Shown here in pieces: positions 1 to 64,000 of a stretch of 64,000 nt of DNA. The notes beneath the pieces are model-generated. The model ran no database searches. It was not told the origin of the DNA and saw nothing but the letters and a program-made list of their open reading frames with translations. How positions within the stretch are numbered: the stretch's first letter is position 1; the number at the start of each line of letters is the position of its first letter. Both the position numbers and the translations under genes were made by a program. Origin of the DNA: Octopus sinensis (taxonomy: Eukaryota); contig NC_043003.1 of NCBI RefSeq assembly GCF_006345805.1, positions 84,072,001 through 84,136,000 of the forward strand, given 5' to 3'.

Positions 1-216
1 TTAGAAACGAGACGCTGTGTGAGTGGGGGGCTTAGCAAGCATTGATGGTTGAGTGCCGGATAGGTAGTGGTTGTTTAGAGGGTAGTAGAGGTTTTGTGCT
101 TGTTCAAATGGCGGGTGGGGGCCCTTCTACAGCGATAGTGATAGAAATAAATGCAGCTCTCGAAAAAACAGAAAGTTGTAGCTATTTTCTCTTTCTTTCT
201 CTCTCTCTCGCCCTTC

Positions 217-251
<35 letters not shown>

Positions 252-439
252 TTGTCTATTTCTCCCCTGTCTCAGAAAATTCACAAGAACTAACGTCACA
301 GTAATAAAGTAACAGTGCCTGATTTTAAGTGTGGTACAACCATCCCGGTTGATCACTTGTTAGCTTGTCATATATGGTGACGGCGGTACGGTTGGGAGAC
401 GGGTGTGAAACTCACTCCCACCTCTTTCTCGTTCTTCTC

Positions 440-930
440 TTTCAGCAACCAACAACAACAACAACTACTACTACTACTATCTCACCACAGCTACCGCAAC
501 AATGATCACTGGCAACTAGCACAGCTCTAATTCTCACCACCGCAAACAACAACTACCACCAGTAGTTCTGCTATTATCTTCAATTACCACCACAACCACC
601 ACCACCACAACTTGGTCACAACTCAAAACTAGCACTCCTATTAACACCAATATACATCCCCCATCACCGCCGCCGCCGCCGCCATCACCACCACCAGAAA
701 CAACATCCTCTACCACTATACCAGTCATTATCACAACAACCAACCAATATCATCTTTACCAAATGTACCAATTTCCAACCCCCAACTCCACCGCCACTAC
801 CGCCACACCTATCATCGTTACGCTACGTCTGTTATTAATTTCCACTACCAAAAGAACTATACTTTCGAAATCTGTTCTACCACCAAAGTACATGGTACCA
901 TCGTCTGCATGTCTGCTTTTGTTGTTGTTG
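440..930. repeat. Cryptic trinucleotide field (CAC/CAA/TAC, then TTG)
   Basis: Imperfect triplet repeats, directly visible. Confidence 0.85.
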
Positions 931-1146
931 TTGCTGCTGATATTGTTGGTATTATATAACTCCATGTCAAACATGATCCGGCGGATCTACAATGAAAGCT
1001 GTTCCAACCGTGACCATTTCTCCACACACACACACACACACAAAGGTTATTACCAGTTTATATATGCTTGGTGCAATAGCTATCTTTCGGGTTCGAATCT
1101 GGTAATAACCTGTAATCATACACATTGTTGGCTTAGCTCTGCCACC

Positions 1147-1283
1147 CACGAGCGTAGCTAGAGTGTATACCGCCCGGTGCGGGCCTTCCCCACTGATCCC
1201 ACGAAAAGCACATATTGCCTACAGCAGACCCAAAAGTGCCGCCCGGGTCGAAAAGCCCCTCCCTCCCCCTAGCTACGCTAGTG
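1147..1283. mobile_element. hAT-like MITE (137 bp)
   Basis: Terminal inverted repeats cacgagcgtagctag (1147-1161) and ctagctacgctagtg (1269-1283) match 14/15. The 8-bp flanks ctgccacc/ttaccacc match 6/8, as for a decayed hAT TSD. Confidence 0.6.
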
Positions 1284-1646
1284 TTACCACCCCGTAACAC
1301 ATACAAGCATACATACATACATACATACATACATACATACATACATACATACATTACATTACATTACATTACATTACATTACATTTCTCGCTCCTTCTCT
1401 CTAATTTGTCCTCTTGATCCACTCTCAAGCCATCTGGCCGTACTTCCTTCGTCCCACTCTCTTACTATCTTCCCCCACTCTCTTACCCTCTATCCATTCC
1501 AGACCCTCACCCCCGCTTCTTTCTGCTTATTTTCCTCTCTTTATCTGTTTTACATATTGGTAGTATGTACGTACGCTGGCATGGATGTGTTTGTGCAGGG
1601 AACCTACCTCTAGATGTACGGATGCAGGTATGAATTGGTGTACTTA

Positions 1647-1677
<31 letters not shown>

Positions 1678-2158
1678 GTGTGTGTGTGTGTGCGTGTAGA
1701 TACTTATGTTTCTATTTATGTACATACGTATTGGCATAAAAATGTTTGTATGCGTATATGTACGTGTATATGTGCTTTCGTATATTTACTTAATCTTATA
1801 AAAACAAATGTTGCTCTAAATCCAGCCTCTGCTTATCAACTAAATTCAAACTACGTCCGTAATCATTAAACAGCTCTATTTCCAACATTTCCTCAGTGGT
1901 TCAGAAAATATCGGGAGACCTATGCTTCACTGAAAAGGTCTGAGTTACACCAAAATATGTCTTGAGTTGTCTCCCATACCCACCAAAAGCTATGGGAAAT
2001 AACTCATTAATTTATATAGTTTTATTTTTTCCCCCCTAACTGTATAACGATTCCTAGATAGGTTTTGAATAATCTCACTCATTGTCTCATCGGTGCTTCT
2101 TCAGTGTGCGGTCTACTGCAGTATCTGTAGTCTACACTGTGAAATGACCTGATATGGA

Positions 2159-2588
2159 TTAGGGTTTAGGGTTAAGGTTAGGTTAGGGTTTAGGGTTTAG
2201 GGTTAAGTTTGAAGATAGGGTAGGGTTTAGGATGATTGGGGTTAGGGTTAGGGTTAGGGTTATAGCATAAAAAGGCGGCGAGCTGGCAGAAACGTTAGCA
2301 CGCCGGGCGAAATGCTTAGCAGTATTTCGTCTGCGTTACGTTGTGAGTTCAAATTCCGCCGAGGTCGACTTTGCCTTTCATCCTTTCGGGGTCGATAAAT
2401 TAAGTACCAGTTACGCACTGGGTTCGATGTAATCGACTTAATACCTATGTCTGTCCTTGTTTTTCCCCTCTGTGTTTAGCCCCTTGTGGGTAATAAAGAA
2501 ATAGGTTAGGGTTATAGCATATAGCATTTAGAGTTTAAGATTAGGTTTAGGGTTTAGGTTCAGATTTAGGGTTTACAGTTAAGGTTAG
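2159..2588 (+). repeat. Degenerate interstitial telomere-like (TTAGGG/TTTAGGG) tract, split by a SINE
   Basis: Repeated ttaggg/tttaggg/ttaagg units at 2159-2263 and 2504-2588. Confidence 0.75.
2270..2503 (+). mobile_element. tRNA-derived SINE, family A (tail A1), full length
   Basis: A-box-like ggcgagctggcagaa and B-box-like gagttcaaattcc. 18-bp TSD ggttagggttatagcata at 2252-2269 and 2504-2521. Confidence 0.92.
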
Positions 2589-2908
2589 ACTGCACGCTAA
2601 TGTGTAAATGAACAGATAAACCGCAAGCAAAAGTGGAACCGTCTCATCAACCACTCTAGCAAGCTGCATATACTCCCTGCCCATAAAACACCTGACACAT
2701 GGTCTTCTTAACACCACCGTCACTTTATTTAACTTTGTAGACCCTGCACTTAGCACTTCGCTCGATTCGTACATCCTAAGAGTACAATTATCTGGAAACC
2801 CCGAAAAGTTTTAACCGCGAAGATTGACCAGTCTGGAGAGTAGGAAAAGGACAACCACAGACTCTGAGTACTGGCACTTCTTTTCCTCCAACTACCGTTA
2901 TTTATATA

Positions 2909-3285
2909 CACTACCGTCAGAAATTAATTAGCACCCTTGATTTGCTCTTCACTCAAGGTATGTGCTGTCACCTAGTGGCCATATCTCGAACTATTGCTTT
3001 GTTGCGAGTTCACTGTTGCGCAGAACGATGACGTAACTTTGTTTGCAGAGCAGTTTGAGAGTCTACAGCCTTATGATGTTGACATAGCAGTGCAACAACT
3101 TGGAGTGCGGATGCAGACAAATCTTCCTTTGTTTAATAGATATAGGTAGCGCCTCGCAAGGACCGAAATCACACCATACTAAGTTTTCTCATCGCGTAAG
3201 ACGTTTTGAACAGCTCATAGGTTAATTGATTTAACCTATTTAATGTAGAAATTTGAGAAGTGCTAATTAATTTCTGACGTAAGTG
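2909..3285. mobile_element. Tc1/mariner-like MITE (377 bp)
   Basis: 26-bp TIRs cactaccgtcagaaattaattagcac and gtgctaattaatttctgacgtaagtg (24/26), flanked by TA at 2907-2908 and 3286-3287. Confidence 0.85.
2963..2981 (-). promoter_or_regulatory. CTCF-like motif inside the Tc1-like MITE
   Basis: Minus strand reads TGGCCACTAGGTGACAGCA; the core matches CCASYAGRKGGCRS at 13/14. Motif match only. Confidence 0.4.
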
Positions 3286-3454
3286 TATTTATGTATTTAT
3301 ATTCCTGAATATGACCTTAAGTTACATCTAGTAGTGAGAGTTCCATGGTTTTGAGGAGAATGTAACCACCTCTTATCCACTATTGGTCCCAGGTCTACTC
3401 TGACCCGGAGTAATAGCACCTGTCAGGTGCTACTATTGCGATGGGTTAAATACC

Positions 3455-3688
3455 TATTTCTTTACTACCCACAAGGGGCTAAACACAGAGGCGGCGAACA
3501 AGGACAGACAAAAGGATTAAGTCGATTATATCGACCCCAGTGCGTAACTGGTACTTAATTTATTGACTCCGGAAGGATGAAAGGCAAAATCGACCTCGGC
3601 GGAATTTGAACTCAGAACGTAACGGCAGACGAAATACCGCTCAGCATTTCGCCCGGCGTGCTAACGATTCTGCCAGCTCGCCGCCCTA
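3455..3688 (-). mobile_element. SINE family A (tail A1), full length
   Basis: Reverse complement of 2270-2503 at roughly 90% identity by eye. 15-bp TSD gatgggttaaatacc at 3440-3454 and 3689-3703. Confidence 0.92.
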
Positions 3689-3874
3689 GATGGGTTAAAT
3701 ACCATGCATGTAACCACTCGATGCAAAGTATGTTGAAATCATGAGATACAGCATGGTGGATGTGAACTGTTTCGGAAGATGAACTTATTAAGTCAATGGT
3801 GAATATTACAAGACGCTGTGCGGATGTAAAGACAACAAACTATCAACAGCCAGGATCAACCACAGCAGTTAGCG

Positions 3875-3995
3875 TGGAGGCGCAATGGCCTAGTGGTTAG
3901 GGCAGCAGACTCGTGGTCGTATGAACGCGGTTTCGATTCCCAGACCGGGCATTGTGACTGTTTATTGAGCATAAACACCTAAGCTCCACGAGGCC
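3875..3995 (+). mobile_element. SINE family D, 5' half
   Basis: ggaggcgcaatggcctagtggttagggcagcagactcg...ggtttcgattcccagacc; same head as 25676 and 11380. Confidence 0.8.
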
Positions 3996-4320
3996 AGGCA
4001 ATCATGTTTCGTCAATTGAGTAGGAGGACATCATGTGCGGAAAGTTGCACTGGTCTGGGTAAGTCGTCCTTCAAGATTGTTTCATTTATATTGCTATTTG
4101 TGAATAGTGGTGTCCTTGGTTGCAGATTTACAACGGAAACATTACATTGTTGGGTAAATCTGTATTGAATGACGTTATCGTTCAATGCATTTCAAAGGAG
4201 CAGGGATGACTCGGTGCAGAACAAATATATCTTGAGACCGTGTTCGAAAAGCAGCAGTTTATATTTCGGTTTTCTTTAAATGCGTCTTCAATATATATCG
4301 ACAAAAGATGTGCATGCACG

Positions 4321-4351
<31 letters not shown>

Positions 4352-4524
4352 CTACGCGCGCGCACGACTGGCTTTCACAAAATTTTCCGTCTACCAAATT
4401 CCACTCATAAGATATTTGTTAATCCGTATCTCAGATATATAAAAGGAGACTCTTGCTTAAGCTACCGTTCGGCAAGGTCGAGTCACACAATTCGACACTG
4501 CCTGCCTGCCTCACCCCACACTTT

Positions 4525-4558
<34 letters not shown>

Positions 4559-4774
4559 CGCTCACTCTCTTTCTCTGTCTTCCTTGGATTCTTAACTCTC
4601 ACTCACGCTCATTCTAAACTACTTTCTCATCTTCTACAGTTCTCGGCCTGCCTGTCTCTAGATGCTGCAATCACCCTATTTCCTCGTCTGTCTGAACGAA
4701 ACCAAACCAAATTTGATACTTGAAACTAATCTCACCCTGTTTCGTGAAAAGACTGTGGGACACTGATGGAAGAA

Positions 4775-5450
4775 AATTGGTGATGGTGATGGTGGTAATG
4801 GTGATGGCGGTGGTTGCAGTGCCACTGATGTTGCTTAACACCTGATTACGCAAACTTGACATTCCAGTCGTGACGATCACGTATCTTTTTTCAAATGTAT
4901 AGGGAACCCAGGACCGTATTTTCTGACATGTTGATGTCTTAAGAGAATTGGTTTGCATGTATGGGAATGTGGTTGCTATTTCTAGCATGCTAAGTGTAGC
5001 ATGCTAAGTAAAGACCCTCTCGTTGGTTTGATGGTGGTGGTGGTGGTGGAGGTAGTGGTGGCGGTGACGGAAAGTAATGCTTTTAATGATGATGGTGACG
5101 GTGGTGTTAATAACTAAACTACACGGCTACGATTAGACAGTGTAGAGAGCGTGGGAGATTTATCTAACAGGTCATTATATGATCTTTCAAACACCAGCCG
5201 TCCTCACCACCACCACCACCACTACCACCACCATCATTACCATCAGCAGCAGCAGAAGCAACAGCAGCAACCACCACCACCACCACCACTGTCATTACAA
5301 CTGTTACCACCACCGCTGTCATCATCATCATCATCATCATCATCACTACAGCCACCTCCCATCTTCTTCACTGCTCTCACCTACTCACCCAAATTTCCTT
5401 CCTTACAGACATACTACCAACATCACCATTACCAGCACCACCAGCACCAG

Positions 5451-5485
<35 letters not shown>

Positions 5486-5612
5486 TCAATAACTACAACA
5501 ACATGCCATCGCTGTAATTACATCATCATCGCTGTCGACATCGACATCGACATCATCATCATCATCATCATCAACTACAACAGCAACAACAACATGCCAT
5601 TTCTGCTACTGC

Positions 5613-5644
<32 letters not shown>

Positions 5645-6360
5645 CAATAGCAACAGCAACAGTTGCAAGAACACAGTTGTCATCTCTGTGGCGTGTCGAG
5701 GCATCGAAACCGTTTGCTAACTCCGCTACTTAACCACTTACTTTGTACTTCAACCGCGATTAGCATCACGAGGCGTGATGCTAATCATCACAGCCACCAC
5801 ATACACCACCACCACCACCACCACCACCATTATCACTACTACCATTACCACCAATGCCAGTACCATTACTATCACCGCCGTCGACATCAGTACCACCACC
5901 ACCACCACCACAACCAACATCATCATCATCATAACAATTATCATGATCACTACCACTGTCACCTTTAACATAAACCGATTATTGCAACCACCACCACCAC
6001 CACCATCACTGCAACCTTAACTACCACTGCCACTGCAACAATAATCACCACCAACTGCTATCTCAACCATAACCACCACCACCACCACCACCACCACACC
6101 ACCACCACCACCACCATCACTGCAACCTTAACTACCACTGCCACCGCAATAATAATCACCACCAACTGCTATCTCAACCATAACCACCACCACCACCATC
6201 ACTGCAACCTTAACTACCACTACCACCACAACAATAATCACCACCATTGCTACCACAACCATAACCACCACCACCACTGCTACCACCACCACCACCACCA
6301 CGATAATCATCACTACCCCCCACCACAGCACAAGTACCATCACCAACATCACCATCGTTG
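4775..6360. repeat. Large trinucleotide field: GGT/GAT-rich (4775-5110) then CAC/CAT/CAG-rich (5200-6360)
   Basis: Directly visible; accounts for the poly-His/Thr/Val ORFs. Confidence 0.9.
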
Positions 6361-6709
6361 GTAGCACCAACCAATAAGTCACTTGTCGCTCGCAGGACGT
6401 TCGCTAAAACACATTAGGAGTGGAAATAGTGTTGGATGCGCTACTTTTGTGTTATGAAGCAGGGTGGGGGGAGGGCAGAGAGCTGAGATTTATAATGAAG
6501 GCAGAGGTTACGCGGCGAGACACACAATTACAAAGGTTAAAAAACAAAACAGTGCACTGGGTCGGAGGGGATAGGGAGTTTGGGGGATGTGTAAATGTGT
6601 GGTTGGAAGCTTTCAAGGGAGGAAACTATTAATAGAAGGTCCTGTTCGAGTGTAATGATGCTTATGTGAGTGTTGCGTGTGTGTTTGTAGGTGTGGGTAT
6701 TTGTGTAAG

Positions 6710-6735
6710 TCAGTCTATCTATCTATCTATCTATA

Positions 6736-6774
<39 letters not shown>

Positions 6775-6875
6775 TATCCATCCATCTATCTATCTATCTA
6801 TCTATTATCCATCTATCTATTATCCATCCATCTATCTATCTATCTATCTATCTATTATCCATCTATCTATTATCC

Positions 6876-6958
<83 letters not shown>

Positions 6959-7048
6959 CCTCCATCTCTCTCTCTCTCTATCTATTGTCTATCCATCTAT
7001 TATCTATCCATCCCTCCCCCCTCCTTCCCTCCCTCCCTCATTCCCTAC

Positions 7049-7096
<48 letters not shown>

Positions 7097-7230
7097 ATTG
7101 TCTATCAATCTATTATCCACCCACCCTCCCTCCATCCCTCCCTACATCCATCCACCCATCCATCCATCCATCCATCCATCTATTTATCTATCTATCTATC
7201 TATCCATCTCTTTCTCTCTCTCTTTCTCTC
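6710..7230. repeat. (TCTA)n/(TCCA)n/(CT)n compound microsatellite
   Basis: Directly visible. Confidence 0.95.
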
Positions 7231-7343
7231 TCTCTATCTATCTATCTAATGATCACGGTGGCTAGACGCAATTTAAAACCGAAAAGGAAAAATTCAACCG
7301 TTACTAAAACTAAGGGTGTAGGGTAGCACCAACATTGCTAGAA

Positions 7344-7374
<31 letters not shown>

Positions 7375-7471
7375 CACACACACATATAAATATACATATA
7401 CATGTGTGTACTGATACCCGTATACAATGTTCAGTGGGTGTGTGTGGATATTCATATACAAACGTTCTTAC

Positions 7472-7499
7472 CTCCAGCCCGGCACACAACCAGTACTTG
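7472..7499 (-). CDS. Candidate 28-nt microexon of an unidentified minus-strand gene
   Basis: tgtttatattttaag|CAAGTACTGGTTGTGTGCCGGGCTGGAG|gtaaga. Open in all three phases (phase 0 reads QVLVVCRAG). Splice signals only. Confidence 0.25.
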
Positions 7500-7639
7500 C
7501 TTAAAATATAAACATTACATTAACCCATTCAAAATATCCATTCCTGTATCGCCTTTATTTATATTGTTTCTCTCTTACAAACACACACACACACACAAAC
7601 ACAGACGCGCGTGCGCGTGTTGCGTGAATGTGTACGCAT

Positions 7640-8830
<1,191 letters not shown>

Positions 8831-9394
8831 AGAATGTGAGAGAGAGAGGGAGAGGGGGAAGGAGAAGGTGTGTGTGTGTGTAGGGGTGTATTTGTGTACG
8901 TAAACGTCATGGTTATAAAATCGGGGAAAAGACAGAGTATGATGTGGGGGCGGAGAGATGTTGGGAGGAAACACACAAGGGTTTCACTGTCTGTGCCAGT
9001 TGATGTAGAGATCCTGTAGTTGGTGGGTTAATACGTGGCTCACAAAAGAGGGCAGCACAGCTGTAGCAATACAAACAGGGACAAGAACAAGATATAGCAC
9101 AGAACAAAATTCCCTTTATACACAAACATACAAATATATATATACACATCAATGACATGCCCAGCGATGACAACCCAGTTTTTTTTTTCTTTCCTTATTT
9201 TCAGACAGAACGGCGTGATTTTGAGGAAGATTTAGCTGTTATTTCTAGCACGTACAACAGCATGGGCAACCTCGTAGAAGCGCTCGCGTTGATTCTTCGC
9301 CGTTTGTATCTCATATAACTCGTGTGGAATGCAACTTCGCAGCAAAATTTAAGGCAAAGTTCTTGCTCCATATGCACCGATTATTATTTTTATT

Positions 9395-9740
9395 ATCTTT
9401 CAGTTGTTCCAGTCATTGACCTGCGGCCATGCTGCAGCACCACCTTGAAGGGTTTAGTCGAATAAATCTATTTCCCAGCACTTAAGTTTTTTAAAAAAGT
9501 CTGGTGCTTATTCTATGGGTCTCTTTTTGCCCTCTTGTTATATATATTGGTCTCAAATTTTGGCACAAAACTAGGAATTTCAGGGGATGGGGGTGGAGGT
9601 AAGGCGATTACATCGAACCCAGTGCTCAACTGATATTTAATTTATCCATCACGAAAGGATGAAAGGTAAAGTCGACCTGGGCGAAATTTGAACTCACAAC
9701 GTAAAGCATTTTGCTAAGCATTTTGCCATTCACCGCCTTT
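9395..9740 (-). mobile_element. Degraded SINE C tail (9395-9532) plus degraded SINE A (9548-9740)
   Basis: gcggccatgctgcagcaccacc and ttattctatgggtctctttttgcc (C); gaaaggatgaaaggtaaagtcgacc...atttgaactc (A). Confidence 0.75.
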
Positions 9741-9959
9741 CTCGTTGCATGTATTACATTCACACACCATTGAGCTGTACGTCGTGTACTTCTTTCTCCA
9801 GAACGTTGGTTTTTTGTAGTCCTGTATTGCGCCCGTCTTTTATGCAACCGTCGATTTGCACCAGCAGAGGAAGATCTTTGGTGTGTTGTCTGTTGTATAC
9901 ATCTTATAGTATAATGTATTTTACATTATTACTACAGTGGGTTTTTCTCAGGGCTGGTT

Positions 9960-10260
9960 TTCAGCCAATTAAACAGATTTGTTCATATTGAACCCTGCGC
10001 CTCTCAAGAGAGGGCTCCGTGCACACGCTGGAGCGGAGGACGCTATGATGGATTTTTAGTATATCACTGTGGCCAATGGTGGAGCCGTCAACGCTTATTG
10101 GCTGGGACCGGTGCACTACAAGAAGCATAAAACATCAACCTTCAGTGTTTGTAGAGTAGAGGGTCTTACCTACAATTCTCCGAGTCCCGCACTTCCTAGC
10201 GCCGGCCCTGCTTCTTCTGATCCTCGGAGTCTCCTGTCACTTCCATGTAAGAATACCCGT
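9960..10260. promoter_or_regulatory. Promoter-like CpG-containing island
   Basis: CCAAT at 9965 and 10073, ATTGG at 10097, ETS-like ACTTCC at 10191 and 10239, in sequence not matching any repeat I could recognise. Confidence 0.3.
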
Positions 10261-11004
10261 TTCATTCGTATTTCTCATCCTTGCTCTATAGCCCTCGCTC
10301 ACAGCACTAACTATCACACCTAGTGCTTCCAGCCGAAAATGTCAATCGTCTGGAACAGCGTCCTCACCTCGTCGTCACCTTATGTCTTACCTGTTTCCGT
10401 CAAGCTGAAGTTATTTATTCAAGAACATTAATTAACAGTTTCGATAATCAATGACCTCGGAGATTCTGCGAATTCTGTGGAACCGTCTGTAGAATGATGG
10501 TGATAATGATGATGGTGGCGTGGTAATGGTGATGAGAATGGTGATGATAATAGTTGTGATGACTAGTAGTGGTGGTAATGAAGATGGTGGTGGTGATGAT
10601 GGTAGTGATGGTGATGATGATGATGGTACAGTAATTGGCGTTCAACCCTAGGTGGACTCTGACTGAGCAAAAGTATCATCAATGCCACATCAACCGTGAC
10701 CACCCACTTAGTTTCTATATCTAACACTACACTGGCCAGTGTATTTATCATATTTTTAAGACGATAGGGTCCATGCCATCTTCAGACATAGGTACACTGG
10801 ACAGTTGCCCGCGGGCCTCATGGGTCTAAGTGGATCACTTACAATCTTTGTATGTTGTGGCTTGTTGTCAATAAATAAACAGTATACGTCTCAATGCATG
10901 GATTTTTCCGGGGGCTCTATAATACTGCTTAGACAGCGCTGGGGTAGAGTATAATTCAAGAAGGTTTGGCTGTTATTTCTAGTAGACCTAGCGACCACGT
11001 AGAG

Positions 11005-11333
11005 CAGGCCTGGCCAACTCGAATTACATTGCGGGTCACTTTAATCACAGAAAGTTTTTTGAGGGCCGCTTGTATACTTTATGTACTAATAGTCAAATAA
11101 TCAAATCACATAATCAAGAATTTTTCATACTTTTCGTTTGTTTAAAATGATAAAATTGTAGGTTATTGCTTTATTGCCTCTTATAAAATTTTAATTCATT
11201 TTGAAACAAATGTTTTACACAAACAATTTTATTTTGAGATGAAACACAATACTTCAATAAAGTATCAAGCGGGCCACATGATAAAAGTCTGCGGGCTGTG
11301 TGCGGGCCGCGGGCCTTAGGTTGGCCAGCCCTG
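11005..11333. mobile_element. hAT MITE (329 bp)
   Basis: TIRs caggcctggccaac and gttggccagccctg (13/14). 8-bp TSD acgtagag/acgtaaag (7/8). Confidence 0.88.
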
Positions 11334-11379
11334 ACGTAAAGGCTTATTTGCGTTATTGTTATTGTTTAGCCCGGTCATT

Positions 11380-11674
11380 GTTTTTTGTTTGTTTCTTCTC
11401 GAGCCATGCCTGGCTCATAAGGGCCGGTTTCCCGGTTTCCTTGGCGTATAGGTTCCCCACCTGGACGGGACGCCGGTCCGTCGCAGGTGAGCTGACAGAT
11501 GCGGGAGGAAAGAGTGAGAGAAAGTTGTGGCGAAAGAGTCAGCAGAAGTTCTGCCGGAGCCGCGTGGAACTTAGGTGTTTCGCACACAAACACACACATC
11601 GCCCGGTCTGAGATTCGAACCCGCGATTCCTCGACTGTGAGTCCGCTGTTCTAACCACTAGGCCATGTGCCTCC
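11380..11674 (-). mobile_element. SINE family D, full length
   Basis: Head is the reverse complement of ggaggcacatggcctagtggttagaacagcggactc; tail shared with family B. Direct repeat ccggtcatt at 11371-11379 and 11673-11681. Confidence 0.85.
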
Positions 11675-12254
11675 GGTCATTCCTTCGAGAGCAGAAAAAT
11701 CAACAAAGGCCATGCCAACCATAACCAGCTCACCTTTTCTTCTAAAGGACCTTTTTATAAGACCGTAAGACATGATTTGAGGAATATCAAAGCATCTTAT
11801 AAGACTTTAAGATGTTATTTAAAGGAAGTCATGTAGTTATTATGGCGGCGGCGGTGTCAGTGGTGGTGGTGGTGGTGATGGTGGAAATGTTGCTACCATA
11901 AGGAAATTGATAGTCACGAAGGTGGATACTTAGTAACTTAAAATCCCTAGCAACCAGACTGGAAGTAGGTGGAATGGTGTGGATTCTAGTGAACTTGGCT
12001 ACAGACTTCATCTTGGCACCAGAAACAACATTTTTGGCAATTTTCAGAAACGCAACACTTCACACACATGCATATTTTACATATAAGAGTTTATATGTGT
12101 ATTTGAAATCGTGTGTGTGTATAAACGTCCGTAGAACACACACAATACGCCACAGAAACACATTTACCCACACACACACACACACACGTACATACGCATA
12201 GTAGGAAAAACACCCCCATCGCACTAGGCGGTTGCCCGTAGTGGGGTGTTTACC

Positions 12255-12268
12255 TTGTGTGTGTGTGG

Positions 12269-12321
<53 letters not shown>

Positions 12322-12344
12322 ATATATATATGTATATATATATG

Positions 12345-12376
<32 letters not shown>

Positions 12377-12412
12377 TATATGTATATATATGTATGTATG
12401 TATATGTATGTA

Positions 12413-12452
<40 letters not shown>

Positions 12453-12536
12453 ATGTATGTATGTATATATATATAGTATATATATATATAATATATATAT
12501 ATATATAGTATATATATATATATATATATATATATA
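12255..12536. repeat. (TA)n/(TATG)n array
   Basis: Directly visible. Confidence 0.95.
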
Positions 12537-12708
12537 CGAGAGAGTGGACAAACGAAAGAAGGGCACTTAACCACACACACACACACACATATATTTATTT
12601 ATTATAAACATCTGTACGAAAATATGTATGCATATAAGCATATATGCACACACGGTGGGGGTCTTTGTGAGATAGTCATTCAAATGTAGACCTATCTTTC
12701 ACTCTCTC

Positions 12709-12745
<37 letters not shown>

Positions 12746-13354
12746 TCACAGTTTCCCTCTATCTCGGTATCTCGCTTCCACTTTATCTCATACACATCCT
12801 TACAAAATACTTCTCACTCCTGTCTAACCGTATCACTTCTATCACACATAATCACCCCCCTCTCTTCATATCTTTCATTCCATTGCCCCCTCCGCTACTT
12901 CTATGGTGTTTGTAATAGAGAGCGCGTTAAAAGTTATTTGTATACATCTGCATATATCTCTCCTTTTGTCTGTGTGTCTTTTTTTCACTCTCTCTTTCTC
13001 TTCCTGTACCTATCTATATATATATAGTTTCGTAGCAGATGTCAGTTCATAGCAGACGACGAGGTGCTTGCGTATGTGTTTACATATAAATGAGTGTGTG
13101 TGTGTGTGTGTGTGTGTGTACATACTTTCTGTATATTTATTTGTTTGTAGATTAACAAAGATACCAATGGTTTCATGCGGTTAAAAATTCACAGTTTTTC
13201 AAGTGCTCCACTTTAAAACGTTTGTAGTCACGTCCATTTTGGATGCGACTACTATATATATATATATATATATATACACGTATGTATGTGTGTGTATGTG
13301 CGTGCGTGAGATGTGACAGATGAAGAGATATTGACACTAAAACAGAGATATTCT

Positions 13355-13497
13355 TTTCTACTCTAAGCACAAGGCCCGGAATTTTTGGGGAGGGGGGGTC
13401 AGTCGATTAGATCTACCCCAGTACGCAACTGGTACTTAATTTATCGAACCCGAAAGGATGAAAGGCAAAGTCGACCTCAGCGGAATTCGAACACAGC
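13355..13497 (-). mobile_element. SINE A (tail A2), head missing
   Basis: gcacaaggcccggaattttt...gaaaggatgaaaggcaaagtcgacctcagcggaattcgaac. Confidence 0.85.
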
Positions 13498-13666
13498 ACT
13501 AAAAGTGAGATATTGAGAGTGAAACGGGAGAAAGTTGCTCATATGAATGTCGGTAGGAAGAAAGACTGATTATGAAACGTGAGTTGTCCAAACGTTTCCG
13601 AATTTGGAATTTTGGTTACACACACACACACATACATACATACATACATACATACATACATAATCT

Positions 13667-13914
13667 AATGCGCCCTTTTAAAGCCTAGCCAGGCTCATGG
13701 GCCCCGTTTCCCGGTTTCAATGGCGTATGTGTTCCCCAGCTGGACGGGACGCCAGTCCATCGCAGCGTTACTCATTTTTGCCAGCTGAGTGGACTGGATC
13801 AACGTGAAATGAAGTGTTTTGCTCAAGAACACAACGCGTCGCCCGGTCCAGGAATCGAAACCACAATCTTACGATCATGATGCTGACACACAAACCACTA
13901 AGCTACGCGCCTCC
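13667..13914 (-). mobile_element. SINE family B, full length, inserted in (ACAT)n
   Basis: Nearly identical to 22706-22971 and to the reverse complement of 37080-37330; core ttgtgttcttgagcaaaacacttcatttcacgttg. Confidence 0.9.
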
Positions 13915-14124
13915 AACATACATACATACATACATGCACATATATCTGGATTCAATTCAGTTACACACAACACACACACACAGCACGCATATACGTCCAT
14001 GTGTTTGCGTGCGCTATTGTTATTTGGCCTCAGCTGAGTTCAAATCGATCTGATTTATAACCGGAAATCTTGATCACGCCATCTTTTAATCAGACATAAT
14101 GTGTATCTTGTGTGTGAGAGTGCT

Positions 14125-14159
<35 letters not shown>

Positions 14160-14381
14160 CGCAAACACACACATACACGCATACACAAATATACAGACTG
14201 AAACTGAGAGTTCGTCTCGCGACACCTGTCTTACGCCGAAGATCGCAGGTGAGTGAAACCTGCGCCACGAGACGAAACTGTCAGTTCCAATTTCAATTTC
14301 AATAAAAATAAACAATGTCCTATTCAAAGTTTAATGAACACTCCACTCTCATCCATTCAACATAAATCAGTGCCTGTATAT

Positions 14382-14442
<61 letters not shown>

Positions 14443-14890
14443 ATGGATCTCTGTCAGTTTCAACGATGACTATTCAGTTGTTCGATCAAATGAATTTCTT
14501 ACAATTCGAATTAGCGCGTAAGTGGTCGAACGTTCTATAGACAGGTGTACCCTTTCGTATTTCTCCGACACAATCAGCGTGATGCAGTGTGTACATATAT
14601 AGTGAAGGCTCGTGACCTAGGCTGCTGCATTTGTGATCGCAAGATCAAGATTTTAATTCCCCGACCAGGAGGTGTGTTGTGCTCTTGAGTAAACATTTCA
14701 GGTTCTTCTGCGATCAGTTCAACATCTGACGTGTTGTACGCCATGCACCTGAATATGTAATGTCGATTTGATAGAGAGAATAAGCTTATTGTACAGCACA
14801 AACATTTGGTCACTATAAACAAATCTTCTGTAGAGGTTCTTCATCAAGAAATTGCAGAACTCCTCATCTGTCATTTTTGACGGGGGAGAT
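14443..14890. mobile_element. Degraded SINE F tail (minus, 14443-14590) and another decayed tRNA-headed SINE (plus, about 14605-14890)
   Basis: The first part resembles the reverse complement of 60450-60620; the second has a tRNA-like head and gttgtgctcttgagtaaac core. Confidence 0.5.
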
Positions 14891-16862
14891 CATCATCAAC
14901 TACGCACACACACATACTAAATAGTAGATTCTTACGACCATAGGGTCTGTGTGGGTAAGATAAAAATGTTGTGTGTTTTTACGAAAACCATATTCACCTT
15001 TGCGGTGAAAAAGTATGTACTGGTGTTAAATCACAGATTTTTTTCTCAATCTCTGTGGCCAGGAAACGAGACCCATCTTACTAGCTTTTGTTAAAGCTTC
15101 GTTGGAAATCAATCACTCAGCCCTGGTAATCCAGAAACTAGTAGTTTATAGCTGTTTATAGTACATTCTTTCTATGTGAATGAACTGGCGTTCCTTAACG
15201 GACCCATAAAAACTTGTGCTATTCCATACATCTACGACATTATGGGTATTTATTATGTAATGTATTATGTAATGAACGTGGTTACAACATAAGCCATTGT
15301 TCACCCGAAACAGCAGTCAAGAAAAGACTATTACATAAGTCCTTTCATTTTTGTATTCTTATTCCGTACTCTGTAATTTGTATTCATTGTGAATATACTT
15401 ACGCTTATTTGTGTTTATTTGCCATTCACACACACACACACACACACAGAGAGAGGCACACACATTTCGGTAATACTATATTGGTTTCATTTGCATAATC
15501 GTGCAAGCATTGGTGAAATGAACGAACTAATACATAGAAGTACTACAGTGATGGGATAAGCAGAAATGTAAGGCAAACAAACGAGCGTGTTATGTTTAAC
15601 AACTGTGTATCTTTGAAAGTTGGCAAAAATCTTGTAGCAAGTTGAAGACTGAAGATCAAAGCAGTATGTAGGAATAAATTATATTTTTACCATGTATGCA
15701 TATCTGCAGTATTATATCAACATTACATTCGGACGTGTGACATCCAATTGTCTACTCATCTGAATAAATAATCATATTAGCCCATGCGTGTTAACAAATA
15801 CAAAATACTATAGAAACAGAATGTGTGTGCGTTAGGATTTTACCCACACTCACACAATAAGACGCGCACACACACACAGAACATACATCTTTTCAGGCTT
15901 GTTTACGAAACCTGCAGCTGCAATCAATAGCTTTTCATTGAAAATTAATTTTATTTATTATTTATCCGAAGTGAATGAATGTGAAAGGAAGATGAGAGAA
16001 AATTTATCAATTTCTCTGCTCACATTTTCTTTCTTTCTTTATGTTTTGCGCTCATAAAACACAATGCATAAAGCAGATGATCAAAAAAGGAATTGTTGAA
16101 AGAACTCAAAGAAATCGATACGAAAGAACGATTTAGTATTACTCTGGAGATATTACTGAGCAAATTCTTAACCACTTCAAACAGAGCCAGCAAAATATAT
16201 TGGATATCATGCAGTTAATATAAACTATCTTGCAGAAGCGAGAGCTTTCAGTAAGCAAGGAGTCAACCTAAGGTTTCGATTCATAGTTGTTTTATTATTT
16301 TATCTCACTTATGTACTTTGTGTTACATCTCTGACTCATATATATATATACAAGCAAACAAGATATCGTACATTCATTATACGATATGACAACATCATAG
16401 TTTATTATATTCATTCAGTTTTTCCTCACGTTGTTTTTGCCTTATTTAACTAATTTAGACCAAATAAGGAGATGCTTGGTAAATTATCTATAGCAAAATC
16501 ATGAGTTGAAATACGAATCAAGACGTTGATGAGAAAATTATATAAAGCTTTTTTTTTTCTTTTTAATTCTTATATCACTATGTCTGTGAAAACGTCTAAC
16601 TATACAACCAAGACAGAAAGCTTTAGAAATAAGCCCAGATGTAACACTGAAACAGGTTAGTCTATATTGTAAGAGGTTGTAATAACATATTTCGAAATGT
16701 CTGTTCAAAAGGTTGTTAAAAAAAAGAGGCGATTATAAAGGAAAAGCATTGAGTTGGTGGGGAAGTGATTCTACATTTATCTTCCATGATAACCTAGGAT
16801 TGCTTTTTCGCTTAAGTGCCGGGAAATGGGGGGAAAATTGTAAGATGAAAACCGAAACATAC

Positions 16863-16967
16863 CGTTATAAGGAAATAGAAATTGATGAAAATAACTTGCA
16901 GGCAGACCAGAATAAATTCTTTAGAACACTTACCTGAAAAAAATAAAAGAGAAAAAAAATCGTTAGT
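16863..16967 (-). other. Putative recursive splice site (AG|GT) with cryptic 71-nt exon
   Basis: actaac (16967-16962)...ttttttttctcttttatttttttcag|gtaagt with the junction at 16934/16933; downstream donor AACG|gtatgt at 16863/16862. Confidence 0.6.
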
Positions 16968-17002
16968 TTTCTTTTTACTTCAAAAACACAAAATTTAATA
17001 AC

Positions 17003-17045
<43 letters not shown>

Positions 17046-17621
17046 GCAACAACAACAACGTTACGTTTACTGAGTTAAATTGAAAACTACAAAGATTACC
17101 ATTTTCCATATTCGTCTTTAGAAATGATATAATTTTCAATAGTCATCAATATTATATTTCGATTGATTTGATCTTTAATGCAGATGTGGTGTTTCGTACC
17201 TACATATGTACATAGTCCCAGGCTGGATTAGAACTACGAACCCTTGTTTCTAAAATAAGGGTAATGACATTCTTGTTCATTGGTATAGGGAACAGTAGTT
17301 TAAAGAAAAAGAGCATTATTACTATCGTTAGTTTTAAAACTCAAGTTCCTAGATCGAGTCCAGCCTTATATGTTTATGTTCAGGAATGAGATAACTGATG
17401 ATGATCAGAGATCAAACCAGCTGTTTTCTGTAACACTGTGGTAGACTACAGAGAATCTCTCTCACCCTCTCTTTTGTCTTTTCATTGGGTGGTGTTTCTC
17501 GGGGCTACACTGTGTTGCTTTGACTATAAATTAAGATTTCTTAGAAACTATATTACTGGCATAACTTTGTTGATACTATGATAGAAAACAAATACCTTTT
17601 CGCTTTTAGTAATTAAATATT

Positions 17622-17661
<40 letters not shown>

Positions 17662-18149
17662 CATATATGTTTTTCCTGGTCCCTTAAAAACTGCATTATA
17701 GTAAAGCTGTGATCAGTCGATCGTTTCATCGAAAGCGCAGCTAAACCGCTGTCTATTCAGTTTTATTTTCTAGGCTTTGATTGAACCAAGGCTATAGTAG
17801 AAGATGACATATGTAGGAAATATGCTCAGAAGGCAAGGAGAAAAACATACTTCTGAAATAATAATATTATTCCTCATCAGAGGCCATTATAAACCTTACA
17901 TGTGTGGAATATTTAGACTGTTCTTTCTCAGATAATAATTTGTCCTCATTGGATTATGGTCATTAATATGATCAAAAATCTCATCAGTGAAACAGTCTAA
18001 CAGTATTATCAAACTTTTAGAATGTCTATAGAGAAGTATATTGGATTTTAGTGAATGAATTTTGAGTGATGTTATAAACTTATAAGAAAACCGGGAGGGG
18101 TCGCTAGTAACAGTAATTTCTAACTTACATGTACAAGTGCATGGTCTGT

Positions 18150-18541
18150 TATATCGACACCAGTATATAACTGATACTTAGTTTATCGACAGTGGGAGGT
18201 TAAAGACAAAATCGACTCTGGCGGGATTTGAACTCAGAGGAAGAATCAACCCTTAGGTCAAAATGCCTTCAGTACTTATTCTATCGGTCTCTTTTGCCGA
18301 ACCGCTAAGTTACGGAGACGTAAACACACCACCATCGGTTGTCAAGCGATGTTGGGGGGACAAACACACACACACATATACACGACAGGATTCTTTCAGT
18401 TTCCGCCTACCAAATCCACTCACAAGGCTTTGGTCGGACCGAGACTATAGACACTTGCTCAAGGTGTCATGCAGTGGGAATGAACCCGGAAGCATGTGGT
18501 TGGTAAGCAAGCCACTTACCACACAGCCACTCCTACGCCTA
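18150..18541 (-). mobile_element. Degraded SINE A fragment (18150-18240) plus SINE family C (18268-18541)
   Basis: C head is the reverse complement of taggcgtaggagtggctgtgtggtaagt, with a CORE-like accttgagcaagtgtc motif and an internal (CA)n. Confidence 0.85.
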
Positions 18542-18944
18542 TGTATATATGTAAATATAGATAAAGACGGAATCTTCACTAGTGTTCCAATTGTACTCAA
18601 CCTATCCCGATCTCTGTATCTCAGGCATTAATCCTTTCAACGTTTTCCTTTTTTTTTTGTATTTTTTTTTTATTAATCTATAGTTTTACCGTTGTATTTG
18701 TTTCGTTAGCCGAAGATTAAATAGGTTTTTTCTCAGAATATAATTGCATTAATCGATTTTTTTGAATAAAAACTATGCACTAAATAGCACTGGCCTTACT
18801 ACTTAATTTATGTAGTAAATAATATAGGTATATCATTTATTAACCTTCTATTAATAGTTTCGATATAATATCATTCAATCCTACGTAGTTGCTCAACCTG
18901 CTTGTAATAACAGTCAAATAAATTTTTTCTTAATAACATTATAC

Positions 18945-19159
18945 CTATTTCTTTACTACCCACAAGGGGCTACACCCAGAGGGGACAAACAAGGACAGAC
19001 AAACGGATTAAGTCGATTGCCTCGACCCCAGTGCATAACTGGTACTTAATTCATCGACCTCAAAAGGATGAAAGGCAAAGTCGACCTCGGCGGAATTTGA
19101 ACTCAGAACGTAGCCGTATTTCGTCCGTGTGCTAACGATTCTGCCAGCTCGCCGTCTTC
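18945..19159 (-). mobile_element. SINE A (tail A1) with short internal deletion
   Basis: 14-bp TSD taataacattatac at 18931-18944 and 19160-19173. Confidence 0.9.
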
Positions 19160-19488
19160 TAATAACATTATACTGCCTTGAAAAACAGGATACATTTGAT
19201 GATATAGCCCAGGGTAGCGTTTCTGTGACGGATGCCAGTTCCATATGCCCTCCTCTCAAAAAGTATTTGTAAAATTTAAGCCCCTCATCCACCTTCATTT
19301 TATCAGTGAGAAGAGAAAATGGAGTTTTACATCCATATAATTCTTCGTTCGTTCGTTCGCCATAGTGCTGGACATGTTTAAACAGTTTAGAGCCATTTTA
19401 ATTTTGTTGAAAACCATTATTTGTCTGCTCATTTTTCAATCCTTGAACGAGCTCTTCACATATGAGAACCTCTGGCTAAAATGTATGA

Positions 19489-19522
<34 letters not shown>

Positions 19523-20158
19523 GAGAGTTACTAGTGAGAGATTATCAATCCGGGCAAATACTTTCTAAGCTCTCTGTTAGTACACCAGGTTAACAATATT
19601 GTTTAGATTAATAAAGAACTCCGTGTATTCTTGTGGCAGGGTCTGAGGTCATAGTTCATCACCATTCTGTATTGTAAAGCCATTGTTGTGTTCCATTTAT
19701 GTGGTTTTTACACAGAGTGATATATAAGACAATACATAAATAATGTTCGTTACATATTTTTCTTCGTTCTAAAATAAAGAAAAAATATCTAATGACAGTT
19801 ATCTATGCCTTAAGTGTGTGTGTGTGTGTGTGTGTGTCCATCCATCCAATCACCCTTACACACAGACATACACACACAACAAAAATATGACATCAGAACA
19901 AGAACTACGTAATTATATTCATTAGGTAAAAGTTGTCACGGCCAAGAGATCCAAACAACACTATTAAATGCCGTCACATACATACGTGCACACAAGTATG
20001 CATGCCTACATACATAAGTCACATACATAAAACATACAAATCTGCATATGCACTGACTCCAAATACATACATACATACATACATACATACATACATACAT
20101 ACATACATACATACATACATACATACATACATACACACATACATACATACATACATAC

Positions 20159-20250
20159 TTTGTCGATGTCGCTGAAATTCTTATGAAGGAGCCTTGGATC
20201 CAAGCTAGAAACCAGCTCTTTCTCTACTGACAAGAAATTTTGAAATAAAA
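20159..20250 (-). CDS. Candidate 92-nt internal exon of an unidentified gene (xLFQNFLSVEKELVSSLDPRLLHKNFSDIDK)
   Basis: gtccttattcag| ... AAA|gtatgt. Phase 1 in, phase 0 out, open frame, protein-like composition; no family recognised. Confidence 0.4.
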
Positions 20251-21463
20251 CTGAATAAGGACATACATGCACTAACATAGATATGTGCATAAATACATAC
20301 ACACAAGCACAAAACCAATACTTAGTGAGAGTTAGAGAGAAACAACAAATGTGAGTAAGAATAATCGAATACTGTTGTTGCTTTTCATTTTGTTGTCGTT
20401 TTAATCCAAGTAAATCATGATCGAGCATAACTATGGCATGAGGTTCTCCAACTGTGAGCGTCCTCTCTTTTTGTATATCCAAGACAATGTTGTCCAATGC
20501 CTTTCAATAAAGCTTGTAGGGTTGGATTTGAAGCGCTATTAGCTGCTATTTGTAGCATGTCGAGTGACCACTTAATTATTCCCTCGTTGACTTGCATTAG
20601 ATGGCTATAAAGTAGCTGACAGTCGAATCGGTAGTCTGTCGAACATCCAGTTTTACTGACCGGGATTCATGTTTCCTCTTCGGAACCGTTGCACTGGCGT
20701 TTACAGACACGACAGTTAACCCACATCAGTGGCACAGCCCACAGCCAGCAATTATATTTTCTGTTTTGCTTTTTTTTTTTTTTTTTGTATTATTAATAAG
20801 GGATGGAAAGAAAAGTAGCACCCAAGACCCTTTTTCTGAGTCTCCGAAACTGACAGAAAGAAGGGAAGAAATTATCTTCAGGCCAGTGAATTAATCCGAA
20901 TGTTGAAGCAAAGTGGAGCTTGCTAAAACCAGATTCCACTTTGTTGCTAACATTCGGGCCACTGCTAAAAGCACTGGAAAACCACTTGGTGGCATTAAAC
21001 GGGACGACGGGTTAACTGCAAATAAGTGTTGCAGCACAAGAATTTCTCTTGTTTGTAATGACGAGATCAAGTCTGCTACTTATGGTAGAATCATTAACAA
21101 CAAGTCTCAACTTGTAATTCCAAAACAGAAGAATGAAATGAAGGAACAAGAATTCCAACAAAAATAAAAGAAAATGTAAAAAAGATAAATTGACGAAAAA
21201 GAAAATAAAATAACAACACCCTTCCTTCATGCCTTCGCCCCTAATCACTATCTGCTAGACAACTTTGTTCTTAAGTTTTGTAGTTCAAAATTTTGTTCTA
21301 TATTCTAGTAGTCTTTCAAATTAATAGGGATGCTAAAGAGACTGTTTTCAGTAACAACAATAACAAAAAAAGTAAAGAAAAGAAAAAAGCACAACAATAG
21401 ATCAACAACACAAACTACTAAACAACAATAAAAAAAAGTAATTTTCGAAACTGCCTTACTTTA

Positions 21464-21497
<34 letters not shown>

Positions 21498-21654
21498 TGG
21501 TAAATCCGGTCTCTAAAAAAATGCTGATTGAGGGTGAAGGTGATGATGTGGGAGAACGGAAATGTCAATTTGCCTTTAAAGAATAGGGTGAGAAAATCAG
21601 CACCGCAGAATTTTGGTGATCAGGCGAACCAAACTGAAGAGATGGTTGCCTTCC

Positions 21655-21794
21655 CGACCATAACCACCACTACCACAACCACCACCAAAACCACTACCAC
21701 CACCGCCTTCACAGCTACTAACTCCATCTACACTGCCACCATCATCACACACAACTGCTAGTACGACCACAAGTGCTATCATCGTTGCAATTAC

Positions 21795-21832
<38 letters not shown>

Positions 21833-22340
21833 GTCTTACTATTGCCACAGTTGCTACTGCTACCATCATAAGACCTAACATCATCCCTGTTAATAGCAAC
21901 ATTAGCCGATGGACTAGCACCATGTTTGTTCCTTAACTGCCGACACCAGCACCATGGCCTACTCCACTACCATCATTTGAGACTGAACTCACACCGCACC
22001 ACAATTAGTCCAACCAATATGCTCCCACTACCGCTATTAATGACCCACTGCTAACATTATTCCCCGTTAACAACCTCCTGCACTATTAACAACCGACCTC
22101 ACAGCACCACCACCACCAATCTCCTGCGCCATCACTTCCGGCACATAAGCAATTCTTCGTTAATGCAGCCAGCACCAGCACCACCATCATCACCTTCGTC
22201 ACCATCATCATCACCACTACTACCACCACCACCATCACCACCACCACCAACCGCCATCACCACCTCCTCCTCTGTCGAAGCTATTAAGGACGACCCAACA
22301 ACCATCACCTTTTACCAGAACGTCTAGCACCATCACCATC
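21655..22340. repeat. Cryptic CAC/TAC/CAT trinucleotide field
   Basis: Directly visible. Confidence 0.85.
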
Positions 22341-22644
22341 GGATACCTCAAAACGCTTGAATCTCATTTACATATTCAGAGAAGAAACAGAAAAAATATG
22401 TTAAAATAACAACATAAAGTAAAAAAATACCATCCAACCCTCCAATTTTGGTTTAAACCAAAACTGTTTGGGGCGGATATGTCATGCTCTTTGTACTTGA
22501 GTATAATATGGCTTGTTCCAAGTTGCGGTGGTGGTGTTGGGGATGTGAAACTAAATTATAGAGGGTACGTTAGGATTGCGGTAGTAATGATTATGACAGT
22601 ACTGGGAATAACAATGATGCTGGTGGTTGTAGTGGTGATGATGA

Positions 22645-23130
22645 TAATCCTTTCTGTTATAGACACAGGCCTGAAATGTGGGAGCGGGCTGGATCGACTC
22701 CAGTAATAAATAATAAAAATAAATGCACCCTTTTAAAGCCTAGCCAGGCTCATGGGCCCGGTTTCCCGGTCTCAATGGCGTATGTGTAACCCAGCTGGAC
22801 GGGACGCCAGTCCATCGCAGCGTTACTCATTTTTGCCAGCTGAGTGAACTGGAGCAACATGAAATGAAGTGTTTTGCTCAAGAACACAACGCGTCGCCCG
22901 GTCGAGGAATCGAAACCACAATCTTACGATCACGATGCTGACACCCTAACCACTAAGCCACGCGCCTCCTCGATCGACTCCAGTACGACACTGATACTGA
23001 TTTCATCGATCTCGAAAGGATGAAACGCAAAGTTGATCTCGGTGGAATTTGAACTCAGGACATAAAGACGGATGAAATGCTGATAAGCATTTTCTCCGGC
23101 TTGCTAACGATTCTGCCTGTTCGCCGCCTT
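22645..23130 (-). mobile_element. SINE A (tail A2) interrupted by a full SINE B (22706-22971)
   Basis: 14-bp TSD gatcgactccagta at 22692-22705 and 22972-22985 brackets the B copy. Confidence 0.9.
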
Positions 23131-23144
23131 AGTGTTATTGATAA

Positions 23145-23360
23145 TAATCCTGTCTGCTATTGGCTCAAGGCATGAAATTTTGCGGGAGGGTCTAGCCGAT
23201 TATATCAACCCCAGTTGTTCGACTGGTACTTAATTTATCAAGCCGAAAGGATAAAAATTTAAGTCGACCTCGGTGACATTTGAACTCAGAGAGCGTAAAG
23301 ACGGACGAAATGCTGCTAAGCATTTTGTCCGGCGTGTTAATGATTTTTCTCACTGCCTTA
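23145..23360 (-). mobile_element. SINE A (tail A2)
   Basis: aagtcgacctcggtgacatttgaactcaga...tgctaagcattttgtccggcgtgttaatgat. Confidence 0.85.
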
Positions 23361-23390
23361 GTAATAGTGATAATAATTTTGTGAAAGTAA

Positions 23391-23524
23391 GGGTGACGAG
23401 CTGGTAGAACCGTTAAGTATGTCGGGCGAAATGCTTAGCGGCATTTCGTCCGTCTCAACGTTTTGAGTTTAAATGTCACCGAGGTTGACTTTGCCTTTCA
23501 ACCTCTCGGGGTCAATAAAACGAG

Positions 23525-23559
<35 letters not shown>

Positions 23560-23696
23560 GACGGGCTTCTTTCAGTTTCCATCAACCAAATCCACTGATA
23601 AGACTTTATCAGGTCGAGGCTATAGTAGAAGATACTTGCCCAAGGTGCTACGCAGTGGGACTGAACCCGGAACCACACAGCCACTCTTGCGCCTAC
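23391..23696. mobile_element. SINE A 5' half (plus, 23391-23518) joined via (CA)n to SINE C 5' half (minus, 23545-23696)
   Basis: gacgagctggtagaaccgttaag...; cttgcccaaggtgctacgcagtgggactgaacccgg. Confidence 0.8.
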
Positions 23697-25342
23697 ACTA
23701 TCACTCCTCTGGTGCCGAACAGACACCAAATCGTTATGAAATGTTATATTTTACTTAACCTCCTACCCGCCAAATTTTTTTAAAAAATGAACACGAAAAT
23801 ATTAGGTTAACAGATCTGGTTTATAAATTAAGTTAAATGTCTGGAAACACTTTACCCCTAGAAAATAAATTCGTCTTCAAAATTTAAGGACGGAAGGAAG
23901 GCTGTGTAACATGCATGCTCATCTAAAAGACATTAGTGGCTTTCAGTGTAACGAAATAGCGACACAACAGGAAGTGAATTGTAAAGCTGCTCATGGGACA
24001 TTATGCTCATAGTGTCTAAAATGGCGACAACACTTAAGAAACAGATTTTTGTCCTTGAAGAGTTCGCTCGAGCAAACAACAGCGCTGAATTGGTAGAATA
24101 TAATTTATGTCTAATTAAATAAAATAATCTAATTTCAAGCTCATATTAAAAAAATATGTATTGTTTTTGTTTTTACTTCTCGTTTTCTTTTTCTCTTCAG
24201 TTTGGTATATTTATAATAATACTATGAGAGAGATTGCAGAAATTTTTGAAACAATTTCTTCTTGTCAAGGCTAATGTAATTAAGCTATAAAAAGATTTCT
24301 TGTGTTTATTTTATGATATTCTGTCGGGAATACTGTATTTATATAGAAATACAAACATGTGACAAACACGAAACAAACAAACAGGCAAAAATACTCCAGT
24401 ATGGAGACAAATACCCACACGCGCCAGTGAAACACCATCCACGTGGGCGCGCGATCTTCTAAAAATAGCAGCTAAATTTCATTTAAATAACTCATTGTAA
24501 TCTTTAAAAATAAAACTAAGTTGTATAATGAAGTCCCCGCAGTGCCATCTTAAGGTATGGGTATACTGGACAAATAGCCCGGGGACTCGTGGGTCTAGGG
24601 ACCCAGTATTGATCTATGAATATTTCTGGTTTCCTATCAATAAATGAATACAACGGAGCTAAGGGAATTCTTTTGCCCATGGGCGTGTAATACTTTTACG
24701 ACGGCCCTGGGTCTCCGTTGCACTGTGCCATTGGAAAAAGATGAAATGGCCACGACGAGAAAGCTTTTATTTATAGATTTACTGAATCCGGGTAGCAATA
24801 AGAAGACTAACAAATACAGAGAAAGAGAGAGGGGAGCGGGTAATTCTTGATACACATGATTCAACATGCTAAGTAAAGTGCATAGAAGGTTAGGCAATGT
24901 AAGTGTACAAGATTCTAGGCTATATATGTGCGTAGAGGGTGACCAATAAAGATACTGGATGTACAGAATGCTAGATATCTAAGTGTTAGGGTCAAATGTA
25001 CTAGAAGAATTCTATTTAGAACAAATCAGTTCGATAGAACCCCCATACCACTCGAGGTCCTTTTTTGGTCTTTATATGGATGGGAGGAATATGAACTTAG
25101 CATTACAAACTAACGAAACTGTTGTTAATTATAAAATATATGCACCGCTTTAGAGCAATGATCTAGCTATACCGTCCTCATCGCACCTATTTACAGTGCG
25201 ATTTAACCGAGCCGCAGAACCAGCAGAGCACTGGGGGATGGGTAGTGACTTGAGAAATCTTCAGTCAACGATATTTCAGTATAGCAAGAATTTCGCAACC
25301 TTACATCCTCCTCCTCCTCCTCCTCACCATCTTTCTCTTCCC

Positions 25343-25381
<39 letters not shown>

Positions 25382-25675
25382 ATGAACCATGTCTACAGGC
25401 AATGGTGAACATAGGCTTCAATGCCAAAACCTGAAGAATCAAGGGTTTTCTAGGGAAAGATACAATAGAGATTATCCGTTGCTTCTATCCGTTTATTTAC
25501 AGCGTTTACTCAGTACACCGCACCCACAAGCTTACTCTTGAAGCACAGGACCGTTTTAAACCTTAGCTAGGAAACCTAGATGAAATGGCATCGGGACAAA
25601 TATGCTCACCAGTGGGCCTGTGAAACAGATCATGCCAAGGAATCAAACTTCTTTAGAATTTTGTATACCTTAGAT

Positions 25676-25975
25676 ACGCAATGGCCCAGTGGTTAGGGCA
25701 GCGGACTCGCGGTCGGAGGATCGCGGTTTCGATTCCCAGACCAGGCGTTGTGTGTGTTTATTGAGTGAAACACCTAAAAGCTCCACGAGGCTCCGGCAGG
25801 GGGTGGTGGCGACCCCTATTGTACTCTTTCGCCACAACTTTCTCTCACTCTCTCTTCCTGTTTCTTGAGTAACGCTGCGATGGACTGGCGTCCCGTCCAG
25901 CTGGAGGGAACACATACGCCACAGAAACCGGGAAATCGGGCCAATGAGCCTGGCTAGGCTTGAAAAGGGCACCGA
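25676..25975 (+). mobile_element. SINE family D, full length
   Basis: gcaatggcccagtggttagggcagcggactcgcggtc head plus the B-type tail gatggactggcgtcccgtccagctgg...gagcctggctaggct. Confidence 0.9.
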
Positions 25976-26739
25976 AAAAAATACCTCAGATACAGGGCCA
26001 TCTGCTATTTGATCTATAACTCTTGGGGGTTGATGGCAATGGTGGTTCTGGTGGTAGTATTGGTAATGGCGTTGTTTGTTGTGATAGTGGCGTTGGTGGT
26101 AGTGGTTATGGCTGTGGTGGAGGTTGTAGAATTTAATTTTTTAAAAGAGAAACAATTAAAACTAGGTGTTACGATTCAAACCATTTTTTGGTAAGAATGT
26201 TCTTACTTTATTTCTAGGTCAGTAGTTTTGTCCTTGCTATTGCTACTGTTGCTCTGACAATGAAAACGACGACGATGATGATGATGATGGTGATGAGGGT
26301 CAAAGTTTGTGATAATTGAGCTAGAGTTGTCCAATTATTTCAGCAGCAGAAATGAAAATTTAATTCGGACTGTTATGGTTTCATAACGAGGGTAAGCAAT
26401 ACTTGTTTGGAATCCCACCCTTAACTAATTGCCTCTTGTCTCTGAATCGCCCTTTCTATTCCATTTACACGCGCGCGCGCGTACAGAGCCAGCCATCGAC
26501 TGGCGTGTAGAATGACATGTTATTGACAATTGTAATTTAACAAGTTACACGCATACAACACGTATACGTCTGCATTGAGGAACCTATTACAAGAAAATTG
26601 TGCACACTTTTTATATATGCCTATGTATGTTCGGCACACCGGGGTACACACACGTCTATCGAGTTTTAATACATAAGCGGCTGTATTAACATGAACTGAA
26701 ACATAAGATGAAATGTAGTCAAATATAGACACATATGCG

Positions 26740-26789
<50 letters not shown>

Positions 26790-27105
26790 TGACGTTTCAC
26801 CACTGTGTGATTTTTATAAGGAAAAAGTGTGAACTTTCAGAACTGACATCATGAAAGATAAATTTAATTTCGTTTATTAGAATTTATTTTACCTTTTATT
26901 TCAGCACGACTAAATCGTCTTTTTTAAGGGACTGAAACCGGGTGCACATTTTGATATAGAGTGATATCCATGATAAAGTTCTCAAAACATTTTCTTCTTT
27001 TTCGTTTTTTTAACATACATTCATACATTAATACCCCTCCACATATATGTATATAGATACACACACACACGTTTATGTATGTATGTACTTCTTCGCGTGT
27101 GTTCA

Positions 27106-27240
<135 letters not shown>

Positions 27241-28254
27241 ATATATGTATGTATGTATATATGTATGTATGTATGTATGTATGTAGTATGTTTGTATATG
27301 TATATATGTATGTATATGTATACGTTTGTTCTTTTCTCTTTATTTTTCTCTCTCCTTCTCTATTCTTTCCGAAGGTGAGCGTATGCTCGAAACGTTAGAC
27401 TTCTTTCAATTTTCTTAAGAGTCAATTTAATACATCCTGCTTGTTATTTTACCTTGTCTTCGTATATCTAATTTTATTGTACCATATATATTCATATACA
27501 TAATCATACACATATACGCTCTCCTACTGTAGATGATATAAGGGACACTAATAACTGACTGTCTCTTTATTTTACCGGATTCAGAATGACACAAGACAAT
27601 GTTGACCTACGAAAGCGATATTGATTTTGAGGTCAATGAATGTTGTAAGTATAGAAATTCACTTGCACTGTAACAGACACATGTGGAAAGAGATATAAGT
27701 CTGGAGTTTCTTTGCTTTCTCATTTATGAATCAAACATAATATAACCTCATTGATGTCTTTGGAAATTTTAACGCATCACGAACACGAAAAATAAATAAA
27801 TGTAGACCTTAGCGAGCTTTGAACTTAAAATATAACTGATGCATATTTGTTTTTAGGTCTAGTTATGTGTGCAGGCAAGGTTGTGTCTTTAAGAAGGAAC
27901 ATCCTAAGCGTCTTATACCATAGTCTCGAGTTAACCAATGCCTTGAGTATGAAATAGTGTAGAGGCCCAGCAAAGGGAGTGTTGCTGCCTTCTGATGGTC
28001 GACTCAATTTGTCACTCGGTTTCACAACACCACTGGGTCTTTGGGACCCTTTAGCAGAGTCCATTCTGTTGGAAGCATTAGGGCCAGTTCATCGATCTGA
28101 TGATGGCTGCTTTCCAGCTATACACCAGCCTCGGAGGCTCTGAGAGAGACCATGGTCACTAATGTTTCTCCTCTGAATAAGTTATATTAAATAAAAAAAA
28201 ACAAATGAAAAAATGGAAAAAGTGAAGAAGAAAAGATTCTGGTTGTCACTGCCC

Positions 28255-28465
28255 TAATACAGACACAAAGCATGAAATTTGAGGGCAGGAATTAGTCAGT
28301 CAAATCTATCCCAGTATGTGGCTGGTACTTTATTTTTCCGACCCCGAAAGTATGATAAAATTGACCTCAGCCGGATTTGATCTCAGAACGTAAAGAAATC
28401 AGGAAAAAAGAAGAAGAAATACCTCAAGGAATTTTATCTAATGTTCTAACGATTCTTCCATTCCA
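28255..28465 (-). mobile_element. Degraded SINE A
   Basis: ccgaccccgaaagtatgat...gacctcagccggatttgatctcagaacgtaaag. Confidence 0.7.
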
Positions 28466-28559
28466 CCACCCTTTCTCGCAACCCCACTAATAAAAATAAA
28501 CAAACTAACACAGCAGCCATTTTAACACTAATGTCAACAAATATAACACCACTAATAAC

Positions 28560-28572
28560 AATAACAACAACA

Positions 28573-28640
<68 letters not shown>

Positions 28641-29033
28641 AGTTTCTTCTATAACACAAACAACACCAATAACGACGATCAAAAGACTGACGGAATGTAG
28701 CCATTAGATAAATAGTTATATAAAAGATATGGTGGACGTTAAAACCTCGGAGATGTAAACCCAGACTATTAGTGGCTTGGGCTTAGAGTTTGGTAAAATA
28801 AACACTCTTAACATCGCGTCTATCACCATTACTTTCATATCATTTATAGCACTTAACACAGACGCACATTCACATATATACACACAGATACCACACACAC
28901 ACATTCATAGTATGTACGTATGTATGTATGTATGTATGTATGTATGTATGTATGTATGTATGTATGTATGTGTGTGTGCGTGTATGTATGTATGTATGTA
29001 CATATGTATGTATGTATGTATGTACATATGTAC

Positions 29034-29064
<31 letters not shown>

Positions 29065-29221
29065 TGTGTGTGTGTGTATGTATGTATGTATGTATGTACG
29101 TATGTATGTACATATGTATGTATGTATGTATGTACATATGTACGTATGTATGTATGTATGTATGTACATGTACGTACGTATGTATGTACGTACGTATGTA
29201 TGTATGTATGTACGTATGTAC

Positions 29222-29252
<31 letters not shown>

Positions 29253-29281
29253 TGTATGTATGTACGTATGTATGTATGTAC

Positions 29282-29312
<31 letters not shown>

Positions 29313-29520
29313 TGTATGTGTGTATGTATGTATGTATGTATGTATGTATGTATGTATGTATGTATGTATGTATGTATATGTGTGTATATGTATGTCTGCA
29401 TTCATATATATTTGTACATGTGTGTCTGTGTATGTATATGTGTGTGCAGGTATGTATTTATGTCTCTGTGTGTATATGTGTGTATGTGTATGTAGGTATG
29501 TGAGTGTGTGTGTATGTGTG
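28560..29520. repeat. (TAC)n at 28570-28640 and a long (TATG)n array with TACG/TACA variants at 28910-29520
   Basis: Directly visible. Confidence 0.95.
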
Positions 29521-30005
29521 TGTATTTTCCACCATCGAAATTCCATAAATGTAAAGGTAGATATGATGTGGCGTGATGTGCCTTACACGGTGTATGTATA
29601 AGGTGTATTACGTGTACAGTGTGTATATGAATAGGTTAGTATGATGATTGATGTAATCTAATGTGTATATGCATCGTGCTGTGGGTATAATATGCTGTAG
29701 GTATACTGTGATGTAGTACGGTGCATATATAAGGGTCGTAGTGTAGGTAGAACAAATAGTGTTTGTTGTTTAGCCCCAAGCAGGACTAGACCTTTGATCA
29801 AAAGCATTCCAGCCATGACCACTTCGTTTTCTGTCCCTTTTCCGAAATGCCAATTCTTTATTCTTTGAATGGTTTCAGACGTAGGACTGTGGCCATGCTA
29901 GAGGAATATTTGGCTACTGTTTCTACCATGTGTATGTACGATGAGTTGAGTGAATGTATGGCGTGATGTGCTATGCATTCTGTGTGTGTATGTGTGTGTG
30001 TGTAA

Positions 30006-30048
<43 letters not shown>

Positions 30049-30315
30049 TGTGTGTGTGGTTTGGGTATTTTCGTGATACCATCAAATATATCGTAGTTTA
30101 AGTGAAACTATAAACATTTCTCAGTCAACAAACATTTATTTAGATATAGAATTCTGTCTCGATTATTCCACACTACAAGACCGAGATTAGATTTTGGTTC
30201 GTGTTGCAATGTCAAGTTTGGAAGCGAAGAAATCAATGCCTTTCTTGTCTCCACTGTTGACCAGTCACACCACCACCACCACCACCATCATCCCCAACCC
30301 CACCATCAACAACCA

Positions 30316-30372
<57 letters not shown>

Positions 30373-30489
30373 AAACGCCACCAGAGCAGTATCGAGCTTC
30401 TTGACTTAGTTTAACAAGTGGTACAGTTAGAATTTGATCTACCATTGAAACCTCATCGTGTATATGGAATACATGAGCTCTACATGTGT

Positions 30490-31625
30490 TCAAGTTTCTG
30501 TCTACTAATGGGTCCCATGGACCCATTTTCATTTTTTTTAGTTGTTTTTTTCCTACTGTTTATATTATTTGATTCTGCAGATTTCTCATGACTTATTTTT
30601 TTATTGACTCTCTTATTTATCAAATGGGAAATTTTCTGTATGTTTATAAAATCTAGAAAATTTCACTTTATACATTAATTCCTGTATGGGTCCATTGGAC
30701 CCTCGAATTAAATTTAGACAATACTCTTGTCATTTTAAACAGAATAAAAGCAGTATCAAATATCATTTTCCTAGATATTTATCAGATATAAAATAGATAA
30801 AATTGTATTCAAATTATTAGCTGAATTTTAGATGAAATAGGGAAAATTATGAAAATATTCTTGTGAATTTATGTTATATTGCATCGCCTTCGATCTGCTA
30901 GGTTATAGAGTGATGCAATATTTCTATGTGATGATGCAATTCTTACAATATATTGTATCATCTTTCAGGAGAATATATATATATATATATATATATATGC
31001 CTTTAGTCTGCAATCAAGTTTTATATAGCTCAGTTGTGCTTTCCAGTATGCCTAGACGTAAAAACTTGAGTGAAGACCAAATATCTAAAAGGTTATTAGA
31101 ATTAGATGAAGAATGAGAAGAAGATAGTAGTGATTCCTTCTATTGCTCTGAAGATGATAGTGAAAGTAATTGTGTGCTGGACAGTTTAGGTTCTGTATCA
31201 TCAGAAGATGAAGATACTGAAAAACAATTATCTGCAAGCAACCCAATTATGAATGAGCAATATGTTTCTAGAGACAGACAAGAAGTTTGGCATTCTAATC
31301 CTCTTACTCAAGCAGCAGTAAAAACTTCATCTTGTAATATTGTGCGCCAAGAATGTGGATCATCCCGTTTTGCTAAAAGGTCTTGCGATAGCACTGAAAC
31401 ATGTTTTACTATCTTTATGCACCAGAATTTTCTTGAAGTAATTTGAAAATGGACAAATATTGAAGGTTTACAAAGATAAATGGAAGGAAATTGTGGACTG
31501 ATTCTTATAATTCTTATATATTCTTAGAAACGTGTGTGTGTGTGTGCAGATCCAAACATGAAAATGTCAGACAGTCATGGAGTCAAGAAGATGGCCGCCC
31601 AATATTCAAAAAAATTATGAGCCGG
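30490..31625 (+). mobile_element. piggyBac-like DNA transposon remnant (5' part)
   Basis: Palindromic GGGTC-N5-GACCC motifs at 30510-30524 and 30688-30702 lie upstream of a decayed transposase. No intact TTAA/TIR found. Confidence 0.75.
31048..31625 (+). pseudogene. piggyBac transposase N-terminal pseudogene
   Basis: MPRRKNLSEDQISKRLLELDEE*, acidic tract, YVSRDRQEVWHSNP...NIVRQECG...FTIFMHQNFLEVI*KWTNIEG, then KHENVRQSWSQEDGRPIFKKIMSR, matching piggyBac motifs as I know them. Stops at 31114 and 31444; cut by a SINE at MSR. Confidence 0.85.
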
Positions 31626-31762
31626 GGTACTATTTTATCGACCCCGAAACGATGAAAGGCAAAGTCGACCTCGGCGGAATTTGAACTCAGAACGTAACGG
31701 CAGACGAAATATCGCTAAGCATTTCACCCGACGTGCTAACGATTCTGCCAGCTCACCACTTT
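31623..31762 (-). mobile_element. SINE A, tail missing
   Basis: atcgaccccgaaacgatgaaaggcaaagtcgacctcggcggaatttgaactcagaacgtaacggcagacg. Confidence 0.9.
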
Positions 31763-31828
31763 TAATAATAATAATAATGCACACACAAACACGTATACAA
31801 TACACACACACACACACACACACACAAC

Positions 31829-31863
<35 letters not shown>

Positions 31864-32519
31864 CACACATACACACACACATATATGCACAAATGTGGAA
31901 AACTTCAAAGAGCCAACCAGTCAAACAAGGGATGATGTAGAAAACAAAGGAAGGGAAGATTATATTTACTATTGCGGTTTTTATGTTGTTAGAGTGAGAC
32001 CTTAATATTATATGTAATTAATAGCAGTTTAACATTTCAGGCTTCTAAGTAATAACAGAAAGTAAAAGCAGGGTCATGCTTATAGCTACATAGGTAAAGA
32101 GACAAATACAAATACGTGTCTATATGCGTGGGTGTTTGTGTGCACATACACAATCACACCACACTGCAAACACACACATGTATATAATTTGGTAACCAAA
32201 ATTGCTAATAAATCATAATATATGTCTGAATCGTAATATATGTCAGCTATTTTAACCATAGAGACAGATGTTTAATTTGCCTTTGTTGAAACTGGCAATT
32301 TAAACCAGTTTTGGCTTGAATGACCAAGTTAAATTATCTATACTCAGTTTCAGTATTGGGTATTTTTTCCCCATTCATTACCATTAATATGTTTACACAC
32401 ACACACATGCATAGCTTTAACGACCTAAACACTCTCTAAGATCACCGAAATAGTAATTCTTGATCGAGCAGACCTATGGAATTGAAGCCATACGCATTAC
32501 ACCTGTTGCATGTATAGGA

Positions 32520-32854
32520 GGAGGAGGAGGAGACCATGAATGACCATGGGATTGCACCTAGAAAGTTACCCTCCGAGGCACAAGTCAGGGTAAGATTGTT
32601 TGTGGAAGGCTAGCAGTTGCCCATGCATACCATCCTCCCCTGTCCACACCACTGATGTTATCCAAGGTAAAGGCAAAGGCCGATACAGCTTGATACCAGT
32701 GATGTCGCAACTCATTTTTACAGATGAGTTGGCTGGAGCAACGTGAAATAAAGCGTCTTGCTTAAGAACACAACACACTGCCCGGTTCGAGAATCGAACT
32801 CACAACGTCACGATCGTAAGCTCTACGCTCTAACCACTAAGCCATGCGCCTTCA
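32520..32854 (-). mobile_element. SINE family E (B-like head and core, distinct tail ending in (TCC)n)
   Basis: 17-bp TSD ctgttgcatgtatagga at 32503-32519 and 32855-32871. Confidence 0.88.
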
Positions 32855-34474
32855 CTGTTGCATGTATAGGACTACATCATCTCGGTCTATCACTGTTCAT
32901 TGGGCTGCTGTATCTAGAGAGTGCAACGACGGCATAGCAGCTCATTTTAATGGACACTAGTGCCACCAGTAAACTTATAGCAACCAAGAATTGAAACTGT
33001 GTCCGCCGGCTAAATGGCGCTACCTGATTGCATTTACCATCTAAACTGTTTCATATTTGCGTGGAGGTTGTCGTGGAAATAAAAAATAAATTACTATTCA
33101 ACGAACGCAAAATATAAGATTATTCTCTTAAATAAGTACTATGTTAGGGGCGAAACCTTGATAGTGAAATTTTGATAAAACCCTTTCTTGGGACAGAGAA
33201 ACTTTGTGATTAGCGTGGTAATAATTCGCAAGCTGTTGCCCTGACAGCTAAATATACAAGTTGTCTCCCATGTTTGTCGAGATAAAAGTAATATGATCAA
33301 ATAATATTATGCATTATTATGCTTAGTACTTTTATTCTCACGCTCGATGGACCCATCCACCCATCCACCTGCTTTTCCTTACTTAACTGTTTAATAATTA
33401 AGTCCGAGACAGTAAATATACAACTAAGTACAAACGAACATGATGTACTGATTCAAGAATACTTTTTACTCATATGAAATAATCTGTAATAAGTTTTATT
33501 CCTTAGCGGTAATGAAGGTCTTTTTCAAAAAGAACAAGGGAGAAAACTAAGAAATTTAAATTGACTAAAAATTATATGGAGATATATATATATAGGTGGA
33601 AATGAGCTTGATCCTGGTAGCTTTCGCAATAACTTCGCACATGCTCCAGTTTTATTGCACCTCTTTAACAAAACACGCAACTACCGAAACACTGATTAGG
33701 TAATTACGGTGCATTTCTTGGAAGCAGTTCGTATGTGAACTTCGTTTCTCTGGATTCGAAACACGTACATAGATTTAACTTGCTAGTTGCATACCTGTTT
33801 CACTCGCTACATAGTATTCGTTACACAACATACCAGTGATTAACACGCGCGCGTGCACTCAGTCAGACGAAACAAGTGAGAGAGAGTGCCGCTACATGGT
33901 CGCACGACATGCTAGAAACAGTAGCCATATTCTCACTCATATTACGCTCTACTGATTAAATAAAAGCAAAAAAAAACGCATTAGATTAGGTAGTCATCCA
34001 AAAATCGCGATGGTCACTTCTGGAATATTTTCGATTATTTGTGTATTCCAAGAAGAAGGTGAACAACAATAACAAAATAAGGAAAGAAATTGATTACCCA
34101 AATTGGACACGAAAACAAAAGAAACAAAACAAAATAAACAAGTAAATAGTGTGCTCGTGGAGAAGGGAGATTGACGGGGTAGGGCTGGATTAATTAGGGT
34201 TGAGGTGATCAAGGTTTTTATATAATTGGAAAAAACCCTCCCCAACACATTCATGCATGCTTGTAAGGCTGTATATATGTATGTTTGTATGTATGTGTGT
34301 ATGCATGTGTGTATGTATGAATGTGTGTACGTAAGTACACAGATACACACATACATGCTTACATGCAAACACACAAAATACACACACATATACACACACG
34401 TTCTGAGTTTGACATTTAGGATGTATAGGGACACGTGGCATTTAAATGCAGCCAACGATATCGACAGATAACCG

Positions 34475-34479
<5 letters not shown>

Positions 34480-34517
<38 letters not shown>

Positions 34518-34568
34518 AGAGAGAGAGGGTAAGAGAGAGAGAGAGAGTAAGAGAGAGAGAGGGAGAGA

Positions 34569-34603
<35 letters not shown>

Positions 34604-34800
34604 CTCTCATAAAAACATACTCATACATGTATTTTTATATTATAATTTTTATACTACAGACGTACGTAATCCATGCTAGAAAGGGAAAGCAGACATAAGA
34701 TTATGTATGTATGTATGTATGTATGTATTATGTATGTATGTATGTATGTATGTATGTATTTATGTATGTATGTGTGTGTGTGTGTATATGTATATGTATG

Positions 34801-34846
<46 letters not shown>

Positions 34847-34964
34847 GCATGTGTTTGTGTATATAACATTATGTATATGCTCACACATATATACATACAC
34901 ACAATATATTTCTATGTCTGTGTCTCTCTACATACATACATACATTCATGCATACATACAAATA

Positions 34965-34998
<34 letters not shown>

Positions 34999-35060
34999 CA
35001 TGCATGCATACAAGTATACATGGATACATACACAGACACACGCATGTGTATATGTATGTA
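34480..35060. repeat. Compound (GA)n/(TATG)n/(TA)n/(CATA)n microsatellites
   Basis: Directly visible. Confidence 0.9.
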
Positions 35061-35244
35061 TGAAGTTTCAACCATTCTAGTTAAAAAAAAACTCCCACCC
35101 CCAAAACAAGACCACCCCCTCTCTCTCCCTCTAATAAATATCTATTAGTAGTTGGTATGTGTTAAAAACAGATTTGTATGAAGCATACTATTCGACTAAT
35201 TAAGCTTCTCTGACCTTTTAAATACAAAACTTTTACTTCACTAG

Positions 35245-35427
35245 AATGGCAGGGCGGATGTAACACAAAATCTGGCAAAATTTAAATTACAAAATGTTGC
35301 TCAAAGTGAATCATTGATTTTTGAAGTATCACATAATTAAATACTGTTGTATTTAAATAGGCATATTTGGTAATGCAGTTACAGGTGGTTTTACATGGAT
35401 AGATGATCCTCCTATTACTAACCGATG
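35245..35427 (+). CDS. Two candidate phase-compatible small exons (35245-35305, 35385-35427), unidentified
   Basis: ttttacttcactag|...CAAA|gtgaat, a 79-nt gap, then ttacag|...CGATG|gtaagg. Joined they read NGRADVTQNLAKFKLQNVAQSGFTWIDDPPITNR. Splice signals only. Confidence 0.2.
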
Positions 35428-35451
35428 GTAAGGAACATGAAGTGCCTATAT

Positions 35452-35787
35452 CAGTGGTTCTCAACTGGGGTCTGTATTCCTCCTGAGGGTCTATGTTAAA
35501 TTTTTGGGGTCCACGCAACAAAATAGTGAACTTGGGATCCACAATTGTATTTTAAGGGCTCCTGAAAAATTTTGCTTTAGATGTATGTATTGCAAGAAAC
35601 AGTTAGGTTCTTTCCTAAATGTTTTACATAGTTCAACCTACATAAGTTAATGTGAAGAAAACAAAATAGGTATTTTGAAAGAAGTTTCTATAAAACTAGT
35701 TTCCAAACACAGAATGGCTTTGGTGCGCCACTAGAATAAAATAGTTTTCAAAGGGGTCAGTAGATAAAAAATTATTGAGAACCCCTG
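35452..35787. mobile_element. hAT (Charlie-like) MITE (336 bp)
   Basis: TIRs cagtggttctcaa and ttgagaacccctg (12/13). 8-bp TSD gcctatat/gtctatat (7/8). Confidence 0.88.
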
Positions 35788-35859
35788 GTCTATATTATGA
35801 ATGTGCTAGACATGTCCTAGGTATGATTTTAACTGTATCTAATAGTGGGGCTCTGGTTC

Positions 35860-36305
35860 GGATATTCCAGAGTTTTGAAAAGTGTGGAACTATCTCTTAG
35901 CTGTTATTGTTCCCAGGTCTATTCTGATCTGGTGTAGTAACACCCGTCAGTGTCCTTGCGATAGGTTAAATTGCATGTTTATAACCGAGCGAGCCAAGGA
36001 ACGTTGAAATCATGGGATACAACATAGTGGATGTGAACTGTTTCGGCAGATGAACTTATTGAGTCAATGGTAGATATCTCTAGATGCTGATCGGATGAAC
36101 AGACAAGAAACTGTCAACTACTAGGATCAACCAATTCAATCAGGGAACTACTTCTATCATCTATAGTTGTAGCATGCACAGATGAAATATTTCAGCAAGC
36201 GAAACATTAATGCGACTATAATCCAGGTCAAGACATTCATGCTGCATTGCTCGATCGGGACATTTATTTGTGGAAAAGTTGTATTGTTCCGAGCAAGTTG
36301 CCCGA
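35860..36305. repeat. Unclassified old dispersed repeat, copy 2
   Basis: Colinear with 3335-4070 but without the SINE insertions. Confidence 0.7.
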
Positions 36306-37079
36306 CAGGACTAGGATAAGGTGTGCGCTATAAGTCTATCATAGATGCTAAATTCATCTTAAATATCAAACTCACTCAGAAATATAATCTTGGATCATAA
36401 TGAGAAACTTTTACTTTTGTCTCTTGTAATGAAAATATTATAGCAATTGCTCTGAGATAGCACTGAAGTCATCGCCATCCCGTTAATTGTATAACGATAC
36501 ACCGCTGGGCATAGTGTACAATGATAATAGGAGGATGACAAATAAAGGCCCAAAGATAAAAGGCAATTTCACCAGTAAATAACCGTGTTCGTGAAGTTGT
36601 ATGTTATAAATTGGGTGACAATTCATTAGCCGAAACTGATTTACTTTATAATAATTCTGTTGTACTACACGTACAACACCAACTTTCAGGACAGTGATAG
36701 TCCGGAACTTCCCATAATCCCCACTAATTTACGAGCAAGTACTTCAAATTCCCGCGGTCGCTAAACTATCTTGCTGGTATCTTGCACAGTAAAGTATTAA
36801 TAAACTTGAATCATGTACCAAAGTAAATTAAATATTTATTTAATTTAGAATGTGATCACCTCTGGTTCGGAAAAATCAGTAACTCGGAGTGGCTTTGGAA
36901 AGGTCCCTGAAAATCGATGGTGTACCTGTAGTATCACGTTATAATCTGGTTGTAATTTATTTTTCAAATCTGAAAAATACATTCTAAGAAAGTAAGTGAG
37001 GCTGAAGTTGTATCCTGGCCAGAAAAAAGTTAGCGGCTGCATGTTTATTTTTTTTTTTGATAATACATATACTATATAT

Positions 37080-37330
37080 GTGGAGACGCATGGCTTAGTG
37101 GTTAGGGTGTCAGCATCATGATCGTAAGATTGTAGTTTCAATTCCTGGACCGGGCGACGCGTTGTGTTCTTGAGCAAAGCACTTCATTTCACGTTGTTCC
37201 AGTCCACTCAGCTGGCAAAAATGAGTATCGCTCCGATGGACTGGCGTCCCGTCCAGCTGGGGAACCCATACGCCATGGAAACCGGGAAACCGGGCCCATG
37301 TGCCTGGCTAGGCTTTAAAAGGGCGCATTT
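37080..37330 (+). mobile_element. SINE family B, full length
   Basis: 12-bp TSD tatactatatat at 37068-37079 and 37337-37348. Confidence 0.9.
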
Positions 37331-37338
37331 ATTATTTA

Positions 37339-37381
<43 letters not shown>

Positions 37382-37385
37382 ACAT

Positions 37386-37665
37386 AGTGGACTTGGTAGA
37401 CGGAAACTGAAAGAAGCTCGTCGTGTATATATATGTATATATCTATGTGTGTGTATCTTTGTGTCTGAGTTTGTCTCTCACCATCGCTTGACAACCAGTG
37501 TTGGTGTGTTTACGTCCCCGTAACTTGGTTCAGCACAAGACACCATTAGAGTAAGACTAGGCTTTTAAAAAAATGTCCTGGGGTTTGTTTTGTTCGTCTA
37601 AAAACCTTCAAGGTGGTGCCCCTGTACGGCTGCAGTCAAATGACAAACAAATAAAAGATTAAAAA
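37386..37665 (+). mobile_element. SINE family C, 3' two-thirds
   Basis: ggtagacggaaactgaaagaagc...cgcttgacaacc...gcagtcaaatgac. Confidence 0.8.
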
Positions 37666-39374
37666 GTCATACTGTCAGCTGAAATTCTATCAGATTACGA
37701 AAAACGAAATTTAGCACACATACATACACGTATGCAAGTATGTATATATGTATGTGCAGGAGAACGTTAGTAGGTGTGAATGTATGACAAAGAGATAAAG
37801 ACAGAGAAACCTCCCACTTCAAACCATAACAATAGATTAATTATATAAAAAAGACAAAAAAAAATTAATGTAATTATCCTGATTGTATATTATGGAATGT
37901 AGTTATTATTACTTGATGAAACTATTTACTTACGCATGCAAATATTCTTCAAATTATATTTCCACAAACATCAGGACAGATGGAAAAAGTTATGTGGGTT
38001 TTAGTAAGACAGAGTAAAAGTTTAGTTTTCAATGAATGTAGGTGGGATCTCAACACTTGAAGAGACAAATATAATGTTAGCAGATACCTAGTGGTTGTTT
38101 ATCCGCAGGTCAGGTGTAACTGAGCAAACCAACATTGTATTTGGGGATATAGCTGTCTACGTAGTATATAGTGCAAACATATACATAGTTAAGCATTCAA
38201 ATATTGTCACTATTTTTTCGATTTCTGTTAGATGAAATTTTTGGGTCTCCAAGATCCCTTTTTTGGTTGTAAGTTTGGGTCAGAAAAATTCAACTTGTAT
38301 GCCAGAAAATATGGTAATCAAAGTTATTTAAACTGTGAACATTCCATCGTTTTCTCCGGTATTGTGTATCTAAGACTACACTAATTCGTTCTGAAGCAAA
38401 TTTGGCTCATAGTATTAGCAGGTGAAGAGAATTAATAAAAGTCTTCTGTGCGAGTAACCTCACTGAGGTTGTATCGTTCCTCAATCTGATCATATCGAAG
38501 TACACTTATTGGTTCAAGTGATCGCATTAAGGCCAACTTGTTGGGTCAAGTGAATACATAATGAATGACTTTTCTAGTCGGCTCAAGTGATCACACAGTA
38601 GCTTCTTCAATTGAGTTGTTGAGGCTCAGTAAGAGAGGTTTGTGTATATATTTAGACAAACATACTGATACTGTGAATTGAGTAGAGAAGTAAGATAACG
38701 TTACTTCTAATGTAAATCTAAATGGACAGATAGTTATTGATAGTTTTGCATACATCTTGAAGAAGCAGACAGATTATTGCAGACGTGAAGTGTTTACGAA
38801 ATGTGTTCTGTTCAAGAGACTAAATCAGATCGCATGTAAGCCATCAGTGGGTACTAATGTGTTATATCTGAAAATTACAGACAGTGTGTGTGTGTGTGTG
38901 TGGTTGTGGTTGTTAGTAAATATTAAGTTTATAGCTAACTATACAGAATAGTAGGTTGTTAGCAGCAAAATGATGTGTCTGTTTCTCGAGTAAGAAATTA
39001 GGGTTAGGGTTTACGTCTGGTGACATAAACCGAATCTAGATTAGTTGTCAAACGTATTAAGTCTACTCTCTCCTTAAAGCTTCGGTAAGAATCTGATCAT
39101 TCTCTCAACTTCCAATGTAAAATGTTACCTAACTACAATGGGTGTATTATTTCGCTGGTCACATCCAGGTTAAGTGTTTTTACATGCTTTTACAGTTATC
39201 ATCAGATTTAAACTTTCTGTGTAATTCTTTTTATTTAAACAAAGCAGGAAAAAAAAACAGAATCGGCTCTTTTAGATTTTAATATTAAATTATTCCTCAT
39301 CGTTACTATTAAATTATCTTCGGCGCCCTCTGTTAAGGTTTACGCCGGATCTTGAGAACCATCGAGGTAAATAA

Positions 39375-39576
39375 ATTCTTTCTACTATAGGTACAAAGCC
39401 TGAGATTTTGTAGGAGGCGGGGCCTGTCGATTACACTGTCTCCAATGCTCAGCTGAACTTATTTTATCGACCCCAAAGGGATGAAAGGTAAAATCGACTC
39501 AGAACGTAAAGAGGGACGAAATGTCACGAAACATTTTGTCCAGTGAGTTAACGATTTTGCCAGCTCGGCACCTTAA
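39375..39576 (-). mobile_element. Degraded SINE A (tail A2)
   Basis: atcgaccccaaagggatgaaaggt...aacgattttgccagctcggcacctt. Confidence 0.8.
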
Positions 39577-40759
39577 GGCGATGTAAATAAATGTTTTTCT
39601 TTTTTTCTTGGTGAGTATAAATTTTGATTACGAGTTGCAGGTTTGTCAACCTTGAAAATTAGTTGATAGAGTAAACATTATTGGATTCGACTAATTCAGT
39701 TATATTTAAGTAGTTACTGGTCTTAACTAATGAAGTACATTCTCGAGAGTCCATGTAATAATGATCAATGAAGTTTATTTCACAAACTAAAAATATCATA
39801 GATTCAGCTCCCTGGAGCGATACACAATCTTATGAACCGTGTGTGAATAGAAGGGAAGTCAAAATCAAATCCATCGATGCATTACATGTCTTACAAGAAT
39901 CAAATTCGCTTCGATTCACGAGTGATCATTCATATCGTTTCACATCAATAATCATTCTAACAAATCACAATCGTAAACGATTACATATTAGTCAATTTAT
40001 TCGTTAGTAATTCATATACTAAATTTTCAAAGATATTTATTACACGGTCATAGTATACATATTTATCAAAATAATTAAACACCAAAATGTAGATGGTTAA
40101 TTTAGAAACATCGGTTCTTATCTGTTTGGTGGACAGGAAGTAATTTATCGTCATAAATTGCAAATTGGCTGCTTGTCTTCAAGCTGTCGTCTACTAATTG
40201 AAAGATTAGCATGATGTCGTTTGTTAATTACATACAAATCTAAAGATAATCGAAGTTTGTGGTATCTTAATAATTTACTGCGAGGTACGGCAAAGGCAGT
40301 ACCCATAATTCTGGAATGGGAAAATTTTATACATTTGATGTTTGATTAAAAGTTTTGCGAATCATTACACGAAGGGAGACATCTAGAGCAGAGCAGAGAG
40401 AGAAAGAGAGAGAGAGAGAAGATGTGGGTGGGTGGTGGAAGAATTCTGGGAAAGACAGAATCGAGTAGTTGCTACGGATTTCAAAAGAGATGGTGGGGAT
40501 ACTAAAACGAATGAGTTTATGTTGATTTGGTATATAATTACATAAACGACAAATTCTTTGGAATAAAAACCGTTGTAGTAGCGATCAAAGGGACTATGAA
40601 GCACATGTCGTGAAGAAGGGCGTAATAAAATAAACATTATTAGCAACTATAATTTGCTTGTTATGTACACAGAGATAGTAGAACATGAGTCCTCATCTTA
40701 GTTGTTAAAGATAGTTATATTTAATCGGCTGTTGTAACTTCCAGCCTTCTTCGAATATC

Positions 40760-41157
40760 CTTTTCTACTCTAGGCACAAGGCCCGAAATTTTTGGGGAGT
40801 GGGCCAGTCGATTAGATCGACCCCAGTACGCAGCTGGTACTTAATTTATCGACCCTGAAAGGATGAATGGCAAAGTCGACCTCGGCGGAATCTGAACTCA
40901 GAACCTAAAAACAGACGAAATGCCTACTTCTTTATTGCCCACAAGAGGCTAAACATAGAGGGGACAAACAAGGACAGACAAAGGGATTAAATCGATTACA
41001 TCGAACCCAGTGCGTAACTGGTACTTAAGTTATCGACTCCGAAAGGATGAAAGGCAACGTCGACCTCGGCGGAATTTGAACTCAGAACGTAACGGCAGAC
41101 GAAATACGGCTACGCATTTCGCCCGGTGTGCTAACGTTTCTGCCAGCTCGCCTCCTA
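40760..41157 (-). mobile_element. SINE A dimer: full A1 copy (about 40925-41157) joined to a headless A2 copy (about 40760-40924)
   Basis: Two consecutive aaagtcgacctcggcggaat cores; junction cagacgaaatgcc/tacttctttattgcccac. Confidence 0.85.
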
Positions 41158-42497
41158 CTTTCTTCGAATATCTATCGTACTCGGGTCCTTTTACTGGAAT
41201 TCTAAGAGCTCCTTTCATTCAGTACGTGGAGTATAGATTGGTTACATTCTGCTGCTTGTGTCTGGAATATTTTTGTACTATTTATTCTTATACATGTAAT
41301 GTATCTTGCTCATTCCGCTTGAAACTGATGTTTATACAGATTGACAGATCCAGAGATTGATCTCACGCACGATATCTAGAAGTAGGAATGGAGAATTCTG
41401 AGAAGGTTTGCACCAACTACTCTGTGTAGTTGGTGCAAATTCTTGAAAGTGAAACACCGGTAATGTGTCACTCGACAGATTATCAATGATTATGTGAATG
41501 AACTGGTTTATATAGAAAATGTGTTGATTAATATTGCCATTAACCAAGTGGGCGTGTGCTCAATTCCTGGGCTAAGTAATTTATACAAATCTTGGGTATG
41601 AGCAGAACGTTTAATTTTTATTCTATGAAATATATTTGTTTTATTTTATTTTTTATTGATAACCCTCTCTCCATCATCATCATCAGCATCATCTCTCTCT
41701 CTTTCTATTGATATTTCTTTTTTTTTTTTTAAATGTCTGTCATCTTTTTACAAATTTGATACCACTTGAAATATGTTTGACACATATACGAACCTGTAAG
41801 AAAACCATTCACTGTCATGGAGAAATTTTTTCATTGTAGACAAATGGGTATAAACACACCGAGTCAGCTCACAGCATTTCCTAACCAGACTGTTAGATGC
41901 ATGCAATTCGGAGTAGTTAACTCCTGTTCAGAAAAAGAGACTGTAAAGGCAGACGCTGTGAACTGACACGAGAGACAGGTGCTTCTTTTGCTTTTGTCGT
42001 CATCGTCCAATGACTGGTTGCGCTATATAGGAGCTTGCCGTAAGTAAAATACGGGGTAACAGCTCTAAGCAGTGATATGTGTAAAACCAAACTTGTTGCT
42101 AGTTCAAATATGACTGAAGCTTATTCAAACCCACGAGTGAGACATTCACTGTATTTATCATGGAGAAAATTTCTCGCTGTAGACTAATAGATGTAAACAC
42201 ACCGAGTCAGCTCACAGCGACCTTCTGTCTGTCTCCTTTTCTTCCTTCATTCAACATCATTTGGTTACTTGGCCTATTTGTCTACCTCACTCTGCTCCTC
42301 ATCTTCAGACACACATAATCTCTCTCTCTCTTTCTCTGTCTCTCTTTCTCTCTGTGTCTCAGCCTTCATTTCTCTCCACTTTCTGTTAATGACTTTTAAT
42401 TAAATTATGTAAAAATAGCAATGTGCCTCTCGTTTTGACTATACCGAGAAAAGTATCCACTTGATACAACAAACGCCTCCAACCATGATTCACACGC

Positions 42498-42511
42498 ACA
42501 GCAGGTGGCGC
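42498..42511 (+). promoter_or_regulatory. CTCF-like motif
   Basis: ACAGCAGGTGGCGC matches CCASYAGRKGGCRS at 13/14, in non-repeat sequence. Motif match only. Confidence 0.35.
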
Positions 42512-43689
42512 CTTGAAACTAGCGGCGGTGTCTGCTCTACATACGTCCCCAATAGATTTAGTGACGGAATCAACCACTTAGACCGAGCTCCTACCGAGAT
42601 GTAAACAGTTTCAAACGTCTAAGAATTCAAAACTGAAATAAAATGTTGGTTAAAATAAATAAAGCAAGAAAAAGAAAAGAAAAGAAAAGAAAACAGTTAA
42701 AGAGAAAATTAGAAATTCAATTAAAAAATAAAGTTTTCCTTTTTTGAGTTTGAAATCCCAAGGAGTAAAACTAAAATTCCTTAATGTCTTTCGATGACGA
42801 TAATGATGATGACGACGGTAGTGGTGGTGGTGGTGGTGGTGGTGTTAGTGGTGGTGGTGGTAGTGGTGGTGGTGGTGGTGGTGGTGAAGGTAACAATGAC
42901 AACGATGTCGCTGGTAATTATTATCGTCTTTATGTCTTTTTAAAGATATAAGTGTAATTATATGGCTATATCATATGCTGAAGAAGTTCGCTTCGTAAAC
43001 ACGCCATTCTGCATGGTTTAAGGAAGATTTACCTGCTATTTCGAGTCGGTAGAGCACTTATACGCTTTCTAGTTGGATTGTCAAAATGACCACGTTGTCA
43101 TTGGTTTGTTGATCAGCTCAATCATGATCAATGCAATCCAGCTGTGACCAGCCAGCGTATTTAGGATTATGTCTTGCGTCTATTTGTTATGGTAGGTTGT
43201 GATTTTGGGGGATATTTGGGTGTTATTTCTAGCATTTGAAACGGACACGGCGAGTTGAATGCTTTACAGAGTTTGCGCTGAGGTACTGCAATCTGAGATC
43301 AAATACATTTGTGGTCAACTTTGTTTTTCATATTTGCAGGATTATGATAACTACAATACCAGGCATTAGATTGGTGGATCTTTTAAGAATGTCAGACTGC
43401 TTGCTTCGTGGATTTTGTTCCGACTTTCAACATTCTGAGTTGAAATTCCGCCAAGGTATCTGGAATGCACCGTCACCGACCCGCTGGCCTACGGTGGTGA
43501 GTGAGGTAAATCCTTGAAGCAAAGGTCAATACCGAATAAATAGTGCTAGGCGGAGTCCAGAGAAGGGTACCTCTATCAAGAGAGATTTGTACCCTGGTGA
43601 ATGAATGACTGAAATGACCACGAAGAAACTTCCAGAATCCCTCTCTGACAAGATAGGTACTGGCTTGCCTACTTGAGGCTCTTCAGTTC

Positions 43690-43910
43690 ATATATATGGG
43701 TTTCAAATTTTGGCACAAGGTCAGCGATTAAGGGAGAGGATTAAGTTGTTTACATCGACCCCAGTGATCAACTGGTACATATTTTATCGACTCCAAAAGG
43801 ATGAAAGACAAAGTAAACCCAGGCGGCATTTGAAGTCAGAACATAAAGACGGTCTAAATGTCGCTAGGCATCATGCTCAACGTGCTAATGATTCTGCCAG
43901 ATCGTCGCTT
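43690..43910 (-). mobile_element. Degraded SINE A
   Basis: caaattttggcacaagg...atcgactccaaaaggatgaaag...gctaatgattctgccag. Confidence 0.8.
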
Positions 43911-44624
43911 TACTCAGTTCATATATATTAATTACGTTATGTTGTGGTTAGTGTATAATACCTAAGATGGGCGAATAGTTAGGGGAATTTTGCTAGTAAT
44001 AGGCTGGCGATACATCCTTTACTGTCAGATATGAACGCCAGAACTAGCCTGACTTAAGTCACCAAATTGCTGAAAGACCTCATACTCCCTTTACGTTTTA
44101 TGCAATGAGGATCGTTTTTAATCGACCCGGAAAAAAGAATTCTTCTTCCTAGTCCAAACGATTTGTCATTAATCACACACGTCTCACAAACAACAACGCC
44201 AACAGGAGTAGCACTCTACCACTATTATTCTCCACCATCGACATCACAAGTAATAGCAGTAACAGTAACAACAGCAACAGCAGTAGTAATATTTTATTAG
44301 ATGAATTAGGCAGGAGCGAAAAACGAATGAGGAACTGTATTCTTTACAACATTACCACATCAACAAGTGACGAATCGTTGTTAATAAGTGTGCTGTTTAA
44401 TATCTCATCCATTACCATATTCATCATCCTTTTTCACCTCATCATCATCATCATCATCATCATCCACATTTCTAATAACAAATTCAACTGCAATAACAAC
44501 GACAGCAAGTTCGTAGTACATCGACGATACACAGAAACTAGGCCATGCCCACAGAGAATTGGACTGTTCAATATACACTAGATGTCACAAAAGACATAAA
44601 CACAAACTCATATGTATATATGCA

Positions 44625-44673
<49 letters not shown>

Positions 44674-44718
44674 TGCTGATATCGAAATTCATTCCATTGG
44701 CTTCGTTGAATTATTTCC

Positions 44719-44780
<62 letters not shown>

Positions 44781-44781
<1 letters not shown>

Positions 44782-44867
44782 TGGGGATGTTCAAATGTTA
44801 GAAGCATATAGTAGCTTAAATGCCAGATAAGTACGTATGTATGTGTTTGTTGTCGTTATTATTATTA

Positions 44868-44898
<31 letters not shown>

Positions 44899-45057
44899 CA
44901 TTATTATTATATTATTATTACCCAGGGGAAGACCTCCAATGAGATCGTCGGGGGTTAATGTTAGTGCTCAACAGAGAGCCAACACACACACACACACTCC
45001 CTCCCTCTCTCTCTCTTCCTCTCTCTCTCTCTCTTCATCCTCTCTCTTCCTCTCTCT

Positions 45058-45100
<43 letters not shown>

Positions 45101-45888
45101 TAAATGCACTTACACATAAATGCACTTACACACATGGACACATGGACAAACGTGATCGATATCATCGATTCAGTTCATGAATGAGGTACACTCGCTTGAC
45201 GACAGTTTATTGAGTGAAACCAGTAAAAACAAAACATAATATATATATTTATATATATATATATGCATGTATATATATCCGTATCGACAGATAAATTGAT
45301 ATATATATATATATGTAGAGAGAGAGTTTGATTTCTATCAGATAGTGATAGTAATCGGTAATAAAATGAAACTCTATGGCACAGGGTAAAGACACTTGTT
45401 ATATATTGTCTTCTTACAACATGGCCAGATGTAACGACTTTCGTCTCCTCAGAGAAGAATAAGAAATATGTGGCTTCTTGGTTTATATTTATAGTAAATA
45501 TAGACGGGTTTTGTTGTAGGAACAGTGCAGTGGAGACAAATAAATAGTAGCAAATATTATTATATGCGTAAAGAATGTAATGGCAAGAACGATAAGAACA
45601 ATAATAAATATACACATAAAATATGTGTATATGTATGTGTATATGTATGTGTATATGTGTGTATAGTATTTATGGGAGAGAAAGAGAGACAGAGGAGAGG
45701 GGGACCGGAGTGATAAGTTGAAGTAGGCAGCTGAGAAATGATTGAAGAGTAGGAGGAAGAATGGACAGAGCAAGAGAGGGGGAAAGGAGGAAAGGGAGAG
45801 TTATTTTCAATTGACTTTCATTATCAGAAACTTGAAGTGGTATTTCTGAAGTTGTTCACGCCTTCGTCATACATTCCTGTGTATATAA

Positions 45889-45921
<33 letters not shown>

Positions 45922-46023
45922 GTGTGTGTGTGTGTGTTGGGGATGTTCAAATGTTAGAAGCATATAGTAGCTTAAATGCCAGATAAGTACGTATGTATGT
46001 GTTTGTTGTCGTTATTATTATTA

Positions 46024-46057
<34 letters not shown>

Positions 46058-47045
46058 CATTATTATTATATTATTATTACCCAGGGGAAGACCTCCAATG
46101 AGATCGTCGGGGGTTAATGTTAGTGCTCAACAGAGAGCCAACACACACACACACACTCCCTCCCTCTCTCTCTCTTCCTCTCTCTCTCTCTTCATCCTCT
46201 CTCTTCCTCTCTCTCTCTTCCTCTCTCTCTCTCTTCCTCTCTCTCTCTCTCACACATAAATGCACTTACACATAAATGCACTTACACACATGGACACATG
46301 GACAAACGTGATCGATATCATCGATTCAGTTCATGAATGAGGTACACTCGCTTGACGACAGTTTATTGAGTGAAACCAGTAAAAACAAAACATAATATAT
46401 ATATTTATATATATATATATGCATGTATATATATCCGTATCGACAGATAAATTGATATATATATATATATATGTAGAGAGAGAGTTTGATTTCTATCAGA
46501 TAGTGATAGTAATCGGTAATAAAATGAAACTCTATGGCACAGGTAAAGACACTTGTTATATATTGTCTTCTTACAACATGGCCAGATGTAACGACTTTCG
46601 TCTCCTCAGAGAAGAATAAGAAATATGTGGCTTCTTGGTTTATATTTATAGTAAATATAGACGGGTTTTGTTGTAGGAACAGTGCAGTGGAGACAAATAA
46701 ATAGTAGCAAATATTATTATATGCGTAAAGAATGTAATGGCAAGAACGATAAGAACAATAATAAATATACACATAAAATATGTGTATATGTATGTGTATA
46801 TGTATGTGTATATGTGTGTATAGTATTTATGGGAGAGAAAGAGAGACAGAGGAGAGGGGGACCGGAGTGATAAGTTGAAGTAGGCAGCTGAGAAATGATT
46901 GAAGAGTAGGAGGAAGAATGGACAGAGCAAGAGAGGGGGAAAGGAGGAAAGGGAGAGTTATTTTCAATTGACTTTCATTATCAGAAACTTGAAGTGGTAT
47001 TTCTGAAGTTGTTCACGCCTTCGTCATACATTCCTGTGTATATAA

Positions 47046-47047
<2 letters not shown>
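44781..47047. repeat. Direct tandem duplication of about 1.16 kb (44781-45890 and 45937-47047)
   Basis: Offset 1156-1157 bp; copies differ only in microsatellite lengths and a 1-bp indel where I compared them; (TG)n lies at all three junctions. Confidence 0.95.
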
Positions 47048-47082
<35 letters not shown>

Positions 47083-47373
47083 TATGTATGCATGTATGTA
47101 TGTATGTATGTATGTATGTATGTATGTTTGTATGTATGTAGGTAAGTAAGTAGGTAGGTAGGTATGTAGGTATGTATTTATGTATATATGCATGTATGTA
47201 TATGCATATATGTCTACGTATAAACACACACACATATATATACGTACACATTCCCATGTACGTATGTGCACATATATTTATATACATATATATATACACA
47301 TACATATGTATATATATAATGTTATATATATACACACACATTCTTTCGTATGTGTATATATATATGTATGTAT

Positions 47374-47436
<63 letters not shown>

Positions 47437-47445
47437 TAAAGTGAG

Positions 47446-47513
<68 letters not shown>

Positions 47514-47560
47514 ATAGATAGGTAGGTAGCTAGCTAGATAGATAGATAGATATACACACA
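47048..47560. repeat. Compound (TG)n/(TATG)n/(TA)n/(GATA)n microsatellites
   Basis: Directly visible. Confidence 0.9.
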
Positions 47561-47959
47561 CAGTAGTAATATTTACTATTGTGGAAACTCATACATCTAG
47601 ACAAGCATCACTTATATTTTCTGTCATTGTGTGCTGGAGATAGTGTGGAGGGGTAAATTACCATATCTGGTTATATCAACAACATGAAGTAACTATTATA
47701 TTGGACCAGCCAAAACATCTTGTATGCACTTTCCTCACAGAGTATAGTACTGCTTTCTGTGATAAGGAAGTGTGTCGCTGAAGAACTCCAATAAGAGTAA
47801 AACACTTTTGGAGTTATCACCATACCCGCCAACGATTGGACACACTCTCGAAATACAGCGCTCAACTGATTTTTCATCAAGAATCTTAATATTAGAAAAC
47901 AATATAAATAAATTAACAGAAATTCGTGATGATGGAAACATTTGATTATATCAACTACG

Positions 47960-48540
47960 ACTGATAGCTTATTTTATCGATTCTAAAGAGATGCAAAGTA
48001 AAGTTGGCCCGGTATCATTTGAACTTATAACGTGAAGGGCTGGAACAAATAACGTTAGACATTTTGTCAAACGCGCTAATACTTCTGCCAGTCTTATAAT
48101 GTTAATTTTTTTTTCAATTTCAGCACAAAGCAAGCAATCGGCTGGTATTTATTTTATCGATCCCAGGAAGGATGAAAGTCAAAGTTAACCTGGGTGTAAT
48201 TTGAACTCAGAAAGCAAAGAGTCGAAACACTGCAAGGTATTTTTGTCCGATGCTCTATCGATTCTACCAAAATGATTTTTCTTTTCATTTGTAGAGCGGA
48301 AGAGTAGGAAACTTATCTGAAACTCATTTGTCCAACCGATTTTGGTTTTTAACGCCTAAATAAAAACTATGGCGACAATGATGACGACAACGACTACGAC
48401 GACCATGATAATGATGTCTGACATTGGCAGAAGGCCAGGAATTTCAGGAAAAGAAGTACTTGACTTATACTTATATATAAAATGAACGTAACGAAATACC
48501 AGAAGGTATTCGTCCGGTGCACTGCCAATTCTGCCATCCA
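47960..48540 (-). mobile_element. Cluster of about three heavily decayed SINE A copies
   Basis: atttgaactt/atttgaactcaga cores and ttctgcca head remnants. Confidence 0.6.
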
Positions 48541-48799
48541 GTACTAATGTGCTTCCTCATTACCACAAGTTTCTTTGTAACATGAAATGCTGCAATAAAT
48601 TACCACCAATAAGTGGTATGTTTTTACAATAAATATCGTGCCTTTTAGTAAACATCCTTTATTATTCTGCTACAGTCGGCAGATATAATGCTTTAACTAT
48701 GTAACGAAATTGAAGACGTAACCTATAATACACACAACACTTATATCACTCGTAAGACGATTGATAAATTGGAACGAAACTGAAAATATAATCTAACCG

Positions 48800-49195
48800 A
48801 AAGAGCACCATCGCGAATACAAGCGGCCGAAATGGGGGCCCTCTGAAAGTTCTCTAGAGTAACGTTACTTGAAGGGTACATAGCTAGGAGATCTGGGAGC
48901 CTCTCCAGGTCGAGCCACTATTTCACATTAAGTGGTTACAGCTCCGGTACAACGAACGTGTGATTAGACTGTCACAGGAAAGAATCGCAAGAATTCTTCA
49001 AGCCGAGCAAACTGCTAGGACCAAGAACGAGATGGTTTGATAATATCCATCGTCTTAATTTGGCCTCACATGGAGATCCATCCGGAAAGTCTAATGACGG
49101 TTGCTTCTGATAGGAACTTACGGAGATGTCTGAGAACTCTACCCCTATGACCCTCCCGGGGATAGTCAGCGCAGAAGAGGGATGAATGGATGGTA
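48800..49195 (+). mobile_element. RTE-clade LINE, 5'-truncated 3' end
   Basis: Decayed ORF2 C-terminus SRIQAAEMG...LQVEPLFHIKWLQLRY.ERVIRLSQERIARILQA...RPRTRWFDNIHRL, an RTE-type 3' end (gacc...ccggggata...gcagaagagggatgaatggatgg) and a repeat tail. Confidence 0.85.
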
Positions 49196-49269
49196 TGTAT
49201 GTATGTATGTATGTATGTATGTATGTATGTATGTATGTATGTATGTATGTATATGTGAATGTTTGTGTG

Positions 49270-49619
49270 CGTGTGTGAGAGTAGTTACTGATACAGTTTT
49301 TAGAATCCGCAGCCTACTAGAGCAGCCGGCAACTGAATACCATTCACAGAGACTGTGGGTTCATATCCAACTTATTTTATTCTCTGTTTTATTAAGGTTT
49401 GTTAAAGGTCTATCGATTGTAACAGAACAATGTTATAGACAGATTATGTCTCCGATATCGATCCACGATCGGGATGGTTTACTTTTTGATACAAAGATAA
49501 AAATAATAAGCAGCAACTCTCAAGGGGGACGTAGTGATAAGCGTATAACAAAGAATGAAGAATTTTCAAAGATATTCTCTCCTAATTCTGCAACTTCAAT
49601 ACTAACTCTGTGGACTTGA
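49270..49619 (+). CDS. Unidentified open frame of about 116 non-repetitive codons; possible terminal exon from 49397
   Basis: Stop-free in AT-rich sequence; acceptor-like ttttattctctgttttattaag|G; no family recognised. Confidence 0.2.
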
Positions 49620-50029
49620 CATCATCGTAAGAACCAAGCATTTCAGAAAAAAAAAAAACCCAGTTTTTCAAAGATAAATCGTATATGTCATAGTTCTCTA
49701 TAAAATTCCAACAATCTTATTGTTTTCAAAATAACTGTGGATTAACTACGAATAATGCCAATTTTTATTAATAGTTACATTTGTCAAAACACAATATTTT
49801 TTATGCTTGAAGTGTGGGAGGAATGCATTGTCTGTCATTTAGTCTGTCTCACTAACCATTCTAGCGACCTACCACTATTTGGTCTGTCTGTCTGTCTTTT
49901 GTCTGTCCTTCTGTCTCTCTACCCATTCTATTTGTTCATCGGCATTTAGTCTGTTGTTCTAAGCTGTAAAGCATATTTTAATGTCTTTTGAGATGTTGTT
50001 TCATAAAAAGGACGAGGATTCAGTTGGCG

Positions 50030-50074
<45 letters not shown>

Positions 50075-50159
50075 TATTATTATTATTATTATTATTAGTA
50101 GTAGTAGTAGTAGTACATTTACTGCGAAGCTTGAATCACACACACATTTTTCTTGGGTT

Positions 50160-50203
<44 letters not shown>

Positions 50204-50387
50204 TTATATTTATTTAATCAATATAAGGGTAGCAAAAAATTCAATAGAAATTTTTTTGCCACCAGCGGTCTAGTGAGAAAGAGAAGATAGTCATTACTGA
50301 ATTACTACTATTTAGCGGTTTGAGTCTTGGCTGCTCTTTCTAGTGGGTCGAATGGCCTTTCGGGGCCGTTCCTCAATGTTGTTGAAC

Positions 50388-50455
<68 letters not shown>

Positions 50456-50998
50456 TATATATATACATATATACGATAAGGGTTTCTGTTTCTTTTTCTA
50501 TGAATCAATCCAGGAAGAATTATAGGGGGAACGGGTAGCGAAGTAAAGAGAAGAACTATTTGGAAAAAAGAGGAACAAGAAATCATAGATGCAAGGGAAA
50601 AAGAGGAACTGAAGAAAAGTATAGCAGGAAGAGGAAAGAAAGAAAGAATGAAATGACTAAAACGGTAAAAAGAAAATATAAAGAAAATAATTGGCAAATG
50701 AAGACAAGAAAAGAATGTGAAAGACGAGAGAAGTTGAGAACGAAGAAAAGATAGGAGATATAAGAAAGAGAAGGAAGGAAGGAATGAAGGAAGGAAGATC
50801 GATTGTCTCATCACGTGTGTGTGTGTTTCTTTCATTTTCCTGTCTGTTCTTTGTATTTCTCTTATTTTACTTTCTCGAAACAAATGGAGTGGAGTTACTG
50901 TTTTGTAAACATGACGAGTCAGACTTGTGTTAGCAAGTGCTATAGGATGTTGTAGGTGTTGAGAAAAGGTTTAGTGGTGGTACTTGACATGAAAAAAG

Positions 50999-51056
<58 letters not shown>

Positions 51057-51834
51057 GGTGAGACTAGGTGAATGTGTGCTTAATTTTAATGTGGAGGTTT
51101 AATTTTCATTTTAATGTAAAACGTTAAGACGAAAGAGTTCAGTTTGACACTAAAACAGCAACGGGTTGGTTATTTAGTGCTTACTTGGAAATAGGCTTGT
51201 GTTGTTGTCATCACATAAATGCCATGCTCCAGGATAGATATATACAAGACCGGATAAGCATAAGCTAATAAATCGAGAGAGAGAGAGAGAAAGTGTGTGT
51301 GTGTGTGAGAGAGAGAGAGAAAGAAAGAGAATGAGAGAATGTGGTCGCGCGATCTGTTTGCATTAGCAGCTAAATCGCTCTCAAATCACACGTTTTTAAG
51401 CACAACACACGTGGAGTAAAAAAGAAGCACTACCTTTCACCCGGCACTGTCGTTCACGCAGTGCTCTCTCTCCCTAATGTGAAGCTCCCTATCTCGAACA
51501 TGTGAACATGCGTACAACAGCCAAACACTGCGTCGCTGGAACTGTAAAGTGCACAGTTCTATACAAGTATTTTTGTATTTTTTTATAAACTAGGAGATGA
51601 CTACTGACATTAAACTTAAGGATTAAATGATATACAAGTATAAAGAAAGAATAAAAGAAAAAACAACTCATTATATTGAATGTTATCGATAATATCGAAT
51701 GGAAATAGGGGGTGCTGCAGTTCCTTTACACGAGCCGCCACTTATAGGGTTAACCTTTTCGGTTGCAGTGAGGAATGAAAAATGGGAGTTTGGACATGGG
51801 TTCACTCTCTTTGAGTTTAATATGGAATCGGCTA

Positions 51835-52050
51835 AAGGTGGCGAGCTGGAAGAACCGTTAGCACGCCGAGCAAAATGGTTAGGGGCATTTCGTCCGTCTT
51901 CACGTACTGAGTTCAAATTCTGCCGAGGCTGACTTTATCTTTCATCATTTCGGGGTCGATAAGATAAGTACCAGTTGAGCACGGGGGGTCGATGTTATTG
52001 ACTTACCCACTTCCTTGAACTTGCTGGCCTTGTGCCGAAATTTGAGACCA
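51835..52050 (+). mobile_element. SINE A
   Basis: ggtggcgagctggaagaaccgttagcacgccgag...gagttcaaattctgcc...ggccttgtgccgaaatttgagacc. Confidence 0.88.
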
Positions 52051-52358
52051 GTATAGAAGCGGCTAAGGTACAAAAGAGTCTAATTGATTTCAAATGTTTA
52101 TAAAAAAAGAGGTGATTTCTGAAATAAAAAGAGCAAGATCTGATTATGAAGCTAAACTAGGTATTGGTTTATGAGTTGCAGCTGCGGTTGATTCTGAGAA
52201 ATATATCGTGTTTCCTTCTAACATGGGAACTAAGGTTAACTTATGACTAATATACTGTGAGGGAGAACAGTTACAGGTTATATACAAGTCAGCTCTAAGC
52301 CAGCGGACCTATAGTCATTCCAATCATGACCTTCCCATTTTGTGTGTGTGTGTGTGTA

Positions 52359-52456
<98 letters not shown>

Positions 52457-52639
52457 AGTTAATCCAAACATGAAAACACAACAACGCGAGGACGTGGAAC
52501 AAGTATAGTGTTATTGGACGCTCAGGAAAGGAAAGAAAGAAGGAGGATCTAACGTTTCGAGCGGAGCTCTTCGTCAGAAACATAGAAAAAGGAAAGATCC
52601 AAGGAATGGATGACGGAGGAAAAAAATCGCCAACGATAC

Positions 52640-52680
<41 letters not shown>

Positions 52681-52685
<5 letters not shown>

Positions 52686-52935
52686 CGTAACAGTAGTTGT
52701 ATGGTAAGAAGCTCACTTCCCAACCACATGGGTCAGGGTTCATTCCCGCTGTGTGATACCTTGGGCAAGTGTCTTCTTCTACAGCGTCGGGCCGACCAAA
52801 GTCTGGTGAGTGGATTTGGTAGATGGAAACTGAAAGAAGCTTGTTGTATATATGTATGTTTGTGTTTCTGTGTTTGTACTCTTTTATTCTTTTACTTGTT
52901 TCAGCCATGCGGTTGTGGTCATGCTGGAGCACCCC
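52681..52935. mobile_element. SINE C 5' half (plus) abutting an inverted C tail fragment
   Basis: ataccttgggcaagtgtctt...ggtagatggaaactgaaagaagc, then ttgtttcagccatgcggttgtggtcatgctggagcacc. Confidence 0.8.
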
Positions 52936-53344
52936 AATATCGCTTCACAACTGACGAATTCTTCTAGATGAGACTTATGACAGGGGTAAAAGCAGTAGTG
53001 ATGATATTACGAAAGAGATGAGGACAAAGCAGGAATGTATATGAGACAGGAAGATGCGTGTACGCACGCACACACATACTTACACATACAGAAAGGCGGT
53101 GCGGGGTGTGTGTGAAAGAGAGACAGACGGAGAGAAAGAAGAAATTTATCCGCATGTCTGCATGTATGTATATAAGCATGGGTGCGCGTGCACACGCACA
53201 TACAGTTCTAAAATAAACAAAAAAGAGTGTATACTAATTATTGAGGGGCGTTGTTGTTGCTGCTGTTGTGCCTCCTATAAGCCCTCATCCAGCAAACTTA
53301 TATGATCAAAGCGTTCCAACCGCGATCACCCTATATTTCCTTTA

Positions 53345-53508
53345 TAGGTGCAGGAGTGGCTGTGTGGTAAGTAGCTTGCTTACCAACCATATGGTCCCGG
53401 TTTCAGTCCCACTACGTGGCATCTTGGGCAAGTGTCTTCTACTATAGCCTCGGACCGACCAAAGCCTTGTGAGTGGATCTGGTAGACGGAAACTGGCAGA
53501 AGCCCGTC

Positions 53509-53545
<37 letters not shown>

Positions 53546-53750
53546 TGTATGTGTGTGTGTGTTTGTGTTTGTCCCCTCAACATCGCTTGACAACCGATGC
53601 TGGTCTGTTTACATCCCCGTGACTTAGCGGTTCGGCAAAAGAGACCGATAGAATAAGTACAAGCTCTGGGGTCGATTTGCTCGGCTATAAAGGCGGTGCT
53701 CCAGCATGGCCACAGTCAAATGGCTGAGACAAGTAAAAGAGTAAAAGAGA
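53345..53750 (+). mobile_element. SINE family C, full length, with internal (TA)n(TG)n
   Basis: tRNA-like head, CORE-like atcttgggcaagtgtctt, and tail ...cagcatggccacagtcaaatggctgagacaagtaaaaga. Confidence 0.9.
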
Positions 53751-53793
53751 CATGGTGTATTTAGGACTACACTACTCAACACATACTTTCATC

Positions 53794-53965
53794 AAGGCGG
53801 CGAGCTGGCAGATTTGATAGCACACGGACGAAACGCCTAGTGGCATTTCGTCCGACATTTTGCGTTCCGAGTTCAAATTCCACTGAGGTTGATTTTGCCT
53901 TTCATCCTTTCAGGGTCGATAAAATAAGTTCCAGTTCAACTGGCTTTGTTGCTAAATTTGAAACC
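53794..53965 (+). mobile_element. SINE A
   Basis: aaggcggcgagctggcaga...gagttcaaattccactgaggttgattttgcctttcatcc. Confidence 0.85.
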
Positions 53966-53989
53966 AGTATATATTTTCGTTTATAGTAC

Positions 53990-54384
53990 AGTCGGATGTG
54001 GTTTGAGGGAGACTTGGTTGTTATGTCTAGCAGGCTAAGAGACCATACAGAGGCTCTATCATTTTTGGCTCATAGTTAGACGTCTCGTTTAAGATTCAGG
54101 AAATCTCGGATAATTAACAATGACTCTCACGTTCTCTTTCTAAGTATGTCTAGGATTACCCCATCTAACGTGTCAATTCTTTATTTAAGACGACAGGCTG
54201 TAATTTGGGAGGAAAAAAAAAAAGAAAAAGATTTCGTTGTTATTTCTAGCAAATTAAGCGATCTCATTAGCTCGTTCCTGTAACGTGTAACATGTCTGTG
54301 ATGATATTAAATGACAAATGAGTTGACAGAAGTAGTAAAACGGTAGATACTATGGTAAGTACTAAAGAGTACTGAATGCCTAAG

Positions 54385-54420
<36 letters not shown>

Positions 54421-54960
54421 TGTTGTTGTTGTTGTTATTGTTGTTGTTTCGGACACGGGCCAGCTTTGATTAGGCTGTCCTACGGTCGAAAACGTTTCAG
54501 CTGTGATCATCTCGTGTAAAGCACCAAATGGTACGGAACAAATTAAAGTGTTCATGAGATACTAAGAGGGCGTGGTAGCTGTTGTTGTAATTGTTGTTGT
54601 TTTGTTTAACCCCCAGCTCTGACCAGGTTAAGCAGACCGACATTTGAAAACATTTTATGATCATCGTGTCCTTTTTTGTTTTCTCTCAGATGGGGTAAAG
54701 AATAATGTGTACACGTGTGTGTGATTTGAGGGGGATCTGGCTATTGCTTTTGGCAAGTCGAGCGACCAGATACGAGCAGGCTCACGCTGAAAAGCATTCC
54801 AGCTGTGACCATCCCGTTATTTTGGGAGCGTGCTTAGGGCAACATCATCTCGTGGCGGGGTGTGATTTCAAGACCGTTTGGCTGTTATTTCTAGCAAGTC
54901 GAATGACCGAGTATAGGCAGTTGGTGCTAAATGTTAGATATAGAGTGGAACAGGTGGTTG
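53990..54960 (+). repeat. Alternating short repeat modules (I: gatttgaggg.gatttggctgttatttctagca; H: cattccagctgtgaccatcccg)
   Basis: At least four I-type and three H-type copies here; isolated copies also near 4860, 4970, 9220, 10960, 24460, 29805, 33910, 43135, 43210 and 51360. Confidence 0.65.
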
Positions 54961-55093
54961 TAATATAAGAGGTGAGAGGTGAGGGAGCGGCGGTCAGTGA
55001 TGAGTTACAGGGATGAAATCTAATAGACAGGCATGCAAACAGATCGAACAAACACACACACACACACATACACACACACACACACACACCACA

Positions 55094-55124
<31 letters not shown>

Positions 55125-56292
55125 GCACATTCATCGTATATTTTTTTTAATTCTTTTTTTCAAACCCAGAATTGGGTTGAGGCCATACTGGGGCACTACT
55201 TCTAACTATACTTTTAGTCGATCCTTTTAATCCCTAAAACTATTTCAATCACTCTATATTTTATCGATCATTAGCAAATTAAGTGACGTTTGCTATAAAC
55301 GATACCTATCAGGAACGATTCTCAAACGAGAGAAAAAGGCACTCACTACATATAACTGTGGTGTGACTAGAATTTGAACCGCCCGTGACAGCCCTTGAAT
55401 ATGCCCCCCCCCCCCCACCACCACTCTCACTACTAGACTCAAAAAGTTTTTACATAGGCTTATACAGCCAACCCTAAAGGGCTTCTCCTCCATAAAAGCG
55501 TTGCCCGGGGCGGACCGACCCTAACTTTACCCACAACCCAGCACCCCTCGCCCATGCTCTCCTCCCAGCTGTGTGTGTTACTGACGCAATGAATTTTATT
55601 ATCTCATTTACTGTGTTGAAATCGACGGGGTCGACCTACCAGTTGAGCACTGGGGTTAATGTAATCGACGTGCCCCTACCCTCTAAAATGCTGGATTTCT
55701 ACCAAAATTAGAGAGAATTACTATCTATATTTTTTCGAAGCTGTGTTTTCATCGCTGCTCTGAGTTTTCTGTTTACATTTCGTTCCAGCTTCAGTAAAAG
55801 TGGATCTACATCTGCTTCAGCGATAACTATGGTATTCCTGTTGTTTTATCAACTGAGCTGCCTACACATTGTACTATAGTCTGAATGGCCGAGTATTCCT
55901 GAGTAAGGTTAATCCATATGTTAGTGGGGTCAATCCCACACGAGAACCGTCTTAACAGAGGACTGTCGTGCGCCTCTTCATCCACAACCCGTATGTATAC
56001 CACGCATTGTATAAATTAGTATTAAGGTAATTGGGTCCTTTTACTCGTGTGGCACTGGGCAGTGTAACCATGACTTAAGATGGATCTGTGTCCACCCACT
56101 TTTTACAAACAAGGTATTAGGTCGACCGAAGCCCTGGCAAAAATATACTTCGCTAAAATGACAAGTGCGATCGAGCCTAGAATATTGCGAAGCGAACTTC
56201 GTAACCACTCACCCTTTCCTGCACACACACACACACGCACACATAAGACAGGGTACACATACACACACATATATATATATATGTGAAAGGGT

Positions 56293-56346
<54 letters not shown>

Positions 56347-56393
56347 ACAGGGTAAACATATATATATATGCCAGGGTAAACATACATACATAG

Positions 56394-56498
<105 letters not shown>

Positions 56499-56695
56499 AT
56501 AAGTAAGGTATATCACTCAGTATAACAAGCAGTATAACTGGAAAACAACCACGGATTCACAATATAGAATGGTGATGAACTCTGACCTTGGACCCAGTCA
56601 CAAGAATAATCTAAACAATATTGTTAGCCCGGTGTACATACAGAGAGCTTATAAAGCATTTTGCCCGGATTGTTTAATCCCCCACTAAATAACTC

Positions 56696-56755
<60 letters not shown>

Positions 56756-57088
56756 TGTCAAGTGATAAGTACCAACGCACAAAACGCTCGGCCTTTCAGA
56801 CACTCTAACTTTCCCCGATTATTAATAATAAACAAATACATTTACTTATGTGTTCGAGCTGATGGTTTTTTCTGTTTGCGTCATGAAACCTACGCGCGTG
56901 TGTGTGTGTATTGATTTATAACTGTCAGATCGAAGGACCTAGGTGGAGAAAGTAAGTTTCGAGCAGTTCGTAGTAAAAAAAAACCCAAAACTTTTGAAAC
57001 AATAATAGTTTACTGGCGTATGATGCTGGAGGTTTTTTCCGTATCGAAGTTTCATAAGCTGAAAAAAGTTATTGATCCATTCCTTCAA

Positions 57089-57140
<52 letters not shown>

Positions 57141-57220
57141 CACATATACTTATATATACACACATGTATGTATATATGCATATATGTATACACGCACACA
57201 AACACACACACACACACACA

Positions 57221-57273
<53 letters not shown>

Positions 57274-57382
57274 ATATATATAATACGTATATAGTTAAGG
57301 GTAGAGTAACAAAACTATGAAGGGCTGGTCCTCTAAAAGTAAATATGATAAATACCGCGCCCAAAGAAGAAAGGAGGAGAGA

Positions 57383-57426
<44 letters not shown>

Positions 57427-57472
57427 TTAAGAAATTGGTTGGCACCGAAAGAACTAAAAGAGCTTAACTTAC

Positions 57473-57532
57473 GTGGATTGACTTGATATGAAGAAACCAT
57501 TGGAAGAGGTAGGTCAATCTCCGATAGAGTCA
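57473..57532 (-). CDS. Candidate 60-nt internal exon (xTLSEIDLPLPMVSSYQVNPx), unidentified
   Basis: attcaacttcaaag|TG...CCAC|gtaagt with a consensus donor. Open only in phase 1, exits in phase 1. Confidence 0.35.
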
Positions 57533-57993
57533 CTTTGAAGTTGAATATATATAATATATAATTGATATATACACATATATATATATGTTCAAAATATATA
57601 ATATGTGTATGTGCTTGGTATAAATGTTTGTCTATATAAATAACTGTTACAAAGTATGTGATATCTACTTCAGAAATTCCGACTAAGATAAATAAATTCT
57701 CTCTATATATATGTATATATATATGTTTGTATGGTAGTTTGTCTTTGTAGAAATATATGTGTTTATATATTTATATTATATGATATATATGTATATATAT
57801 ATATATATATACCTATATATATATATATCTGTCTATGTTTCCTGCATCTACATTTTTAATATAAATTATAATGTATTCTTTATAACTTGTTTAGTTTTTA
57901 TGATGTTTTTGCGGTTTTCTGGGTGCAAGAAAGTATAAAACAATTCACTCGATGTAATATATCCAAACTCTTGCAAGCAAAAGTGCTACCGTT

Positions 57994-58030
<37 letters not shown>

Positions 58031-58329
58031 GCTACTACTACTACTACTACTACTACTAGTGATAATAGTAATAATGATAATAATAATGCATAACGTGTGG
58101 TAGGCAAGGTCGGCACTGGATCCTTCTATATATATATATATATTTTTTCTTATTTTCGTTCTTTCTTACTTTCTCTCTCTTTAAGTTCTTCGACTGCAAC
58201 GGTCTCGGTAATATGTGGTGACAGGTTCGTGTGACGAGGACGTCCCCCCCACGACAAAAAAATAAATATATAAACTGTGCTACAACACTAATAAAACTAA
58301 TAAAACAATTCCACCTCCACCTTTTCTCC

Positions 58330-58381
58330 TCCGAGGATGAGGATGACAACTGTTGCGTCTACTACTACTACTACTACTACG

Positions 58382-58418
<37 letters not shown>

Positions 58419-59410
58419 GAAGTATTGCGCTGCTATTGGGCTTATTGTTCCTTTTTCTCTCCTTTCTTTTTATTTGTTTCTTCTCTCTGTTTTTTTCTTT
58501 CTTTCTCTCTTTCTCTCTGTTGTCTGCAGCTGATGCCCGCTTACACAACACTAAGTGAGAGAGATAGACTGATAGAGAAAGAGTAACAGAGAGAGAGAGA
58601 GGGAGGAGGAGAGAGTGTGAAGAGAAGGGGAGAGAAGAGAATGAGATGAGAAAGAGAGAGAGAGAGGAGAGAGAATCGTTGAAAAGTTTGGAGGAAGGGA
58701 AAGAGTGGGGGCGAGAGAGAGAGAGAGAGAGAGAGAGGAAGTGAAATGAAACCAATTACACAAGAAAAAAAGAAAGAAAAAAAAGGAGAGGAAGAGAGAG
58801 AGAGAACGGGGGTGTTGTTGATTCAACACCTCCCATCACTACCTCCACCACCACCACCACCACCACCACCATCACCACAGACACTACTGCCGCCGCCACC
58901 ACCACAACCACTACGGAGAAAAATACTTCATTCCGTAGTTTGGTTTCTGTCTTTTTCGCAAACCTCTTACTTAACAGCCACCCCCTCCCTCTCGCCTTCT
59001 TTCTTTCATCTTTCTATTATCCTCTCGTTCTCTCGTTCACTCTTTTCTCACCCAATCTCCTTCGTTTCCTCTATTCCTCTCTCTCTCTTTATCCTTCATA
59101 CACATCCTCTCGTTCCTTTCTTTTATCTGTCTTTCTCTCGTTCACTTACAATACTTTTTTTTCTTTCATATTTCCTTCGTTTTACTTCATTCTCTTTTTT
59201 CCCTGCCTCTCTCTTTCTTTCTATCTATTTGTTAGTCTGTCTGTATGTCTTTCTCTTAGTCTCGCTTTCTCTCTCACTGTCTTTCTCTCTCACTCTCTCT
59301 TTCTTTCTTTCTCCCCCCTCTCTCTCTCCCGACACTTCATCCTTCTTTCTCCTCAAACTCCACCTCTTGTTCATTCCCGTTTTCTCCATCCTCTTTCTTG
59401 CCACCCTTTG
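58330..59410. repeat. (TAC)n plus alternating long CT-rich and GA-rich tracts
   Basis: CT-rich at 58440-58520, GA-rich at 58555-58810, CT-rich at 58980-59400. Confidence 0.9.
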
Positions 59411-59663
59411 ATTAGCAAAAACTTTTGCACTAATTCCATGAATTTATGTGTGTGTGTGTGTGAAAACAAGAGTGTGAATGTGTGTGTGTATAGGTGCGTG
59501 TGCGCGTGTGACTAATTAATTAAGGAAGGACGTGGTCAGACGTCTACTAGGATGTGCTATTTCGCGACAGTCACGTCTTTCGCAATTAGTAACTCAAATT
59601 TCAATAAAACACACAGAGACGTGAATCGAAACAGGGCCGCGTACTCTACTCCTAACTTTTTTT

Positions 59664-59764
59664 TATGGCTGTGTGGTAACTTAGGCAAGTATCTTCTACT
59701 ATAGCCTCAGGTCGACCAATGCTTTGCAAGTTGGTTTGATAGACGGAAACTAAAAGAAGCCTGT

Positions 59765-59808
<44 letters not shown>

Positions 59809-60108
59809 TATATATATATATTATATATATACTATATATATATACACACACACATTTATTTTTATATGTGCATGTACGTGCGTGTGAGCATGTCTTTGTG
59901 TTTGTCCTATTACCGCTTGACAACAGGTGTTGGTGTGTTTATATCCCCAAAACTTTGCGGTTCGGCAAAAGAGGGGAGAATAAGTACAGGACCTTTTTTT
60001 TTAATATGTCCTGGGATCGATTTGTTCAACTAAAATCCTCCAAAGCGGTGCCCCAGCATGGCCGCAGCCCAATTACTAGAACAACTAATAGAAAAAAAGA
60101 TAAAAAGT
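59664..60108 (+). mobile_element. SINE family C with expanded internal (TA)n
   Basis: ggctgtgtggtaacttaggcaagtatcttctactatagcc...cgcttgacaacagg...cagcatggccgcag. Confidence 0.85.
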
Positions 60109-60297
60109 AGAGCCTGAAGGCATCATCCGAGACCGTCTGTAGAGTGTTCGAAACGGGTGGGAAGAAAGGAGGAAGTTAACATCAGATGGGAGATTGGATT
60201 TGAACGTTTCCAGCAACGTTAGGATTCCACAAAAGGCAACCAAAGCTGAAGCTATGGTGTTAAACACAGTGACGTATTAAGTCTCCAACTTAATCCA

Positions 60298-60620
60298 GGA
60301 AGTCGCGTGACTTAATGGTTAGGGTCTTCGGTTCGCCATCGTAAGGTCGTGAGTTCAATTCCAGGTGGTACATTGTGTCCTTGAGCAAACGCTTTATTTC
60401 ACGTTGCTCCAGTTCACTAAGCTGGCAAAAATGAGTAGTACAAGTATTTCAAAGGTTCAGCCTTGTCCCATTGTGTATCACGCTGAATCTCCTTGAGAAC
60501 TATGCTAAAGGCTACGCGTAACTGTGGAGTGATCAGCCACTTGCACGTTTATTTCACGAGCAGGCTGATCCATCTATCGGATCAACTGGAACCCGCGTCG
60601 TCGTAACCGACGGAGTGCCT
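60298..60620 (+). mobile_element. SINE family F (B-like head and core, third tail type)
   Basis: tRNA-like head, core ttgtgtccttgagcaa...tttcacgttgctccagttcactaagctggcaaaaatgagta, and a tail ending gtcgtaaccgacggagtgcc. Confidence 0.8.
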
Positions 60621-61232
60621 GTAATCCAGGAACGGTCCTTCTGATAGACTCCCTTTCTAATTTTATCATATTCTTCCATATACCTCACTAAATGGGATGG
60701 TCAAAGATGTAATAACTCTCTTAGTAGGTCTGCTAGAAAAGGGCTGACCCAAAGTTAACCAACAACTAGATACACATCGTACATGCAGAATTATGTGCAT
60801 ATGCACGTGAGTGGGTGGTGCGTGAGTGTATGTATACACACATATTCATGCACGCAGGAATGTTTAGAATATACCTGATATGGCGATTTATCATTTATGT
60901 CCACAAACATATACAAACATAAACACTTAGACGTTCTTAAATAACATTCACTTCAAGAACATTAGTTGAAATTACAACGTCAATTGTAATTAGAAGAGAA
61001 TGAGATAAGTGGGAATAGTAGAGAAGTGGAGAGATGGAGGTAGATGGATACACACACACACACACACACACACAACACACACACACACACGCACACACAT
61101 ACAAATATAAAGAGAGTGGCATATAGACAAAAACTTGAGAGAATAAGATGTATAAGCGAAAGACTACAAACTTGAGAAGAAACAGACCTACATGCATATG
61201 TGTGTGTATATATATATATGCGCGTTGAAAGA

Positions 61233-61298
<66 letters not shown>

Positions 61299-61488
61299 AG
61301 AGAGAATGAGAGGAGATAAAAACTGCTAAGTGGCCATTTGAGCACGTAAATTATACAAATGCATTTAATAGAATATAGTACGCAACAGTGTGTGCAAGTA
61401 CGAGAGTATGTATGTATGTTTGTGTATATATACATATACAAACATATATATAATATATATACACACATACATATAACATACATACATA

Positions 61489-61944
61489 CATAACAGGCTG
61501 GATATTGCTGTTTGGGACAGTGGGGCAAAGGCATATACCATAATAGAGGCCAGCTGCCCTGCAGACATAAATATCTCGTTGAAAATCAACGAAAACGAAG
61601 ATATATATGGAAAATTGCTTCGAAACCTCCAGCTTCTATATCTAGACTATGAATTTATATACATAACCAGTAATAATTGGAGCGCTAGGTTTTGTTAGTA
61701 AATGCTTAAAGGAGAATCTGGATAAACTGGGATTTTCAGAAAGAGAAACCAACTGGCTAAAGTGTACATTACAAGTGTAAGTACATTACAAATGAGTGGA
61801 ACAGTAAAAATATGTAAGACTTTTCTCAAGTTCTAAATGTGAATTTGTCTGTGTTAACTACATCCCAAAGATGGAGTCTTGTATCTTTGTTGGAGATCGG
61901 CTCCCTCCTCAATGGAAGACTTACAATAGTTTAAAAATAGAAGA
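61489..61944 (+). mobile_element. 5'-truncated R4/Dong-like non-LTR retrotransposon (REL endonuclease C-terminus plus 3' UTR)
   Basis: HNRLDIAVWD...IIEASCPAD.NI..KINE...YGKL...LQLLY...PVIIGALG...LDKLGF...GTVKICKTFLKF* (stop 61834-61836, with frameshifts); PD-(D/E)xK-type layout; flanked by (TACA)n on both sides. Confidence 0.85.
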
Positions 61945-63044
61945 TACATACATACATACATACATACATACATACATACATACATACATACATACATACA
62001 TACATACATACTTACATACATACATACATAACGGCTGTAACTTGAACTTTCCATTGAGTGTTTTGCCGCTTTTTTTTTTTCAAATACAGCCTGCCATAAA
62101 ATACAGCACATAATGAAGATGTTAAAAATGGAGCTATGCTTGTATCTGATGCTTGTTTAAGTGAGGTGTGGCCTTGCACTGGGGCAATCCGACTCTGAAC
62201 AACGCATGTATTTGTCCAAAAAGGAAAATTAACCTACATCATTAGATGCAAACGAAGTCGCTGGTTTTCTTTCTTTGTCTAGGGTATCTGTCACTTGCAG
62301 TTGCTAGGTGATCGTTGACTCTACTGAGTTCGTCCACTATTTGGCAGGATCCGTATTTCGTTCTGGATGGTGTCAGACGAAAGCCATCCGTTTTACCAAG
62401 TAGGTTCGGTGGGATTACCGATTTAGTCGCTGACGGCCCGATTATACGATAGATTGTACTGGGTTGCGCGTTACCAGTACCATTTAAGAATAACTACACA
62501 TACAGCCACACACGTGTGTGTATGCGTGTGAGGTCATTCTCAATGGTGTGTGAGTGTGTAACTTAATGTTTCCTAAAACAGAGTATTAAATAAGTTATCA
62601 GTCCTTATCAGGAAAAACACATTTGAAGGAAAGTGACAAATAGAGAGAATGAGCAGGAGAGAGGGTGACAGAGGAGAGAGAGAGAGAGAGAGAGAGATGA
62701 ATAAGAAAGAGGGAAGAGATAATGACTTAAAATGTTCTTAAAACGGGACTGTAGGCTTGATATTGATGACAAAAGATAAGAGCATTTTAGGAGAGGGTGA
62801 ACTAAAGAATTCGCGGTTAGGAGCTTAAAGAAACATTAACTCCCCTTCTCAACCGTCATCCACCAATTTTTTCCCAAAATATCTGATGTAAAATATCCTA
62901 CGCAACAATTGGCTTCTCCAGCCCTGTTACATATTAAATATATAAAACATTTCCATTGGTTGAAACGACCAATAGGTTTTGTCTGAATTTCTCAAAATAT
63001 TTTGATAGAGAAATAGAAGAAATCATACACGTATACACGTGCGC

Positions 63045-63066
63045 ACGAGCAAATACACACACACAT

Positions 63067-63150
<84 letters not shown>
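63045..63150. repeat. (CA)n microsatellite
   Basis: Directly visible. Confidence 0.95.
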
Positions 63151-63151
<1 letters not shown>

Positions 63152-63239
63152 AACCGATCAGTTTCTAATCTATATGTTTTGATGATATACATTCTAGAAA
63201 GGATAGTAGATTTGATTGCTTTTGATGCTTAATATTTAA

Positions 63240-63592
63240 TTCTTTATTGCCCACAAGGGGCTAAACATAAAGGGGACAAACAAGGACAGACGAAAGGATG
63301 AAAGGCAAAGTCGACCTCGGCGGAATTTGAACTCAGAACGTAGCGGCAGACAAAATACCTATTTCTTTACAACCCACAAGGGGCTAAACACAGAGGGGAC
63401 AAACAAGGACAGACAAACGGATTAAGACGATTACATCGACCCCAGTGTGTAACTGGTACTTAATTTGTCGACCCAGAAAGGATGAAAGGCAAAGTCGACC
63501 TCGGCGGAATTTGAACTCAGAACGTAACGGCAGACGAAATATCGCTAAGCATTTTGCCCGGGTGCTAACGTTTCTGCCAGCTCGCTGCCTTA
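63240..63592 (-). mobile_element. SINE A dimer: full A1 copy (about 63360-63592) joined to a headless, internally deleted A1 copy
   Basis: Two cores; junction cagacaaaatacc/tatttctttacaacccac. Confidence 0.88.
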
Positions 63593-64000
63593 TAGAGTGT
63601 ATATATTAAAAGGCTTATGATTTTATATAGCTCTGTATTCTAGCATGATAATATATATTATCGACAGCGAATAATTGCAGTAAAGAGTTAAATTTGTAGA
63701 AATATAAATATTTAAAGAATTCCATCATGGAAGAGCCACTTTATCCCGTTTAGTCATCTAAAAACATACAAAAATTGTTTGAATTTTCTTTTGACTTATT
63801 TCTTATATCAAAATATTCACCATTCAAATGCAACATGATCACTGACATTGTTCCGCAGCAGATGGAAATGTGTCAGTGATGAGGTCGCAGAGATGTGACG
63901 AAAATTTTGACACCACAGGGAATAAATGAAAAAAGGAATACAGCATCATTTTTTTAGCATTTTCTTCGGATAGCTAAAAGAATTCATTCATTATGTAATT

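What the first reader, a model, noticed from the sequence alone, without database searches (positions are those of the whole stretch)
16863..16967. Complete recursive-splicing (ratchet) site with a cryptic exon in a putative cephalopod intron
Seen on the minus strand: a consensus branch point ACTAAC about 29 nt upstream, a 23-nt T-rich tract, CAG immediately followed by a perfect GTAAGT donor, and a second donor (AACG|gtatgt) 71 nt downstream. Established: this AG|GT architecture with a short cryptic exon defines recursive splice sites in long Drosophila and vertebrate introns. Inference: it subdivides a long intron of a minus-strand gene. Entered in phase 0, the cryptic exon carries a TAA (a poison exon). 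I am not aware of recursive splicing being described in cephalopods.
Basis: partly seen in the sequence, partly recalled or inferred. Interest (0 to 1): 0.75.

Follow-up and report, generated by a model that had tools for sequence, protein, structure and literature searches.

The report
Recursive-splice-like motif in octopus DNA
The sequence really does contain a textbook-looking "recursive splice site" on the minus strand of what is almost certainly octopus DNA. Nothing available here shows that this strand is transcribed or lies in an intron, so it is an untested motif match, about as likely chance as real.

Summary
ACTAAC lies at 16967-16962. A 23-nt tract with 20 T runs from 16959 to 16937. 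CAG|GTAAGT sits at 16934|16933. A second donor, ACG|GTATGT, follows 71 nt downstream, and a TAA falls in phase 0.

It is the only site of this quality in the window and it is not part of any repeat found within the window. The core motif is expected about 0.005-0.05 times per 64-kb window. That means hundreds to about 2,000 chance copies in a genome of roughly 2.7 Gb. A nearly as strong core on the opposite strand (27375) shows that chance look-alikes do occur here.

The "upstream donor" at 20159/20158 is the first unit of a (GTAT)24 microsatellite. No exon was detected on either strand, and there is no strand skew around the site. No orthologous sequence and no RNA data could be reached. Transposon fragments place the window in Octopus.

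My estimates: chance pseudo-site about 0.5, genuine recursive site about 0.3, ordinary or cryptic exon about 0.12. If real, it would be a new member of a known kind, in a new phylum.

The parts
16962..16967 (-). Branch-point-like ACTAAC, with the presumptive branch A at 16963
   Evidence: Read directly. It lies 29 nt upstream of the AG. An exact ACTAAC falls within -50 to -18 of only 0.6% of random positions, but looser branch motifs are common: CTRAY 9%, yTnAy 44%.
16937..16959 (-). Polypyrimidine tract of 23 nt (20 T, 2 C, 1 A)
   Evidence: In the 20-nt scoring window upstream of the acceptor, 19 of 20 bases are pyrimidines. Only about 1% of 20-nt windows in this sequence reach that level. 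The tract contains no AG.
16928..16936 (-). Juxtaposed acceptor and donor CAG|GTAAGT, with the junction at 16934|16933
   Evidence: This is the only pyrimidine-tract AG|GTAAGT in the window on either strand. It has the maximum donor score of 12.7 bits, using an approximate weight matrix written from memory.
16863..16933 (-). Putative 71-nt cryptic exon, not a multiple of 3 in length, with stops in 2 of 3 frames
   Evidence: GC content is 31%, the same as the surrounding 1.1 kb. The plus-strand ORF that overlaps it had no homolog in a full HMMER search.
16865..16867 (-). TAA stop codon in phase 0 of the putative exon
16857..16862 (-). Second donor ACG|GTATGT, the candidate donor of the cryptic exon
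   Evidence: It scores 7.5 bits, in the top 1.5% of GT sites in the window, and is weaker than the first donor. It is the best GT within 240 nt downstream. GTATGT is very common in this window, with 375 copies that are mostly microsatellite. This copy is not inside an array.
16996..17045 (.). (TAA/ATT)16 microsatellite immediately upstream in the minus sense. It is AT-rich, low-complexity context for the T tract.

Best explanation
This is a sequence-perfect look-alike of a recursive splice site. It sits in AT-rich, microsatellite- and SINE-laden octopus DNA in which no exon was detected.

The single most likely reading is a fortuitous composite that is not used. A T-rich low-complexity tract lies next to an (ATT)n microsatellite and happens to end in CAG|GTAAGT. 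One of the many GTATGT hexamers of this genome lies 71 nt downstream.

Shown: the motif exists, it is rare for one window, and it is not part of a repeat found within the window.

Inferred: chance alone supplies hundreds or more such cores in a genome of this size, and nothing here puts the site in a sense-strand intron.

If the minus strand were transcribed through the site, the elements present would very probably be recognised by exon definition. The stronger regenerated donor would then remove the 71-nt exon, which is recursive behaviour.
For: - The expected number of chance cores is 0.005-0.05 per 64-kb window. Assuming a genome of about 2.7 Gb (from memory), that is about 200-2,000 per genome.
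- The opposite strand carries a core of nearly equal strength at 27375: 18 of 20 pyrimidines, then AAG|GTGAGC, with an intronic donor part of 8.45 bits against 8.7. Relaxed criteria give 3 sites on the plus strand and 1 on the minus strand. Look-alikes therefore occur here without any preference for the minus strand.
- No exon was detected. Pfam found no family at E <= 0.01 in any minus-strand ORF of 30 aa or more that passed a low-complexity filter, nor in the repeat- and complexity-filtered plus-strand ORFs of 40 aa or more.
- A full HMMER search of 1.84 billion representative proteins found nothing for the ORFs beside the site or for those at 20.2-21.1 kb. In the same job it did find the transposon-derived ORFs, which served as a positive control.
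- The claimed upstream donor is the edge of a microsatellite.
- After masking, strand skews over 14-20 kb are GC +0.002 and TA -0.006.
- In mouse, about 20 of 4.77 million sense-strand AGGT sites are accepted recursive sites, so a motif alone predicts little in a large genome (PMC8797253).
Against: The complete composite is much rarer than the core. Multiplying core (about 0.02) by downstream donor (0.10) by CTRAY-class branch motif (0.09) gives about 2e-4 per window, or roughly 10 per genome, if the features are independent.

If octopus used recursive splicing as densely as Drosophila does, real sites would outnumber chance composites. In flies most introns over 40 kb have a site (PMC6110457).

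A 64-kb stretch without exons is also what the inside of a giant intron looks like.

Exon detection was weak. It relied on Pfam and on a limited set of ORFs. The three word-index homology searches proved to be unreliable negatives.
Confidence: 0.5

Rival explanations
1. This is a genuine intronic recursive splice site (ratchet point) in a very long intron of a minus-strand octopus gene. The acceptor at 16934 is joined to the upstream exon, with the 71-nt cryptic exon defined by the donor at 16863|16862. The regenerated GTAAGT donor at 16933 then outcompetes the weaker GTATGT donor. The cryptic exon is removed together with the rest of the intron and never appears in mRNA.
For: Every cis feature that defines the class is present, at consensus strength and in the right geometry.
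- The first donor is stronger than the exon's own donor (12.7 or 8.7 bits against 7.5). The competition model predicts skipping in that case (PMC8605326).
- The exon is out of frame and carries stops.
- This is the best such site in the window, and the full composite is expected only about 2e-4 times per window by chance.
- The site is unique sequence, not a SINE or other repeat found within the window.
- The absence of exons across 64 kb is compatible with a giant intron, which is where such sites occur (PMC6110457, PMC8797253).
Against: There is no evidence of a minus-strand gene, of transcription or of conservation. The proposed upstream exon and donor are a microsatellite edge. There is no local strand asymmetry. 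A near-equivalent core lies on the other strand. Whether cephalopods use recursive splicing at all is unknown. In mammals very few motif matches are accepted sites.
Confidence: 0.3
2. This is an ordinary exon that happens to begin with GTAAGT: an unannotated cassette or poison exon, a UTR exon or a lncRNA exon spanning 16933-16863. It would be spliced in conventionally at least some of the time. This corresponds to the vertebrate-style expressed RS-exon or the 'RS-like cryptic exon'.
For: It has a complete acceptor (branch motif, pyrimidine tract, first AG) and a usable donor 71 nt downstream. Mouse data show that many AGGT candidates turn out to be unannotated exons: 46 of 84 (PMC8797253). 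Frame 3 of the exon is open.
Against: The exon has the same 31% GC as its flanks, and its translation looks like random AT-rich sequence. Its Pfam search found nothing. The first donor is stronger than the exon's own donor, which argues for skipping rather than inclusion. As with the other readings, there is no sign of transcription.
Confidence: 0.12
3. The site is a by-product of a mobile element. The T tract would be the antisense of an A-rich/(AAT)n retroposon tail on the plus strand, as in antisense-Alu exonisation. The motif would then recur in many genomic copies.
For: On the plus strand the site reads as an A-rich stretch followed directly by (TAA)16. That arrangement resembles the 3' tail of a retroposon. 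The window is about 19% interspersed repeat by self-comparison.
Against: The segment 16400-17500 has no second copy in the window. ORFs around it found no homolog, while recognised transposon fragments did. Genome-wide copy number could not be measured.
Confidence: 0.05

Closest known systems
Drosophila intronic ratchet points with cryptic RS-exons (for example Ubx, kuz, Bx; Burnette 2005, Duff 2015 and Joseph 2018, as summarised in PMC8605326)
   Same: - Pyrimidine tract followed by CAG|GTAAGT.
- A short cryptic exon, 71 nt here against about 50 nt in flies.
- The cryptic exon is out of frame and carries stops.
- The downstream donor is weaker than the regenerated donor.
   Different: Fly sites are defined by saw-tooth RNA profiles, junction and lariat reads, ultraconservation of the acceptor-donor motif, and a position in the sense strand of introns tens of kb long. 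None of these could be shown here, and the organism belongs to another phylum.
Vertebrate recursive splice sites and RS-exons in long neuronal genes (for example Hs6st3 and Lsamp in mouse, PMC8797253; Sibley 2015)
   Same: The AGGTAAGT core is enriched, the 20 nt upstream are pyrimidine-rich, and exon definition works through a downstream donor. The genome is large, so most motif matches are not functional.
   Different: Accepted vertebrate sites lie in introns over 51 kb within genes over 294 kb, are conserved and show junction reads. The host gene is unknown here.
Pseudo-exons or decoy splice sites in long introns and intergenic DNA
   Same: Strong splice-site-like motifs arise by chance in AT-rich, low-complexity sequence. 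A comparable core is present on the opposite strand (27375).
   Different: This composite is unusually complete. It has a yeast-grade branch motif, a perfect U1 match and a partner donor at exon-like distance.

Membership tests
Intronic recursive splice site (ratchet point) | [quoted passage not shown] | tested here: met
   The sequence is TTTTTTTCAG|GTAAGT, with 19 of 20 pyrimidines upstream. It has the top donor score in the window and is the only such site.
Intronic recursive splice site (ratchet point) | A downstream 5' splice site that defines a short cryptic RS-exon | tested here: met
   ACG|GTATGT lies at +71 and scores 7.5 bits, in the top 1.5% of GT sites. A donor of this quality lies within +30 to +150 of 10% of random positions.
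Intronic recursive splice site (ratchet point) | The regenerated donor is stronger than the RS-exon donor, so the exon is skipped | tested here: inconclusive
   The intronic part scores 8.7 bits, against 7.5 bits for the whole second donor. The true strength depends on the last 3 nt of an unknown upstream exon. The weight matrix is an approximation written from memory.
Intronic recursive splice site (ratchet point) | The cryptic exon is out of frame or carries a premature stop | tested here: met
   The exon is 71 nt long. There is a TAA in frame 1, two stops in frame 2, and frame 3 is open.
Intronic recursive splice site (ratchet point) | Located on the sense strand of a long intron (tens of kb) of an expressed gene | tested here: inconclusive
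   No exon was found on either strand. The claimed upstream donor is a microsatellite edge. There is no strand skew. No annotation could be reached.
Intronic recursive splice site (ratchet point) | Evolutionary conservation focused on the acceptor|donor motif | not testable with these tools
   The only possibly orthologous contig, L001, ends about 900 nt short of the site. An exact scan of the metagenome collection found nothing.
Intronic recursive splice site (ratchet point) | RNA evidence: saw-tooth profile, reads joining the upstream exon to the site, and recursive lariats | not testable with these tools
   No read-level RNA data are available here.
Conventional coding cassette exon | Frame-preserving length and coding signal or homology | tested here: not met
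   71 is not a multiple of 3. GC content equals that of the flanks. Pfam found nothing for the ORF that reads through it. The 23 codons are too short for a homology test of their own.

The most novel reading that the evidence does not exclude
Octopus removes its giant introns stepwise, and 16934|16933 is a true ratchet point with a 71-nt cryptic poison exon. It would be the first recursive splice site documented outside insects and vertebrates. That would point to a mechanism inherited from the bilaterian ancestor, or one that evolves wherever introns grow very long.
Probability: 0.3. Interest if true: 0.5.

Novelty: new member of a known kind. Interest (0 to 1): 0.25.

Why it matters
Recursive splicing is documented in flies and vertebrates. 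The held library has no paper that treats it in any mollusc.

From memory, cephalopods have very large, repeat-rich genomes with long neuronal genes. They are therefore a natural place to ask whether stepwise intron removal is ancestral or convergent.

One validated site would justify a genome-wide survey. As it stands, a single motif match adds no evidence beyond showing that the motif can be found. A specialist would expect such matches in any genome of this size.

Tried and rejected
1. Three word-index homology searches used concatenated ORFs: the 15.8-21.1 kb region on both strands, unique minus-strand ORFs, and unique plus-strand ORFs. All were empty. A later search showed that the plus-strand query contained an ORF 83% identical to an O. 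vulgaris protein, which one search missed. I therefore discard all three negatives.
3. Exact look-ups of three window ORFs in the assembly collection found nothing on record.
4. An exact 28-mer spanning the site was scanned against the metagenome collection, with no match.
5. Rfam and tRNA scans of the window found nothing.
6. Pfam gave a weak Piezo_TM1-24 hit (E 0.0016, 17 bits) to the ORF upstream of the claimed donor. I reject it. The matched residues translate a degenerate GT/GTAT repeat, the hit disappears at E <= 0.01, and the part of that ORF searched found no Piezo.
7. The O. vulgaris locus of the best piggyBac hit (L002) was tested for synteny. It shares only transposon pieces with the window, so it is a paralog.
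8. Strand-composition asymmetry was tested as a proxy for transcription direction. The raw profile suggested a sign change near 25 kb. After masking tandem and interspersed repeats, the region around the site shows no skew, and the rest is weak and inconsistent.
9. Flanking inverted or direct repeats that would mark a transposon around the site were sought, and none was convincing.
11. Three key papers (Burnette 2005, Duff 2015, Sibley 2015) are not held.
12. The run accession of L001 was not found in any held paper.

Full report
**The observation**

On the minus strand the window reads aaaACTAACgaTTTTTTTTCTCTTTTATTTTTTTCAG|GTAAGTgttc...ttataACG|GTATGTttc. The coordinates match the finding.
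- ACTAAC occupies 16967-16962.
- A 23-nt tract of 20 T, 2 C and 1 A occupies 16959-16937.
- CAG occupies 16936-16934 and GTAAGT 16933-16928.
- The second donor lies at 16863|16862.
- There is no AG between the branch motif and the acceptor.
- The putative exon is 71 nt long. It ends in TAA in frame 1, has two stops in frame 2 and is open in frame 3.

**Is it more than chance?**

Within the window the site is exceptional.
- Of 347 AGGT sites on both strands, three have at least 17 of 20 pyrimidines upstream, and only this one has a consensus donor.
- CAGGTAAGT is the top score among 8,236 GT sites. The weight matrix used is an approximation written from memory.
- Dinucleotide shuffles never reproduce YYYYYYYYAGGTAAGT (0 of 100). 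Shuffling destroys the natural pyrimidine runs, however, so this understates the expectation.
- Markov order-3 and order-5 simulations give 0.005-0.025 cores per window.
- Multiplying the frequency of AGGTAAGT by the measured fraction of pyrimidine-rich 20-mers gives 0.02-0.05. That fraction is 2.5% at 17 or more pyrimidines and 1% at 19 or more.

One window is therefore mildly surprising. A genome of about 2.7 Gb (octopus size, from memory) would carry roughly 200-2,000 such cores by chance.

The added features are weaker evidence. A donor as good as the second one lies at exon-like distance from 10% of random positions. A CTRAY branch motif is suitably placed at 9% of positions.

If the features are independent, the full composite is expected about 2e-4 times per window, or roughly ten times per genome. 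This figure is inflated in significance, because the features were chosen after they had been seen.

The window contains its own control. On the plus strand at 27375 a 45-nt pyrimidine run ends in AAG|GTGAGC, with 18 of 20 pyrimidines and an intronic donor part of 8.45 bits against 8.7. It lacks a partner donor. With relaxed thresholds, three of the four look-alikes are on the plus strand.

**Context: organism and repeats**

The window has 37.6% GC. TRF marks 19% of it as tandem repeat, and self-comparison finds another 19% interspersed repeat. This includes many copies of a tRNA-like SINE.

A full HMMER search of 1.84 billion representative proteins used eleven concatenated ORFs. The ORF at 31048-31401(+) is 73-85% identical to Octopus vulgaris proteins, one of them named as piggyBac-derived. 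The ORF at 61492-61854(+) matches many retroelement-like proteins.

The 1.1 kb around the site has no second copy in the window.

**Context: is there a gene?**

The same search found nothing for the two ORFs flanking the site or for six ORFs at 20.2-21.1 kb. One gap remains: the last 50 residues of the ORF that abuts the claimed donor were not included in that job.

Pfam found no family at E <= 0.01 in any minus-strand ORF of 30 aa or more that passed a low-complexity filter, nor in the repeat- and complexity-filtered plus-strand ORFs of 40 aa or more.

My three earlier word-index searches must be disregarded. They missed the 83%-identical octopus protein.

It is the first unit of a (GTAT)24 array at 20063-20158.

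After masking, base skews over 14-20 kb are zero.

I could reach no annotation. The O. vulgaris locus of the best hit is a paralogous transposon copy.

A 1,039-nt Logan contig (L001) is colinear with 19457-17919 at 76-83% identity. The window carries two insertions relative to it. The contig stops about 900 nt short of the site, so conservation could not be tested.

**What it most likely is**

Published work defines a recursive site by four things: the juxtaposed motif; a short, poorly conserved, usually out-of-frame cryptic exon with a weaker donor; ultraconservation of the acceptor-donor motif; and RNA intermediates in long sense-strand introns (PMC8605326; PMC6110457; PMC8797253). The sequence-level criteria are met here. 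The rest are untested.

How predictive a motif is depends on the lineage. In flies most introns over 40 kb carry a site. In mouse about 20 of 4.77 million sense-strand AGGT sites qualify.

The following weighting is inference.
- If octopus is fly-like, real high-quality sites would outnumber chance composites, and this site would probably be real.
- If octopus is mouse-like, the site is probably chance.
- An exon-free 64-kb window is either intergenic, which is the larger share of the genome, or the inside of a giant intron.

I put a fortuitous, unused composite at about 0.5. I put a genuine recursive site at about 0.3, an ordinary or cryptic exon beginning with GTAAGT at about 0.12, and a transposon by-product or other origin at about 0.05.

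If the minus strand is transcribed, the mechanism follows directly. Exon definition would act across 16933-16863, the upstream exon would be ligated to 16933, and the regenerated GTAAGT would be used in preference to GTATGT. The 71-nt exon would then be removed.

**Novelty**

The held library has no paper on recursive splicing in cephalopods or molluscs. A validated site would be a new member of a known kind, in a new phylum. That is interesting but not surprising, because the mechanism is already regarded as unified across metazoans.

As a single unvalidated motif match the finding deserves a low score. The decisive tests are ordinary ones: mapping to an annotated assembly, nuclear RNA-seq, a multi-species alignment, and a genome-wide sense-versus-antisense count.

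Noticed in passing
window 27330-27380 (+): A second recursive-site-like core lies on the opposite strand. A pyrimidine run of about 45 nt ends in AAG|GTGAGC (18 of 20 pyrimidines). No good donor follows within 150 nt. It serves as an internal example of a chance look-alike.
   Followed up: partly
window 2271-2515(-), 3420-3700, 18900-19180, 31560-31778, 40890-41170, 43690-43931, 63320-63609 (+), and more: A SINE family of about 230 nt is abundant. Individual stretches have up to 18 matches elsewhere in the window. Its head, read as the reverse complement of the aligned strand, is tRNA-like (AAGGCGGCGAGCTGGCAGAA...). ARAGORN and Rfam call nothing. From memory it resembles the common octopus tRNA-derived SINE.
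   Followed up: partly
window 30499-31627 (+): A piggyBac-type transposase N-terminal fragment is interrupted by a stop. It is 84.5% identical in DNA to a copy on O. vulgaris OX597817.1, and 73-85% identical in protein to several O. vulgaris 'hypothetical predicted proteins'.
   Followed up: yes
window 61492-61854 (+): A fragment of a retroelement-like ORF has dozens of homologs in the representative library (E down to 4e-13). Pfam finds no domain.
   Followed up: partly
window 44755-45934 and 45910-47090: A tandem duplication of a unit of about 1.16 kb, with copies 98.65% identical. Each copy carries (ATT)n, (CT)n and (GT)n arrays.
   Followed up: partly
L001 1-1039 vs window 17919-19457 (-): A Logan contig from run SRR11869391 is colinear with the window at 76-83% identity. 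It lacks two window segments: the SINE at 18939-19159 and the stretch 18131-18522. It is either an ortholog from another octopod that predates these insertions, or a diverged larger repeat. I could not tell which.
   Followed up: partly
P0041 / L001 61-420: The protein collection holds prokaryote-style gene calls made on octopus-like contigs with TGA read as Trp (genetic code 4). The product of P0041 spans three in-frame TGA codons. Such entries are artefactual ORFs, not proteins.
   Followed up: yes
method (versus 62): The word-index homology search returned nothing for long concatenated queries, even though one query contained an ORF 83% identical to a protein in the database. Negatives from such queries are not informative.
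   Followed up: yes
window 1-24000 versus 26000-64000: GC skew changes sign near 24-26 kb (masked values: -0.032 before, +0.050 after). There is no matching change in TA skew. It may reflect repeat composition, a replication-related switch or a transcription-related switch.
   Followed up: partly
window 17220-17263 / 17323-17366: An imperfect 44-nt inverted repeat (70% complementary) with arms 59 nt apart, ending in ...AGGCTGG / CCAGCCT. It could be a small hairpin element or a MITE remnant.
   Followed up: no
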